Below are positions 1 through 64,000 of a stretch of DNA of 64,000 nucleotides, piece by piece. The stretch lies in the NCBI GenBank assembly GCA_965197475.1, contig CBDANF010000002.1:32001-96000 (forward strand), given 5' to 3'. The translations under genes were made by a program, and so were the position numbers. Within the stretch, counting starts at the first letter, position 1. Every line of letters begins with the position of its first letter. The notes below the pieces were generated by a model, which was given only the letters and a program-made list of their open reading frames with translations, did not search any database and was not told the origin of the DNA. This DNA comes from Candidatus Poribacteria bacterium. GTDB taxonomy: Bacteria > Poribacteria > WGA-4E > WGA-3G.

Positions 1-335
1 TGTTTAGATAGGGGAGAATTCACAATAAGATAAAAAAGCACAATGTAACGGGCAAGTGGACGGATATTGTATAAACTTCCTATTAGAGGGGAACGGTTTA
101 TCACCATTGAAAGAAAGACCACAATGTAAAAGCCTATCACAGGTAAATCAATGGGGGTTTTGACAAACGGAATACCCTTGTAAAGTTTGTGGAAAACAAG
201 TTTTCCGAATGCTGCATAAATGAGAATTTCGCCTAAGAATCTTAAATAGGAGTAAACCGCATCGCTGACAGGTAAGAACTTCAGCACAAACTCTTCAAAT
301 GCAAAGTATCCGGTGAGAAAATAAATTATTGCCAT
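1..335 (-). CDS. 5' part of a polytopic membrane protein, O-antigen ligase/Wzy-like (runs off the window)
   Basis: Manual translation from ATG at 335: MAIIYFLTGYFAFEEFVLKFLPVSDAVYSYLRFLGEILIYAAFGKLVFHKLYKGIPFVKTPIDLPVIGFYIVVFLSMVIN... It is hydrophobic, stays open to the window edge and follows the sulfotransferases. Confidence 0.6.
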   Translation of the reverse strand, partial: MAIIYFLTGYFAFEEFVLKFLPVSDAVYSYLRFLGEILIYAAFGKLVFHKLYKGIPFVKTPIDLPVIGFYIVVFLSMVINRSPLIGSLYNIRPLARYIVLFYLIVNSPLSK

Positions 336-435
336 TTTAAACTATGAACCGTACAAAGATTTGAATCGCTTTGTTCCATGTTTTCGCTTTACTAATCTAC
401 TCATTTTCAAATATCAAACGATTCCAAATTTACTC

Positions 436-1341
436 TTAATGATGTGTTTGCCAATGTGTTAAATCTTGTCTCAATAATTCTGCTAACTGTTCATTATAAG
501 GTTTAAAATACTGGACTAATTCCTGGCCCGTCTGTGGGTTCAGGGGCGGAGGCGTAAAAGTTTTTTCGTTTAAGTCCAAAATAGCTTTTCTCAATTTGTA
601 AGCAGTCGCATCTGGAACAAACTTCCGAATTGCACGTCTCAATGGATTACGGGAGGCAAGAAATTGCGTAAACAGAAAGCCCAATTTTTCGGATCGTGGC
701 ATTGCAGCCTGATTGTGATGTTCGCCTACTACTGGCTCAAAATCTAAATGGACACCTATTAGTTTGAAAATTTGTTGACAAACGGCATTGGCATCGGTTT
801 TCAATTCATCTGTCAAAACACAGTGTACTTGATCTGCCCCGAACTGTGTAATCATATTTTTCACTAATGGATAATAGGTGCTGTTGAATCGATATGCACA
901 TTGCCGCCATTTAAACCAATTTTCATTTAGGCGTGTTTCCTCAACTTCAAGTGCATCTTCAAAAGTTTTAATATTTTCCCATCCTCTGCGGCGGGCCCAC
1001 CAATACGCAGAATACGCACGCGAAACAGGCTCTCGTAAAAGGACAATAAGGTGGATTTCAGGGTTGTGTTCATATATCCGTTGCATAATTTCTTGTGAAC
1101 ACATTACCATCACATTTTTCGCAATGATGTGCATATTTTCTGGACATTTTGAGAAATATTTTGCGAACGCCCATTCGTAGCCACGCACATATTCATGGTC
1201 TTGAAGGAAAAAAGTCATCTCTGGTTGCGGATGTGTGTAGATTTCAGGATGCTGTGCCAAGTAGCGCAACAACGAAGAAGTACCTGACTTCTGTGAACCT
1301 ACAATCATCAGTTGAATGTTTTTAGATTGATCCTTTTTCAT
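436..1341 (-). CDS. PAPS-dependent sulfotransferase
   Basis: 5'-PSB motif GSQKSGTSSL and 3'-PB motif LREPVSRAYS; C-terminal YFKPYNEQLAELL. Confidence 0.9.
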   Translation of the reverse strand: MKKDQSKNIQLMIVGSQKSGTSSLLRYLAQHPEIYTHPQPEMTFFLQDHEYVRGYEWAFAKYFSKCPENMHIIAKNVMVMCSQEIMQRIYEHNPEIHLIVLLREPVSRAYSAYWWARRRGWENIKTFEDALEVEETRLNENWFKWRQCAYRFNSTYYPLVKNMITQFGADQVHCVLTDELKTDANAVCQQIFKLIGVHLDFEPVVGEHHNQAAMPRSEKLGFLFTQFLASRNPLRRAIRKFVPDATAYKLRKAILDLNEKTFTPPPLNPQTGQELVQYFKPYNEQLAELLRQDLTHWQTHH

Positions 1342-2342
1342 CAGGTTAGTCTACCTATAAAAGGTTGCCATGGTGGTTGTTTGCCAATCAATTTTCTGAG
1401 ATCATCTACATCGTGCTCATAGAACGTAACTAACCGATTTTGCGTTTTTTCAGAAACGGTGACGCTTTCATCAGGACGGGTGTTCAAACGGAGATAGAGT
1501 GGTTCAATTGCTCGCCTCATTACACGCAAAGATCTATGAATTATAGGTTTGTTATGTGTCCACCGACGTACCTGGAATCTAAACGCTCTATATTTCTGAT
1601 GAAACTCTGAATTTCTCATCGTCTCGGTGCGATTGGTAACCTTAAATGTATAATCCTCATAAAAATCAGGTTCTATATCAGCAAAACGGCATAAATCATT
1701 CAAAACTTTTAATGGGTTTTCGGCAAGGTCTTCATAAAAAAGCGTGTAGATGCGGTCTTTACCAAAACGTTCAAGATAGTTTTTCAGATAGCTTGCGTAA
1801 CATCCCTGTTGGAGCGTTTGCATGTACTGTTGACGGTCTATGTTTTCCTCGGAATTCACATCATCCTGAGATGTTTGTTCTACGGACGGTTTTGCCGACA
1901 CAACATTGAAAAGTTCTTCAACATAACCATCAAAACTGAGACTTTTCGGCAATCTTCCTATCTGTCTTGCGAAGCGATACCACGAAATTAATCGAGAAAT
2001 CGGTTCACGTAGACTAAAAATCAACTTGGCATGTGGCAGAAACTTAGCAATTCTCTCAAGCGCAGATGCACAATACAAGTAGTCTGGTGTTGACTCAAGT
2101 CTAAATTGATTTTCATCACATTCTGAAAACAGCAAATTGTATTCTTCAACATCACCTTTGAATCGGAATTTTGAAGGCAGTGGATAATCAGTGTCAAGAA
2201 AGAAACGGGTTTCTTTATAGGATGCGGCACAAACTGATGGATGGTCGGCAAGATAGGCGAACAAAGATGTTGTCGCAGCTTTTGTTGTCCCTCCGACAAT
2301 CAGATATTGGTAGTCACTGACCATTTTTGTTGAAGTTTGCAT
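1341..2342 (-). CDS. PAPS-dependent sulfotransferase
   Basis: Motifs GTTKAATTSL, KETRFF, ESTPDY and LREPISRLISWY; its stop overlaps the start of the next sulfotransferase. Confidence 0.9.
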   Translation of the reverse strand: MQTSTKMVSDYQYLIVGGTTKAATTSLFAYLADHPSVCAASYKETRFFLDTDYPLPSKFRFKGDVEEYNLLFSECDENQFRLESTPDYLYCASALERIAKFLPHAKLIFSLREPISRLISWYRFARQIGRLPKSLSFDGYVEELFNVVSAKPSVEQTSQDDVNSEENIDRQQYMQTLQQGCYASYLKNYLERFGKDRIYTLFYEDLAENPLKVLNDLCRFADIEPDFYEDYTFKVTNRTETMRNSEFHQKYRAFRFQVRRWTHNKPIIHRSLRVMRRAIEPLYLRLNTRPDESVTVSEKTQNRLVTFYEHDVDDLRKLIGKQPPWQPFIGRLT

Positions 2343-2416
2343 ATTCCATCAAAATCTAAACGACAAATAATTCCTTAAAGCATTTCAAAATATCTACTTT
2401 TCCAAAAAACAAATCT

Positions 2417-3784
2417 TCAACCTTTCGAATATAGAGAAACACCCGTTTTTCTAAGCAGAAAGACTAAATTCGCCACAGCAAGAACTGCAGTAACCACAAT
2501 AGCAATCGCAATTCCTGTTAGTTCCCATACCGTCACAAGTCCGTACGCCACAATGAAGTTTAAAACCGCCATTGTGACCATGTTTCTAAAAATGAGTCCA
2601 TACGTTTTCTGAGCATAGAGTCCAGCATTTAGCACGGGAATCAAGCAAGAAAATACTGTACCAATGCTTAAACAGAAAAGGATTTGACCAATCTGTTGAA
2701 CAGATCGGTCAGCAAGTTCACCTCTTCCATAAAGGATATGCGCTATTTTTGTTGAACCCAATAGAAGTAAAAACGTAATTGGGACTGCGATGTATAATAC
2801 AGTTCGCAAGTTGCGTAATAGTGTCTGTCTCAACTTTTGTTTATTCTCTTCAGTGTTATCTGCTGCCATATCAGGCAATCCTGTTGTGGCAATGCTTATC
2901 CCAATAAGCGTCTGTATCGCAGAAAAAATTCGGAAGGCACTATTGTAGAGTGTAATTGCGCCTTTGCCGAGTTTTCCCACTAAAAACACTTCAACAAACA
3001 AACGAGCAGTTATCTGTCGGATTGCGAAACCGAGTGTCGGCAGTGGAATTGTCTCTTTCAATGAACGCAGTGCATCAAAAGATATCCACGAAAAACGGTA
3101 GCCATATCCCGCCCTATGCATCCCGACGTACAACCACCCAAAATATACCACAAATCCGGATGCGTAGGCTATAGCGACGCAATGTGCAAGGTTTTCTGCA
3201 TCTGATAGAAGCAGGAAGACCAAGGTTGCGATCCCGGATGGAAGCGCGTTTCGGAAGGCAACTGTTTTGAAACGCCGCTGACTATTTAGAAACGCCCCCA
3301 ATATTGTGCTACCACTACCGAAGATAACTAATGGCGCACACAATCGCAATAAGGTTGCCATCTCTACTCTTGCTACCACCGAACTACTTGACAACAAAAC
3401 GTTCGCGATCCATGTTGCGAATACCTCTATTAGCAGCATCAAAACCACGCCCGCACAGAGCATAAAATTTAAGATGCCACTTGTAAAATATTGAAAATCG
3501 GTTCTGCTTTTCGATTTCTCTTCATTTATAAAAAGCGGAACAAGACTAAATTTAGCACCTTCTCGGAGTACAGTATCAACTAATAGAACAACCTTTAATG
3601 CAGCAATTAAAGCGTCCGCTGTTTCACTTACCTCAAGATATCTGGGAATTAAGACATGGAATAAGAGACTCAACCCCATTCCTATAAAGGTAATTAGCAT
3701 TACCCAGCGAGTTGGAGAATGTCTCAACTTTTCTACTAATCTACCTATCTTTTGGAACGAGTTATGCTCTCGAATTCGCTTCAA
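2417..3784 (-). CDS. MurJ/MviN-family (MOP) lipid-linked glycan flippase
   Basis: Many TM segments; MviN-like motifs (REGA...LVPLF, GAITLYNSAFRI, GISIATTGLP); glycan-locus context. Confidence 0.75.
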   Translation of the reverse strand: MKRIREHNSFQKIGRLVEKLRHSPTRWVMLITFIGMGLSLLFHVLIPRYLEVSETADALIAALKVVLLVDTVLREGAKFSLVPLFINEEKSKSRTDFQYFTSGILNFMLCAGVVLMLLIEVFATWIANVLLSSSSVVARVEMATLLRLCAPLVIFGSGSTILGAFLNSQRRFKTVAFRNALPSGIATLVFLLLSDAENLAHCVAIAYASGFVVYFGWLYVGMHRAGYGYRFSWISFDALRSLKETIPLPTLGFAIRQITARLFVEVFLVGKLGKGAITLYNSAFRIFSAIQTLIGISIATTGLPDMAADNTEENKQKLRQTLLRNLRTVLYIAVPITFLLLLGSTKIAHILYGRGELADRSVQQIGQILFCLSIGTVFSCLIPVLNAGLYAQKTYGLIFRNMVTMAVLNFIVAYGLVTVWELTGIAIAIVVTAVLAVANLVFLLRKTGVSLYSKG

Positions 3785-3914
3785 GTTCTAATTGTCTCTC
3801 AAATGCACTATACTGAAAACCAGATTTTTGACTTGTCGGTTCGCCGAATTGTTCATTTTTTGTGATTAGCAGGAGTTAGAAATCCAGTTGTTACGAATTT
3901 GCAATATGCTAGCA

Positions 3915-4316
3915 TTATCCGTTGAGAATCTTCTGGACAATGTCTGTGGTATGGATATAATCCGTATACACCGTTTGAACAGGTATCTCTAATCCCAGTT
4001 CTTCAAGAATCTCGCGGAGTCTTGCATTGCCATCAGCACCTTCAACACAAATATCGGGTGATACCTGAGCAACTAAATCCAGTTGCGACTCCAAAGAAAA
4101 GATTTCCACAGTATCCACATATCGACATGCTTTTATCAGTGCAATACGTTGTTCAAGGGGATAAATAGGTCTATTTTCACCTTTGACGCGTCGGACTGTA
4201 TCATCCTCAGCAACACCGACCACGAGCCGATCACCACATGCAGCCGCTGCCTCGAAGAATTTCAGATGTCCATAATGAAATAGATCGAAACAACCCGTAA
4301 CCAAAACAGTTTTCAC
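3915..4316 (-). CDS. Cytidylyltransferase, HxGH family (TagD/RfaE-domain II-like)
   Basis: TGCFDLFHYGH motif, LVVGV, KGENRP and C-terminal TT motif. Confidence 0.85.
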   Translation of the reverse strand: MKTVLVTGCFDLFHYGHLKFFEAAAACGDRLVVGVAEDDTVRRVKGENRPIYPLEQRIALIKACRYVDTVEIFSLESQLDLVAQVSPDICVEGADGNARLREILEELGLEIPVQTVYTDYIHTTDIVQKILNG

Positions 4317-5308
4317 GTTTGAAGCTCCAATGCTCTAAAAGCATATTTGGCTGTTTGCCGATGTTGGTAAACCTCTGCCTCTGGTGGAGAATTGAAGTGG
4401 AACGGACTGTCTAGTTTATCTAGTTTAGGAGCCAGTTTTTCACCGTATCCACCGATAACGTATATCTCTGATTTTTCGGGAACCTGCATCAACTCATATA
4501 GGGAAATGATGTAATTCATTTCAGAAATAGTAATTGGATTGGAAACTTTTTTGACGACCTGTTTGTGAAAACTACCGTTTGCTGTAATCGTCCAACGTAT
4601 TCCTTCCAATTTCTCATCTTGTCTCGGTAAGAATGAAATTTCCGGCTGACTGATCACCACCCATGTTCCTGCAATGATGATTGGTTTGGGATTAAACACA
4701 GAGATACAACTATGATCATGCCCGCCAGCAAAGACTGCAACACCGTTTTCAGTGTTCCCAACGATTGTTGCTGCACTCATGAATTCAGATGAAAACGGAA
4801 AGGGTTCACACTGATATTTTTGGAGTAGTTCGACTGCCCAACGTCGCTGAGAAAAGTTTAACATACCGCTATTGCCAGCGTGTGTCAAATCCCAAGTATT
4901 TATTTTAGCATTTGCAAGCCGAGATGCGATATAGGTTGAAACAGGTAATGCTGGTCCGTCAGAATAGGAAGGAAACGTTAGAAGCGATTGAAATGCTGAA
5001 CCGATATCCCGTTTGACATCCGTTGGCGTGCCTGTCTGCTCATAATAATCCTCAGATAAAGGCACACGATTATGGGTAGGTTCATAAATAATATTGTTAT
5101 AAACAACACCTTCTCCGAAACTAAGCGGAAAGATTGCTTGATACGTGTAATTGTCAAACTTAGACAAAACCTCTCTAACACATGCCTCAAGCGTCCTTGG
5201 TGATGTAATATCGGTCACCAATTTATAATCAGCGATGATGTCTAACGTATTGTTGAACAGATAGCCTTTCGTATATGAACAACCTATGTCAAGAACCAGG
5301 ATTTGCAT
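4313..5308 (-). CDS. Compact FGGY-family (rhamnulo/fuculokinase-like) sugar kinase
   Basis: LVLDIGCSYTK phosphate-1 motif, DLTHAGNSGM, AGGHDH, AGTW, VIGG. ATG at 5308 is preferred over TTG at 5326. Shorter than typical FGGY kinases. Confidence 0.6.
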   Translation of the reverse strand: MQILVLDIGCSYTKGYLFNNTLDIIADYKLVTDITSPRTLEACVREVLSKFDNYTYQAIFPLSFGEGVVYNNIIYEPTHNRVPLSEDYYEQTGTPTDVKRDIGSAFQSLLTFPSYSDGPALPVSTYIASRLANAKINTWDLTHAGNSGMLNFSQRRWAVELLQKYQCEPFPFSSEFMSAATIVGNTENGVAVFAGGHDHSCISVFNPKPIIIAGTWVVISQPEISFLPRQDEKLEGIRWTITANGSFHKQVVKKVSNPITISEMNYIISLYELMQVPEKSEIYVIGGYGEKLAPKLDKLDSPFHFNSPPEAEVYQHRQTAKYAFRALELQT

Positions 5309-5433
5309 TGCAATACCTCTGCACAAAACTAAAATCTCTTGTAATCACCTTATGTTAACTTACTATTCCTATGATAAAACAGGTATTATCGCGTCTAATG
5401 TATAGTAGTAAATTTACTTCTATTATTTATAGT

Positions 5434-5462
5434 TTGTATCAAATGACCCCATGAGTTATACT
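5434..5462 (+). promoter_or_regulatory. Candidate sigma70 promoter spanning the left junction of the DUF1670 element
   Basis: TTGTAT(5434-39)-17 bp-TATACT(5457-62); the first two T's of the -35 come from host flank. Confidence 0.45.
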
Positions 5463-5529
5463 ATTAGTATTCGTTAAACTAACGGGTAGATGTCCTCGGA
5501 TCCCCGATAATCTATTCATGGAGGTCAAT

Positions 5530-6327
5530 ATGAACCGCAAGAAGGATACCGCCTACGGTATCAATCGACTGGAATCCAAGAATGCCAGAGCCGCGATTAT
5601 TCAGAAGATTTCAGCAGACTTTAATCTAATGCCTCTCGTTGCTGAAGCCTACTATAAACAGATTTCTACCTACTTTGAACAACACGCCGATGTGCAACTC
5701 ACATCAGGGCAAATCTGCTACGAGGCAGTCGCCGCTGAGGAACCCGCAGGCAAACACATCGCTTTAGCGAAAAAAATCTCCTGTCGACTCAAACTCAACG
5801 ATGTTGAAGCCGACCTTGAAGTTTTAGCGACTTATGGGCTCGCAGGTCTCAGACAGCATCGGATCCTCCGATTGACCCAAGAAGCTTATGACCAAGAAGC
5901 CTTGCTGAGTTATGAGGATTTGGCGGTGTTATTAACTACCAGTCCTGCCACCGTCAAACGCGACATCCGAGCGTTGAAGCAGTCCGGCTATTTCGTGATG
6001 ACGCGCGGGGCGAAACACGACATGGGCCCGGGACTGTCTCATAAGACGCAGATTCTTGAGTTGTCCTTCAAAGCATACACCTTCACCGAGATTGAGCAAA
6101 AGACGAACCACTCCGAACGGGCCGTCTACCGCTACTTGAGGGACTTAACACAAGTCGCCACGCTCCATCATCAAGGTTTTCCTAACGCACAGATACGGCT
6201 CATCACTCATCTCTCTGACCGGCTGATCCGCGAGTATCTCTCGCTGTCCGAGGAATACCAACACACCGATCGCATGACCCAACTCCTTCACCCAGAGCCC
6301 GTGGAGAAAAAAAAGGAGGAACTCTGA
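5530..6327 (+). CDS. DUF1670-family protein (HTH-containing), copy 1
   Basis: RILRLTQEAYDQEALLSYEDLAVLLTTSPATVKRDI...TRG...HD...SHK...KTNHSERAVYRYLRD; GGAGG RBS before ATG 5530. Confidence 0.8.
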   Translation: MNRKKDTAYGINRLESKNARAAIIQKISADFNLMPLVAEAYYKQISTYFEQHADVQLTSGQICYEAVAAEEPAGKHIALAKKISCRLKLNDVEADLEVLATYGLAGLRQHRILRLTQEAYDQEALLSYEDLAVLLTTSPATVKRDIRALKQSGYFVMTRGAKHDMGPGLSHKTQILELSFKAYTFTEIEQKTNHSERAVYRYLRDLTQVATLHHQGFPNAQIRLITHLSDRLIREYLSLSEEYQHTDRMTQLLHPEPVEKKKEEL

Positions 6328-7211
6328 TGAGCAAACCTTTGACGCGCACGCAAATCAACGAGAAAAAGTTCAGACGCATCAACGATAAATCGCTACGACA
6401 GTTGCTGATCCACCGCTTTCTCAATGACTATGGTTATGACAAAGGCGAAGTCACTGCCACCGCCATTGTTGATGATATTCTTAAGACCGTTGAAGACTAT
6501 TTCGTGATTACCCTTCCTTTGGAGAAACTCGCCACCGGCGATCAACTCCCGGATGAGCGTTTCTTGAGTTATGGACAACTCGTTTGGATGGCCGTCCCTA
6601 TTGAAGAGCATCCAGAAAGAGGAAAGTCCATCGTCAAAACCCGCATGAAACCCATCATCCTGACTTACCTCGCCGCAGAGGATATTGAATCCTTTCGCAA
6701 CGGTTTCACCTCCCGGCAATTGCGGATCAATCGCTTGGTCCGCTGGTGTCATCAAGCTTATGACCAAGGGGCATTATTGACACAACTCGACTTGGCAGTT
6801 TTGCTCAATGTCTGCGATGCCGTTGTCTGTGATTATGTTAATGAATGGCAAAAAACCACTGGAGAACTCTTGCCCACCCGTGGCAATATCCATGACTTAT
6901 CGGGGGCTATTACCCATAAGAAAGAGATCATAACCCTCTATCTTCAAGGACATCTCACCCCCAGGATTGCCGCAAAGACCAAACACTCTAAGGAGGCAGT
7001 TGACCGATACATTCGCGATTATGAGAGCGTCAAAGTCGTTCGGAAAGCAACCGCAGATATTGATAAAATCTCACAGATTACACGACTTTCTAAACGCGTC
7101 ATCTCTCAATATCTCGACCTCATACCGCAGCACCAACTCCAAGCCATAGATGCAGACCTTGCCAATTCAGACTCAAACGATGAAGCCACTCACCAAGGAG
7201 AAGCCCAATGA
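6327..7211 (+). CDS. DUF1670-family protein (HTH-containing), copy 2
   Basis: RLVRWCHQAYDQGALLTQLDLAVLL...PTRGNIHD...THKKEII...KTKHSKEAVDRYIRD; translationally coupled to copy 1 (TGATG overlap). Confidence 0.8.
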   Translation: MSKPLTRTQINEKKFRRINDKSLRQLLIHRFLNDYGYDKGEVTATAIVDDILKTVEDYFVITLPLEKLATGDQLPDERFLSYGQLVWMAVPIEEHPERGKSIVKTRMKPIILTYLAAEDIESFRNGFTSRQLRINRLVRWCHQAYDQGALLTQLDLAVLLNVCDAVVCDYVNEWQKTTGELLPTRGNIHDLSGAITHKKEIITLYLQGHLTPRIAAKTKHSKEAVDRYIRDYESVKVVRKATADIDKISQITRLSKRVISQYLDLIPQHQLQAIDADLANSDSNDEATHQGEAQ

Positions 7212-7278
7212 GACCCTAATCCTATGTTCCCGACGAACTTTACTTCGCAAAACCGGGGCAGGTGCCTTGAAAATATGG

Positions 7279-7307
7279 TTGACAACCGCTACTGGTTTTG
7301 CTATACT
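7279..7307 (+). promoter_or_regulatory. Near-consensus sigma70 promoter with extended -10, inside the right end of the DUF1670 element
   Basis: TTGACA(7279-84)-17 bp-TATACT(7302-07) with TG at 7299-7300. Confidence 0.75.
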
Positions 7308-7311
7308 TTAG

Positions 7312-7439
7312 ACACGTTTATCGCTAAACGCATCATTTCTCAAAGAGGATGCTCGCGATCCCAACGCAACCCACTCATTAATGATCGCTGGGAAGCCAAT
7401 AAACATCAACCTTCCAGATATCCTATGGTCATTTGATAC
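7312..7439 (+). ncRNA. Candidate structured non-coding RNA (about 125 nt) at the right end of the DUF1670 element
   Basis: Lies directly downstream of the promoter, has no credible ORF, and shows four consecutive stems: CGTTTA/TAAACG, GCATC/GATGC, GCGATC/GATCGC, GGAAG/CTTCC. Confidence 0.4.
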
Positions 7440-10105
7440 TATTTAATGATGACTAATTTTCTCGTCTGTTTAGATGTTGGCGTGGACAATTCGTAAAAGT
7501 ATAGACCACTTGCGGCAGCTTCCCCAAATTCGTTAGAGCCATCCCAATATGCGGCTTTCCCACGACTGATATAAAACCCTGACGTTTGATGTCCAATGAA
7601 GAGTGTCCGCACAGTCTCACCTGCAGTGTTATATACACGTATGGTAATTTCTGCATCCTCAGCGAGTTGATAAGGAATCCATGTCTCCGGATTAAACGGG
7701 TTAGGATAGTTTGCGAAAAGTTTCGTTTTCAGAGGACCACCAGCAGGCATCAACAGATTCTCTAAAAAACGTTTCACTATTGATATTTGTGTAGCATCAT
7801 CAGACAATTCTTCAATTTTTTCGTAAAATGCATGGAGAAGTGCAATGTAATGATCTGAAAGGGAGTAGATATCGGTGGCTTTAATTTTGGGAATGGGTGT
7901 TTGAGGTGGTGCTGCAGTGCCATTCTGGTTTTCTTCAATACTCTTAATTACCAAAATGACATCTTGAAGATCCACTTTTCCATCTTTATTTGTATCATAC
8001 TTCGAATTTGAAGGGGGGCTTTCTCCAAAATGAGCGACAATTACAAGTAGATCAATAATATCAACTTGTCCATCTAAATTAACATCACCCGTGAGTAACG
8101 TTTGAATTCCATCTTCAACTACACGTAACACTTGGTTCACCTCAACATCCTTTAACTTTTGAACAATACCGCTTGGCCAATTGATAATCAATTCATTGAC
8201 CACCTCATTCTGTCCAAGCCCAAAATGGATACGTTTCTGGTCTTGCTGAGACCAGTGGATCCCTCCGTTACGTTCGCGAAGCTGAGTTTTGCCATCAGGT
8301 GTTGTTGCGAACAATCTCGCACCGATTCCATCTCTATTTGAAACTTTCCCTTCTAAATCTATCTGAAGCCAATTGTTTCCACTCCCTACGTTGCGATAGA
8401 GTTGGTCGGGTCCATTGTTATATGGGTAGACACCTCTACCATTGGTTACAAATAGGTCAAGGTAACCATCTAAGTCGTAGTCCCCCATTGTAACGCTCAT
8501 TCCTCTTCCTTCCGTGTTTGCTTCTGCACCGCCTGCTCCAGCAACTTGAATGAAAGAACCATCACCTTGGTTTTCATACAATTGGTTAGGGAGATTTACA
8601 GCACTATTTGAACGTACTATATAGAGGTCAATATCCATATCGTTGTCGAAATCTCCTGCTGCAACGGAACGTGCCTCAACTGCCTCAGTAAAAGGAATTT
8701 TCTGGAAATAGTTTGGTGGAGTCGTAATACAAAGAACAGAATTTGGTTGGTAAACGAGATCAGAGTAAGAAAAGTTTATAGGTTCTACCTCTACTATTGG
8801 GTTTTTTGATGATATGAGTGCCTCAAACCCTGTCCAAGTTGTGTTAGAAGAAGGCATTGTGTGGTATAACACAGTCCACTGAGTTGAATCTGGGTCATAT
8901 CCTACATAAGTTCGCCATTTCTCGTTTTTTGGACGAGCAGCCAACCCGACAACCCTTGGATCAGTTGGGTCAAGTACAAATGTGAAGGACGAAACATTCC
9001 GCTCCCGATTTGTTTGGATGTATTCTCCATCAAAAGCATTTACATTATGTGCTTCTTTTCCGATTGCTAAGTGGAGAAATTGAGATGCCCAATCGGAATG
9101 AACTTCAAATTTGACTTTTCCATCTGTCTTAAAACTAAAACCTTTCTCACCGACGTTAATTATAACGTGTACCTTTATCCTATAAGGATTAGTTTCAGTC
9201 TCTTGTAAATCGCCTGTGTTTTGTATATTCTCTGCTTCGGAAGTGTCAATGAAGGAGCGATAAACACCACATGCTAGAAACGCATCTGGGAGCAGATCCC
9301 CATTGAAATCGGCAAACGTAGCATCCTGTACATTATAAATATTAGGAAAATTAAGTGTTTCTGTTATTTCATTAAAGGGTGAAATAGATGTATCATATAC
9401 GCGTTCAGGATATGAACTTTTACCTATAAAGAGTTCCATATTTCCATCGTTGGTGACATCAGCAAGTTGTGCTAACGCAGCACCTTTTTCAATATGAAAA
9501 AACAATTGTTCATTTACAATCTCAAATCCTCCGTTAGTTTGTGCAAATATTGATGGGGTTACGGGGGTACCTGTTTTGTCATTTTGACTTATCCCAGTGA
9601 TAAGGAGATCCAGTTGTCCATCACCGTTCCAATCAAACCATAGAGGTGATCTTCCTCGAAGAAGCGGCATGTCAATACCAAATGCAGATGCACGCTCAAT
9701 TAGTTTACCATTTTCATTGACATAAAAATGATTAAAATGTGTTATGTTTGAACGGTTAACTCCGCCACCTCCCCCACACAAGACAATCAAATCTTGGTCA
9801 CCGTCATTATCAAAATCTGCCCATGCAACGCCATGTGTGTCCGCAAACGGAAATGCATTCCATACCTCGTCAATAATATCCGTAAATGTACCATCCTGAT
9901 TGTTACGATAGAGACTTGGTTTGTGTTTATGGTTCGTTGCCCATAAATCCAGATATCCATCTCCATCAAAATCCCCCCATGCGTTTCCCCAACTTTCACC
10001 GATGCGCGTGATTCCTGCTTGATGTGAAACATCTTCAAATTGAATTTCACTCCACGCAGTAGGGAGCAGCCAAAAAACAAACAACGACAAAATTAAAATT
10101 CGCAT
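7439..10105 (-). CDS. Secreted FG-GAP/VCBS-repeat, ASPIC/UnbV (CRTAC1-like) protein with dockerin and C-terminal FlgD-Ig-like domain
   Basis: Signal peptide; DFDGDGYLDL-type repeats; NRDGIGA...IHFGLG...WPSG (ASPIC/UnbV); GDVNLDGQVDIIDL dockerin; NYPNPFNPETWIPY tail. Confidence 0.85.
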   Translation of the reverse strand: MRILILSLFVFWLLPTAWSEIQFEDVSHQAGITRIGESWGNAWGDFDGDGYLDLWATNHKHKPSLYRNNQDGTFTDIIDEVWNAFPFADTHGVAWADFDNDGDQDLIVLCGGGGGVNRSNITHFNHFYVNENGKLIERASAFGIDMPLLRGRSPLWFDWNGDGQLDLLITGISQNDKTGTPVTPSIFAQTNGGFEIVNEQLFFHIEKGAALAQLADVTNDGNMELFIGKSSYPERVYDTSISPFNEITETLNFPNIYNVQDATFADFNGDLLPDAFLACGVYRSFIDTSEAENIQNTGDLQETETNPYRIKVHVIINVGEKGFSFKTDGKVKFEVHSDWASQFLHLAIGKEAHNVNAFDGEYIQTNRERNVSSFTFVLDPTDPRVVGLAARPKNEKWRTYVGYDPDSTQWTVLYHTMPSSNTTWTGFEALISSKNPIVEVEPINFSYSDLVYQPNSVLCITTPPNYFQKIPFTEAVEARSVAAGDFDNDMDIDLYIVRSNSAVNLPNQLYENQGDGSFIQVAGAGGAEANTEGRGMSVTMGDYDLDGYLDLFVTNGRGVYPYNNGPDQLYRNVGSGNNWLQIDLEGKVSNRDGIGARLFATTPDGKTQLRERNGGIHWSQQDQKRIHFGLGQNEVVNELIINWPSGIVQKLKDVEVNQVLRVVEDGIQTLLTGDVNLDGQVDIIDLLVIVAHFGESPPSNSKYDTNKDGKVDLQDVILVIKSIEENQNGTAAPPQTPIPKIKATDIYSLSDHYIALLHAFYEKIEELSDDATQISIVKRFLENLLMPAGGPLKTKLFANYPNPFNPETWIPYQLAEDAEITIRVYNTAGETVRTLFIGHQTSGFYISRGKAAYWDGSNEFGEAAASGLYFYELSTPTSKQTRKLVIIK

Positions 10106-10235
10106 TTTCCCTCCTGTTATACCTGTCTAAAAACCGTTTACAAGCATCAAAACTATTGATCTTCTACAAGAACATTTCAACTGAACAAACCTTGAGACAC
10201 GGAAAATCCAAACTTAATGGATTAAGTGATTGGTA

Positions 10236-12383
10236 TTATTTTCGGATGAACATCTTGCGGGTAGCCGTAAAATCACCTGCAGTAAGCGTATAGAAATAGA
10301 TTCCACTTGCTACAGACTCACCGAACTCATTCCGACCATTCCAATATGCTGATCGGGATTTGTTATGATATATGCCTGCAGGCAATTGACCCAACTTCAG
10401 CGTCCTTATAAGCTTCCCATCCGCAGAATGAATTGAGATGCTAACCTTTGCAGGTTTTGCCAATTGATACGGTATCCACGTCTCAGGATTGAACGGATTT
10501 GGATAGTTTGGGAGTAGTGCTGTCGTTTCAGGCAATGACTCAACACCACTCAGGAGTGCTAAGAGTTGTTCTAAGATCGCAATGCCGTTTAGGAGACGCG
10601 ACTCTTTGACATCAAGCTGCTTGGCGAGTCGAATCCACTGCGCGAGGTTTTCAGTAGTAAGATTAAATGTTTCAATTTGACTTTTGCTGAGTGCTGGAGC
10701 TGCAGATTCTGACCCTATCGCCGAAGCAGCAATGAGAAGGTCGATCAAATCCACATCGCCATCGCCGTTGACATCTGGATAGATGTTTGACTGGGCAAGT
10801 GCCTCCAAGTCCGGATCGTGAAAGTTTGATGCAATTAAGACGAGATCGGTTATATTTACAAGACCGTCGTGGTTTACGTCTGCAATGTTGAAAGATAGTT
10901 CTATCACCAAGTTCGGAGGAGGTTCCGTTTGATCGCTGGAATCAAATTCCATTAGATTCTCTATCAATCCGTTGATCGGTGAGAAATCTAATATGTGGTT
11001 ATCACTAAGATCGAGAATTGTCAGATTAACCAATTTTTTTAAGGGAGACACATCTGTGATCAAGTTGTCGTGGAGATCTAATTCTGTCAGATTTATTAAA
11101 TCCATGAGTGGGGACACATCCGAAATTTTGTTGCCATCAAGATCCAACACTGTTAATTTTGTTAAATATTTGAGAGAAGATACATCAAATATTTGGTTGT
11201 CATCAAGATCTAATGCTGTCAGATTTGTCAGGTCTTTAAGTGAAGACACATCAAATACTTGGTTGTCATGAATATCTAACAATGTCAAACTTGTTAAGTT
11301 TTTGAGTGGGGATGTATCTGATACCATGTTTTCATCAAGATCCAATTCTCTCAGGCGCGTCAAACCCATAAGCGGAGATACGTCTGAGATTTTGTTGCCA
11401 TCAAGATCAAGGAATACCAGATATCTTAAATACTTTAGCGGAGACAGATCCGATATTTGGTTGTCGTCAAAGTCCAGTTTCCTCAGTTCAGTTAAATGCT
11501 TTAGCGGAGATGCATCCGATATCTGGTTGCCGTGAGCGTCCAGTATTATCAGTTTTTTCATATTTATCAGAGGGGTTAGATTCGATATCTGGTTACTGTC
11601 AATATCCAGGTTATCAAGGTCTGTCATAGCACTCAATGGAGAAATATCTAATATCGCATTATCGGAGGCATCTAAATGTAATAGTTTGGTCATATCTTTG
11701 AGGGCCAGAACATCTGAAACCAGGTTGCTATCGAAATCCAGGTATGTCAGATTTATCAATTTTTTTAATGGTGACAGATCCGAGACTATATTAGATTCAA
11801 CATCAAGGAATGTCAAGTTTGTCAAATTGCTAATCGGGGATAAATCTGATAGTCTATGGTTGTAGCCGACATGTAGATATATCAAGTTTGTCAAACTACT
11901 TAGCGGGGACAAATTCGCTATCTGGTTACCCCTAAGAGAAAGCCATATCAGATTTGTTAAATCTTTGAGTGGAGACAAATCGATGATTCTCTGGTTGCGA
12001 TGAAGATCTAACACTAGCAGACTTGTCAAATTTTTGAGTGGGGACAAATCTGAGACTCGGTTGATCCCAAGATGCAGCCCAGTAAGATTAACAGCAAACT
12101 CAAGTCCGGTTAGGTTGCGAATGCCGGATTCAAATGCATCAAGCGATTCTAAACTTGCCATTTCTGCTTGAGTAATGTCGTCACCAGATTGTTTACCTAA
12201 TGCCGATTCAAGAGCAGCGCGGAGAGCTGGGTCAGGAATGTGGACGGTCTGTGCAGATGTTACCTGAGGAGATGCCAAAAAGAGGACACATGTGATGAGA
12301 ATCAGACTGATACCGTGAGTGGGTATAAGCATTTGTCTAACACGAGGTGAAAACGCTGATTTGGAAAATGTGAAAAGTTTCAA
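10236..12383 (-). CDS. Secreted internalin-like leucine-rich-repeat protein with dockerin and FlgD-Ig-like C-terminal domain
   Basis: IPDPALRAAL cap; about 17 22-aa LRRs (LxxLDLxxNxISDxSPL); ADVNHDGLVNITDL and PDVNGDGDVDLIDL dockerin; NYPNPFNPETWIPY tail. Confidence 0.9.
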   Translation of the reverse strand: MKLFTFSKSAFSPRVRQMLIPTHGISLILITCVLFLASPQVTSAQTVHIPDPALRAALESALGKQSGDDITQAEMASLESLDAFESGIRNLTGLEFAVNLTGLHLGINRVSDLSPLKNLTSLLVLDLHRNQRIIDLSPLKDLTNLIWLSLRGNQIANLSPLSSLTNLIYLHVGYNHRLSDLSPISNLTNLTFLDVESNIVSDLSPLKKLINLTYLDFDSNLVSDVLALKDMTKLLHLDASDNAILDISPLSAMTDLDNLDIDSNQISNLTPLINMKKLIILDAHGNQISDASPLKHLTELRKLDFDDNQISDLSPLKYLRYLVFLDLDGNKISDVSPLMGLTRLRELDLDENMVSDTSPLKNLTSLTLLDIHDNQVFDVSSLKDLTNLTALDLDDNQIFDVSSLKYLTKLTVLDLDGNKISDVSPLMDLINLTELDLHDNLITDVSPLKKLVNLTILDLSDNHILDFSPINGLIENLMEFDSSDQTEPPPNLVIELSFNIADVNHDGLVNITDLVLIASNFHDPDLEALAQSNIYPDVNGDGDVDLIDLLIAASAIGSESAAPALSKSQIETFNLTTENLAQWIRLAKQLDVKESRLLNGIAILEQLLALLSGVESLPETTALLPNYPNPFNPETWIPYQLAKPAKVSISIHSADGKLIRTLKLGQLPAGIYHNKSRSAYWNGRNEFGESVASGIYFYTLTAGDFTATRKMFIRK

Positions 12384-12564
12384 AATATTTTATACTCCTA
12401 AAAAACAGATGTAGAGACTACGAAGCTTATTTCAGAAGGCTGGAAGGATAGATGTTATCTACCAATTTTCCAGCCTCCTTCTGTTATGGCGGAATTGAAT
12501 CTTTTAGAAGATAACTCTCAATCCGAAGACTCTACTGAAGTATACTTAAGGTTTAACGTGGATC

Positions 12565-13170
12565 CTATTCTACCTTATTTTCTGCCCCAGGCGTTGCCAC
12601 AACAACTTGGAAATCCCCAGTCCCATTTGGAAAACGGCCAAAGGCAACATCGTCCTCCTGTTCTCCGAATGTAACGGTGTCAAGAACAGTATTTCCCCGT
12701 GCGTCTGTATCAACGAGCATGACCGTTTCACCACCTTTGGACAGTTTGAAGTTAGCATGCAGTCCTTCTGTAGCATCTTCGTCATCATGATCTTCATCTA
12801 ACCACACAATCAAATACCCATTCGCTGGAATTTCGGTGCCTTCAGGAAATTGCCATTTTGTGGGGTTGTCCTCTTTGTCTGAGAGATACATTCCTGTTAG
12901 CAGTACTGGGCCATCAGTGCGGTTGTATAACTCAAGCCAGTCGTCATAATCCCCTTGCGGGTCTGCGTAACTTTCTGAGTTACCCGCCATAAATTCATTA
13001 ATTACGACAGAAGATCCATCCAACATCTCCATCATTTTGTCGGGATCCATCATTTTTACCGGATCCATGGGATCCGGTAGAACAGGTTTCATTATTTGTG
13101 GTGCTTTCTCACACGATACAATTACAACACAACCAAGCAGCATCATAATTATTGTTAACTGAAATTTCAC
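12565..13170 (-). CDS. Lamin-tail-domain lipoprotein
   Basis: Lipobox IVSC; VVINEFMA...DWLELYN...GMYLSD...W.FP.GT.IPANGYL...FKLS..GE...TPG..N. Confidence 0.85.
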   Translation of the reverse strand: MKFQLTIIMMLLGCVVIVSCEKAPQIMKPVLPDPMDPVKMMDPDKMMEMLDGSSVVINEFMAGNSESYADPQGDYDDWLELYNRTDGPVLLTGMYLSDKEDNPTKWQFPEGTEIPANGYLIVWLDEDHDDEDATEGLHANFKLSKGGETVMLVDTDARGNTVLDTVTFGEQEDDVAFGRFPNGTGDFQVVVATPGAENKVE

Positions 13171-13319
13171 CCTGTTAATCCTCCTATACTTTTGAGGGTA
13201 TGAATTGATTAATGAGATTACAGCATTCAGTGCTATTTGGGCACGGATGCCTGCAAAAAATTCAAAACTATTTTAGCACATCATGGCTATTAAAAAAACA
13301 ATATTTTACATTTTAACTA

Positions 13320-14522
13320 TTACAAAAACTTTTCATAAATGTTAATTACCTTTTGATAGTGAATATCTGCGTTAAATTCGGTTTCCATTTTGCGGCGTCC
13401 TGCTTTCCCCATCTCAGCAGCCTCAGTTTTATGCTTGGACATCCATAGTAGACGGTCGCGTAGTGGTTCATGTTCTCCAGATGGAACGAGAAACCCATCG
13501 ACTTTGTCCACGATGAGTTCAGGAATACCGCCAATATCCGCGCCGATTACCGGTTTTCCGTAAGCATAAGATTCTAAAACGGACATAGGACAGTTTTCAT
13601 ACCATTCTGATGGCAAAACAGTACAGATGCTGTTCAAGATCAGTTCTTGAAGTTCTTCACCCCGTTTAAAACCCAATAGATGGATATGTTCGCACCCGTT
13701 TTGTTCGATGATTTGCTTCACTTCAGGCATCGCTTCACCATCACCAACTATATATAATGGAACTTGTTTGAGCGGTGCTGCCGCTTCAATAAGCGTAAAA
13801 ATACCTTTACTCTTATGCACCCTCCCGAAATAAAGGACATATTCACCGACAGAGAAATTAGGCGTAAAATTTGAAACATCTGTAAAGTTATGAACCGTTG
13901 AAATCTTATCTTCAGGCATCCCGTATTGTATCATCTTTTTCCGGAGAAAATGTGAGACAGAGATAAAGTGGTCAAACTTATCAACGGAACCAAGGGAACG
14001 TGATACATAAGATTCAGCAACACTCAGGGCAGTGCGTGCCAGTGAGTTTCTATTACACTTTTTCGGAAGGGCACGCCAGAAGTGTTTGCCTGCACATGCC
14101 TCGCAAATCTCATCGTTTGAGAGATGACTATACACGGGACACGTTATTTTATATTCGTGTAATGTCTGAATAAGCGGTATACCTGCTTTTTTTAAGCCTC
14201 CCAAAATTGATGCAGTTAACTTGCCATAGTAGATATGGAAGTGGGCAATATCCACATTTGTATTTTTCAACAGTCGTTGAATTGATTCAGCAGCATTGCG
14301 TGAATAAATAAAACGTAGTAGGTCAATTGGTCCCGGCTTTTCAAAATCGGCTGCGCGAGGAAAATACTGATCCCATTCCGACGGTTCATTTTTTGGGTTT
14401 GCAGCAGTGAACGGAATTACATTGTGACCATGTTTCTGTAATATCTCCGCCATGGTGAAAAAATATCGGTCAGATCCGCCGCGAACATAGTGGTTCTGGG
14501 AAACATTCAGAATCGTCAACAT
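13320..14522 (-). CDS. GT4-family glycosyltransferase
   Basis: YFGRVHKSKG and PSEWYENCPMSVLESYAYGKPVIG (EX7E motif). Confidence 0.9.
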   Translation of the reverse strand: MLTILNVSQNHYVRGGSDRYFFTMAEILQKHGHNVIPFTAANPKNEPSEWDQYFPRAADFEKPGPIDLLRFIYSRNAAESIQRLLKNTNVDIAHFHIYYGKLTASILGGLKKAGIPLIQTLHEYKITCPVYSHLSNDEICEACAGKHFWRALPKKCNRNSLARTALSVAESYVSRSLGSVDKFDHFISVSHFLRKKMIQYGMPEDKISTVHNFTDVSNFTPNFSVGEYVLYFGRVHKSKGIFTLIEAAAPLKQVPLYIVGDGEAMPEVKQIIEQNGCEHIHLLGFKRGEELQELILNSICTVLPSEWYENCPMSVLESYAYGKPVIGADIGGIPELIVDKVDGFLVPSGEHEPLRDRLLWMSKHKTEAAEMGKAGRRKMETEFNADIHYQKVINIYEKFL

Positions 14523-14527
14523 AATTT

Positions 14528-15430
14528 TTACTCCCGCGGTCCGGCATCCGTAAACCGTTTATCAGCAATCGGTTCATAGTAGACGGTGCCTAAAGGTTTA
14601 GTAATAATGTTTGTGTCCCCAGAATCCAGAATTATATTCTCAATTTCATCAATTAAGACAGTTCCCCACCAATTGTGGGATATTTCAAGATCGAATTTGA
14701 CCTGTAACCTAAGTGCATAATCATTGTTTTCAAGGTTATTGTACTTTATGAAAGACTGAACGTTCTCACAGACAATTCCAGAATCATTATCTGAAATGTT
14801 ATTTTTCTCAATTTGCGGGCGAGTTTGTCGACCGATGGTATAAATACCGATGTCGTTTTCATGAATTGCATTATGCTGGATTATAGAATTACTCCCATCT
14901 AAAGCAATTGCGGTTTCATTATAGCGAAGTTTAGAATCAATGACACTTGGAGACGCTGTTTTCATGTCAAGTGCAACCGTAGCGTATTCTATAACAACTC
15001 CCCTGAGAAAACTTTGAGAATCATGTGTGTGGTCAAATAGGATTCCTTTCCAATCACCAGATTCTGGATTGGCATTATTTGAGGTTAAATAGACCGGCTC
15101 TTCTAACGTTCCTTGTGATAACGGAGTTCCGATCTTCAGCATTGCTCTTAGTCCGCTAACCTTAATTTGCGCATTTCTATTGAATTTAACGACCGTTCCG
15201 GGCAATATCTCAAGCAAGACATCAGATGGAATCTCCAATGTTCCGTGTATAATATAGGTTTTTTCTGAATCCCATGTTTCGTCCTCTGAAAGTAGATAGT
15301 CTCGTAGTACTACTTCAGAAGCTTTTTGGGGTTTGTCAATAACTGATGTAGAATCTTGGCATCCACAAACCACAAATATGAAACCAAGAAGAAGTATACA
15401 ATAAGATAATTGAAAACGTTCCATCAACAC
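14528..15430 (-). CDS. Right-handed beta-helix (pectin-lyase/NosD-like) lipoprotein
   Basis: Lipobox VCGC; L.I.PGT.VKF, P..GDWKGI, parallel beta-helix Asn repeats, NWWG. Confidence 0.75.
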   Translation of the reverse strand: MLMERFQLSYCILLLGFIFVVCGCQDSTSVIDKPQKASEVVLRDYLLSEDETWDSEKTYIIHGTLEIPSDVLLEILPGTVVKFNRNAQIKVSGLRAMLKIGTPLSQGTLEEPVYLTSNNANPESGDWKGILFDHTHDSQSFLRGVVIEYATVALDMKTASPSVIDSKLRYNETAIALDGSNSIIQHNAIHENDIGIYTIGRQTRPQIEKNNISDNDSGIVCENVQSFIKYNNLENNDYALRLQVKFDLEISHNWWGTVLIDEIENIILDSGDTNIITKPLGTVYYEPIADKRFTDAGPRE

Positions 15431-15582
15431 TTGCGACCTTCTTTGTTATTTTCAAAAATTATTTCAAAATAAAAACCCTGAGTATCATTTGAAAATTTGA
15501 GGGTATTGGTTAAATAATGATGCGGTAATTAGTGGGTACCCTCTGAACCACTCTGCATCACATTTCAATTAGAGTAGAGTTA

Positions 15583-15669
15583 ATGATAACACTTATGACA
15601 AAAATTGTCAATCAAAATCAAACTAATAAACTGATTTTGATTGACAGATGTATCTAAAACCTATATCCT
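15583..15669. promoter_or_regulatory. Back-to-back sigma70 promoters in IS1 built on a 15-bp palindrome
   Basis: TGTCAATCAAAATCA(15606-20)/TGATTTTGATTGACA(15632-46). Minus strand TTGACA-17-TATCAT reads outward; plus strand TTGACA-17-TATCCT reads into the transposase. Confidence 0.6.
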
Positions 15670-15705
15670 TATTGAAAACAAACTCGCTGCTCTATAGAGG
15701 ACACC

Positions 15706-16434
15706 ATGAAGAATTGCCCAAGATGTCAACACACTCACTTCGTCAAAAACGGGTTCGTCAAAACTAAACAACGCTATAAATGCAAAAACTGCGGTTATCA
15801 ATGGACGCGCACAACACCCCGGGGGAAACCACAAGCACAGAAAACTCTCGCCGTTCTCTTATATTGCCACGGCATCTCAATGAATGCTATCTCAAAACTT
15901 GTCGGATGCCACGTAACAACTGTGCTTCAATGGATACGCACCTTTGCTAAAAAACAGGCACCGAAACAAACACTCACACCCGGCACCACCGCCTGCTTGG
16001 AACTTGATGAGATGTGGCACTATATTGGGAACAAGAAAAACAAACTCTGGATATGGAAGGCACTTGACAGAAACACAGGATACCTCATTGACTGGGAATG
16101 TGGTGGGCGTGATAAACAAACCCTTGAAAAACTCACGGCAAGGCTCTCAACCCTCAATGCTAAGATATATTACACAGACAAATGGCAGGTCTATGAGTCG
16201 GTCCTACCTGCCGTAAAACATGTTCAGGATAAAGCGGAGACGCATCGCATTGAACGCAACAATGGTCGGATGCGCCACTGGTTCGGACGCTTCAAGCGCA
16301 AGTCCATTATTGTTTCCAAAAGCATAGAAATGGTGGATTTGACGATTGCTTTGTTCGCACGATTTCGTGTCAATGGCAACGTGTTTGACATTTTAAAACT
16401 CGACGGAATAGAAAACATGAATATCATTATTTAA
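15706..16434 (+). CDS. IS1-family transposase (InsA Zn-finger/HTH fused in frame to InsB DDE domain)
   Basis: CPRC...KNG...QRYKCKNC, ELDEMW, YTDKW..Y, IERNN...R.KRKS...SKS. Confidence 0.92.
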   Translation: MKNCPRCQHTHFVKNGFVKTKQRYKCKNCGYQWTRTTPRGKPQAQKTLAVLLYCHGISMNAISKLVGCHVTTVLQWIRTFAKKQAPKQTLTPGTTACLELDEMWHYIGNKKNKLWIWKALDRNTGYLIDWECGGRDKQTLEKLTARLSTLNAKIYYTDKWQVYESVLPAVKHVQDKAETHRIERNNGRMRHWFGRFKRKSIIVSKSIEMVDLTIALFARFRVNGNVFDILKLDGIENMNIII

Positions 16435-16569
16435 CCAATACTCTCGAAAATTTTAGTAGTAATTCAGATAGATTTTCTTTAAAAATTAGAGAAGAAGTTG
16501 AACGCTTTAGAACATCTCAGCATTTGCGAGTTTCAAGAACTACAATATGAAACAATTTTTGAAAATACA

Positions 16570-19134
16570 CTATAGTCTTGGATCAACTGTTTCACTTTCA
16601 AGTGCTAAAACGCCGAAAACACATTCATGAACTTTGGACAACGGTTCACGATGCACAAACCGTTCAAGTGCCTCTACACCTAATACAAATTCTCGGATTG
16701 CAAGCGAACGTTTGTGAGACAATCCTCTGGATCGGAGACGTTCTAAATTGTGGGGTAATGTATATTCGGGCCCGTAAATTATACGGAGGTATTCTCTTCC
16801 TCGACACTTAACAGCAGGTTGAACCAGTCCGCGTTTACCTTTAACAGCAAAGTCCAACGGTTTGATGACAATGCCTTCACCCCCTTGTGCGGTAAGTTCT
16901 TCCCATTGACAGATTGCTTTAGTTTCACTATCTTGGTCAGTTAGATCAACCGTGCCATAAGAAGTTGCAAACAATAACTCATTTTCAGAACTGTCACAAA
17001 GTTTGGAAAGCATTTCTATATGCCAAAGATGGTTCTTATCAATATGCACTGTTCCTTCGGTCGCCAACAGATGGAACGGAGCGAGTTTCAGGTCTGCGAT
17101 AGATTGCACGTTCCAACAATACCGCTGATATGCTTTGACGTATTCGCTAACTACAATAGTGCGTTGCTGATAACCTTCCAATATATCATTCACTTGAACA
17201 CCCCTTTTCTCTGCGGCTTCTAACGAAGCAACCACATCTTCAATGGCAACACGTGCGGATGCCCCAACCGGCGCGTACTGTTGCTGCAATAACGCTTGCG
17301 CTTTTACAGACCATGGCATTAACTCACAATCAAGACAGAGCCAATCCGTGTTCAAGGTTTCCCAATATCCAGCCTTATCTACTGCTTGTTTCACTTGTGT
17401 TAGCAGTTCATTTTCCATCAAGGCATCGTCAAAAAAAGGTCTGCCGGTCCGTGTGTAACACACGCCAAGTGTATCGTCCGAGATGCCAAAACGCTTCTTT
17501 GTAGTTTCAGAGGTTTGGCATACAATCACAACGGCACGAGACCCCATGTGTTTCTCCTGCCAGACGACTTGGGATATACCCTGATTCCGATAATAAGCAA
17601 AGCCTTCAACTGGATGTTCAAGTAGGTTTGGAATTTTAGTAGTTTCGGTTGGAGACATCGTCGGAGGTAGATAGATGAGCCATTTTGGGTCTACTGCAAA
17701 ACGACTGATAACCTCAAGCGCGGTGATGGTGTTCTCCTCACGAATTGTTACGTTGTGATTTAACCCGGTGCTAATCACACGTCTACCTAATACATCATTA
17801 ATGTCTAAGATTCCTTCATCAGGTTGTATTTCTAATGAAGTCTGTTTATCCGTTTTTTCAAGGAGCGGTTTCGCTGGTTCATAATAGGTCTTGTGAGCGG
17901 GGACAGAGACGAGTTTTTTTTCAGGATACCGCAATGCTGTCAGATTACCACCGAAAACGCACCCTGTGTCAATGTTGATTGTGCGATTTATCCATTGCGG
18001 TTCCGCAACCGGAGTATGTCCGTAAACAACAGTAGCACCGCCCCGGTATTCTTCCGCCCAATTAAGGCGAATAGGTAATCCGAATTCATCCGTCTCCCCG
18101 GTGGTTTCGCCGTAAAGCGCGAATTCTCGGACGCGTCCGGATGCCCTTCCTTGAAATTCCGCCTTCATTCCAGCATGGGCAATGACAAGTTTACCATTGT
18201 CGAAAACATAGTGGCTCACTAAACCCTCAATAAATTCCGTTATATCTGTCTTAAATTCTGGCGATTCATTTTCTAATTGGGATAGCGATTCTGCTAAACC
18301 GTGCGTCGGATTAACATTTTTGCCGCGAAGCGCACGGGCAAGTTTGGCATCATGATTCCCCGGAACGCAAATTGCAATGCCTGTCTTTTGCATCTGCATG
18401 ATCAATCTTAGCACTTCAACAACCTTTGGACCTCGGTCAACATAATCCCCTACGAAAATAACCTTTCTACCATGCAGAGAATTAATAACATGAATTCCGT
18501 CCTCATTTGTTGCTATTTCATATCCGAGTTTTGTGAGTAATTCAACAAGTTCATCAAAACAACCGTGTACGTCACCAATTATGTCAAATGGGCCGTGTTC
18601 TTCCATCCGATTTGTCCATAAAGGTTGGCGTTCAACTTTGACATTATCAACTTCTTCCGGGGAAGACATTACATAAACGAAATTCCGAAAACCTTCGCGC
18701 TTAAGGGCACGTAGTGATCTACGGAGTTGGCTGGTCTGCCTACGAACAACATGCTGTCCAAAATCTCGGTCAGGACGAGATTCGTTTCTTTCGTGACAGA
18801 GTTTTGGCGAAATGTTTAGGACAATGGCAGCAGTTAGATAGTGATATTCGCGAGCCAGTACATGCAGCGATTTCCGCGCATCAGGTTGAACATTTGTCGC
18901 ATCAATCACTGTCAATTTCCCAGCGACGAGACGTTTCGCAGCGATATAATGTAGCACATCAAACGCATCGTTCGATGCAGATTGATCGTTTTCGTCATCC
19001 GAAACAAGCCCACGGCAGAAATCTGATGAGAGGATCTCAGTCGGCTTAAAATGCTTCTGAGCAAAAGTAGACTTGCCGGAACCTGAAGGTCCAATGAGAA
19101 TTACAAGTGAAGGATCAGGAATTTTGATTAGCAT
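16570..19134 (-). CDS. pnkp: Polynucleotide kinase-phosphatase-ligase (bacterial Pnkp)
   Basis: N-terminal P-loop GPSGSGKST; metallophosphoesterase GDVHG/GDYVDRG/GNHD/GHT; ligase EKHMGSR, EGIVIKP, KCRGREYLRIIYG, C-terminal DPRL. Confidence 0.95.
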   Translation of the reverse strand: MLIKIPDPSLVILIGPSGSGKSTFAQKHFKPTEILSSDFCRGLVSDDENDQSASNDAFDVLHYIAAKRLVAGKLTVIDATNVQPDARKSLHVLAREYHYLTAAIVLNISPKLCHERNESRPDRDFGQHVVRRQTSQLRRSLRALKREGFRNFVYVMSSPEEVDNVKVERQPLWTNRMEEHGPFDIIGDVHGCFDELVELLTKLGYEIATNEDGIHVINSLHGRKVIFVGDYVDRGPKVVEVLRLIMQMQKTGIAICVPGNHDAKLARALRGKNVNPTHGLAESLSQLENESPEFKTDITEFIEGLVSHYVFDNGKLVIAHAGMKAEFQGRASGRVREFALYGETTGETDEFGLPIRLNWAEEYRGGATVVYGHTPVAEPQWINRTINIDTGCVFGGNLTALRYPEKKLVSVPAHKTYYEPAKPLLEKTDKQTSLEIQPDEGILDINDVLGRRVISTGLNHNVTIREENTITALEVISRFAVDPKWLIYLPPTMSPTETTKIPNLLEHPVEGFAYYRNQGISQVVWQEKHMGSRAVVIVCQTSETTKKRFGISDDTLGVCYTRTGRPFFDDALMENELLTQVKQAVDKAGYWETLNTDWLCLDCELMPWSVKAQALLQQQYAPVGASARVAIEDVVASLEAAEKRGVQVNDILEGYQQRTIVVSEYVKAYQRYCWNVQSIADLKLAPFHLLATEGTVHIDKNHLWHIEMLSKLCDSSENELLFATSYGTVDLTDQDSETKAICQWEELTAQGGEGIVIKPLDFAVKGKRGLVQPAVKCRGREYLRIIYGPEYTLPHNLERLRSRGLSHKRSLAIREFVLGVEALERFVHREPLSKVHECVFGVLALESETVDPRL

Positions 19135-19243
19135 TTCTTCTAAAAATCATCCCAAATACGTTTATCTGACCAATGTAGCAAATATTTTTCAGAACCATTC
19201 AATTCTCGCAAAACTTTCTTGTAGGAGGGGTTTCTAACCCCGA

Positions 19244-20644
19244 TTATCCCACACTTTCACGGGTAAACACTGCCATCTGAGTCGGTGTACCAACGTCTTC
19301 CTCTGTTTCTCCGATTGGATGGAACACAACAGTATAACCGAAACGTTTGGAGATATCTGATGCCCACGACTGAAATTCAGACCGTGTCCATTCAAATCGG
19401 TGATCTTTGTGTCGAAATCTGCCTGCTGGCAGATTCTCAAACTTAACGTTATATTCTACGTTCGGCGTTGTCAATACAACCGTTTGAGGACAGGCATACT
19501 CAAATAGAACCCTTTCAAAAGCCAAAAGTCGAGGTGAATCTAAATGTTCAATAACCTCTATTACAGCTGCAGCATCGTATCCAGCCAGGCGGCGATCTCG
19601 ATAGCAGAGCGATCCTTGGAAAAGTTGAAGCCGTTCTTTCTGCTTATCTGGCAATCGATCATAATGCAGTCGCTGATAGGCAATTTTCAGTGATTGATGT
19701 GAAACATCCATCCCAACAATTTCTTCAAACTGCTTTTCTGCCATCAATTTGCGAAGGAGTTTTCCTTCACCACACCCTAAATCCAGAATACGTTTTGCTC
19801 CAGATTCTTTGATAACTTCTGTCGCCTGAGTCAAACGAATTTCGTTCAGACCAATACGTTCTTCAATCTGCGCTCCGTCTTGTGTATTCGTCTCTTCATC
19901 AACATCATCTGTTTCACCCAATTGGAAAAGTGCTTGATGGGTAAGCCTGCGTTGATGTTTTAGATAACGACTAACAATTGATTCCCGTTCTGGATGATCG
20001 GAAAGCCAATCATCACCGTGTCTTAACAGTTTTTCTATCTCTGCTTCGTCAACCCAATAGTGTTTTTCATCGTCAAGTACGGGAATTAAAACATAAAGGT
20101 GTGTTAAGAGTTCGCTCAAACGGCAATTATTTTCAAAGGTGACGCTAAAATAACGACTCTCACCCCAATCTGGGAACTGTACGTCTAATCCGTGTCGTTT
20201 GACGTTTACAGTATACCCAAGCGGCTCAAAAAGCCGTCTCAACAGTCTTTCGCCGCCCCTACACGGTAACGTAGACAACTTTGCAGATAAAGGTATAGGT
20301 GTTTCTGCAAGTTCAGGACATTCTTTGCTTCTGCCTGACATTGCACTGCTGAATACCTTGGCGATTGCTACGCTCATAAATGAGGATGCAACATAAGGAC
20401 GGTCATTGACGTATTCAGCTAAGACGAAGTTTTGGTGAATCTGTCCTTGATGTCGGCGCACAAGACCAACGGGATCAATTTCAAGTAGTAGGGCTACGGT
20501 GCATCTCTCAGCACGCGCCTCCGGATAAAAGACGTGGGCTTTTCCGAAGGCAATCTCAAAGGATTGAAGACGCTCAGGGTGTTTATGCAACAGAAATCCA
20601 AGGTCTGTCGCAGGAGAATATGTTGTCGTTATTGTCAAAAGCAT
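19244..20644 (-). CDS. hen1: 3'-terminal RNA ribose 2'-O-methyltransferase Hen1
   Basis: ATDLGFLLHKHP, YVNDRPY, KHYWV (ligase-activating domain); LDLGCGEG, EVIEH, TTPN.EYN, RH.DHRFEW (methyltransferase); directly upstream of pnkp. Confidence 0.95.
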   Translation of the reverse strand: MLLTITTTYSPATDLGFLLHKHPERLQSFEIAFGKAHVFYPEARAERCTVALLLEIDPVGLVRRHQGQIHQNFVLAEYVNDRPYVASSFMSVAIAKVFSSAMSGRSKECPELAETPIPLSAKLSTLPCRGGERLLRRLFEPLGYTVNVKRHGLDVQFPDWGESRYFSVTFENNCRLSELLTHLYVLIPVLDDEKHYWVDEAEIEKLLRHGDDWLSDHPERESIVSRYLKHQRRLTHQALFQLGETDDVDEETNTQDGAQIEERIGLNEIRLTQATEVIKESGAKRILDLGCGEGKLLRKLMAEKQFEEIVGMDVSHQSLKIAYQRLHYDRLPDKQKERLQLFQGSLCYRDRRLAGYDAAAVIEVIEHLDSPRLLAFERVLFEYACPQTVVLTTPNVEYNVKFENLPAGRFRHKDHRFEWTRSEFQSWASDISKRFGYTVVFHPIGETEEDVGTPTQMAVFTRESVG

Positions 20645-20782
20645 TACTGACAGATTTTATGGGTTGATCTGGTAGCAGATTCAAAATTATGTTGTATTCC
20701 CCGATCGTGTATCCGCAAGTAGATATTCAAATGCCGCACAAGCATCGGGAGATAGAGAAATTAAATTACATCAGCGTTCATT

Positions 20783-20811
20783 ATTATATCTTCTTTTCTA
20801 CTTTCTGTCAA
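20783..20811 (-). promoter_or_regulatory. Consensus sigma70 promoter for hen1-pnkp
   Basis: Minus strand TTGACA-17 bp-TATAAT. Confidence 0.75.
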
Positions 20812-20841
20812 GTTTTTTGAGAGTTCATTTGTTGTTTGGAT

Positions 20842-20870
20842 TTGACTATATTCACTGAATGTGGTATATT
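20842..20870 (+). promoter_or_regulatory. Divergent sigma70 promoter for the YbiB/TrpD-like gene
   Basis: TTGACT-17 bp-TATATT. Confidence 0.6.
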
Positions 20871-20906
20871 AAATCAACCTGATACTGAGAGTAGAGGAAT
20901 ATAAAG

Positions 20907-22361
20907 ATGTATACCCCACAATATCCCGGTCCCAACCTTGATCTGCTGGAAGCGCAAGCGAGAGTTTGCACCGGTCCACACCAAACGCGTCCCTTAGGCA
21001 AGAAAGCCTCCGATGGACCGCAACCTGATGCTATCCTCAAAACCATTCTAAAGTCCTTGAAAGGTGAGTTAGCGGAAACAGAGGCGGTTTCAGAAGCACA
21101 GATGGGATCGTTCTTTGTAGCGATGACGCTCCGAAAGTATTTTCCTGAAGCAACGCAGTGGTCTCAAGCTGAGAAAGCAGCATTTCAGAAATACCGACCC
21201 ACATTACTGCCACGTTTGCCGAATGAGATACAATTTCTTGTAAACCCTGAACTTGGATTTGTTCCGACAAATAAGACAGAAGCCATTGTTGTCACGGCTT
21301 TGGAAAAGATATTAAGGGCAAAACATTTAAGTTATACTGAAACGCGTCAGATGTGTGAGGCAATCCTTACTGATGATGTTAAACCTGCCCTCAAAGGTGC
21401 TGCACTTATTGGACAACGCATGAATCGAGAAACCTACGAGGAGGTGCGCGGATATCTTGATGCCTATTTCGGACCGGAACAGGTACGTCCAATTGATGTA
21501 GATAGTCTCACCCATTTTGGGCAACCTTACGATGGCGCAACACGCTATTTTCGTCCAACGTTATTTGTTGCAGCAGTTCGAGCAGCGTTGGGAGAACCCT
21601 CGCTTCTTCATAGTGTTGATATGATGCCGCCGAAAAATGGTGTAACCGAAGAGGCGATTTTGCAAGCACTCGGCGCAAAAACTGACCTATCTCTTGAACA
21701 GACTGCCGCACTCATTACGAATAAATCGGTTGGATTTGGATACATCAGCCAGCGCGAGTATTCGCCTGGGGCTTATGGTATACGGGAGTTGCGGGTGCAT
21801 ATCAAGAAACGTCCACCGTGGGCTGCTACTGAGAAAGCACAACAGTTCTTTTCTGCGCGTCGCGCAAACTACATGGTGCTTGGCTATTATCATATCGGTT
21901 ATGAAAAGCCTTTACTTCAAATGGCGTTGGAACGTGGGTTTCAAGGGGCAGTCGCAATTAAAGGAGAGGAAGGTACGAGTCATTACGCACTCCGCCTTGG
22001 AAAACCTTCTACTCCCGATAGGATGGCAGTGAATTATTCTCAAGGATTCAGATACGTTAATGGGAAACGTGAAGATTTTGCTTTGGACATTGATCCGAAA
22101 ACTTATGGATTTGAGTATGCGCTGAATCCGCGTCCTGACACCGTTAGCGCGGATGCCTTCGCTGAAGCAGGAATAGCAGCATTATCCGGTGAAAAAGGGC
22201 ATATTTACGATAGAATTCTGCTCAATACGGCAATGGTGGATTATCTGTTAGGAATTTGTCCTGATCCGCATCATGCTATCAAGCGCGCAAAGTGGGCAAT
22301 GGATGATGGTAGTGCTTTGAGACATTTGCAGGCGTATATGACTGCAAGTCAGGAATTTTAA
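20907..22361 (+). CDS. Anthranilate phosphoribosyltransferase-like protein (YbiB/TrpD2 type)
   Basis: AQMGSF, GQRMNRET, GQPYDG.TR, PPKNGVT, KGEEG; lacks the canonical TrpD GTGGD motif. Confidence 0.75.
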   Translation: MYTPQYPGPNLDLLEAQARVCTGPHQTRPLGKKASDGPQPDAILKTILKSLKGELAETEAVSEAQMGSFFVAMTLRKYFPEATQWSQAEKAAFQKYRPTLLPRLPNEIQFLVNPELGFVPTNKTEAIVVTALEKILRAKHLSYTETRQMCEAILTDDVKPALKGAALIGQRMNRETYEEVRGYLDAYFGPEQVRPIDVDSLTHFGQPYDGATRYFRPTLFVAAVRAALGEPSLLHSVDMMPPKNGVTEEAILQALGAKTDLSLEQTAALITNKSVGFGYISQREYSPGAYGIRELRVHIKKRPPWAATEKAQQFFSARRANYMVLGYYHIGYEKPLLQMALERGFQGAVAIKGEEGTSHYALRLGKPSTPDRMAVNYSQGFRYVNGKREDFALDIDPKTYGFEYALNPRPDTVSADAFAEAGIAALSGEKGHIYDRILLNTAMVDYLLGICPDPHHAIKRAKWAMDDGSALRHLQAYMTASQEF

Positions 22362-22493
22362 CAATTGGTATGAAAATACATCAAGAAGTGAATTACAACC
22401 ACCGATCAATCTACTAACTCAACATAAATTTACGCAATAAGTAGTTTTGGGATTTTGCATTTTTCAAAATATTTTGCAAATTTCAAATTGCAA

Positions 22494-22547
22494 TTAATCA
22501 TAACAAAATTGCAATAAAATTAATTAATGCAATTTTGTTATGATTAA
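22494..22547. terminator. AT-rich perfect 20-bp hairpin between convergent genes (probable bidirectional terminator)
   Basis: TTAATCATAACAAAATTGCA(22494-513)/TGCAATTTTGTTATGATTAA(22528-547). Confidence 0.55.
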
Positions 22548-22549
22548 AC

Positions 22550-22768
22550 CTACACTCCGCACTTCTGATTCCGATTTTCGGTATTTATTTCTCAAACCTG
22601 CGTGGTCCCTACATTGAGTAAGCAATTTTAGGTGAACCGGAAAAAAGACAAGTGGAAAATGGACTCTTAATTCACAACTCCAAATCTTCCCTATCCTGTG
22701 CAAATCCTTTCGTAACGCGGGTTTGTCGTAAAAATACCAAAATGTGTCAAAACAAGTGCGGAGTGTAG
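22550..22768. mobile_element. MITE or internally deleted IS (219 bp)
   Basis: 15-bp TIRs CTACACTCCGCACTT/AAGTGCGGAGTGTAG; flanks GATTAAAC/GATTAAAT (8-bp TSD, one mismatch); no ORF. Confidence 0.8.
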
Positions 22769-22787
22769 GATTAAATTATTATTGATT

Positions 22788-23450
22788 TTATTCAAAGATA
22801 CTGATTAGACGACCTATATAAAAACCCGCTATTGTATCAGATTTATCTTCTAAAGTCATACAAGGATTGTCTAATTCACCTTTTCCAGTTATTTCTATAA
22901 TCACTTCAAAATTATACTCCGTTAGAAGCGTTCCAAAAGTAGTATGTTTGATCACATTACTATCAATTGACGGATCTAAATAAATGCGAACTTTAAAAGG
23001 GTCTTCAAAATAAGGTCCGTCTTCAGAATTTTCGTTACCTATCCAAAACTCATTCATCCACTCATCGGCTCGTATTCTGCCGTGAAAATAAATATACTTA
23101 CCATCAGCAGGACAAATAAGAGCTTCACCTACAACCATTTTATATTTACCAGAACTTAACTCGTATTTTCCATCAATTAATTTTCCGCCTGGATAATATT
23201 TTTCATCAATTAATTTTCCGCTTGGATCGTATTTTCCATCAATCAATTTTCCACTTGTTGTTATTGCTGGTAATTCTATATCAGGATATGGTATAGTTTC
23301 TAATTCTATACCTTTATTTTCCAAATCTAATTCAGGATTGCCAACTATACTGTCTGTACTATCTTGATTACAGGATACAACCATTAAAAACGATGTAAAA
23401 ACTAAAATACAATTTATAGTTCGGAAACCTATAAGTCTAATCCTTTTCAT
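22788..23450 (-). CDS. Hypothetical lipoprotein with three 11-aa tandem repeats
   Basis: MKRIRL...VVSC lipobox; RBS GAGG before ATG 23450; (S/G)GKLID(G/E)KY repeats; AT-rich. Confidence 0.65.
   Translation of the reverse strand: MKRIRLIGFRTINCILVFTSFLMVVSCNQDSTDSIVGNPELDLENKGIELETIPYPDIELPAITTSGKLIDGKYDPSGKLIDEKYYPGGKLIDGKYELSSGKYKMVVGEALICPADGKYIYFHGRIRADEWMNEFWIGNENSEDGPYFEDPFKVRIYLDPSIDSNVIKHTTFGTLLTEYNFEVIIEITGKGELDNPCMTLEDKSDTIAGFYIGRLISIFE
23161..23256. repeat. 33-bp coding tandem repeat, three copies
   Basis: Units TCGTATTTTCCATCAATTAATTTTCCGCCTGGA-like start at 23161, 23194 and 23227. Confidence 0.85.
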
Positions 23451-23542
23451 TTTATATTCCTCTTTATAGATGTGAGGAATAGCTGCCATCCCTTGAACAA
23501 AGAAATATATCTTATTTAGTTTAATTCGTCAATATTACAATA

Positions 23543-24580
23543 GACATTATAACTAATTAGTTGTCCGTTTGGTTAGTCTCTATTATACTTATTACAATCG
23601 GACAATAGGAGGCTAACTCATGATAAGTTTTCAAGAACTAAGGGACAAACCTGATACGCTCCTGTCCCTCACCGGATATACCTTAGAAGATTGGACTGAA
23701 CTATCACCTTATTTTACTAAATGTTTTTTAGAGTATGTTCAAACACATACCCTTGAAGGAAAACCGCGCAAAAAACGGAGATATAAACCGTATAAAAATA
23801 GTCGTTTTGATACACCTGAAGATATGTTGCTATTTATACTGATTTACCTTCGTGAAGCACCGAAACAAGTGCTATTCGGTGCGCTCTTTGGCATGTCTCA
23901 ACCTCTTGCTAATAGATGGATTCACTTGCTTTTATCAATATTGAACAAAGCATTAGCAAAACTTGGAGAGTTGCCATCTCGGGAAACAGACCCCGCCCCT
24001 ATATGTGCTCCATCAAAAGTATCAACTCAAAATCAAGAAGGAGAACATTTTTTTCATGATAGCACCGAACGCCCGATACGATGCCCCAAAGACCCACAAA
24101 CTCAAAAGGGTTATTATAGTGGTAAAAAGAAATGTCATACAGTGAAAAATAATCTGATTATCAATGAGACCTGCAAAGTTGTCCTATTGACACCTTCTTT
24201 GAAGGGAGATATCATGACAAACACATAGCCGATATGGTGGGCTATTGTGTGCCACAGGGTAGCACATTGTCCCAAGATACCGGTTTTCAGGGTTTCGTTC
24301 TCCCGGATATAAACATCATTCAACCGAAGAAAAAACCGAGAGGTAGAGAACGGACGAATGAAGAAAAAGAAAACAATAGAAAGATAGCGTCTATACGCAT
24401 ACGCGTTGAACATGCGATTAGTGGTGTCAAAAGATGCCGCATTGTCAAAGATAAACTCAGGAATTGGAAGAAAGGGTTTTGTGATTTAGTTATGGAAACC
24501 TATTATGGTTTACACAATTTTCGCCTAAACTTCAGACCCTGGCGTTATGAAACTCCTGTTATTTAAATCATTATAATGTC
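23543..24580 (+). mobile_element. IS5-superfamily (ISL2-like, DDE_Tnp_4) insertion sequence
   Basis: TIRs GACATTATAA/TTATAATGTC, each flanked by TA (probable TSD); contains a frameshifted transposase. Confidence 0.8.
23620..24566 (+). pseudogene. Frameshifted IS5/ISL2-like transposase
   Basis: HTH, D(S)TERP and YSGKKK.HT.K in ORF1; FEGRYHDK...QDTGFQG...RIRVEHAI...LHNFR in the shifted frame; break near 24195. Confidence 0.85.
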
Positions 24581-24582
24581 TA

Positions 24583-24689
24583 TTATCCCAAATATTGTTA
24601 TGGGTTATGTTTTGAGCAAAAAGCACCGTAACACAAATGACTGTTGTTAAAATAAGTGACATGATCGTATAATCTACTATCCTTTTCAT
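24583..24689 (-). pseudogene. Signal-peptide N-terminus of a secreted protein, interrupted by the IS5-like element
   Basis: GAGGAGG RBS and ATG 24689 overlapping the upstream stop; MKRIVDYTIMSLILTTVICVTVLFAQNITHNNIWDN; positional paralogue of the gene starting at 26728. Confidence 0.6.
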
Positions 24690-25504
24690 GGGTTTACCTC
24701 CTCAGGTTTTTGTAAATCTAAAAATTTGTAGGGGTCAATACCCTCATCAAAACTTAAAATTTCTAAGTAAGAAGGAATCTCTGTTATTGTTTCTGGCCTC
24801 TCTTCTCCTCTACTTAGACTTAAAAGATCATTAGTCATAGCGTCAAATTGATCTTCTATGGAAGGAAAATCATCAGGATGACCAAGATACCGAGTTGCTT
24901 CTCTTACCATAGTACCATCTGAACTAACTACTTCACGATATTTGACATAGACCTTTCCTTGAATAATTGGATAAACCAACCCATTGTCACCAAAACTAAT
25001 ACCTCTAACGCGTTCACCCTGTTTCCACAATTTAATCCAAACACGCATGAGTAATTCATGGCCTTCTGAGAAACCTTTAAAAGAGAATTTTCCAGCGGGA
25101 AAATCTTCAGGAATCTCAGGATAAGGACCAAACCCGTAAGGAGAAACACGTACCTTGCGCGTCTTTGTTTTAGACGAGGCAGCATTATTCACTGCACCAC
25201 TGGTTTTAGTCTTTTCAGAACCAGTGTTTGACTCTTCAGTGGTATCTTCGTTGACGAATGCCGTTTCTACATTTTCATCCCACTCGTCCTGAACGATTTC
25301 TCCGGTAGGGGTAGTTCGTTTCATTACTGCTTCTGTACCGTTTTTTTCATCTTCCAGTTGAGCAATGAATGCCTCATGTGCTTCTGTCTCCTTTTGGATC
25401 TTTGCCATTTCATTTTGATACCAGAGCAAACATCCGATGGAGCAGATAACACACAAGATGAAAGCCCCGAGGAACCACTTGTTAACTAAAACATCCCGGT
25501 ACAT
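24686..25504 (-). CDS. Membrane-anchored hypothetical protein, cassette copy A
   Basis: N-terminal TM, coiled/low-complexity linker, domain VSPYGFGPYPEIP...EGIDPYKFLDL; paralogue of 26742-27524. Confidence 0.8.
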   Translation of the reverse strand: MYRDVLVNKWFLGAFILCVICSIGCLLWYQNEMAKIQKETEAHEAFIAQLEDEKNGTEAVMKRTTPTGEIVQDEWDENVETAFVNEDTTEESNTGSEKTKTSGAVNNAASSKTKTRKVRVSPYGFGPYPEIPEDFPAGKFSFKGFSEGHELLMRVWIKLWKQGERVRGISFGDNGLVYPIIQGKVYVKYREVVSSDGTMVREATRYLGHPDDFPSIEDQFDAMTNDLLSLSRGEERPETITEIPSYLEILSFDEGIDPYKFLDLQKPEEVNP

Positions 25505-25733
25505 TTTCGTTTCCTTTTATCAAATTTGCCAACAAAATTTATCTTCTATCGTCGCGCATAGTCTGCGGATTGAATAATAGAAGGAACACGCATCAAAATC
25601 AATCTTAAATGCTTTACGGCATTCAACGAGAACGATCCGATGCAACAACAAAAGCCCGCGACAATATGCCTCGTTTGAGACGAAGTACGTGCGGGCGCGA
25701 AAATATCGCAGCATATAATTCCTACGATAAGAC

Positions 25734-25834
25734 CTTATAACCTAAATTTCAGCAAATGTCAAATTTAATTTACGAAATTTCACGTTTTTTAACCATTTTT
25801 GCCAAATTATACACGCGAATTTTGTTTTTGTCAA
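25734..25834 (-). promoter_or_regulatory. Two tandem sigma70 promoters upstream of cassette A
   Basis: TTGACA-17-TATAAT (25806-25834) and TTGACA-17-TATAAG (25734-25762), both on the minus strand. Confidence 0.7.
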
Positions 25835-25851
25835 ATTAAATTCCGAAAATC

Positions 25852-26210
25852 TCACCATTCACCTTCCTTGAAGTCTTGACTTTGTAATCCGTAACTCTGC
25901 ATTCGGTGCTGCAGCTGACGGCGAGAAATACCCAACAATTCTGCCGCTTTGGTTTGATTACCGTTCGTTTTTGTTAAAGCTGCATACACATATTCCTTGA
26001 TAATATCATCCAAGGCAATGCCACCTTCAGGGATGTCAATCTCAAAATCGGTGAACGGTAGTGAAGTATCCAAAATTTCGGGAGGCAATTGATCTAAGTC
26101 AATGGATGCGTTTTCGGACAAAACATAGATACGATGTAGGTAGTTTTCCAATTGGCGCACGTTCCCGGGCCAATGAAAACGGCACAGGGCAGACATTGCG
26201 CGCGGTGTAA
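25852..26210 (-). pseudogene. Duplicated 3' end (AAA+ lid and Fis-HTH) of the NtrC-family regulator
   Basis: Near-identical to 27889-28247; similarity ends abruptly at GGTGTAA (26204-10). Confidence 0.88.
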
Positions 26211-26728
26211 TTCGCATCGGTACTAGACATTAAAAGAGCATAGATTGCAGCTTTCTGCTTTTCCTCTTTATCTCTTTTCCTTTCTTCTTTAGTATCTCCC
26301 TCTCCCTCTATATCTCCAATGCCTCCATCATCCCACCAGTCAAAATCAGACCTTTCTGCTTTCCTAATTATAGATCCTTCCCATGTGCCGATTTTTAAGT
26401 CAGGAGTCTGATTGATGACCCACGCATCAACTATGTAGTCACCTCCACAGGTTTCCTCTTCTCCTAATGGAGATGAACCGTTACAAGTGGATTTCGCATA
26501 AAAATCTATACCGTTCCACTCAATATCACTTTTTGTATAGGCGGTAGTATACAGTGATGGTAAACCTGTTGTGTCTGAATCGTTACCCTGCAGGTTTATG
26601 TATTTTGGCTTTATGGTTCGCTTATGCACATCCCGGTTATAATATCTGCCATTATCCGGGCCCCGCAGCGCATAAAGGGAAGTGCAGACAAAAAGTGTTA
26701 AAAGAAAATAGGATAATATACGTTTCAT
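26099..26728 (-). CDS. Secreted hypothetical protein, probably truncated at the duplication junction (about 26211)
   Basis: AGGAGG RBS; signal peptide MKRILSYFLLTLFVCTSLYA; the last ~36 residues read out of frame through the duplicated regulator tail. Confidence 0.65.
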   Translation of the reverse strand: MKRILSYFLLTLFVCTSLYALRGPDNGRYYNRDVHKRTIKPKYINLQGNDSDTTGLPSLYTTAYTKSDIEWNGIDFYAKSTCNGSSPLGEEETCGGDYIVDAWVINQTPDLKIGTWEGSIIRKAERSDFDWWDDGGIGDIEGEGDTKEERKRDKEEKQKAAIYALLMSSTDANYTARNVCPVPFSLARERAPIGKLPTSYLCFVRKRIH

Positions 26729-26741
26729 CGTTTTACCTCCT

Positions 26742-27524
26742 TTATTGTAAATCTAAAAATTTGTAAGGGTCAATACCCTCATCAAAACTGAGAATCTCTA
26801 AGTGAGATGGGATTTCTGAAGAATTACCTTTAAAAAGTTCCGCTTCAAATTTGTTAAACATCGTTTTGATATCGTTTTCATTGGTCACTGTTTTTTTCGG
26901 GAAATCGTCAGGATGTCCTAGTCTGCGAGCTACGTATCTTTCCACCGTGCCATCTGTCCTAATAAACTCACCCCATTTTACATATACCTTGCCTTGAATA
27001 ATGGGATATACCAACCCATCTTCGTCCATGGTAGCACCGTCGGTAAAAATTCCCTGCTTCCACAACTTTACTTGAACACGCGCTATTAATTCATGGTCTG
27101 CAGATGTATTGTTGAATGGATATTTGCCTGGCCAGTCCTCAGGAATCTCTGGATAGGGACCGAACCCGTAGGGGGAAACACGCACTTTGCGAGTCTTTGT
27201 TTTAGACGAGGGAGCATCACTGGTTTTCATCTTTTTAGACGTAAAGTCAGATATTCCAACGGTATCTTCGTTGACGAATGCCGTTTCTACATTTTCATTC
27301 CACTCGTCCTGCCCGCTTTCGCCTGTAGGGGTAGTTCGTATCCCTGTAACCTCTGAATCGCTTTTTTCATCTTCCAGTTGAACAATGAATGCCTCATGTG
27401 CTTCTGTCTCCTTTTGGATCTTTGCCATTTCATTTTGATACCAGAGCAAACATCCGATGGAACAGATAACACACAAGATGAAAGCCCCGAGGAACCACTT
27501 GTTAACTAAAACATCCCAGTACAT
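26742..27524 (-). CDS. Membrane-anchored hypothetical protein, cassette copy B
   Basis: Paralogue of 24686-25504; start MYWDVLVNKW at 27524 by alignment. Confidence 0.8.
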   Translation of the reverse strand: MYWDVLVNKWFLGAFILCVICSIGCLLWYQNEMAKIQKETEAHEAFIVQLEDEKSDSEVTGIRTTPTGESGQDEWNENVETAFVNEDTVGISDFTSKKMKTSDAPSSKTKTRKVRVSPYGFGPYPEIPEDWPGKYPFNNTSADHELIARVQVKLWKQGIFTDGATMDEDGLVYPIIQGKVYVKWGEFIRTDGTVERYVARRLGHPDDFPKKTVTNENDIKTMFNKFEAELFKGNSSEIPSHLEILSFDEGIDPYKFLDLQ

Positions 27525-27842
27525 TTTCGTTTCCTTTATCAAATTTGCTAACAAAATTTATCTTCTATCGTCGCGCATAGTCTGCGGATTGAATAATAGA
27601 AGGAACACGCATCAAAATCAATCTTAAATGCTTTACGGCATTCAGCGAGAACGATCCGATGCAACAACAAAAGCTCGCGACAATATGCCTCGTTTGAGAC
27701 GAAGTACGTGCGGGCGCGAAAATATCGCAGCATATAATTCCTACGATAAGACCCTATAACCTAAATTTCAGCAAATGCTAAATTTCAGCAAATGTCAAAT
27801 TTATTTTACGAAATTTATCGGTTTTTACGTCATTTTTGCCAA

Positions 27843-27871
27843 ATTATACACGCGAATTTTGTTTTTGTCAA
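27843..27871 (-). promoter_or_regulatory. Consensus sigma70 promoter upstream of cassette B
   Basis: Minus strand TTGACA-17-TATAAT. Confidence 0.7.
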
Positions 27872-27888
27872 ATTAAATTCCGAAAATC

Positions 27889-29349
27889 TCACCATTCACC
27901 TTCCTTGAAGTCTTGACTTTGTAATCCGTAACTCTGCATTCGGTGCTGCAGCTGACGGCGAGAAATACCCAACAATTCTGCCGCTTTGGTTTGATTACCG
28001 TTCGTTTTTGTCAAAGCTGCATACACATATTCCTTGATAATATCATCCAAGGCAATGCCACCTTCAGGGATGTCAATCTCAAAATCCGTGGGTGGCAGTG
28101 AGGTGTCCAAAATTTCGGGAGGCAATTGATCTAAGTCAATGGATGCGTTTTCGGACAAAACATAGATACGATGGAGATAGTTTTCCAATTGGCGCACGTT
28201 CCCGGGCCAATGAAAACGGCACAGGGCAGACATTGCGCGTGGTGTAACCTGTTTCGGTTCCGCATCTACGTATTCATCGCTAAACTTTTGAATTAAGAAT
28301 TTCACAAGTGGCTCAATATCCTCAACGCGTTCACGAAGGGGTGGAAGATGGATGGGGATGACGTTCAAACGAAAGTAGAGGTCGGAACGAAAAGTTCCCT
28401 CTTTCACAGCTTGCACCAGATTCTTATTCGTTGCTGCAATAACACACACATCCACTTTAATGTTTTGGGTGCCGCCGATCCTCCGTATCTCATGTTTTTC
28501 CAACACATGGAGCAGTGTGCTTTGCATTTGGACAGATATATCTCCGATTTCATCAAGTAAAAGGGTGCCAGTATCGGCAATTTCAAAGATACCTTTTTTC
28601 TGCTGAACCGCGTCCGTGAATGCCCCTTTTTCATATCCAAACAGTTCGCTTTCAATTAAGGTTTCTGCAATTGCGCCACAATTTATTGACACGAATGGAC
28701 AATCTTTGCGGTTTCCATATTCGTGGAGTGCGCGTGCAACAAGGCTTTTGCCGCTACCCGTTTCACCTGTGATGAGAACTTGCCTAACCCCTCGGTGAAT
28801 GACTCTGGACATATTCTTAAAAAGTTGCTGCATTTTCTCGCTTTCCCCAACGATATAATCAACCTGAACCTCTGAGGAAGTATCGTCTGAATCTGGTTCG
28901 CCTTCAGTTAAGACACCGCGAGTTTGCAATGCGCGATTGACCTCGCGCTTAAGCACATCAATCTGAATTGGTTTTTCAAGATAATAAAATGCCCCCTCAT
29001 GCGCAACAAGATTTACAGCATCATTGAGTTCAGCGAATGCCGTAATGATCAACACTGGCAATCCAGGATCAATCTTTTTTATTTCTCGGAGTAGGTCACG
29101 CCCATCAAACCGCGAAGACATCCACATATCGCTGATGACGATATCAAACATCTGTTCCTTAATTTTTTCAAGTGCCGCTGTGCTATTTTCAACCGTTTTG
29201 ACATCGTATCCTTCGCGTTGTAAGATACGTTGCAAAATGGTGAGTTGTGCTTGGTCGTCGTCTACAATCAATATTGATGGCATTTCTAAATCTCCACTGC
29301 TTACGTTGTAATCTAACGCTTTCTTGGTATCATGCTTATACCTCAGCAT
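27889..29349 (-). CDS. Sigma54-dependent NtrC/AtoC-family response regulator
   Basis: Receiver ILIVDDD (likely start MPSIL at 29283); GETGSGKS, ESELFG, GAFTDA, LLDEIG, FRSDLYFRL, WPGNVRQL; Fis HTH. Confidence 0.95.
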   Translation of the reverse strand: MLRYKHDTKKALDYNVSSGDLEMPSILIVDDDQAQLTILQRILQREGYDVKTVENSTAALEKIKEQMFDIVISDMWMSSRFDGRDLLREIKKIDPGLPVLIITAFAELNDAVNLVAHEGAFYYLEKPIQIDVLKREVNRALQTRGVLTEGEPDSDDTSSEVQVDYIVGESEKMQQLFKNMSRVIHRGVRQVLITGETGSGKSLVARALHEYGNRKDCPFVSINCGAIAETLIESELFGYEKGAFTDAVQQKKGIFEIADTGTLLLDEIGDISVQMQSTLLHVLEKHEIRRIGGTQNIKVDVCVIAATNKNLVQAVKEGTFRSDLYFRLNVIPIHLPPLRERVEDIEPLVKFLIQKFSDEYVDAEPKQVTPRAMSALCRFHWPGNVRQLENYLHRIYVLSENASIDLDQLPPEILDTSLPPTDFEIDIPEGGIALDDIIKEYVYAALTKTNGNQTKAAELLGISRRQLQHRMQSYGLQSQDFKEGEW

Positions 29350-29360
29350 TCTGAATGTTT

Positions 29361-31202
29361 TTAAATCTCATCTGATTTCGGATTGCGAAACTCTTGTGCT
29401 TTTTTAACAGGAAAAGTGATTTTAAAAGCCGTTCCCATGCCAGCTTTGCTTCTCACTTCAACCTTGCCTTTATGTGCAGTGATAATCTGGTGTGAAATCG
29501 CAAGTCCAAGGCCAACACCTCCGTCAGATTCTTTGGTTGTGAAATAGGCATCGTAAATCAGTTCCTGATTTTCTTCTGGAATCCCAACACCGGTATCGCG
29601 TATCTCAAGCACGACGAAGAATACGTCACCGATATCTTCTAATGTTGTTGTAAGGTAAATGCTTCCGCCTTTGGTCATTGCCTGTATGCTATTTTGCACA
29701 AAGTTGAAAATTGTTTGACGCATTAATACTGCATCTAACTGCATATCCGGGAGTTCAGGATCGTAATTCCTAATAATTTGGACTCTTGCTTCTTCCGTAA
29801 CTAACACGAATTCAGAAATAACAGAATCCAAGAGAACGTTGAGATTTATCGGTGCTAAGTCCAGTTTTCGCGGACGATTGAGTGTTAAAAATTGCTCTGA
29901 TGTCTGTTTTAAATCTTGAATTTTCTCATCAACGATGTCTAAAAATTCTTTCGCTTCTTCAATATCTTCGGGACTGATTTCAGGTTGTGAGAAGATCGTC
30001 TTTAGATGTTGCGCGGTCATTCCGATTGAATTCAGAGGGTTACGAATTTCGTGTGCAACCCCAGCGGCGAACTGTCCAAGTGCGGCGATCTTTCTTGAAT
30101 GTGATGTTTTCAACTGAATAAACATCCGAACTAAATTACGGGTCGCCTTGCTGATTTCATCTGAGGCATATCTCTGCTGTAAGAAAGATGAAAAATTACC
30201 AGTTTCAGCTTTTTGAATGATCGCTGTCATTCGTGCAAGAGGTTTCATAATTAAGTGGTTCGTCATCAAATCAATCAGAACAACGAGCAACACGCCAACA
30301 ATCACAATAAAAATCGCATGCATTAACAATGATGAACGGATAGATTTCTCAATATATGGCACATCAAAAAGTACTCGGATATAACCATTGGCGTGTGCCG
30401 TGTGAATCCAAAAGGAGTCTTCCTCCTGCCATAAATCATAAACATATCCATTTCCTGTGTCTGTGTCTGTGATTTGCCATCGGTTCTTTTCTTCATCTAC
30501 TGCCACTGTTGCATCCGGTGACAGGTAGATTTTGTTTGATATGAACATCCGCCATAGCTCAAAAGGAAATTTACCTTGGTTAAGTGCTGTTTGATAATTG
30601 AACCCAGGTCGTACTTCAACATCTGTAATTGTTGTGCCTGGTGATAAATCAATTTTACTTGATATAAGTGCTTGCCAGACTTCAAGAGGAATTTCTTCAA
30701 CGTTTGAGGATGTTTGAGATCCCAGATCGGAGGGTTCCAATTTTTTTGGTGGAATAGTATATTTTATAATGAGGGTTGTTGCGTTTTGTCCCTCCATCGT
30801 ATCAATTATTGCACCGTCTTTTTCAATCTGATGAAGGTCATCCTGTCCTAAGATAAAATTCGCTTTCTCTTCGTGCGAAAATAAACTTGAACGGACGCGG
30901 GTATCACCTAAGGTAACCTGCACATTTAGAACATCCCGCATATCGGAGTGTTGTTTCAAGTTCAAAAGTGTCTGATCAATTCTTTCGGCATTAAATGCTT
31001 GCGAGGTGGTGAGTTCCGTAACAACTGCGTCAAGGATGGTATCCTCAGCGATTCTTTTCAGTGTAGCACCTTGCTTTGCACCTAAGGCGTGAAGCGCACT
31101 CATCTCTCTCCGCATTCGAATACTATCAAAAAAGTAGAAGGCGACGAGCACGGCAATGACGGTTAAGTTTATTATTAACGAGTATTTCCATTGCAGACGC
31201 AT
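29361..31202 (-). CDS. Membrane sensor histidine kinase (2 TM, HAMP, HisKA, HATPase)
   Basis: AGVAHEIRNPL H-box; N-box; DTGVGI; FTTK; GVGLGL. Confidence 0.95.
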   Translation of the reverse strand: MRLQWKYSLIINLTVIAVLVAFYFFDSIRMRREMSALHALGAKQGATLKRIAEDTILDAVVTELTTSQAFNAERIDQTLLNLKQHSDMRDVLNVQVTLGDTRVRSSLFSHEEKANFILGQDDLHQIEKDGAIIDTMEGQNATTLIIKYTIPPKKLEPSDLGSQTSSNVEEIPLEVWQALISSKIDLSPGTTITDVEVRPGFNYQTALNQGKFPFELWRMFISNKIYLSPDATVAVDEEKNRWQITDTDTGNGYVYDLWQEEDSFWIHTAHANGYIRVLFDVPYIEKSIRSSLLMHAIFIVIVGVLLVVLIDLMTNHLIMKPLARMTAIIQKAETGNFSSFLQQRYASDEISKATRNLVRMFIQLKTSHSRKIAALGQFAAGVAHEIRNPLNSIGMTAQHLKTIFSQPEISPEDIEEAKEFLDIVDEKIQDLKQTSEQFLTLNRPRKLDLAPINLNVLLDSVISEFVLVTEEARVQIIRNYDPELPDMQLDAVLMRQTIFNFVQNSIQAMTKGGSIYLTTTLEDIGDVFFVVLEIRDTGVGIPEENQELIYDAYFTTKESDGGVGLGLAISHQIITAHKGKVEVRSKAGMGTAFKITFPVKKAQEFRNPKSDEI

Positions 31203-31204
31203 TG

Positions 31205-32704
31205 TTACTCACCGTTTGCATTACAACTTAACCTTTGAATTACATCCCGCCAGGAACCAAGTTTTTCATCTCGTTGCGGACCATCTATTTGAGAGCAAAA
31301 GACGTTGTCAATTTTTCGGTGGTTCTCAAGTTCATCAATATCCTGCCACACACCTGTCGTAATACCTGCGAGGTACGCAGCACCGAGAGCCGTTGTTTCA
31401 ATCCGTTCTGGACGTTCTACATCTATACCTAAAATGTCTGCCTGAAACTGCATCAAAAAGTTATTAGCGACCGCACCCCCATCCACGCGCAACCGTTCAA
31501 GCGGGGTGTCAGCATCTGCGACCATGGCAGTGACCACATCTGCTGCTTGATAGGCGATCGATTCCAATGTCGCTCGGACAATATGTTCGCGGGTTGTGCC
31601 TCGTGTTAAGCCGAAGATTGCACCTCTGGCATCAGCATTCCAATAAGGTGCACCAAGACCTGTAAATGCTGGCACAACGATAACCCCTCCCGAGTCATTT
31701 ACACGGTTGGCAATAACCTCCGTTTCTGTAACAGATTCAATTATTTGTAGACCATCCCTGAGCCATTGCACCGCTGCGCCAGCAATAAACACACTCCCTT
31801 CCAACACATACATAGGTTTTTCATCAAGACTACAAGCAAGTGTCGTTAACAAACCTGCTTTTGACTCCACCCTTTTCGTCCCAGTATTTAGCATGAGGAA
31901 ACAACCTGTGCCATAAGTTGCCTTCACCATCCCCGGTTCCCAACAAAGTTGACCGAAAAGCGCAGATTGCTGGTCGCCAGCAATGCCCGCAATTGGTATT
32001 CCTTCCAGGAGCAAAATTTTCGCTTTTCCAAAATGACTGGCAGATGGACAAACTTCAGGCAAAATAGTTTTCGGGACATTAAAAATTTCCAAAAGTGTCT
32101 CATCCCAGCAAAGGGTATTGATGTTAAAGAGCAGTGTTCGCGACGCGTTCGTGTAATCGGTTTTATGAACCGTGCCGTTTGTCAACTTCCACAGGAGCCA
32201 TGTATCAATAGTTCCAAAAGCAAGTTCACCGCGTTCTGCCCTTGCTCGTGCTCCGCTCACTTCGTCCAGAATCCAAGCCACCTTTGTCCCTGAGAAATAA
32301 GGGTCAATCACAAGACCAGTTTTTGCTTTTACATGTGCTGCAATACTTGCTTGTGCCTTGAGTTCGGCGCAAACATCGGCTGTGCGGCGGCATTGCCATA
32401 CAATCGCTGGATAGATTGGCTTTCCAGTCTTTTTATCCCACACAATCGTAGTTTCACGTTGATTGGCAATACCGATTGCCGAGATACTGCTTTTAATTCC
32501 ATGCTGATGTAACACATCCGCAATAGCCTCTTGCGTAACATCCCAAATCTCATCAGGGTCATGTTCCACCCATCCCGGTTTCGGATAATGTTGAGCGAAT
32601 TCCCGATACGCTTGAGATACGATGTTGCCACGCGTATCTACAAGTAGTACTATCGAACCAGTTGTCCCTTGGTCAATTGAGAGAATGTAAGCAGAACTTG
32701 GCAT
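31205..32704 (-). CDS. glpK: Glycerol kinase
   Basis: IDQGTT, YPKPGWVEHDP, NQRETT, DPYFSGTK, TDYTNASRT, GDQQSALFGQ, VPAFTGLGAPYW. Confidence 0.96.
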   Translation of the reverse strand: MPSSAYILSIDQGTTGSIVLLVDTRGNIVSQAYREFAQHYPKPGWVEHDPDEIWDVTQEAIADVLHQHGIKSSISAIGIANQRETTIVWDKKTGKPIYPAIVWQCRRTADVCAELKAQASIAAHVKAKTGLVIDPYFSGTKVAWILDEVSGARARAERGELAFGTIDTWLLWKLTNGTVHKTDYTNASRTLLFNINTLCWDETLLEIFNVPKTILPEVCPSASHFGKAKILLLEGIPIAGIAGDQQSALFGQLCWEPGMVKATYGTGCFLMLNTGTKRVESKAGLLTTLACSLDEKPMYVLEGSVFIAGAAVQWLRDGLQIIESVTETEVIANRVNDSGGVIVVPAFTGLGAPYWNADARGAIFGLTRGTTREHIVRATLESIAYQAADVVTAMVADADTPLERLRVDGGAVANNFLMQFQADILGIDVERPERIETTALGAAYLAGITTGVWQDIDELENHRKIDNVFCSQIDGPQRDEKLGSWRDVIQRLSCNANGE

Positions 32705-32881
32705 TTTTGTACCAATACAACTCTAATTTCCCTTATTTTAGCCTATACGTAGAAGTTAATCAAGCGAAATCTAAATCGAACGAACATTACTCCAGAACAT
32801 AGTGTGTGCTACTGAATCCGACTCATCCTCAATCATTCCGACCCTATCAAACGAGTAAAAGCGAATACGTTTTAAAATAAG

Positions 32882-32910
32882 TTGCAAATTCAATACAAAA
32901 ATGCTATAAT
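32882..32910 (+). promoter_or_regulatory. Candidate sigma70 promoter upstream of the SpoIVB-like gene
   Basis: TTGCAA-17-TATAAT with extended TG. Confidence 0.5.
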
Positions 32911-33249
32911 TGCCCATAGTAAAATGAAAAAGAAATACGTTTCTTATTACACCATCAAACTGTCTCTGTCAACTATAGACAACTGAAGAATTGTTGGATA
33001 TTTTATTAGAAAGTTCAGGTTTGACATCATATATTGGAATATTCATCAGAATAAATATATTTTTCGGTTGACACGATTCAGGTTTGCATGGTATTTTAAA
33101 TCAATTAGCAAATTAAACTGATTTTTGTAATTCTAAAGTATTTTGTTGTGTGACAAAAAATTACGCATCTCAACTTTTGAGAGTATCGCTCGGTTTTCTG
33201 CTCGTCATACACGATAACCAATTTTCAAAAATCAGAGAGGAGTAACATA

Positions 33250-35139
33250 GTGAAAAAAGTTTTGCTTTGTGCGCTTGTGGTATTCTGCTTGGCTGCACTC
33301 CACGCGAATGCACAGATTAAATGGGACGTTGAAAAGTTTATACCGTTGTCTGAGGTGAAAGTGGGCATGACAGGAAAGGGTTACACAGTATTTTCTGGAA
33401 CAACGGTTGAAGAATTTGATTTAGTAGTAGTGAGTATTGAGTACAACTCGTCCCCGAATTGGCATGTTGTATGGGCAGAAGGTACCAGTGAAAACTTCAA
33501 ACGTACTGGTGTTGCAGGTGGTATGAGCGGCAGCCCAATATACATTGATGGCAGGCTTATGGGTGCCATCTCGCTTGGCTATTTCAATCAGCGCGAACGC
33601 TCAAATCTCTTTGGGATAACACCTATTGAATTAATGGTGAAGGTTGCAAAACGCGGCATGAAACCCAACCTATTATATGCGGGTGCTCAATTCTCTGACA
33701 TCGGATCGGAATATGTATCGGAAGGTCTTAATATGGTTCCTTCGCTTATTCCTGAAGGTAACAGAGTTCTACGCCAAAACCCTTTTGATAATGGCAGCCT
33801 GACGTCAAATAACAACCTGAATACCCAAGAATATTCATTACAGTTAGCAATACCTGTCGCGCTTCCAAGACTTGATGCAGCAACGATGCAGCTGCTTAAG
33901 CCGTTTTTTGAAAGAGGGAATATGGTACCTGTCCAAGCAGCCGGAGGGGGCGGTCCTGGAAAAAAATCCCCCGTAGAAGCGGGTCAAATAATAGGTACAG
34001 AGGCGATACGGGGGGATGTTTCAGCTTTTGGTTATGGAACTATCACCTACATTGACAAAAACAAAAAAGAATTACTCGCTTATGGCCATTCAGCTAGTGG
34101 TGAAGGTAATGTGAACCTACCACTTTCCGGTGGATATGTGCACTTCATTCTTCCCAGCCGCACGCGATCATCCAAAATAGCATCCCCAACACAACCGATT
34201 GGAACTTTGGTGCAAGATCGAGTCCCCGCAATTGCTGGACTAATTGAAAAACTTCCGAACAATCATCATTATATTCCGGTGACGGCAAAAGTCCAAACAA
34301 CCGATATGAAAGTGCATGATTTGTACTATGAAGCGGCTCGCGACAAGATTTTCACAGCAAGTTATGCGGCTTCTGGTATTTCAGGTTTAGTAAACGCTCT
34401 GGAATTCTCTGGGAATGATCACACAGTTAATGTCCAGGCAAAAATAACACTTGAAGATCAACCAGAATTAGACAATAGAGAAATTGTCTTAAAAAACGTA
34501 TTTTCTTCAAGCGGATCACCTGGATTTAACGTCTCACGAACGATTTTATTCCCTATGCTGGACTTGATAGTTAATCCCTATGCCAAAGTCAAAATAGAGT
34601 CTGTTGACTTTGATATTAAAATTGAGGATAAACGAAAAACCGCCTCAATTCTTACAGCTCGGCTTGATAAACTTGTCTACCGTCCTGGTGAAGAAGTTAA
34701 GGTAACGTTTACATTACGTCCTTATCTTGAGCAACCGAAAACGTTGACAGGGAAAATTACAATTCCGAAGGACACACCTGATGGGATCATTTTGCTTCGC
34801 GCGATGAGTTCAAGTTCATATCAAGGATGGCAGCGTACTCGTGCCCCATATAATTTTCGTCCGAAAAATATCAATCAGTTGATCAAGTTATTGCAAGACG
34901 GCGAACCGAATACAAATCTCATCTTAGAACTCTCTGTGCAACGACCCGGATTAACCGTTCAGGGTGAGGAATTCCCCGATCTTCCCATTTCGGTAATGTC
35001 TGTGATGAACACAGCTATGCGAATTGGAGAAAGTGGTTATACTTTTGGTACAGTTTTACACACTGATAAGGTTGAGACAAATTACCTTCTCACCAACAGT
35101 ACGTCAATGCCGATAGCCGTTAATAGAAATGCTCAATAA
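33250..35139 (+). CDS. Secreted SpoIVB/peptidase S55-domain protein
   Basis: Signal peptide; GM.GKGYTVF.G, GVAGGMSGSPIY.DG.L.GA, TPIE.M, GT.TY...AYGH. Confidence 0.85.
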   Translation: MKKVLLCALVVFCLAALHANAQIKWDVEKFIPLSEVKVGMTGKGYTVFSGTTVEEFDLVVVSIEYNSSPNWHVVWAEGTSENFKRTGVAGGMSGSPIYIDGRLMGAISLGYFNQRERSNLFGITPIELMVKVAKRGMKPNLLYAGAQFSDIGSEYVSEGLNMVPSLIPEGNRVLRQNPFDNGSLTSNNNLNTQEYSLQLAIPVALPRLDAATMQLLKPFFERGNMVPVQAAGGGGPGKKSPVEAGQIIGTEAIRGDVSAFGYGTITYIDKNKKELLAYGHSASGEGNVNLPLSGGYVHFILPSRTRSSKIASPTQPIGTLVQDRVPAIAGLIEKLPNNHHYIPVTAKVQTTDMKVHDLYYEAARDKIFTASYAASGISGLVNALEFSGNDHTVNVQAKITLEDQPELDNREIVLKNVFSSSGSPGFNVSRTILFPMLDLIVNPYAKVKIESVDFDIKIEDKRKTASILTARLDKLVYRPGEEVKVTFTLRPYLEQPKTLTGKITIPKDTPDGIILLRAMSSSSYQGWQRTRAPYNFRPKNINQLIKLLQDGEPNTNLILELSVQRPGLTVQGEEFPDLPISVMSVMNTAMRIGESGYTFGTVLHTDKVETNYLLTNSTSMPIAVNRNAQ

Positions 35140-35198
35140 TTCTAAACCAGGATTTTCTTATTTCATATTTTTGCGCAATTAACAGGAGGATATGTTTT

Positions 35199-37298
35199 AT
35201 GCGCCGTTTCTTTTCCTTTTGGAGCCTAATGGCAACAACCTTGATTTTCGTAAGCCTCGCTTCAGCCGTGACTACGTCGTTGTGGGAACAACATCGTAGT
35301 ACGGATTTTGAAGCAGGTGAGATCAAAAATATTTCAGTTTCAAGCCAAGGAGATGCTAAGTTATCTCTCAAAATAGAAGACTTCTCAGAAGTTAAAGAGG
35401 CTCAGGTGTGGGCACTCGCTGAAGATTCTGAGGGGAATATCTATGCTGGGACAGGCAACGAAGGCAAAATCTACAAAATTAGTGCAGATGGTAAGACATC
35501 TGAGCTCTATTACGATTCACCAGAGGTTACTATTTTCAGTCTCGTCGTTGGAGCAGATGATACGCTGTATGCTGGCACAGGACCCGACGGTTTGGTCTAT
35601 AAAATTACAGATGAAGACACACCACCAAAAACAATACTGAGCAAAGGCGATAAGTATGTTTGGGCAATGCATCTGGACGACGATGGAAATCTTTACGCAG
35701 CTACCGGAACTGAGGGTAAAATTTACAAAATCACACCTGATGGCGAATCCAGTGTTTTCTTTGATACCGAAGAAAAAAATATCGTATCTTTGGTTGCGTT
35801 TGATGGTGGATTTTATGCTGGCAGCAGTGGTAACGGAATTATCTATAAGATCATGGACGATGGATCAGCAAATGTGATATACCAAGCCAAAGAAAAAGAG
35901 ATTCGTGACTTGGTTATGGATAGTGAAGGGAACGTCTATGCCTCGGCGGTCACATCAGTTCCGATGGACAGAGGCAGTAGTCGTCAAAGCAGAGGTCCTG
36001 CTGTTCCTGCACCGCAGGCACCAGGTAGCGGTCCTCCAAAAGAAAACAAATCCTATATCTATAGGTTACACCCTGATGGAACTACGGCATTGGTGTGGAG
36101 TTCTCCAGAACCGCTCATCTCAGCCATCGTTTTGGAAAATGATAAACAAATTTTAGTTGGAACCGGAAGTAATGGGAAATTATATCGTGTAAATCCAAAA
36201 ACTGGTGATTATGCAGCTGTCGGTAAATCTTCAGGAAAGGATATCGTAGCGATACTCCAGACGAAGCATGCGGATGACATGAAAACTATCCTTGGTGCCG
36301 GTAACCCAGGAAAACTATTCACTCTTACATCCACGCGTGTTGAGGAAGGAACACTTGAATCCTCAGTCCATAACGCACAAAGTTTGTCACGATGGGGTAA
36401 ACTCTCGTGGGAAGCTGAGGTAGAAGAGGGTACTTCAATAACCTTTGCTACTCGTTCCGGTAATACTCGCAAACCGGATGATACGTGGAACAAATGGTCA
36501 GAAGAACTTACGACCCCAGAAGGTTCGCAAATTCCGAATGCAGATGGACAGTACATCCAGTGGCGCGCGAAATTCACTACTACTGATGCGGCGAAAACAC
36601 CTGTTCTGAAAAAAGTAACACTCGCCTCCGCACAGACAAATGTTGAACCGAAGTTTTCCAGCGTCAGTATTGGTGCGGGGCGCAGCAGTTCGCAACGACC
36701 GTCTGCTGGACCTCCTTCACCAAGTAGTTCAAGTAGAGGAGCACCCGCTTCTTCACCAAAAAGATGGAAAATTGAGTGGAAGGTAGAAGATACCAATAAG
36801 GATACCTTACAGTTTACCGTATACTATAAAGCGGTTGATGAAGAAAATTGGCAACTCCTTAAAAAGGAACTTTCCAGTCCCAATTATGATTGGGATATCA
36901 CCTCTATCGCTGATGGCAGATACGAAGTAAAGGTTGTCGCAACTGACAAGTTGAGCAACCCAGTAGGATGGGAAAAATCTGCTTATAAGGTTAGCGCACC
37001 GGTTAATGTGGATAATACCGATCCTGATGTCGGTGAAATCCATGTTGAACCAAACGAGGACGGGACATTTAAAATTACTTGTGACGTTTCAGATATGATG
37101 AACACTGTCGAAAAAGCAGTTTACAAAATTGATAACGACGAAAAGTGGAAAGTTATTTTCCCTGACGACGGTATCTTTGACTCTAAAGAAGAGCAGCTGC
37201 TATTGAAAACTAGTAAGTTACCTGAAGGTGCACATAGCATTACAATTCGTGTGACCGATAGAGCACAGAATGTTGCAACAGGTCGAGAAAGTTTCTAA
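35199..37298 (+). CDS. Secreted beta-propeller protein with C-terminal FnIII/Ig-like domains (partner of the S55 protease)
   Basis: Signal peptide; repeats GN.YAGTG..GKIYKI; TRSGNT..PD..W..WS; YIQWRA. Confidence 0.75.
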   Translation: MRRFFSFWSLMATTLIFVSLASAVTTSLWEQHRSTDFEAGEIKNISVSSQGDAKLSLKIEDFSEVKEAQVWALAEDSEGNIYAGTGNEGKIYKISADGKTSELYYDSPEVTIFSLVVGADDTLYAGTGPDGLVYKITDEDTPPKTILSKGDKYVWAMHLDDDGNLYAATGTEGKIYKITPDGESSVFFDTEEKNIVSLVAFDGGFYAGSSGNGIIYKIMDDGSANVIYQAKEKEIRDLVMDSEGNVYASAVTSVPMDRGSSRQSRGPAVPAPQAPGSGPPKENKSYIYRLHPDGTTALVWSSPEPLISAIVLENDKQILVGTGSNGKLYRVNPKTGDYAAVGKSSGKDIVAILQTKHADDMKTILGAGNPGKLFTLTSTRVEEGTLESSVHNAQSLSRWGKLSWEAEVEEGTSITFATRSGNTRKPDDTWNKWSEELTTPEGSQIPNADGQYIQWRAKFTTTDAAKTPVLKKVTLASAQTNVEPKFSSVSIGAGRSSSQRPSAGPPSPSSSSRGAPASSPKRWKIEWKVEDTNKDTLQFTVYYKAVDEENWQLLKKELSSPNYDWDITSIADGRYEVKVVATDKLSNPVGWEKSAYKVSAPVNVDNTDPDVGEIHVEPNEDGTFKITCDVSDMMNTVEKAVYKIDNDEKWKVIFPDDGIFDSKEEQLLLKTSKLPEGAHSITIRVTDRAQNVATGRESF

Positions 37299-37322
37299 AC
37301 ACTACGATTGTAGCAACTATTT

Positions 37323-37359
37323 GTAGGGCGGGTTAATTATAACCTGCCCTACTTTTTTT
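37323..37359 (+). terminator. Rho-independent terminator (GTAG-REP-like stem)
   Basis: GTAGGGCGGGTTA/TAACCTGCCCTAC followed by T7. Confidence 0.8.
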
Positions 37360-37364
37360 ATTGT

Positions 37365-37485
37365 CAGGACTTACGCAATGTGTTTAAAAGTCCCACTGAT
37401 AAGGGGGATTTAGGGGGTTAAAAGCACCAAATTCTGCCTATTTAACCCCCTAACCCCCTTATCAAGGGGGAATGCGTAAGTCCTG
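37365..37485. mobile_element. MITE (121 bp)
   Basis: 13-bp TIRs CAGGACTTACGCA/TGCGTAAGTCCTG; 5-bp TSD ATTGT; internal inverted pair TGATAAGGGGGATTTAGGGGGTTAAA / TTTAACCCCCTAACCCCCTTATCA. Confidence 0.88.
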
Positions 37486-37569
37486 ATTGTAATACCCAAT
37501 TGACTTGATTAGACGTCTTGAGATAAAGTGGGCATTGCGAGGCACGGGGACCTCGCGCTACAAATCGTG

Positions 37570-38949
37570 TTAATTGGATATTACTTCAGAAATAGAACGG
37601 TAAGTTATATCAAGGAGGGAATCCAATTCAGATATTGATATTTGTAAAGGTGGCATCAGGACGATAGTATTGACAAGTGGTCGGAGTATTGCACCTTGAG
37701 TAAGTGCAAATTTGCATACCCGGATACCTACCTTCTCTTCAAACGGATAAGGGGTGTAGGTGTTCGGGTTTTTCATTAATTCTATGCCTGCAGCCATGCC
37801 ACAGACGCGCACATCGCCGACGTGCGGCAGCGCGTAGAATTCCTCAAGACGTTTTTTGAAATGTTTGATAGTTACTCGAAGACGATCAAGGAGATTTTCT
37901 CGTTCAAAAATTGCGATATTTTCTAACGCCACGGCACAAGCTAACGGATTTCCTGTGAATGTATGACCGTGAAAAAAGGTTTTGAGGTCGCGATATTCCC
38001 CAAGGAAGGCGTTATAAATCTCATCAGTGGTTAGCGTTGCTGCGAGTGGCAGATAACCGGCTGCGAGACCTTTTGCCGTGCATAAAAGGTCTGGCGAAAC
38101 GTTCTCATGTTCACATGCCCACATTTCTCCGGTGCGTCCAAACCCTGTCATCACTTCATCAACGATGAGAAGGGTTCCCCACTTTTTCGCTAACGCGGCA
38201 AGTTCCTGCAGAAAGCCTTTCGGAGCGATTAACATACCACCCGCTCCTTGTATTAACGGTTCTAAAATGATACCTGCTACTTGTCCGGGATGTTCGGAGA
38301 AGACGCGTTCTACCGCATTGAGCCAACGCGTCTTTATTCCGTCAGCGGAATCGTTTTGAGTTGCGTTTTTAGACTTAGCGGATCGATAGGTTTCGGTAGC
38401 GGAAACGCGGATACTTTTAAAAAGAAGGGAATTAAAGGTGCTATGAAAACTCTCAATACCCCCTACACTCATTGCACCGACTGTGTCTCCGTGGTAGGCT
38501 TTATCAAAATGAACAAATAGTTTGCGATGCGGCTGTCCTTTATGCTGCCAGTACTGAAACGCGATCTTCAGTGCGACTTCAACCGCAGTTGAACCGTTAT
38601 CGGAGTAGAAAACCTTATTGAGACCAATGGGGGTGATTTCAGCCAGTTTTTGGGCAAGTTGGATGGCTGGAATGTTACTGTAACCGAGCAGCGTGGAATG
38701 TGCGATCTTATCTAACTGGGTTTTAAGTGCGGCGTTTAGGTCCGGATGATTGTGTCCATGAACGTTCGTCCACATAGAGGCGATCCCATCAAGATATCGA
38801 TTTCCGTCAATATCAATCAGGTAAACCCCATCGCCGCGTTCAATAATAACAGGGTCCTCCGTCAACCAATCACGCATCTGTGTGAAAGGATGCCAGAGGT
38901 AATCTTTATCCCAAGCAGTTAACTGCTCTCTATCCCTTAAGTTTTGCAT
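37570..38949 (-). CDS. bioA: Adenosylmethionine-8-amino-7-oxononanoate aminotransferase
   Basis: WHPFTQM, SDNGSTAVEVALK, YHGDT, DEVMTGFGRTG, AKGL.GGYLPL-like, FFHGHTFTGNPL. Confidence 0.95.
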   Translation of the reverse strand: MQNLRDREQLTAWDKDYLWHPFTQMRDWLTEDPVIIERGDGVYLIDIDGNRYLDGIASMWTNVHGHNHPDLNAALKTQLDKIAHSTLLGYSNIPAIQLAQKLAEITPIGLNKVFYSDNGSTAVEVALKIAFQYWQHKGQPHRKLFVHFDKAYHGDTVGAMSVGGIESFHSTFNSLLFKSIRVSATETYRSAKSKNATQNDSADGIKTRWLNAVERVFSEHPGQVAGIILEPLIQGAGGMLIAPKGFLQELAALAKKWGTLLIVDEVMTGFGRTGEMWACEHENVSPDLLCTAKGLAAGYLPLAATLTTDEIYNAFLGEYRDLKTFFHGHTFTGNPLACAVALENIAIFERENLLDRLRVTIKHFKKRLEEFYALPHVGDVRVCGMAAGIELMKNPNTYTPYPFEEKVGIRVCKFALTQGAILRPLVNTIVLMPPLQISISELDSLLDITYRSISEVISN

Positions 38950-40225
38950 AGTGAACAGGAAGTTCTAACGCAAGTTGATCATACGTTCCTGCCTTTGGCA
39001 CGACAATTTCCAGCACTCTATTCCGATACTTTGCATGGAAATCCTCTGGCTGCCCTGGAATAGGAAAGATGTTTCTGAATCCGTCAGGAAATGAACTAGT
39101 ACGTCCAACGACCTTCTCAAATCTCCGATCAGCAAATTCTTGTGGTTTCTTAACATCTCTTGGAAGATGCGTTTGCACGGTCAAAACACTCTCTAGCGAG
39201 GGGGAAGCATCTGCTGAAGCATAAGGAGAACTGAGATAAACTTCATAGTCGTAATGTGGCATTCTATCTGGTAGGTCGTATGTCTCTTTGGCTGCAGAAT
39301 TGGGTACCCAACGTGGAAATTCAATTTCTATCTTATAGTGATCAGCCAACTCTAAGACTCGGTTGATCATTCCGTAACGACGGTACCGTTCCTTTATATC
39401 GTCACTGTAAATTGCGCCCTCGGTCTGAATAGCACCAGGCATTGTTGTTCGAGGTGCCGCAGGAGCGGAAACCAAAATAGAACGCATCGCTTTGAAAACT
39501 GGCGTAACGAAGAGTGAGGGAATCCATCCGTAGAACGATGCACCATAGCGAGACTGCTCATCATCCGGAGTTGAAGTGAGTTCATCCTTAAAACGGAATA
39601 TACCTTCAGCAATAGCAATGACTATACCCAAAAAGATCATCAGATTAACTTCAGGGGTAAAAACACTAACACTTTGCCCTTGCGTCTTGATGAAGAAAAG
39701 CACGAGTGGATAAAGAATCAAATTGATTAGACTGTTGATCCCTGTTGAAACCGCGGCACTGAAAACCCAGGAGTTCCCTGCCATTTCTTCTAACTGTGCT
39801 TTAAATTTCGCTGAGAACGCACCAAGGATCGGTTGTCCGAGCATTGCTATTAAACCAAAAGGTTGACGTAGCGATGATCCGACAGCATCTGGCAGCTGCA
39901 CAAATTCTTCTGGAACCCCCTGTTCTTTTCCTTTACTTTGTCCTGTACCGTCAGATTCGTCATCTGTTTTCTCGGGATAAACGAACGTCTCAAAGAATTT
40001 ACTGTTTATATCAATAAACGATTCCCACTGACTTGGAACATCACTTTGCATATAGATCGCTTCCACGGGACACGCGGGTACACATGCTGCACAATCAATA
40101 CACACGTTTGGATCAATGTATAGTTGATTTTCGCCTTCAACGGTATGTATGCAGTGAACAGGACAAACTACAACACATGCGGTGTCTTTTACGTCTATGC
40201 AAGGTTCACAAATTATGTATGCCAT
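38930..40225 (-). CDS. FdxA-like dicluster ferredoxin fused to TM helices and a C-terminal HSP20/alpha-crystallin-like domain
   Basis: GAGGAGG RBS before ATG 40225; MAYIICEPCIDVKDTACVVVCPVHCIH...CIDCAACVPACPVEAI; hydrophobic middle; YKIEIEFP...AKYRNRVLEIVVPK. Confidence 0.7.
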   Translation of the reverse strand: MAYIICEPCIDVKDTACVVVCPVHCIHTVEGENQLYIDPNVCIDCAACVPACPVEAIYMQSDVPSQWESFIDINSKFFETFVYPEKTDDESDGTGQSKGKEQGVPEEFVQLPDAVGSSLRQPFGLIAMLGQPILGAFSAKFKAQLEEMAGNSWVFSAAVSTGINSLINLILYPLVLFFIKTQGQSVSVFTPEVNLMIFLGIVIAIAEGIFRFKDELTSTPDDEQSRYGASFYGWIPSLFVTPVFKAMRSILVSAPAAPRTTMPGAIQTEGAIYSDDIKERYRRYGMINRVLELADHYKIEIEFPRWVPNSAAKETYDLPDRMPHYDYEVYLSSPYASADASPSLESVLTVQTHLPRDVKKPQEFADRRFEKVVGRTSSFPDGFRNIFPIPGQPEDFHAKYRNRVLEIVVPKAGTYDQLALELPVHYAKLKG

Positions 40226-40451
40226 TCGTATTTTCGCCTCCTCTTCAAAATACTCCGCTTTAATTATACCACAATTAGTCGTAGATAGCAAGTTCAATCA
40301 ATTCAAAAATTGCTTGATAGAAAAGATGATTTGTGCTAAATTCATGAAAGTAATACCTACCAGTTCATACCTTTTGAGTGAATTCTTCCGAACATTAATA
40401 AATCGCTCCAAATTCTTACTGAAACACAATACTTGGAGAAGCATACCCATT

Positions 40452-43094
40452 ATGAAAAAGCATGTATCTTTTTTCGTGCCTCTATTGACAATTTCAACTT
40501 TATTACTACCGCAAGTTTTCGGTAGCGGTCCCAGTCCACCACCTCGTGCATTGCCTGAAGGTGCGAAAATGCGTATTGGTCAAGGACGCGGGGTTGATTT
40601 TGCGTTTTCACCGGATGGTAATCGGATCGCTGTTGCCTGTTCTATTATCGGGATATGGATTCATGATGCACACACAGGATCGGAGCTTGCGTTACTAACG
40701 GGACATACAGACGCGGTCACTTCTGTTGCGTATTCGTCAGATGGGAAAACCCTTGCGAGTGGCAGTTACGACCACACAGTTAGATTGTGGGACGCACACA
40801 CCTTTGAACCTCAAGCGACCCTTACAGGACATACGGGCGATACTAAAGCATTAGCATTTTCGCCAGATGGAACGACACTTGCTACAGGTGCAAGTAGAAG
40901 TAGTGCGATTCGGAGATTTAATCTCCTTGGCGAGGAAGTCAAGGTGCAGGAAGAAATTGATAGTTCTATTCGGTTATGGGACGTTGCTACTGGGAAGCTC
41001 AAGTTGACCCTCACAGGACATACTGGATGGATCACTGCTTTAACATATTCTTCCGATGGGACAACACTTGCGAGTGCAAGTACGGATGGCACGGTTCACT
41101 TATGGGATGGTACCACTGGGAAACATAAAATTACGCTCAAGGAACATAAACAAAATGTGAATTCTGTTGAGTTTTCACCGGATAGCAAGCGTCTCGCCAG
41201 CTGGGGTTCCGACGCAACCGTTCGTTTGTGGGACCCGCACACCGGCAAACAGATAGCAATCATTGACGACAATCATTATGGGGCAGTGGCGTTTTCACCG
41301 GATAGTTCAACATTGGTCAGTAGCCAGGGAAGGGGTAACTCTACAATTCGTTTGTGGAACGCACATACCGGAGAGCAGAAAGCCAAACTGGAGGCACAAC
41401 TCGGTAGCATTTTTTCAGTGGTATTTTCACCCGACGGTTCAAAACTTGTTACCACTGAAGATTGGCAAAACAAGACAATTCGGTCATGGGATATAAACAG
41501 TCTCGAATTCCAGACTGACCTTAAAGGCGATCCACATGTGGTACATTCACCCCAAAGACCTCATCCAACCCAAGTTGTTGGGAGTACAGGGTGGAACGCC
41601 AGGCTTGAGTACTCACCGGATGGTGCTACACTTACCAGTTGGAGTTTTGATGAAATTCGACTATGGGACGCACACACCGGAGAACAGAAAGCAAAGATGG
41701 GGTATCCGCGTCAGCGGGAGCATCGTTATGGTAGACCTTTTGTAGCGTTTTCCTCAGACGCTGCGACATTTGCCTGTGGTAATGGTACGGCTAAAATATG
41801 GTTATTTGATGCCGACACATACAAGTTTCGTGCTGCACTTAATGGGCATACAGATGTGGTTTATGCTGCTGCGCTTTCACTAGATGGCACAACACTTGCC
41901 AGTGCAAGTAAAGACAAAACATTACGGTTGTGGGATGTACAGACTGGCAAGCACCGTGTAAAACTTAATGGACATACGGATGTAGTTCACACGTTAGCGT
42001 TCTCTCAAGATGGAACAATGCTTGCCAGCGGGAGTGCGGATAGAAAAGTTATCTTGTGGAATGTACAAACTGGTGAAACACTAAAGAAACTCGTAGGACA
42101 TACAAATACAGTGGGTAACGTTGTGTTCGCAGCTGATGGAGAGACGCTCGCGAGTGTGAGTGAGAAAGAAATTCGGGTGTGGAACGCATTCACTGGAAAA
42201 CAGCGGTTTACTCTTGAAGGACATCCGTTGAGTACATCATCCTTAGCATTTTCACCAGATGGAAAAATACTCGCTACTGGCCACAAGTGGGAGATTAAAT
42301 TGTGGGATGTGCACACAGGACAACTCCAGAATACCCTCTCAGGACATTTGGATAATAATAGGTCTTTAGTATTCTCTCCAGATGGAACATTGCTTGTCAG
42401 TAGTGGCGAAACAGTTCAGTTGTGGGAAACGAGCACCGGGAAGAACCTGTCTACACTCTCTAAGAAGAGAGGTTTAGGGACGTTGGCGTTTTCTGCGGAT
42501 GGCAAGATGCTTGCGGGTGCGGACGGTAGTTCAATTGAATTATGGGATGTCAGTATTCATCAACATATAACAACCCTACGTGGACATAGTTCGTCTGTTA
42601 CTTCAATCGCAATTTCACCAAAAGACGGGACGCTTGCCAGTGCAAGTTACGATGGCACAATTGTTTTGTGGGAACCAGTAAACGTGGTAGACAAGAACAT
42701 AATTGCGAAGATCACGCCTTTGTCAGCGGTATCTTCAACAATCGGAAAACAGATCACCTTCAGCATTGAAATTGCGGGTGCGGAAAACGTGGTTGGATAT
42801 CAGTTAACGCTCCAATTTGATGAAACTGCCCTTCAATATATCTCGAGTAATAATGGGGACTACCTACCCGGTACTCCTTTCTTCATAAAGCCGGTTCTTG
42901 AGAAAAATAATTTAACACTTGCATCAACTGCGCTCACAGGGTCGGGTAATGGTGATGGCACGCTTGCGACTGTAACGTTTGAGATTATTGCTGTTAAACC
43001 TACATCCTTGAATATAAATAATCTGATTCTCTCTGACAAAGCGGGTAAACGTTTGCGTCCCGATGTAAAAAGTGAGAAGGAGAAGAAAAAATGA
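40452..43094 (+). CDS. Secreted WD40-repeat protein with C-terminal cohesin domain
   Basis: Start MKKHVS at 40452 (signal peptide); LPEGAKMRIGQG lead-in; many GH...FSPDG...LASxSxDxTVRLWD repeats; GYQLTLQFD..AL.Y...GDGTLATVTFE cohesin. Confidence 0.88.
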   Translation: MKKHVSFFVPLLTISTLLLPQVFGSGPSPPPRALPEGAKMRIGQGRGVDFAFSPDGNRIAVACSIIGIWIHDAHTGSELALLTGHTDAVTSVAYSSDGKTLASGSYDHTVRLWDAHTFEPQATLTGHTGDTKALAFSPDGTTLATGASRSSAIRRFNLLGEEVKVQEEIDSSIRLWDVATGKLKLTLTGHTGWITALTYSSDGTTLASASTDGTVHLWDGTTGKHKITLKEHKQNVNSVEFSPDSKRLASWGSDATVRLWDPHTGKQIAIIDDNHYGAVAFSPDSSTLVSSQGRGNSTIRLWNAHTGEQKAKLEAQLGSIFSVVFSPDGSKLVTTEDWQNKTIRSWDINSLEFQTDLKGDPHVVHSPQRPHPTQVVGSTGWNARLEYSPDGATLTSWSFDEIRLWDAHTGEQKAKMGYPRQREHRYGRPFVAFSSDAATFACGNGTAKIWLFDADTYKFRAALNGHTDVVYAAALSLDGTTLASASKDKTLRLWDVQTGKHRVKLNGHTDVVHTLAFSQDGTMLASGSADRKVILWNVQTGETLKKLVGHTNTVGNVVFAADGETLASVSEKEIRVWNAFTGKQRFTLEGHPLSTSSLAFSPDGKILATGHKWEIKLWDVHTGQLQNTLSGHLDNNRSLVFSPDGTLLVSSGETVQLWETSTGKNLSTLSKKRGLGTLAFSADGKMLAGADGSSIELWDVSIHQHITTLRGHSSSVTSIAISPKDGTLASASYDGTIVLWEPVNVVDKNIIAKITPLSAVSSTIGKQITFSIEIAGAENVVGYQLTLQFDETALQYISSNNGDYLPGTPFFIKPVLEKNNLTLASTALTGSGNGDGTLATVTFEIIAVKPTSLNINNLILSDKAGKRLRPDVKSEKEKKK

Positions 43095-46000
43095 AATTAA
43101 TGAGAACACTAATTGTTACACTGCTGTTGATTTTCACATCTCTATCAGAAGGCATATCCCAGGATTCTTCTCAGTGGGCATTACCTGAAAATGCTATTGC
43201 GCGTATCGGCAGAGGAAGGATAACTGATATGGCATATTCTCCGGATGGTAAGCTGCTGGCAGTCGGAACTTCTATTGGCACATGGCTGTATGATGCACAT
43301 AGCGGTGCTGAAGTGGCACTGCTTACGGGTTATACGAATGAAGATTTTGGAGGTTTTTCAGGAAATGTGCCTCATAAGTCCAGTTTATCGTTTTCGCCAG
43401 ATGGAAAAATGCTTGCAAGTGCCTATTGGGACGGAAAAGTCCGTGTCTGGGATGTATCTACTCGTAAACTCATATCCACCATTAAAGGGTATTGGCATTC
43501 TGCTCTGTTTTCCCCGGATGGAAAAATACTCTCAACCGGTGATATATTGTGGGATACAGATTCTTTCAAACAAATAAGTTCTCTCGGAAAGCGTAACAGC
43601 GGAGGAAGTGCTTTCACTTTCTCCCCCGACGGGACCGTTCTCGTAACCGGTGTTAGTCCAAAAATTAGTTTGTGGAACCTAAAAACGGAACAACGCGAAA
43701 CAATTGATGTAGGTGAGAGGGGATTTATTAATTCTGTGGTGTATTCACCGGATAGCACGACGCTTGCCAGCTGTGGGATGTGGGATAATACTATCCGATT
43801 GTGGGACCCAAAAACCGGGGAACAGAAAGCAATCCTCAAAGGACATACAAGGGTTGTTAATTCAGTGGCGTATTCACCCGATGGTAAAACACTTGCAAGT
43901 TCTTGTTGGGACATGATACGGTTATGGGACGCGAAAACAGGACAGCATAAAATGACCATTCCAAAACCTGACGCACTGTTTACCGAAATAGAATACACAC
44001 GGGATGGCAAAACACTTACAAGTGTGAGTGCCAATGGCAAGATTCAATTGTGGGACGCGAAAACAGGACAACACAAAGGTATCCTCACATATGTGCAGAG
44101 TATCTATTCTATGCTACCCTCACCCGATGGCAGAAAAATTGCCACTGGACTGCACGGTGATTTGCTGCTGTGGCATATTAGCACTCAACAACCAAAGCCT
44201 ATCCTCACAGTACATACAGAATACATCACCCCCGTGCTATTCTCACAGGATGGAACAACTATTACATGTGTAAAGAGCAGTATGGAACACGTTGCACTGC
44301 TGCTTTGTGACGTACAAACTGGAAAACGCGACGAAACTTTTTCACAACAACTAAAAAATGTCTATTCAAGAACACTTTCTCCTGATGGAAAAATCCTCGC
44401 TTTAAAAATAGAATACAGTACCATACAGTTGTGGAACACAACAACAGGCGAACAGAAAGCAACCCTAACAAAGCAGCAAGGAAGATTTGATACTATGATA
44501 TTCTCTCCAGATAGTAGTCTCTTTGTTACAAGGGATGATGGGGGAACAATTGAGTTGTGGGATGCTAAAACTGGACAACACAAAACAGTCTTAACAAATC
44601 AAGGGGGAGTGACAGATGCATTGGCGTTCTCGCCGGATGGGAAAGTGCTCGCTTGTAGTGGCAACAACGAAGTTCACCTATGGGATCTAAATACAGGAAC
44701 CCAAATATACTCTACTTTTGCCACTTCTGATCGTATGCCAGGATTTATTTCGTTAGCATTCTCCCCAGATGGAACAATCTTCGCTAGTGGGAGTTACGAT
44801 GCCAAAATTCGTTTATGGAATACGACCACTGGACTGCTCATGGATACCCTCATCGGCCATACAGGTCCTATTGAGTCGTTAATGTTTCTACCTCAGCAGA
44901 AAGTTTCAGTAGCAGCGAATTCGAAAATCAGTCGTTCTTCCAAAACCAAAACTACTTTAGCAAGCCGGAGTAGAGATGGGACAGTTCTCTTATGGGAGGT
45001 AAAACCTTTTGTTGAAACAGCAGCAGTCGTCAATATTACACCTTCTCTCGTAGAATCACCTGAGATCAGTGAACAATTGACGCTCAATGTTGATATTAAG
45101 GGTGGCACAAACGTTAGTGGTTATCAGCTAACGGTAGAGTTTGATGCCACGGCACTCAGATATGTTTCAGCTGAAAACGGAGACTATCTTCCAAGTAATA
45201 CAACACTTGATGCCTCTTTAGATCCACTTTGGATGCGCGCGCTAAATCGCGTCAAACTGATAGGAGCGAGTTCCTCAAATGAACCTAATAGTGGTGTTGG
45301 CACGCTCGCAAGCGTTACATTTGAAGTTATAGAGGCAAAAGCCTCAACCGTAAGTCTACCGAAAGTGCACCTTGAAAAAAGCGATGGCAGCTTCGCGCGT
45401 CCTATCGTTGAACACGGCTCTGTACTTGATCCCACACAATCAAAAAAGACTCCTGTAGATTACACACAATTCGCGTTGCCAGATAGCGCGAAAGCACGTT
45501 TGGGCAAAGGCACAATCTATGATATTAAGTTTTCACCAGATAATACACGACTTGCAGTAGCAAGCTCAATCGGGATTTGGTTGTATGATGCAAACACTGG
45601 GGATGAACTCGCGCTACTCAAAGGACACACGAAACCCGCTTTTGTAATCGCCTTTTCACCTGAAGGTGATCTACTTGCGAGTGGTAGTTCTAATGGAACG
45701 CTTCGTTTATGGAATTCACTTACCTATCAACAGCTAAAAACTTTCAGGGGGGACAGTACTACCATCGCGTTTTCACCAGATGGACAAACACTTTTTAACG
45801 GTAGGCAGTTATGGAATGTTCATACCGGACAACCACTCGCAGCCATCAAGCCGGGAAATATTGAGACTGTTACCGATGCCGCGTTCTCACCAAATGGGAA
45901 AACTCTTGCCACTACAACCCGGGAAGGCAAAATTGAGTTATGGGATGTAAACAGTGGGCAGCGAAAAACTTTGCTGTATGAAGGTGAACATTCTAATTCT

Positions 46001-47905
46001 CGTCAACATAAAATCGCGTTCGCCCTTGATGGAAACCAGCTTGCAGCAATAAGTTCGAAACGCAACCGTCCTAATAATACAATTTTGCTCTGGAACACAC
46101 ATACTGGAGAATTATTAAAGACTTATTCAGAAAAGAATAACTTTCTTTTCTTTGTATCCATAGATTTTTCTGCTGAAGGAGAACTTATCACCGTTGCCAG
46201 AGAATCACACAAAAAACTCCATATACGGAATTTTAATATAAGTGAAAACCTTGCAGTTCTTGAAGGGCATGACGAAACAATTCATATAGCCGCAATTTCA
46301 CCTGATAAAACTACGCTTGCAAGTGCAGGACGGAGTGGTGCAATACGCTTCTGGGATATAGACACCGGTAAACTCCGCACGACAATCACTGGACATACGA
46401 GTCCTGTAACCTCAATAGCCTTGTCCCCTGACGGATCGACGCTCGCTACGGGAAATTATGATCAACTGATACAGTTATGGGATCTACTCACACAACAGCA
46501 CAAAGGCACAATTCCTGACGTTAAAAATCCCTACGGTTCCTCAGTAGTTGCCTATTCGCCAGACAATACAATCCTTGCAGAAGGTAGAATGGACAGTGTC
46601 AGGCTATTGGACATAAATACACTTCAACAAAAGGTCGCCTTGACAGGCCATAGAGGAAGTATTGACACTGTGGCATTTTCTCCAGATGGGCGGACATTTG
46701 CAATAGGAGCACGGTATGACAAAAAAATCCATTTGTGGAACGTGCACACCGGTGAGCAGAAACTAACGCTCAAAGGGTATACAGATAGAATATATTCTTT
46801 AGCGTTTTCCCCGGATGGCGCAACAATTGCAAGTGCTGAAACACTGTCTCCAGGTGAAGAAGCAATCCGACTCTGGGATACAAAAACAGGCACGCTTCAC
46901 AAGACGTTAGCCAATTTGATAAACCCCATTAGAGGACAACGACTCCCTGTCATCTCCATAGCATTTTCACCAGATGGAAAAACAGTTGCCAGTTTAGATG
47001 TAAGCAGTGATGTTCAATTGTGGGATGTAGAAACAAGAAAACACAATACTACGCTGAAAGCCAATTTAGAGGACATTTACGGTTATTATGGCGAAAATTC
47101 TGCTATAGCATTTTCTCCAGATGGTACAACGTTGGTCAGTACCGGTCTCCGCTCTACCATCAATGTTTGGGATGTAGAAACAGGAAAACATCAAAAAGCA
47201 TTGAAGGGACATTCAGGTCGCGTTACATCTCTTGAATATACAGCGGATGGCACAACACTTGCAAGTGCAAGTAAAGACGGCACCGTGCTTTTGTGGCCAA
47301 TGAAATCGACACCTGACACGCGCCTGAACATCACACCGCTCTCCATAGAATCTCCACCTGCTGGCACACAACTCACCTTTAACATTAACATGACTGATGG
47401 ACAGAACGTCACTGGCTATCAATTCACGTTACAGTATGATGCAAAAGCACTCCGATATATTCCTAACACCGAAAATGACCCAAAAATAAGGAACGTGAAC
47501 ACTACACCTCCTGCTGAAGCGGAAAATTCTATTACATTTGCGGGAAAAGCATCTCCAGGTTCCAGCATAGAGAATGGCACAATCGCTACCGTAACTTTTG
47601 AAGTTATTAAACGCACAGACGTAATCTTGACGTTAACTGAGCCACTTCTTACACACAAAAATGGTGAAGATTCGCGTCCGATTGTTGGTCGCGCATGGAT
47701 CGTTGAACCACCACGTATCCCGGAAGATGTTAACCACGATTGGGTGTTAGATGCTGCAGACCTTGAATTCGTCTCGTCGCGTCTTGGGCAGACAGGAAAA
47801 GAGAATAGCGCAGATATTAACGGGGATGGGATTGTTGATATTGCGGACCTCGTCTTGGTTAGAAATGCACTTTATGGTACGGAACCTGAATCCGAAACAG
47901 ATTGA
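43091..47905 (+). CDS. Secreted protein with two WD40-propeller/cohesin modules and a C-terminal dockerin
   Basis: Two LPxxAxARxGxG-led WD40 blocks, each followed by GYQ.T..(F/Y)D..ALRY...GT.A.VTFEVI; EDVNHD...ADINGDGIVDIADL. Confidence 0.88.
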   Translation: MKLMRTLIVTLLLIFTSLSEGISQDSSQWALPENAIARIGRGRITDMAYSPDGKLLAVGTSIGTWLYDAHSGAEVALLTGYTNEDFGGFSGNVPHKSSLSFSPDGKMLASAYWDGKVRVWDVSTRKLISTIKGYWHSALFSPDGKILSTGDILWDTDSFKQISSLGKRNSGGSAFTFSPDGTVLVTGVSPKISLWNLKTEQRETIDVGERGFINSVVYSPDSTTLASCGMWDNTIRLWDPKTGEQKAILKGHTRVVNSVAYSPDGKTLASSCWDMIRLWDAKTGQHKMTIPKPDALFTEIEYTRDGKTLTSVSANGKIQLWDAKTGQHKGILTYVQSIYSMLPSPDGRKIATGLHGDLLLWHISTQQPKPILTVHTEYITPVLFSQDGTTITCVKSSMEHVALLLCDVQTGKRDETFSQQLKNVYSRTLSPDGKILALKIEYSTIQLWNTTTGEQKATLTKQQGRFDTMIFSPDSSLFVTRDDGGTIELWDAKTGQHKTVLTNQGGVTDALAFSPDGKVLACSGNNEVHLWDLNTGTQIYSTFATSDRMPGFISLAFSPDGTIFASGSYDAKIRLWNTTTGLLMDTLIGHTGPIESLMFLPQQKVSVAANSKISRSSKTKTTLASRSRDGTVLLWEVKPFVETAAVVNITPSLVESPEISEQLTLNVDIKGGTNVSGYQLTVEFDATALRYVSAENGDYLPSNTTLDASLDPLWMRALNRVKLIGASSSNEPNSGVGTLASVTFEVIEAKASTVSLPKVHLEKSDGSFARPIVEHGSVLDPTQSKKTPVDYTQFALPDSAKARLGKGTIYDIKFSPDNTRLAVASSIGIWLYDANTGDELALLKGHTKPAFVIAFSPEGDLLASGSSNGTLRLWNSLTYQQLKTFRGDSTTIAFSPDGQTLFNGRQLWNVHTGQPLAAIKPGNIETVTDAAFSPNGKTLATTTREGKIELWDVNSGQRKTLLYEGEHSNSRQHKIAFALDGNQLAAISSKRNRPNNTILLWNTHTGELLKTYSEKNNFLFFVSIDFSAEGELITVARESHKKLHIRNFNISENLAVLEGHDETIHIAAISPDKTTLASAGRSGAIRFWDIDTGKLRTTITGHTSPVTSIALSPDGSTLATGNYDQLIQLWDLLTQQHKGTIPDVKNPYGSSVVAYSPDNTILAEGRMDSVRLLDINTLQQKVALTGHRGSIDTVAFSPDGRTFAIGARYDKKIHLWNVHTGEQKLTLKGYTDRIYSLAFSPDGATIASAETLSPGEEAIRLWDTKTGTLHKTLANLINPIRGQRLPVISIAFSPDGKTVASLDVSSDVQLWDVETRKHNTTLKANLEDIYGYYGENSAIAFSPDGTTLVSTGLRSTINVWDVETGKHQKALKGHSGRVTSLEYTADGTTLASASKDGTVLLWPMKSTPDTRLNITPLSIESPPAGTQLTFNINMTDGQNVTGYQFTLQYDAKALRYIPNTENDPKIRNVNTTPPAEAENSITFAGKASPGSSIENGTIATVTFEVIKRTDVILTLTEPLLTHKNGEDSRPIVGRAWIVEPPRIPEDVNHDWVLDAADLEFVSSRLGQTGKENSADINGDGIVDIADLVLVRNALYGTEPESETD

Positions 47906-47931
47906 GATGCAACACTATATTCGTTATTTAT

Positions 47932-48052
47932 CAGAGCCATTCAATTTTCGGTTTTTTGTGCGTTTTAGTCGTAAAGTCGCGACCGGGAGGTCGCTCCTAC
48001 AGAGGAGACCGTGAGCACAAGGTAGCAACTACTGAAGAATTGAATGGCTCTG
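47932..48052. mobile_element. MITE (121 bp) carrying a GTAG-REP hairpin
   Basis: 15-bp TIRs CAGAGCCATTCAATT/AATTGAATGGCTCTG; perfect 9-bp TSD GTTATTTAT; second copy at 52669-52791. Confidence 0.92.
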
Positions 48053-48414
48053 GTTATTTATATTTTGCTATGAAAAAAAGACGCAAACTATGCTATACTA
48101 TACTTTAGACAATTTTTAGAGTTCTTGAGTGATAGTCAAGGTCAATAGAAACACCTTAGACATCAATATAAGATTTATTGATACACATTTCGCCCGCTGG
48201 GGCTGCCTTTGCTGAACCTATAATAGTTTTTCTGTGAGGTACAACTTTGCACAAAACTCGTAGAAAAATAGAAAGGACTTGAGAACACAACATGAAACAG
48301 ACAGAAATTGTCCAAACTTTAATATACTATAAATGCTGAAAGTAGATACCCCTGAAACATGGACAAGAGTTGAACTTCTCAAAACTAACAACATAAATTT
48401 TCATTAGGAAACCC

Positions 48415-49518
48415 GTGAACACGAAAAAGAAGAACTTAAAACCGAAACCCGGTATCGAAACCATTAAAGCGTATCAGGGTGGCAAACCGATTGAAGAGGT
48501 TAAACGCGAACTCGGCATCTCTGATATTATCAAGTTAGCATCGAATGAAAACCCGCTTGGTCCTTCACCGTTAGCGATGCAAGCAATTCAGGAAGTCTCT
48601 CAGCAGGTACATTTCTATCCTGACGGAAATGCCTACTATCTCAAAGTAGATTTAGCCAAACATCTTGGTGTTACTGAAGATCATCTGATTTTGACAAACG
48701 GTTCAAACGAGGTGCTACAACTCGTCGGTGAAACCTACATTGAGCCTGGTGACGAAGTGATTTATGCGGAAGGTGCGTTTGTTGTATATGGACACGTCGC
48801 CAAGGTTACCGGTGCTACTTCCGTTGTCGTTCCGATGCAGAGCGATACACACCACTTACCATCAATGGCAGCAGCAATTACGGATAAAACAAAGGCTATC
48901 TTCATAGCAAATCCAAACAACCCTACCGGCACTATGGTTACTGCAGCTGAAACAGCACATTTTATGGCGCAGGTGCCAGAAAATGTTTTGGTTATCTTTG
49001 ACGAGGCGTATTATGAATATGTCACGCATCCCGACTATCCTCAAACGCTGCCTTATGTGATGGAAGAACGCAACTTCATTATCACCCGAACCTTTTCCAA
49101 AATCTACGGTCTTGCAGGTTTACGGGTAGGTTACGGCATCGCGCCGCCCTCCATCATTGCAACGATGAATCCTGTGCGTCAACCGTTTAATTGTAACGCA
49201 GTAGCACAAGCAGCCGCACGGGCAGCACTTGAAGATACCGACTACGTTAAGAAAAGCCAACAAATGAACGTAGCAGGGAAAGCCTTCCTATACGCTGCAT
49301 TTAACAAATTGGGGCTTCGTTATATTAAAACCGAAGGGAATTTTATCATGGTTTTTGTCAATCAACCCGGTGCAGATTTAGCGGATGCTATGATGAAAAA
49401 AGGGGTTATCGTTCGCGAAATGACAGACTACGGTTACCCTGATGCAATTCGGGTTACAATCGGCAGGCAGGAGGAAAACGAACGTTTTCTTGAGGTCCTT
49501 ACGACACCTGTAAGGTAA
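48415..49518 (+). CDS. hisC: Histidinol-phosphate aminotransferase
   Basis: KLASNENPLGPSP, YPD, NGSNE, ANPNNPTG, DEAYYEY, RTFSKIYGLAGLRVGY. Confidence 0.95.
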   Translation: MNTKKKNLKPKPGIETIKAYQGGKPIEEVKRELGISDIIKLASNENPLGPSPLAMQAIQEVSQQVHFYPDGNAYYLKVDLAKHLGVTEDHLILTNGSNEVLQLVGETYIEPGDEVIYAEGAFVVYGHVAKVTGATSVVVPMQSDTHHLPSMAAAITDKTKAIFIANPNNPTGTMVTAAETAHFMAQVPENVLVIFDEAYYEYVTHPDYPQTLPYVMEERNFIITRTFSKIYGLAGLRVGYGIAPPSIIATMNPVRQPFNCNAVAQAAARAALEDTDYVKKSQQMNVAGKAFLYAAFNKLGLRYIKTEGNFIMVFVNQPGADLADAMMKKGVIVREMTDYGYPDAIRVTIGRQEENERFLEVLTTPVR

Positions 49519-49539
49519 GGTAAGGTAAGGTAAGGTAAA
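49510..49539. repeat. (GTAAG)5 microsatellite overlapping the hisC stop
   Basis: GTAAG five times, then GTAAA. Confidence 0.9.
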
Positions 49540-49547
49540 CCGATAAA

Positions 49548-49793
49548 TATAAGTGTCAATTTAAGGACATGAATTCGTATAGCTTCGGAGAGACGGTATG
49601 TTTATAGCAAAGGCACTCACCAATGTTTTTGTGTCTCGTAAAGGCAGTATGCTGTTGTTATACACATTCCACTCTTACGGAGTTCAACAAGTGTGAGAAG
49701 TATCTTTCTATAAACATATCGTCCCTACGGAACTAAAGAAATCGGGCGGACAAAGCCCTCCCACAAGAAAATCTTTACTAATTGATGCCTATG
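49548..49793. mobile_element. Degenerate MITE/REP composite
   Basis: Imperfect ends ATAAGTGTCAATT/AATTGATGCCTAT; internal IR GACGGTATGTTTATAG/CTATAAACATATCGTC; region bracketed by direct repeat GTAAACCGATAA (49535-46 and 49800-11). Confidence 0.5.
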
Positions 49794-49828
49794 GGCAAAG
49801 TAAACCGATAACTGACAACCCTATAAAT

Positions 49829-50944
49829 ATGAAAGAACTAATTCAGATTGATAATCGGAAACGAACGCGAAAAATACAGGTCGGCACCGTACCGATTGGA
49901 GGCGGTAATCCGATCTCCATTCAGACGATGACGACAACGTTGACGCATGACGTTGATGCAACGTTAGCACAAGTTGAGCGGTGCGCGGAAGCAGGCGCGC
50001 ATATCGTCCGAGTCGCAGTGCCAGAAGAAAAAGACGCTAAAGCACTCAGTACTTTAGTGAAACGTTCGCCAGTGCCAATCGTGTCTGATATCCATTTCAA
50101 CTACCGATACGCCTTAGCCGCTGTAGACGCGGGTGTTGCTAAAGTCCGCATCAATCCGGGCAACATCGGTAGCGAAGAACGGATTACACATGTGTTGTCC
50201 GCTGCCAAAGCTGCAAATATCCCTATCCGTATCGGTGTGAACGAGGGTTCGCTTGAAAAAGACTTATTGGAGAAATATCCTTCACCGACAGCAGAAGCGT
50301 TGGTAGAAAGTGCGATGCGACATATCAATATCTGTGAAGAACATGATTTTACAGATATTGCTATCTCTGTCAAATCCAGCGACCCACTTCGGATGATAGA
50401 GGCAAACCGATTGCTTTCAGCGAAGGTTCGCTACCCGTTACACCTCGGGGTAACGGAAGCTGGCACGCCACGGCGCGCGCATGTTAAATCTACACTCGGT
50501 ATTGGAACGCTGTTATTAGAGGGCATAGGGGACACAATCCGCATCTCTATCACTGGCGACCCCGTCGAAGAGGTATTAACTGCCAAGGAGCTCCTGCGTG
50601 CACTCGGTATGGCTGACAATATATTAGATGTGATCTCTTGTCCGTTTTGTGGACGCGGCGACCCTGATGCTGGTTACGAGAATATCGTTATCGCCGCAGA
50701 GGAACTTTTGGAAAAGCACGGCATCACTAATATTCGTATAGCAGTGATGGGGTGTGAAGTCAACGGTCCTGGTGAAACGCGCAACGCGAAACTTGGTATC
50801 CATCTGGGCGGCAAAGAACTGGCTGTCCTGAAGGTGAACGGTGAACGGGTGCGTACCTTCCGTGGTAAAAACGAAGTCAATCCGGAGTTTTTAGCGAACG
50901 CTTTATTAGAAGTAGCACAGCAATTGCAAATATCCGAAGTGTAA
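49829..50944 (+). CDS. ispG: (E)-4-hydroxy-3-methylbut-2-enyl-diphosphate synthase
   Basis: IQTMT, SDIHF, RINPGNIG, RIGVN.GSL, YPLHLGVTEAG, GIGDTIRIS, ISCP.CGR, AVMGC.VNGPGE. Confidence 0.96.
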   Translation: MKELIQIDNRKRTRKIQVGTVPIGGGNPISIQTMTTTLTHDVDATLAQVERCAEAGAHIVRVAVPEEKDAKALSTLVKRSPVPIVSDIHFNYRYALAAVDAGVAKVRINPGNIGSEERITHVLSAAKAANIPIRIGVNEGSLEKDLLEKYPSPTAEALVESAMRHINICEEHDFTDIAISVKSSDPLRMIEANRLLSAKVRYPLHLGVTEAGTPRRAHVKSTLGIGTLLLEGIGDTIRISITGDPVEEVLTAKELLRALGMADNILDVISCPFCGRGDPDAGYENIVIAAEELLEKHGITNIRIAVMGCEVNGPGETRNAKLGIHLGGKELAVLKVNGERVRTFRGKNEVNPEFLANALLEVAQQLQISEV

Positions 50945-50997
50945 ATCTTTTCAGGCGGGGTGTTTACCCGCTCATTTCTTGTAACAAGAAAGCGAAA

Positions 50998-52506
50998 ATG
51001 CAGTACCTGCAGAAAACGATCCGATCTATTGTCGGGCAAACAGCTGCCATCGCGCTATTTTTCTTCTTATATCACAAACTTGTGGTATATATTATGCGCG
51101 AGACAGGACTTGATCTTGGTGCACTCAACTATAGCAAACACTTTATCCCACTCTATGCGATACCCCAACTCAGTCTAAGTTGGTGGATTTTTCCTGCCCT
51201 TGGTGTGTGTATAGGGTTCCTGTATCTTTGCTATAAATACCTCCTTCCGAATAACATTAGTCCACGTCGCCTTGTCGGTTTCGCAATTATCTGCTTTCTT
51301 GCCATCAATATCAGTGTTGCCCAAATAGATGGATACCGAGAAATAGGAACAGAAGACGATCCTGAGCGAATTTTAGCTCTTTTAGAACCCTATACACGAA
51401 CATCTTTGGAATACTACAGCGACGTGCCACGTATTGACGAACTGGGACTCCGCACATTTTTGCGAGATTTCAGCAAACCAGAGTTGTTCAATACACTTTC
51501 AGGACACACGCGAACACATCCACCTGGTGGTGTAGTTTTCTTATGGGTTGTTAGCAAAATTTTTGGCTACAACCTCGTATCAGCATCGTTGGCATCAGTT
51601 CTCTTTACTGCACTTACGGTGATACCCATCTATAAACTTGCGGAACGTCTCTACGGCGAAAAGGTTGCGCTTTACGCGCTGCTGCTTTTCCTCATCACGC
51701 CCAACTTCGTGATGTTTACCGCTACATCTATGGACGGTCCCTTTAGTGTATTTCCAGTTCTCAGTCTCTACCTATTTTATGAAGCGCGAGAACGAGAAAC
51801 CGCATCGGACATGGAATTGGATACATTTCGCCCTTACAGTTTATTAACAGGTATTTCGCTCGGGCTCGGTATGTTTATGACTTATGCAACTGTAGTCATT
51901 GGCGTTTTTCTATGTGTTATTGCTTTATTAGAACGGAAACGGTTTGTGCAGTACTTAAAGGTCTTGGCGTTTGCGGGGGCAGGTTTCATCGGATTCTACC
52001 TGTTGCTTTTTATACTGACCGGCTTCCAACCAATTGAGGCACTCTGGGCAGCAATCAAAAAAGATGAAGCAGGGATGGGGACAGGCTTTGAAAGTATTGA
52101 CCGTTTTTTCCACTTGAGCTTCGCCAATCTTTTTGCTTTCCTAATTGGTGTAGGCATTCCGATTACAACGGTCTGGTTACGTCAATTGGTATCGTCAGTA
52201 CAGGAATGGAAGCAGAACGACGCATCATCTGAACTGAAAAACAATCAGCCCCGTATTCCTTGGATATTTCGCCTTGAAAAGTCAGACACTTTTGTCATCG
52301 GTTTTTTGATAACGCTCCTCTTTTTCACATTTTCGACCCTGTTTACGATGGAAGTGGAACGTGTCTGGATTTTCATGGTCCCATTTTTCGTTATACCTGT
52401 TGCTAAATATCTCACAGCGCGACCCCGTTCCAATTTTTACTGGGTTGCTGGCATGTTAGTTGCCCAACTCATCATATCAGAAGTTCTGCTCTTTACGTAT
52501 TGGTAA
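50998..52506 (+). CDS. GT-C superfamily (PMT-like) integral membrane glycosyltransferase
   Basis: Multi-TM; HPPG motif after a periplasmic loop; P...F.ATSMD; EVERVW.F. Confidence 0.65.
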   Translation: MQYLQKTIRSIVGQTAAIALFFFLYHKLVVYIMRETGLDLGALNYSKHFIPLYAIPQLSLSWWIFPALGVCIGFLYLCYKYLLPNNISPRRLVGFAIICFLAINISVAQIDGYREIGTEDDPERILALLEPYTRTSLEYYSDVPRIDELGLRTFLRDFSKPELFNTLSGHTRTHPPGGVVFLWVVSKIFGYNLVSASLASVLFTALTVIPIYKLAERLYGEKVALYALLLFLITPNFVMFTATSMDGPFSVFPVLSLYLFYEARERETASDMELDTFRPYSLLTGISLGLGMFMTYATVVIGVFLCVIALLERKRFVQYLKVLAFAGAGFIGFYLLLFILTGFQPIEALWAAIKKDEAGMGTGFESIDRFFHLSFANLFAFLIGVGIPITTVWLRQLVSSVQEWKQNDASSELKNNQPRIPWIFRLEKSDTFVIGFLITLLFFTFSTLFTMEVERVWIFMVPFFVIPVAKYLTARPRSNFYWVAGMLVAQLIISEVLLFTYW

Positions 52507-52606
52507 CGTGAGTTTGACAAATGCCGTAGGGAATCAACGCCGAATGCGCGTATGGCATTCGGCCAAATCAACGCAGCGTGCGCTTATGGCACGCTGCAGG
52601 GTAGAT

Positions 52607-52660
52607 ATTGGAATCCAAACACAAAAGCTGCATAATTCTTTGTACAAAACTTTACACACC
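52607..52660 (+). mobile_element. Remnant right end of a second ISKra4-family copy
   Basis: TATTGGAATCCAAACACAAAAGCTGCATAA...TGTACAAAACTTTACACACC aligns with 54201-54255. Confidence 0.8.
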
Positions 52661-52668
52661 TGATGTTG

Positions 52669-52791
52669 CAGAGCCATTCAGTTTTCGGTTTTTTGTGCAT
52701 TTTAATGGTTAAATCGCGACCAGGAGTTCGCTCCTACAGAGGAAAGACCGTGATCAGAAAGTAGCAACTACCAGAGAATTGAACAGCTCTG
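52669..52791. mobile_element. MITE, diverged copy of 47932-48052
   Basis: Ends CAGAGCCATTCAGTT/AATTGAACAGCTCTG; degenerate TSD CCTGATGTTG/CCCGATGTTA. Confidence 0.85.
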
Positions 52792-52803
52792 CCCGATGTT
52801 AGG

Positions 52804-54255
52804 GGGTGTGTAAAGTTTTTGTACAGGTATGAATTGGAAAGATGTTACAAGTTTACCCAAAAATGGTATCCTATCCTAATAAATTATGAACAAAATAGGA
52901 GAGGATACCGATGTTTAGTATATCATTAGAGCGTTGTGAAGTCAAAGCGTTTGAAGGCGTATTTCAGAAGTTTGTAGAAGAATTCAACGATTTTGCGGGA
53001 GAGATGTTTTCCGATCCGTGTATACCGTTAGAAGAAGCGGAGTTTCGTGTATTTGAGGCATCTCGTTCGTGGTGTCAAAAGTTTTTAGAGATATTTATTT
53101 CTCAAAAAGCGAGTGAACAGTCTGGTGAACCTGTTGAATGTCCCGAACATCAGGAAGCGTGTCGTCCGTGGTGTAAAAGAGAGCGGCGTATTACGACCTT
53201 GTGTGGTGTTATCCGTGTAAAACGTTGGGTGTATCGTTGTCCTTGTGGTCATAATCATGTGCCGTTTGATACCAAACAGAAGTTGCGAGGTCAATGGACG
53301 CATCGTGTTGCTGAGGCGATGTGTCGTTTGGCGGCACTTCTTGACTTTAGAGAAGCGTCAGAAGAGTTATCTCGTCAGGGAATAGAAGTCCGCCACACGA
53401 CACTTCATCAAAAAGTGTGTGAGTGGTCAGAAGATTTGAGCGTTTGTGAACAAGTGGAAACCCAAAAGCTTGTAGAAAATCAGCGATGGTATGTGAGTTG
53501 TGATGGCTGTCGGACGAACTCACTGGATGGTTGGAAAGAAGTAAAAGTTGGTTGTATTTATAGGGATTATCCGCAACAAGGTTCTGGGGCGATACCGAGT
53601 GCCAGAACATCCAGTATCCGTTATGTTGCGTCTCGTCCTGATGTGGCACATTTTGGTAAAGAGTTGTTTGCGTTAGCGACAAACAGCGGTATCTATCAAG
53701 AAGCTATAGATACCCAGGAGATTGTGTTTATTGGCGATGGTGCTGCGTGGATATGGAACTTAGCCGATGAACACTTCCCCAATGCGGTTGAGATTGTGGA
53801 TTACAGGCAGGCCAAATCTCATCTGTATGATGTTGCCAAACACGCATTTGGTGAGACTGAAATAGAAGCGATTGGTGCGTGGATAAAAGCGACGGAACCG
53901 CATCTTTTTGATGGCCACATCACAGAAGTGGTCGCACGCATCTGCACCTTAGGAGCACAGAACCCGGAAGTTTCGGATATTTTAGAAAGAGAAGCGAAGT
54001 ATTTTGAAAAACACGCGAAGCGTATGCGGTATCAAGCGTTTAGAGAAAAAGGATATCAGATTGGCAGTGGTGTGATTGAGAGTGCCTGTAAACATGTTGT
54101 CGGGCAAAGATGTAAACAGGCTTCTATGAGGCGGGAGAAACCGGGTATCAACGCTGTACTTGGGTGGCGATGTTTGTATAAGAATAATGCTTGGGATAGT
54201 TATTGGTATCTAAACACAAAGCCGCATAATCTTTGTACAAAAACTTTACACACCC
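52804..54255 (+). mobile_element. ISKra4-family (Mutator-like DDE) insertion sequence
   Basis: Perfect 22-bp TIRs GGGTGTGTAAAGTTTTTGTACA/TGTACAAAAACTTTACACACCC. Confidence 0.88.
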
Positions 54256-54293
54256 GTTTCGGCTTTGGGCCTTTGACTCGTTTCGCTAAATGA
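52911..54293 (+). CDS. ISKra4-family transposase (C-terminus extended through the right TIR by a 1-nt deletion)
   Basis: CP..C...R.ITTLCG...R..Y.C.CG zinc motif; CDG, WKEVKVG, IGDGAAWIW, DY..A, IGSGVIESACK...RCK. Confidence 0.88.
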   Translation: MFSISLERCEVKAFEGVFQKFVEEFNDFAGEMFSDPCIPLEEAEFRVFEASRSWCQKFLEIFISQKASEQSGEPVECPEHQEACRPWCKRERRITTLCGVIRVKRWVYRCPCGHNHVPFDTKQKLRGQWTHRVAEAMCRLAALLDFREASEELSRQGIEVRHTTLHQKVCEWSEDLSVCEQVETQKLVENQRWYVSCDGCRTNSLDGWKEVKVGCIYRDYPQQGSGAIPSARTSSIRYVASRPDVAHFGKELFALATNSGIYQEAIDTQEIVFIGDGAAWIWNLADEHFPNAVEIVDYRQAKSHLYDVAKHAFGETEIEAIGAWIKATEPHLFDGHITEVVARICTLGAQNPEVSDILEREAKYFEKHAKRMRYQAFREKGYQIGSGVIESACKHVVGQRCKQASMRREKPGINAVLGWRCLYKNNAWDSYWYLNTKPHNLCTKTLHTRFGFGPLTRFAK

Positions 54294-54379
54294 GGTAAGA
54301 TATAATGATTGAAATCCTTACGGGAAACCTGTTTGGGAATACAGTTGTATTTTGGTGATTTTTGGGTCTCGTTTGTCAT
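54256..54379 (-). pseudogene. N-terminal fragment of a probable IS5-type transposase, cut at the ISKra4 right end
   Basis: MTNETQKSPKYNCIPKQVSRKDFNHYILPHLAKRVKGPKPK with an RBS; resembles IS5-type transposase N-termini; stops at the TIR. Confidence 0.5.
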
Positions 54380-54685
54380 AATAACACCTTTCATAAAATA
54401 AATCGGTATCTGAAGTGGAAAGAAAGGGACATAAATTATACCCTTTTCTTTTCCTATTTTACCACATCCTTATGTTTTACTCAATATGACTTCTCTATAA
54501 ATAGGTTTTACTCTGTCAACCATTTTTAAACTTTAGGTTACGACACAAAGTTTCGGGTGTGTAAATAATTTGTCAAAGTTAGGTGAAGTCCGTTTGGCGT
54601 TGATTTGGCAATGAATTGCGCGACTACACACGCAACTACTATAAATGTTAGGTTTCGCAGGCACAACCTAACCTACAACAAGGCA

Positions 54686-56281
54686 TCAAGGGACTTTCAT
54701 GAGGTAAAGGTAAAAGCCTTCATCGCCGATTGTTGAACCTGTAAATTGTTCCAATAATGTGAGTTGATACTGCTCAATCAACTCAACCTCTAAAGTGCGA
54801 TTCATGATAATTAGTACGTCTTGAGTGTTTTGCGTGCTTAGAGTTTTGGCTTCTTCAACAAGGTTTTCGTTAGTAACACCGTGATTTCTGGCTGTGTCCC
54901 ATCTGACAAAAGATCCGAATCGGCTACCTTTGGGATAGTAAATCTCCTTTTTTTCCAAATATCTTACGACAGTGCTAATAGCAAAATCTGTGTCCCCGAC
55001 CATGAGCATTTCTTGCATATCTTGTGCCTTGATATACTCAGCAGTCCTTTTTCCGTTAGAAAAGATGTGGTCAATATCCATACGGAGCGCAGTAATGCCA
55101 CCGAGAAAATGAAAAATAAGGATAACGGTGAAAACAGGACCGAAGAGCCGCTGTGCAAATTCGCTAAGTCGGTTGAATGGAGCGTTAATCTCAGGGCAAT
55201 CATTGTAGATCCAATTGGTCATTACAAAAGTGAAAAACAGGAACTCATGATGGCGCATACTTCCGTGATATTTGACATAGAAAAATGCAAGGAGTCCAAC
55301 GGTGGCTACCAAATAAATAAGAAGCGCGGTAGGGCGTTTCAAGAAACGGAGAACACACCAGAACACAATCAGATAACAGAGCGGCAATCGAATTAACTGA
55401 AAGATAGGGATACTATTAAGCCGACTGCTACCCCAAAACCCCATGTCTGCTCTTGAAAACGGGAGGAAAGCGTTCGTAATGATTCTGATGATGTTGTTCA
55501 CGCGCTGTATTTCAAACTTAAAGTGCCATACGACAGCGAATCCTGTATCTGAAGGAGGGTTGAGTTGTAGAACTGCAGTTATGATGCCAAAGCCGATGAG
55601 AGCAAAACCTATCCAGATGTGTCTCCTATTTTCGGTGAGCATCTCCTCTCTACAGCAGTAGAAATAGAGGTATTCACACATGAGGGCAAACCCGATAGCG
55701 ATGGTTACGATGAGGGCATGCACGCTGGTGTGGGCAAGCAGAATTAGGACAACACCGATCCACACAAATCGTTTATAACGTTCCCTAAAGAGCACGCAAA
55801 AGATAGTGATAAGCAGCACACTGATCGCATAATTTCGGGCAACAATAGCGTATTCGTAAAGGGCGAAATATCCGAAAGAGAAGAGAAATTTTTGAACTCT
55901 ATTAAAAGGAGCGTAGCGCGTAAAAAGAAAAACCGTTGTGGCAGCAATCAAAAGGTGAAACACCTGCATAATAACAGGCGATGTCGTGATGCGACTGAGG
56001 GGCATTAAGCAGAGATGCCATAACGCTGGATGCCCCTCATATTTCATATTGGCGAAGAGTTCAAAGACAGACGCACTATCCCTCGCGAGGAGCCATGCTT
56101 GGATTTCGTCCCGCCACATTTCATGGTGTATGGCACCATAACCCCCTACAAGCATGAAAACTACTGTTAGTCCGCAAGCGTAGTAGAAATCCTTTTTAGT
56201 AGACGAAACTTGCCTCTCTGATTCATGTACATTAGACAGAGTTTCATGTTCCGAGGGTTGGGTCAAATTCTGAAGAAACAT
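54686..56281 (-). CDS. Polytopic membrane protein, probable GT-C glycosyltransferase
   Basis: HHEMWRDE.QAWL, YEGHP.LW, EYAIVARNY; about 11 TM plus a periplasmic tail. Confidence 0.65.
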   Translation of the reverse strand: MFLQNLTQPSEHETLSNVHESERQVSSTKKDFYYACGLTVVFMLVGGYGAIHHEMWRDEIQAWLLARDSASVFELFANMKYEGHPALWHLCLMPLSRITTSPVIMQVFHLLIAATTVFLFTRYAPFNRVQKFLFSFGYFALYEYAIVARNYAISVLLITIFCVLFRERYKRFVWIGVVLILLAHTSVHALIVTIAIGFALMCEYLYFYCCREEMLTENRRHIWIGFALIGFGIITAVLQLNPPSDTGFAVVWHFKFEIQRVNNIIRIITNAFLPFSRADMGFWGSSRLNSIPIFQLIRLPLCYLIVFWCVLRFLKRPTALLIYLVATVGLLAFFYVKYHGSMRHHEFLFFTFVMTNWIYNDCPEINAPFNRLSEFAQRLFGPVFTVILIFHFLGGITALRMDIDHIFSNGKRTAEYIKAQDMQEMLMVGDTDFAISTVVRYLEKKEIYYPKGSRFGSFVRWDTARNHGVTNENLVEEAKTLSTQNTQDVLIIMNRTLEVELIEQYQLTLLEQFTGSTIGDEGFYLYLMKVP

Positions 56282-56291
56282 TGAATCAATT

Positions 56292-57356
56292 CTACTGTGC
56301 CCCTAAACTTGAAATAGGTAACCATATACCTCCGGTGCTGCGTGTGATGAATTTTTGGAACGGTTCATCAAGACCGATGACATCAACTTTGATTTTAGCA
56401 TCATTCATTTTCTTTAGCACATCACTGGCAGAATAGTTACCACTGACATATTCGTCAGTGATCAAGATGAAATGTACATCCGCATTTTGCCTTGTGGTGA
56501 CTTCGTCAGCCGCTCGGATAAGCGCATCTAAAGTTTTTTCACCACCATGGCATTTCACTTGTGAGAGAAGTCTTTTGATTTGAGGCACAGAACGGGTTTG
56601 CGGTATAAGTTCAAAATCCCATCCCAGCATATTATATGCGGTGTTATCTCGAAAAATGACGATACCGAGCGTGAAATCAAGTTCGGCAGCATCAAACAGT
56701 TCGGTCATGCGGTTTAGATGGTTTCGGACTGCGTTAATATTATCCTTCATACTGCCGCTGCCATCAATAACAAAGACGATATCCACCATATCAGTGGTCC
56801 GGTTTGCTACGACGTGCTGCCCAATTCGTGTGAGAATTACATTTGGCATCGGTAGGTCACTGACATCTGGCAGTGCGTCATCAATAGGCGGTTTGAAAGA
56901 CGAGTGTTTTGTGCTGCGAAACATGCCTTGCGGCTCGAATTTAGCTGTCCCTCGCCGACTTCCCATGTCTTGATTAATGGCTGGAACCGTAGAATTTATA
57001 CCGGATTTGTCAATTCCTACAGTGCGGGGATTAGGAAGGAAAAAACCACGTAAAGGCGTTGACGGATTCCGATGCACAATTGGTGCTGTGGTAGGTAAAG
57101 ATGCTACCGGAGGGTTCACCTCGGTCGAAATCTGCTTTTGCTTAACGGGTGTAAATTTTGGAGGAATATACATTTCCCGCTTTAAGGTTCGTAAAGCTCG
57201 TTTCGGACGCACCTCTGATATTTCAAGGTGTGTGATGTCTTCAATCGGACTCGGTTCACTATGGTGTAGTGTTGTGAGGACAGAAACCAAAACGATATGA
57301 ACGCCTATAGAAAGGACGAGGGCATTGCGGATGGTTTTTGTAACTTTAGGTTTCAT
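56292..57356 (-). CDS. Membrane-anchored von Willebrand factor A domain protein
   Basis: S..VH anchor, Pro-rich linker, DIVFVIDGSGSM (MIDAS), GGE, LITDE; likely start MKPKV at 57356. Confidence 0.85.
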   Translation of the reverse strand: MKPKVTKTIRNALVLSIGVHIVLVSVLTTLHHSEPSPIEDITHLEISEVRPKRALRTLKREMYIPPKFTPVKQKQISTEVNPPVASLPTTAPIVHRNPSTPLRGFFLPNPRTVGIDKSGINSTVPAINQDMGSRRGTAKFEPQGMFRSTKHSSFKPPIDDALPDVSDLPMPNVILTRIGQHVVANRTTDMVDIVFVIDGSGSMKDNINAVRNHLNRMTELFDAAELDFTLGIVIFRDNTAYNMLGWDFELIPQTRSVPQIKRLLSQVKCHGGEKTLDALIRAADEVTTRQNADVHFILITDEYVSGNYSASDVLKKMNDAKIKVDVIGLDEPFQKFITRSTGGIWLPISSLGAQ

Positions 57357-57466
57357 ATCACACATCCAGACTTCTCTAGGCGCATGTTGATATATTTTTA
57401 GCAGAGATAACAATAGAGTCTTATCACTCTCATAATCTAACCAACGCGCGCTGGTGTTATCTTATT

Positions 57467-58571
57467 GAGGGTGTTTCATAAATCATTTTTTATTGAAATA
57501 CAGTTTTGATATGAGTTACATTTCGGGTGGGTCTCTCCCACCGGACATTCATCAACATAGCGAGTTGTAGAAGCATCACCCTGAGTCCTAAAAAAGTGGA
57601 TACGTAAGCCAGACTGCTGACAGGTAAAGGTTTATGCTGCCCCGTCGTTGCTAAGAGTTTGCTAAGTAAATCAAAAGTCGGTTCAATAGTTGTTTTCCGT
57701 GCCTCTTTCCCCTCGTTGAATAAAGCAACCGCCATGGCATCCATAGGTCCCAAAACCGCTTGTGCCTGTTCAACGCAGGTGTCGGGTGTTATGAGCATCA
57801 TCTTCTCCCTCGCAAAAGCGACGCTGCGTCTTTTATCTCTATAACCAGCATCAGCGATAAGACACGTAATCCCTTTTGCGACGATGCGGCTTTGCTTTTT
57901 ATCAAGCACCTTGCGTTCATTGACATTTACGGGCAATACCTCAAACATCACAGGAAATTCGTCTCGGGTGGTAGTAAGATGGATCCCATATCCATATACC
58001 CATCCGTGATAGCCACTTTTAGACCAATGTGCGGTTTTATCAACATTACGGAGGCCTTTGGGAATATGGTTTTTCGCACGATGTTTCTTGTGCCAGACAG
58101 GCCCTGTGGCTTTGAACAAACTCTTGTCTTCATAGGCGATGGTGTGTGAAAAACCATAGCCGTTTGCGACTGTCCACTCCGCAATGAACTCGCAAAACTC
58201 GGTAAGCAGCGGACACAATGCTTTATATCTGCGTGCCAGTGTCGGTGCGATGGACAAAACGGAAGACGCAGTGTCTTAAGCATTATCGGATGCGTGCCCA
58301 ACCAGCAGTGTTGTACGCGTATCGTGTTGATCTGCTTCAGCGTCATCATCGCATAAAAGACAAGGAGCGAAGCATCTGCATAGGTTTTCGGTCTCCCTCT
58401 GCTGATAACGGTTTCTTTTGTTTTAGCAAACTCATCAAGCAAAAAAATAAAAATGTGATATACTCTTTCATGTCAGGATAATACATGGAATACTCATTCA
58501 ATGGTTTAGATTTTTATTAGAAGGATACTCACTATCCTGACACATCGCAACTTTATTTATGAAACACCCTC
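57467..58571 (-). mobile_element. DDE insertion sequence (IS4/IS5/IS982-like), inactivated
   Basis: Perfect 17-bp TIRs GAGGGTGTTTCATAAAT/ATTTATGAAACACCCTC; no clean TSD. Confidence 0.85.
57490..58471 (-). pseudogene. Doubly frameshifted DDE transposase
   Basis: RGRPK.Y, PTLARR, EDKS, W.KS.YHGWVYGY..H, ADAGY, R.TIEP.F; frameshifts near 58445 (poly-T) and 58250. Confidence 0.85.
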
Positions 58572-58608
58572 AATTTATGTAAGTTCAAATTAGGATTTAA
58601 TTCGAACC

Positions 58609-58676
58609 GGCGCGGTTACAAACCGCGCCTACCAGAAAAACGGTGTGTATAAATCTGGCTTACAAAGCCCTCCCAC
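58609..58676. repeat. REP-like hairpins (GTAG and GTGG types)
   Basis: GGCGCGGTT-ACA-AACCGCGCC-TAC and GGCTTACAAAGCCCTCCCAC; related motifs at 19221, 37537, 47979, 49743, 52716 and 63779. Confidence 0.7.
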
Positions 58677-58743
58677 AGTTTATGAGATAACCTCTAATTT
58701 GTCTACAAAATGTTTGAAGGTGGTTATTAAAACGTAAAACATC

Positions 58744-61700
58744 TCATCGCGTTGACGCTTGCAGGGAAGTTTCTAATTTTCTACGAAGGATCACACCCCA
58801 CTGACCGACAACCCAAAGTGTTTTTCCATTTTTAGCACGCGTAATAACATATAGATTATTGTCAATATCGGTATGTTCCTGTTCCCACGTTTCACCACCA
58901 TCAGTTGAGCGGATAATCATCCCTTCTTCACCAGCGGCGTAGATTTCCTGTTCAGAAAGAGCGATAATTCCATGTAAAGTTTTTGGTGTACCAGTTAATT
59001 TAGGTTGCCAAGTAAAACCGCCATCTACCGTCTTTAGCACAAGTCCACCTTGTCCAACTGCCCATCCCTTCCGTTTAGTGATAAATGAAACGGAATTTAA
59101 GTCATAAACCGTATTCGATTCGTGGAATCGCCAATATTCACCACCGTTGATTGTCCGCTGGACGGCACCGCCTTGTCCAACAGCCCAACCGAGAGGCGCA
59201 AATTTCATATCAACGCTCATGAGTGTGTCGTTTGTCGTGGTACGCTGGAGTGTCCAGGTAGGTCCTCCATCTTTGTTATGGATGATGTCGCCGTATCTAC
59301 CAACTGCCCAACCTTCAGAAAATTTACCGAAGTCAACATCGCTCAGGGAGAATGTTCCGGGAGGATCGCCCTCAAGAAAAGGCGGTTGCTCAGGGGTGTC
59401 ACCTGCTGTCCAAGTATTTCCGTCAGTCGTATAGAGAACTGTTCCGTCACGGCGCATTGTCCAACCCCATTTGGGTTCAAGACTGGCGAAATGTATACCG
59501 ATAAAGCGTTGACGCGTTTGGACAGCAAGCCGTTCCCAAGTTTGTCCACCATCTTGTGTCTCCAGTAAGTTGCCATTACCATTCGCTATCCATCCAATTT
59601 TGTCGTTATAAAAAAGGACTTCTCGGAAATCATTACGATCCTGTTCACCGAGTTGCCGTTCCCACGTTTTTCCACCGTCTTTGGTGCGATAAATGCTGCC
59701 CGCGCCTCCAACTGCCCAGGCGTGTTGTGCGTCAAGGAAATAGACACTGGCGATTCCGCCGCCACCGCGTCCACCGAAACGTCTTCTCGGTTCAAGTTGT
59801 GGCGGTGGTTGCTGTTGGTTTGGATTCCGCCCTCCCTGTTCAGTGTTAGATGGCAGTAATCCTTCGGGGGTTAAGCGACCTGCGCGTTGTCTCTCCTGCC
59901 GAAGTTGTCTTTGGAATATATCAACGAGTGTCTCCTCACCTGGCGGAGTCGATTCTTCTTCGTCCTCCATCTCATCTTCCTCAGATTCTTCTGATGTTTC
60001 TGGAATAGGTTGTTGCATGGCGAAGATGTCGTCTCCTATAGAGACAGGAACGGGTTCCCAATTTACACCTTGATCTTCTGTGATATATGCACCGCCACCG
60101 CCTATTCCCCAAGCGTGGGTATGAGATCGAAAAGTAATACTTCTCAAGCCGCGCGCGCTTTGTGCCGTGGCTTGCAGTTTCCATGTTTCGCCGCCATCTT
60201 CAGTCAACAGGGAGTTTCCATTGCCGAGAATTACCCATCCGTGGGTTTGGTCAGCAAAATGCACTGCAATCCCTGGCTGATTGGTTTTCGCCTGAATTTT
60301 CCAATAATTACCACCATCGACGGTTTGGAGTATGAATCCACCATCTCGCCGTTGCGGGGTAACTGCCCATCCTTCCTGACTATTAATAAAGTGAAGATCA
60401 GTGATATTTGCATTTGTCGTGCCAGTTTTCTGAATTTTCCACGTCTTGCCGCCATCAGTTGTGTGCAAGATTTGCCCAATTGATGCACCAAGCCACCCTT
60501 CATTCTCGTTTATGAACTGCATCATGCTTATACGTGGTAGGTTTTGAGCCGATGTTTTGACAATTGGCACCCATGTTTCGCCACCGTTTTTGGTTTGAAG
60601 TAAGATATTAGACCCAAGGATACGTCCATGTTTTTCATCTATGAATTCTACTTGACGCAAATTTTCGTTAACACCGCTATGTTGTGGTAGCCATGTTTTT
60701 CCACCATCAGTTGTATGTGCTATAGAGCCTCCAGAGCCAACCGCCCATCCGTTTTCGGTATCAACAAAATGTGTGTCGGCAAAATCTGTTCGCCAGGTTG
60801 CCTGACGGATAATATCCCAATGGTAAACGACAGATTCAACAGGTGTGTCCTCTTTTACAATTACGGTTTCTGGTTCCTCAGCAATAGGTGGCAATTTCGC
60901 TGGCAATTGCGCATCTTCAACCGAGTAACGCATCGCTATGCCACCTTTACCGACAGCGACTACACCATCAGGCGAGAGTGCTAATCCGTAAAGATCGTTT
61001 TCAGTGCCGCTTTCTTGAAGTTCCCATTTTTTCCCGCCGTTAACCGTAGTAAGCATAACACCGTTGTCACCGACGATTAATCCGTGCTGCGCATCAGCAA
61101 AATAGAGTTTATTTAAATTCTCTTGTGTCCTGCTCAATTGCAAATTCCATTTTTTCCCACCGTTTTTCGTATGTAAAATTTCGCCAAATTGCCCGACAAT
61201 CCAACCTGTGTTTTCATCAACGAAGTAGACAGCGTAAAGTTCATTGAAGGTATCGGTAGACTGCTGTTTCCATGTCAACCCGCCATCTTGTGTTGTTAGA
61301 CAAATACCCGGCCATCCGATTGCCCAACCTCTCTTTTCATCAAGGAAAAATACACCTTTTAACATGATTGAGTGAAAATCGCCGATAGGGATTTGTGACA
61401 ACCAAGTATTTCCACCATCAATTGTATGAAGAATAGTGCCAAGATCGCCGACGATCCACCCTATTTTGGCGTTAATAAAGTGGACAGAGCGGAGTACAAA
61501 TGCTGCAGGTGCACGCTGAGGTTTCCAGTTGGTCCCACCATCATCGGTGTGGATAATGAGCCCACGTTCTCCGACTGCCCAGCCGTGTTTGTCAGTAGCA
61601 AAATAGATGTTCCAGATTCCATCCCAGATGTCTGTGTCCAATTCGTTCCAAGTTTTTCCGCCATCGTTGCTCATCACCATACTGCCGCGCTTACCGACTG

Positions 61701-62790
61701 CGATGGCACGGTTGGCATCGGTAAACTGCACATTCTGTAAATCATTTGCAGTTGTACCGCTAACCATTTCCCAGGTTGCCCCAGCATCAGTCGTCCGCAG
61801 AATAGTGCCCGACCATCCGACTGCCCACGCCTCTTTCCGAGTAGTAAACTGAACTGCGGTCAAATTATTTTCGGTGCCGCTTTCCATCAATTGCCAGTTA
61901 TCACCACCGTCTTGTGTCCGGGTGATAAAGCCAATATCAGCGACAGCGATTCCGTTGTTTTCATCTGTGAAATGGATACTGTTAATTGTTTCTCGGACAT
62001 GCCCATTAATCAGCGGAATACGACTGTCTTGACGTTCCCAATTAACGCCGCCCGTTGTCGTGTGGAAAATAGAACCATCACTCCCAGCGATCCAACCCTC
62101 TTTTTCATTGACGAAGAAGACCTTCTTATTGTCATTAATCAATCGGTCACGTTCACCTTCAAAGCGATTACTCTGTTCCTGCCATGATTCACCACTTGTT
62201 TTGGTATGGAAAATCCTATCATAGGTACCGACAACCCACCCCTTGTTGTCACCAACGAACCAGACACCATTGAGTGGAAACTCACTCACGTATTCATACC
62301 GACGCCATGCTTTCCCACCGTTTTTTGTGTAAAGGACATCCGCATCTTCACCAACAATCCAACCTTTTTTTCCATTTGCAAAATAGACATCGCGCAGCAT
62401 TGCAGAAGTTCCACTTTCTTGCAAGTACCAGTGTTTACCACTATCATCAGTTGTTGCAATCTGACCATCATCACCGACCGCCCATCCATATTTTTCATTT
62501 GCAAAATAGACCGCCTTGAAATCGCCAGTAGTATCCACCTCCTGCTTTTGCCACGTTTTTCCGCCATCCGCTGTGTGGACAATTACGCCTCCAAGTCCAA
62601 CAAGCCATCCCTGTTTCGCGTTAACAAAATGCAGGTCTGTGAAGTTTGTCTCCCAATCAGCTTTACGTGTCGCTTCCATCTTAACACACCCGTTGATAAA
62701 GAGCATGACTGCAAGCATAAACGTGATGGTATATGAAGTGAGAATGATTTGCCAGTTTTTACCTGAAATATCGTGATACTTGAATTGCAT
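58744..62790 (-). CDS. Large YCF48/BNR (Asp-box) multi-propeller lipoprotein
   Basis: Lipobox INGC; many F....GW.VG..G.I.HT.DGG.TW repeats; likely start MQFKY at 62790. Confidence 0.9.
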   Translation of the reverse strand: MQFKYHDISGKNWQIILTSYTITFMLAVMLFINGCVKMEATRKADWETNFTDLHFVNAKQGWLVGLGGVIVHTADGGKTWQKQEVDTTGDFKAVYFANEKYGWAVGDDGQIATTDDSGKHWYLQESGTSAMLRDVYFANGKKGWIVGEDADVLYTKNGGKAWRRYEYVSEFPLNGVWFVGDNKGWVVGTYDRIFHTKTSGESWQEQSNRFEGERDRLINDNKKVFFVNEKEGWIAGSDGSIFHTTTGGVNWERQDSRIPLINGHVRETINSIHFTDENNGIAVADIGFITRTQDGGDNWQLMESGTENNLTAVQFTTRKEAWAVGWSGTILRTTDAGATWEMVSGTTANDLQNVQFTDANRAIAVGKRGSMVMSNDGGKTWNELDTDIWDGIWNIYFATDKHGWAVGERGLIIHTDDGGTNWKPQRAPAAFVLRSVHFINAKIGWIVGDLGTILHTIDGGNTWLSQIPIGDFHSIMLKGVFFLDEKRGWAIGWPGICLTTQDGGLTWKQQSTDTFNELYAVYFVDENTGWIVGQFGEILHTKNGGKKWNLQLSRTQENLNKLYFADAQHGLIVGDNGVMLTTVNGGKKWELQESGTENDLYGLALSPDGVVAVGKGGIAMRYSVEDAQLPAKLPPIAEEPETVIVKEDTPVESVVYHWDIIRQATWRTDFADTHFVDTENGWAVGSGGSIAHTTDGGKTWLPQHSGVNENLRQVEFIDEKHGRILGSNILLQTKNGGETWVPIVKTSAQNLPRISMMQFINENEGWLGASIGQILHTTDGGKTWKIQKTGTTNANITDLHFINSQEGWAVTPQRRDGGFILQTVDGGNYWKIQAKTNQPGIAVHFADQTHGWVILGNGNSLLTEDGGETWKLQATAQSARGLRSITFRSHTHAWGIGGGGAYITEDQGVNWEPVPVSIGDDIFAMQQPIPETSEESEEDEMEDEEESTPPGEETLVDIFQRQLRQERQRAGRLTPEGLLPSNTEQGGRNPNQQQPPPQLEPRRRFGGRGGGGIASVYFLDAQHAWAVGGAGSIYRTKDGGKTWERQLGEQDRNDFREVLFYNDKIGWIANGNGNLLETQDGGQTWERLAVQTRQRFIGIHFASLEPKWGWTMRRDGTVLYTTDGNTWTAGDTPEQPPFLEGDPPGTFSLSDVDFGKFSEGWAVGRYGDIIHNKDGGPTWTLQRTTTNDTLMSVDMKFAPLGWAVGQGGAVQRTINGGEYWRFHESNTVYDLNSVSFITKRKGWAVGQGGLVLKTVDGGFTWQPKLTGTPKTLHGIIALSEQEIYAAGEEGMIIRSTDGGETWEQEHTDIDNNLYVITRAKNGKTLWVVGQWGVILRRKLETSLQASTR

Positions 62791-62812
62791 TCTGATTTCC
62801 TCCGATTGTATC

Positions 62813-63736
62813 TTAGTAAGCGTCTTCACCAAAAAAACCTGAGCGGACTACTGCAATAATTATAGCGATGCCTACACAAAGTGCTATGAGGCCTATTTGA
62901 ATGAATACCAACTTGGCAGAATACACGTGTGGTATTCTGCATGCTTCCAATCTCTGAATTGCTTGTATACGTCCAACCTGCGCCAAAAATGGCGAAATCA
63001 CTAATAAAAGAACACTTGCTGATGGGACTTCAGCATAAAAATAACCGTTCATCCAGATGCCAACAAGAAGAATAGTCACCACAGGGGATACGCTGACTGG
63101 CAAAGCTTCCCAGTTGCTGTTGGAATCAGATTTTATGCCACGCTGTAAAACAATTGCCAGAATCCAAATCGCTGCGAAAAGTGCAACTAAAATTCCGGCA
63201 TGTAGTGCTAATCGGATACTTCCTGAAAGTGCAAGAATCAACGCTGTCCCACCCGAAAGTCCAAAGTAGACAAATGGACTGGAAACACCAGAAGGTAGTA
63301 CTGTAAAACTCTGTTGAACTATATTACAAAAAATTAGTATCCCAACTGCAAGGCATGCCCACCAGATAATTCCTTCAAATGGGCCCCAAGTATATTGAAA
63401 ATATGAATTCAAAAGTATACGCGGTAAAGCAATTGAATAGATGAGTTGCGATATTAAGGCTCTCCATCGCGAGATATGCCAATAAGTACTAGAAAAAATT
63501 GCAATAATAGTGAAGTATAAGACCCAGTGTATACTTTCTCTTGGAGGAAAGATCAGTTTACCTTCTATTCCGAAGTACCCGATGATGTATCCAATTCCCA
63601 AAGCAGCCACAATTAACCACTGCAGTAATGTTTTATTTCCATCGCGCTTCCATTGAATTGCTACGATAACATAAATCCCTCCGCAAACGATAGCAGGCAA
63701 GAGCATACTGAAAAACAACTGATTCAAAGTTAGCAC
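62813..63736 (-). CDS. Hypothetical polytopic membrane protein
   Basis: About 9-10 hydrophobic segments; co-oriented with the YCF48 gene. Confidence 0.75.
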   Translation of the reverse strand: MLTLNQLFFSMLLPAIVCGGIYVIVAIQWKRDGNKTLLQWLIVAALGIGYIIGYFGIEGKLIFPPRESIHWVLYFTIIAIFSSTYWHISRWRALISQLIYSIALPRILLNSYFQYTWGPFEGIIWWACLAVGILIFCNIVQQSFTVLPSGVSSPFVYFGLSGGTALILALSGSIRLALHAGILVALFAAIWILAIVLQRGIKSDSNSNWEALPVSVSPVVTILLVGIWMNGYFYAEVPSASVLLLVISPFLAQVGRIQAIQRLEACRIPHVYSAKLVFIQIGLIALCVGIAIIIAVVRSGFFGEDAY

Positions 63737-63829
63737 TGCTTAAGACCTCTGACGATTCATGACTTGCTAAGTGCTCTTGTGGGAGGGAAACTTTGTAAGC
63801 CCGATTTCTTGTAGGGAACTTTGGAATGT

Positions 63830-64000
63830 CTATTTATGTGCTGCTTCTACACTCACAGTAATTTGGATTTCATCATTGACACCTTCCATACCGAAGGTAA
63901 AACCGTATTCGCTACGCTTTATGTCAAACGTTGTTAGGAATCCCATGACTTCTCCAACCTGTGGCACATTCGCTTTTCCCGTAATTTCAACATCAACAGT
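63830..64000 (-). CDS. C-terminal part of a YceI-family protein (starts outside the window)
   Basis: Manual translation ...GFLTTFDIKRSEYGFTFGMEGVNDEIQITVSVEAAHK* matches the YceI C-terminal pattern (I.RS.(F/Y)G...V.DE..I....EA). Confidence 0.75.
   Translation of the reverse strand, partial: TVDVEITGKANVPQVGEVMGFLTTFDIKRSEYGFTFGMEGVNDEIQITVSVEAAHK

Follow-up and report, generated by a model that had tools for sequence, protein, structure and literature searches.

What does a promoter do when it stands at the very end of a mobile element, reads outward over a short non-coding segment, and faces the 3' end of a neighboring gene? This question is raised by positions 7279 to 7439 of the 64,000-nucleotide stretch of a Candidatus Poribacteria contig analyzed here (the window). 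The original prediction, made from the DNA letters alone, held that a strong promoter drives a structured RNA of about 125 nt, with four successive stems, at the right end of an element carrying DUF1670 genes. It proposed that this RNA serves the DUF1670 proteins as a guide, scaffold, or regulator, with an antisense RNA as one of the fallbacks.

The flagged segment is the tail of a multicopy element

The flagged stretch belongs to the non-coding tail in the right subterminal region of an IS-like element, autonomous in appearance, that is multicopy in sponge-symbiont bacteria (Table 1). As had been claimed, it forms the right end of a mobile unit with two DUF1670 genes inside; these genes, ORF-A and ORF-B, are paralogous and overlap. 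The genome from which the window was taken holds 18 full-length copies at 92 to 100% identity, as well as two deleted forms, one an internally deleted copy (L019) and the other a 449-bp derivative in which 292 nt from the left and 157 nt from the right end remain. There are 20 insertion sites in this genome, each with different flanks. Across the phylum the family is present in 43 of 176 genomes, often in several copies, and is confined to three families of one order.

The element starts with ATAG(TTTG)TATCAAATGACC and finishes with GGTCATTTGATACTAT, between TT flanks at 5427-5428 and 7443-7444. The terminal inverted repeats that had been claimed are identical at all 13 positions, and 40 of the 41 genome matches to the repeat (allowing up to one mismatch) lie at the ends of element copies. 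Mobilization by a transposase acting in trans on the same terminal repeats was rejected, the genome having no other carrier of the repeat. In genomes G003 and G020 the orthologous gene ends AAA TAA without the element and represents the empty site. For a second copy (L004), a search of five related genomes for an empty orthologous site returned only paralogues of at most 78% identity.

Table 1. Features of the DUF1670 element and its right flank, in window coordinates
Feature	Position	Strand	Description
Whole DUF1670 element	5429..7442	+	2,014 bp; copy boundaries from alignments
Left terminal inverted repeat	5436..5448		GTATCAAATGACC; 13/13 match with right repeat
ORF-A, DUF1670 protein	5518..6327	+	269 aa; Pfam PF07900, E = 6.4e-59, plus helix-turn-helix matches
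ORF-B, DUF1670 protein	6327..7211	+	294 aa; Pfam PF07900, E = 1.9e-61
Non-coding right tail	7212..7442	+	231 nt; 29 distinct homologous tails aligned
Predicted outward promoter	7279..7307	+	-35 TTGACA 7279-7284; 17-nt spacer; TG 7299-7300; -10 TATACT 7302-7307
5' inverted-repeat/hairpin domain	7315..7366	+	Holds stems 1 and 2; from minimum-energy folds and segment z
Subterminal motif	7373..7378		ACTCAT; inverted copy of left-end ATGAGT repeats; putative, likely protein-binding site
Hairpin/inverted repeat H2	7383..7422	+	GATCGCTGGGAAG ... CTTCCAGATATC; abuts right terminal repeat; includes stem 4
Right terminal inverted repeat	7427..7439		GGTCATTTGATAC; followed by element end TAT, 7440-7442
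Convergent host gene	7439..10105	-	888 aa; FG-GAP and ASPIC/UnbV repeats, dockerin domain, C-terminal sorting-type tail (Pfam)

Pfam assigned the two proteins to DUF1670 and helix-turn-helix families only, with no DDE, TnpB, IscB, or IS110-type recombinase among the matches. In its AlphaFold2 model (mean pLDDT, 87.7), ORF-B is predicted to consist of an N-terminal domain of unassigned fold, a winged helix, and then a helix-turn-helix like that of sigma region 4 or LuxR. Structure matches obtained with VIA-align were to helix-turn-helix modules at residues 128-192 and 193-245 (Z up to 6.4), all of them within residues 128-258, and matches of ORF-B in the Atlas were to helix-turn-helix clusters only, with scores of up to 0.81. 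Foldseek against the PDB gave no match for ORF-B at an E value of 0.001 or below, and sequence searches of the PDB with both proteins gave nothing below E = 0.19. A known catalytic fold was absent from the Pfam, Foldseek, and VIA-align results, those of VIA-align being limited to residues 128-258 of ORF-B. Residues H197, K198, H220, and Y228 of the DUF1670 proteins are invariant. A full-text search of papers found none for DUF1670 or PF07900, and titles and abstracts on insertion sequences or transposases of Poribacteria held nothing relevant.

Insertion into the last codon of secretion cargo genes

No plus-strand gene follows the promoter, and the next gene is convergent, as stated in the original prediction. 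This gene ends with the codon AAA (7442-7444) and the stop TAG (7439-7441), so that the element contributes four of the six bases (7439-7442). The gene scores 23.1 bits against Por_Secre_tail, below the 27-bit cut-off, and its C terminus, KLVIIK*, aligns with the family. The same arrangement recurs around the genome. In 18 of the 20 insertions the right end abuts, and converges on, a frame ending ...TRKMLILK*, and by tblastn 18 of the 50 gene ends of this kind are occupied by the element.

The right junction always reads AAA TAG, with the entire stop and base 3 of the Lys codon coming from the element. On the left side, in the host-strand reading, the native gene end is AAG TAA, AAG TAG, or AAG TGA in 14 of the 20 insertions and AAA TAA or AAA TAG in 5, the remaining one being the deletion derivative. 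TT stands at both ends of all 29 Poribacteria copies, and CG at both ends of a more distant relative whose native end is CGA TAG (L110). A 5-bp duplication fits the copies with a native AAA TA but is at odds with the 14 of 20 insertions whose left flank is TACTT or CACTT. The junctions would be explained most simply if the element entered behind base 2 of the last sense codon and duplicated 2 bp (TT on the plus strand; CG in L110). Taken together, they indicate that insertion is in a single orientation, that it falls with single-base precision within the final codon of genes for type IX secretion cargo, and that the new stop is supplied by the element itself. A second subfamily is inserted in the loop of a palindromic repeat, AACCGAGTTTT...AAAACTCGGTT.

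Conservation of the outward promoter

The promoter elements described in the original prediction are in place at 7279-7307, with 11 of 12 matches to the TTGACA/TATAAT consensus and the TG of an extended -10. Over the 11.39 million positions of the genome, both strands counted, 221 sites are of that quality, 19 of them in copies of the tail. For comparison we used 29 distinct homologous tails from about 27 genomes, with ORF-B identities down to about 80%. Where one locus had yielded duplicate or truncated boundary calls, these were merged by name, and L087 was excluded because its right boundary had been mis-called, which gave a "tail" of 461 nt. The tails form group I (17 tails), group II (8 tails), and a short-tail group III with four variants.

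The TG and a -10 hexamer are found in 29 of 29 tails, and the hexamer is TATACT in 27. At least 10 of the 12 consensus positions match in 26 tails, and spacers of 17 nt occur in 21 tails and of 18 nt in another 6. The four short-tail variants are without about 35 nt of mid-tail and everything between the ORF-B stop and the -35 hexamer, which abut in these copies, and the promoter is kept. This comparison argues strongly that the tail carries a genuine, conserved, and strong promoter of the sigma-70 type that points out of the element. Transcription would start at about 7313-7315, and this copy has no terminator-like site on the plus strand between the promoter and the element end.

The downstream segment proved to be non-coding, as had been proposed. 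A 70-aa frame (7224-7436) that is open in this copy was rejected as a small protein, since 6 of 17 relatives have in-frame stops and 2 have frameshifts, and a 40-aa frame from an ATG near the presumed start was rejected along with it. Variability by codon position was 0.088, 0.122, and 0.124, showing no codon-position bias in the tail; L019 was left out of this count and of the Mantel counts below because of its internal deletion. An origin of the tail as a duplicate of the 3' end of ORF-B was also set aside. A direct repeat matching at 18 of 20 positions connects 7090-7109 in ORF-B with 7324-7343 in the tail, and 1 of 200 shuffles scored equally, which is only marginal support.

Folding and covariation of the tail

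The original prediction described the segment as structured, and this reading was only partly upheld. The minimum-energy fold of 7311-7439, compared with 200 shuffles, is no stabler than chance in this copy (z = -1.26; 23 of 200 shuffles fold at least equally well). Over all tails, dinucleotide shuffles gave a mean whole-tail z of -2.03, with 16 of 29 tails below -2 and the window copy at -1.51. Recurrent across the family are two domains of hairpin or inverted-repeat type. At the 5' side, group I is predicted to fold into a long, imperfect hairpin (mean z of -2.57) and group III into a short but strong one (-5.71), and the domain is missing from group II (-0.61); the group I hairpin is formed in only about 6 of the 17 tails. 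The second, H2, adjoins the terminal repeat in each of the three groups and is predicted as a hairpin in nearly all 29 tails when a 55-nt segment is folded, with mean z of -3.17 in group I, -2.11 in group II, and -4.10 in group III. The arms of H2 have different sequences in groups I and II and still pair, and 73 to 74% of cells pair over the 29 tails. The two groups are offset in H2 by one base in register, a shift that neither MAFFT nor the covariance model sorted out.

The complementary letters of the four proposed stems are all present, but their pairing fared unevenly. Among the four, the minimum-energy fold contains only stem 2 (GCATC/GATGC; 7330-7334 with 7348-7352), for which three of four pairs are invariant across 17 related tails. 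In stem 3 (GCGATC/GATCGC) two of the pairs are broken in 10 to 11 of the 17, and stem 4 is part of the larger hairpin H2. Stem 1 (7315-7320 with 7325-7330) is the sole proposed stem that varies on both sides, one of its pairs being CG in 8 tails, UA in 5, and UG in 3, and another UA in 8, GC in 3, and CG in 1.

Covariation among the aligned tails, which had been suggested as a check, was not significant. RNAalifold gave -7.7 kcal/mol for the 17 group I tails, with 0 of 22 predicted pairs compensatory, and no consensus for all 25 long tails (-0.3). Some changes fall on both sides of the apical helix of H2; the hairpin as a whole has 5 two-sided pairs, compared with 3.5 ± 0.9 in shuffles, and 68 to 70 of 500 shuffles do as well. 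A model with one long hairpin from 7315-7366 plus H2 was rejected, with 1 two-sided pair against 1.2 in shuffles and thus no covariation. Rfam covariance models gave no match at E ≤ 1 on either strand of 5300-7600.

By raw energy the minus strand gives the stabler fold of the 5' part in 26 of the 29 tails and of H2 in 22 of the 29, the H2 values for group III being as low as -27 to -30 kcal/mol. A strand call in favor of the minus strand from these energies and from G-U pairs was lost once composition was controlled, when the plus strand was slightly favored: the mean z for plus and minus was -2.47 versus -1.47 in the 5' part and -3.05 versus -2.58 in H2, with the plus strand lower in the 5' part of 24 of 29 tails. 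The two measures thus disagree on the strand, and inverted repeats in the DNA would yield the same signals.

Subterminal motifs and distant relatives

The ends of the element carry further repeated DNA motifs. ATGAGT repeats adjoin the left terminal repeat, and an inverted ACTCAT lies at a distance of about 60 nt from the right one. One base of the motif is variable (T or C) and differs between subfamilies; by our reading of the alignments it mostly changes at both ends together, as it does in 5 of 8 group II elements and in every group I element but L064 and L076. In 7 of the 8 group II tails a second terminal-repeat-like site is located 65 nt inside the end, and most elements have such a site about 105 to 123 nt inside the left end. 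This arrangement is typical of multiple protein-binding sites in transposon ends, and the conserved blocks 3' of the promoter may most simply be read as DNA sites for the element's own proteins. The left end also has a conserved promoter-like site of its own, TTGTAT-17-TA(T/A/C)ACT, with a ribosome-binding site.

Metagenomic DUF1670 pairs with about 40% protein identity share the terminal-repeat core GGTCAT(T/A)TGA. In two of them the right end comes about 14 nt (L111) and about 24 nt (L115) after the ORF-B stop, and neither has the promoter segment; L110 has a 165-nt tail in which a consensus scan found no strong promoter match. L111 and L110 adjoin the ends of Por_Secre_tail genes (34.2 and 39.8 bits; cut-off, 27) with the same junction logic. 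These relatives (L110 as judged by the consensus scan) transpose into sites of this kind without the promoter, which is therefore dispensable for the family, with any benefit confined to the present lineage.

The idea that the DUF1670 proteins need a guide or scaffold RNA from the tail was not supported, given these short-tailed relatives, one of which (L111) occupies the same kind of target, and the lack of significant covariation. Neither did the tail point to a target. In local alignments, run in both senses against the right end and the target consensus, it showed no likeness or complementarity beyond chance (194 of 500 and 192 of 500 shuffles scored equally), and this test also rejected an apparent likeness of the H2 loop to the cargo-gene flank and of the inner tail to the right end plus flank. 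The original prediction had also suggested comparing loops with insertion sites. Element distance was unrelated to flank distance over 18 copies in Mantel tests (r = 0.03 to 0.13; p = 0.20 to 0.38), and L047 and L075 have near-identical loops at different targets. A guide-RNA role for the tail is not supported.

RNA-library contigs and the possible role of the promoter

In 14 RNA-library runs from four sponge metatranscriptome studies, 0.22 to 0.53 of sampled words of 7000-7900 were present. For four of the runs, contigs extend over the genes and the tail and across junctions into various flanks; such contigs give neither strand, transcript ends, nor a reliable level, and DNA carry-over is possible. 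The tail was not deeper than the genes in these contigs, contig depth being a poor measure and small RNAs often being lost.

The reading that we prefer, to which we give an even chance, is that the outward promoter is regulatory and acts by antisense RNA or interference against the convergent host gene. The promoter would fire outward, and an RNA from about 7314 would run some 130 nt across the ACTCAT motif, H2, and the right terminal repeat. As no recognized terminator lies between the promoter and the end, the transcript would continue into flanking DNA, where, owing to the one-orientation insertion in the last codon of cargo genes, it would be antisense to the 3' end of the host gene. Such a convergent secretion-cargo gene, with its 3' end toward the promoter, is present at 18 of the 20 insertions of this genome. 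With the host gene's own downstream sequence displaced by 2 kb, polymerase leaving that gene would run through the element end, ORF-B, and ORF-A in the antisense direction. A strong convergent promoter, or the antisense RNA made from it, might oppose this read-through into the element's end and genes, and might perhaps lower the output of the host gene as well. The antisense RNA, a fallback in the original prediction, is thus the part of it that fits the anatomy best, though its function is one that we only infer.

Four other explanations have to be weighed against a regulatory promoter. We regard it as unlikely that the tail encodes a discrete structured end RNA of roughly 100 to 130 nt, acting with the DUF1670 proteins in transposition as a scaffold, regulator, or guide. 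A strong conserved promoter ahead of a non-coding segment is what such an RNA would call for, and the two recurring hairpin domains, the whole-tail z below -2 in more than half of the tails, the H2 arms that diverge between groups I and II and yet pair, the lower plus-strand z in the 5' part after composition control, and the two-sided changes in stem 1 and the apical helix of H2 all speak for it. Against it stand relatives that manage with the same terminal-repeat core and hardly any tail, a 5' hairpin formed in a minority of group I tails, non-significant covariation, the empty Rfam search, and proteins that show DNA-binding folds only; the tail does not resemble or complement the right end and target, relatedness among elements is unlinked to the flank, and the loops of L075 and L047 are alike where their targets differ. 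The hairpins might instead act on the minus strand, so that the tail and the "A TAG" borne by the element become a new 3' untranslated region that terminates or stabilizes the host mRNA, with the promoter a separate matter. The element does restore the host stop codon exactly, raw energies favor the minus strand, and one short-tail copy has a terminator-like site on the host-sense strand, over the -35 region. This account nevertheless seems improbable to us, since the minus strand is not better after composition control, the minus strand of this copy's tail has no terminator-like site, and L111 and L115 are without such a tail.

Outward promoters that serve expression from a circle or tandem are known in other IS families, and the promoter here, aimed at the right end with no terminator between, could in the same way drive ORF-A and ORF-B across a right-left junction in an excised circle or tandem, as in IS21 or IS911. 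The abutted junction pattern had no match in the genome contigs or the metagenome contigs, however, and the genome is without a tandem pair; the contigs of four RNA runs also contained no back-joint, which, as contigs drop rare forms, is not evidence of absence. The left end has its own promoter-like site and ribosome-binding site, and a 2-bp duplication is more typical of cut-and-paste transposition, so that we consider circle or tandem expression quite improbable. That the promoter-like site and the stems are functionless, a relic of duplicated element sequence, would accord with the direct repeat between ORF-B and the tail and with the possibility of chance matches to a promoter consensus. 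The repeat is marginal, though, and the hexamers, the TG, and their spacing are kept in diverged tails while their neighbors vary; we judge a relic to be extremely unlikely. A bolder proposal, which we think has only a slim chance of being right, is that the DUF1670 pair is a new transposition machinery without a recognizable catalytic fold, and that in this lineage a right-end RNA, with two hairpin domains and read-out into the flank, is its partner. If this were true, a promoter-driven RNA could license or time insertion into the last codon, and the element would be an RNA-assisted one unrelated to the IS110 or TnpB systems.

Comparison with known systems

Outward-facing promoters are well known in IS ends, including IS10 (pOUT/RNA-OUT), IS1, IS2, IS5, and ISAba1, and the promoter alone is therefore a variant of a familiar theme. 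It matters by its position, as a conserved add-on of a widespread element family that, by the full-text search for DUF1670 and PF07900, is undescribed. A strong promoter fixed in antisense at the 3' ends of one-third of a secreted-protein family could shape the surface and secretion biology of sponge symbionts. As in IS10-type ends, a complete promoter lies near the element end and reads toward and out of it. The RNA-OUT of IS10, a folded antisense regulator, belongs to the transposase-proximal end and pairs with the transposase mRNA at the 5' end of the message. By contrast, the promoter of the DUF1670 element is beyond both genes, and its only fixed antisense partner is the host gene; no inverted repeat was found linking 7311-7442 to the start regions of ORF-A or ORF-B.

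Two kinds of RNA-guided element offer partial parallels. In IS200/IS605 elements with TnpB or IscB, a guide RNA (omega RNA or reRNA) comes from the right end of the element, and a right-end RNA here would likewise cross the end into the flank. The present element differs in having DUF1670 genes only and terminal inverted repeats, with no significant covarying scaffold, no Rfam match, and no sign of flank inheritance. The bridge RNA of IS110 is encoded in an element end, and insertion of IS110 is highly site-specific, with a shared or duplicated core of 2 nt. A non-coding segment at the element end, highly site-specific insertion, and an apparent 2-nt core are found here too, whereas an IS110-type recombinase, loops complementary to target or donor, and a circle junction were not.

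On the DNA side, IS630/Tc1-mariner elements combine a TA duplication, a DDE/D transposase, short terminal repeats, and tandem helix-turn-helix modules. The DUF1670 element resembles them in its short terminal repeats, apparent 2-bp duplication, tandem helix-turn-helix modules, and more than one (here putative) binding site per end; it differs in that the apparently duplicated pair is TT (CG in L110) rather than TA, in its two paralogous genes, and in that no DDE domain was detected, the fold matches covering only residues 128-258 of ORF-B. IS1397 and ISKpn1, which insert in REP loops, and the IS1111 group target repeated host sequences, and they share with the present family a conserved target that is itself multicopy, one subfamily here being in the loop of a palindrome. 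Unlike them, the DUF1670 element mainly targets the last sense codon in the genes of one protein family, where the stop is rebuilt by the element itself. The element is a testable case both of possibly new transposition chemistry and of a "harmless" choice of target.

Insertion within the last codon of cargo genes

Examination of the insertion junctions revealed that the DUF1670 element inserts past base 2 of the final sense codon in genes that carry a type IX secretion sorting tail. The third base of that codon and the TAG stop at the end of the host gene are contributed by the element, and the left junction still holds the native codon and stop. Because the element restores both the third base and the stop, the host protein is unchanged. 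The same last-codon logic is common to three distant lineages, namely the window element and two distant metagenomic DUF1670 pairs, L110 and L111.

Coordinates or identifiers of insertion junctions, deleted copies, and fused DUF1670 proteins
Feature	Left or only entry	Right
Insertion junctions, window element	5424-5432	7439-7444
Insertion junctions, L110	1560-1580	3485-3505
Insertion junctions, L111	1565-1585	3325-3345
L020, MITE-like deletion derivative, 449 bp	G000:C3:94114-94557	
L019, internally deleted copy	G000:C3:434724-436506	
Proteins listed as fused DUF1670 forms	P0133, P0135, P0142, P0143; P0183, P0244, P0262	

Supply and occupancy of targets

The window's own genome has 50 cargo-gene ends of the ...KMLILK* type, and 18 of them are occupied by an element copy. 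Under a strict codon pattern, the element follows 12 of the 20 AAATAG ends, and only 5 AAATAA ends are uninterrupted. The last 200 to 300 nt of the cargo-gene family display approximately 68 to 78% nucleotide identity among many paralogues per genome, and a query with window positions 7445-8044 returned more than 600 matches to the cargo-gene 3' part in 40 genomes of the genus. Given so many conserved 3' ends per genome, a large stock of near-identical targets is available to the element. The window's host gene (7439-10105, minus strand) scored slightly below the Pfam cut-off of 27 bits for both Por_Secre_tail (23.1 bits) and FlgD_ig (26.8 bits), although its C terminus aligns with the cargo family.

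In one subfamily of elements (L047, L048, L062, and L073; ORF-B identity of about 80%), the insertions lie within a repeated palindrome, AACCGAGTTTT[...]AAAACTCGGTT, at its loop, rather than at cargo-gene ends. L075, a sibling of this subfamily, is located at a cargo-gene end.

Element ends and rearranged copies

The left ends of 29 elements (5433-5475 in the window copy) share a conserved promoter-like site, TTGTAT-17-TA(T/A/C)ACT, whose -35 overlaps the terminal repeat, as well as two or three ATGAGTTA motifs in tandem and a conserved ribosome site, GGAGGT, upstream of ORF-A. Separately, the 3' coding part of ORF-B (7090-7109) and the tail (7324-7343) form a direct repeat matching at 18 of 20 positions, a score equaled in 1 of 200 shuffles.

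L020 consists of element positions 1-292 fused to 1860-2016, retains the -10 of the tail promoter without its -35, and lies at a cargo-gene end, as full copies do. L019 lacks 232 nt (element positions 74-305) and with them its left untranslated region and the beginning of ORF-A. In each of two pairs of copies, a single flank is common to both members (left in L005/L007, right in L002/L006) and the opposite one differs, which suggests intercopy recombination or segmental duplication.

DUF1670 proteins

Fused DUF1670 proteins are either ∼930 to 950 amino acids long with three DUF1670 stretches or ∼520 amino acids long with two. Since such fusions exist, the paired ORF-A and ORF-B may work as a single unit. 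Across 44 diverse DUF1670 proteins (ORF-B residues 139-228), A144, H197, K198, H220, and Y228 show no variation and R139, D155, R185, G186, and D190 hardly any, with a conserved motif, RG..HD.G...THK. Some of these residues lie beyond the contacts canonical for a helix-turn-helix and may have a catalytic role.
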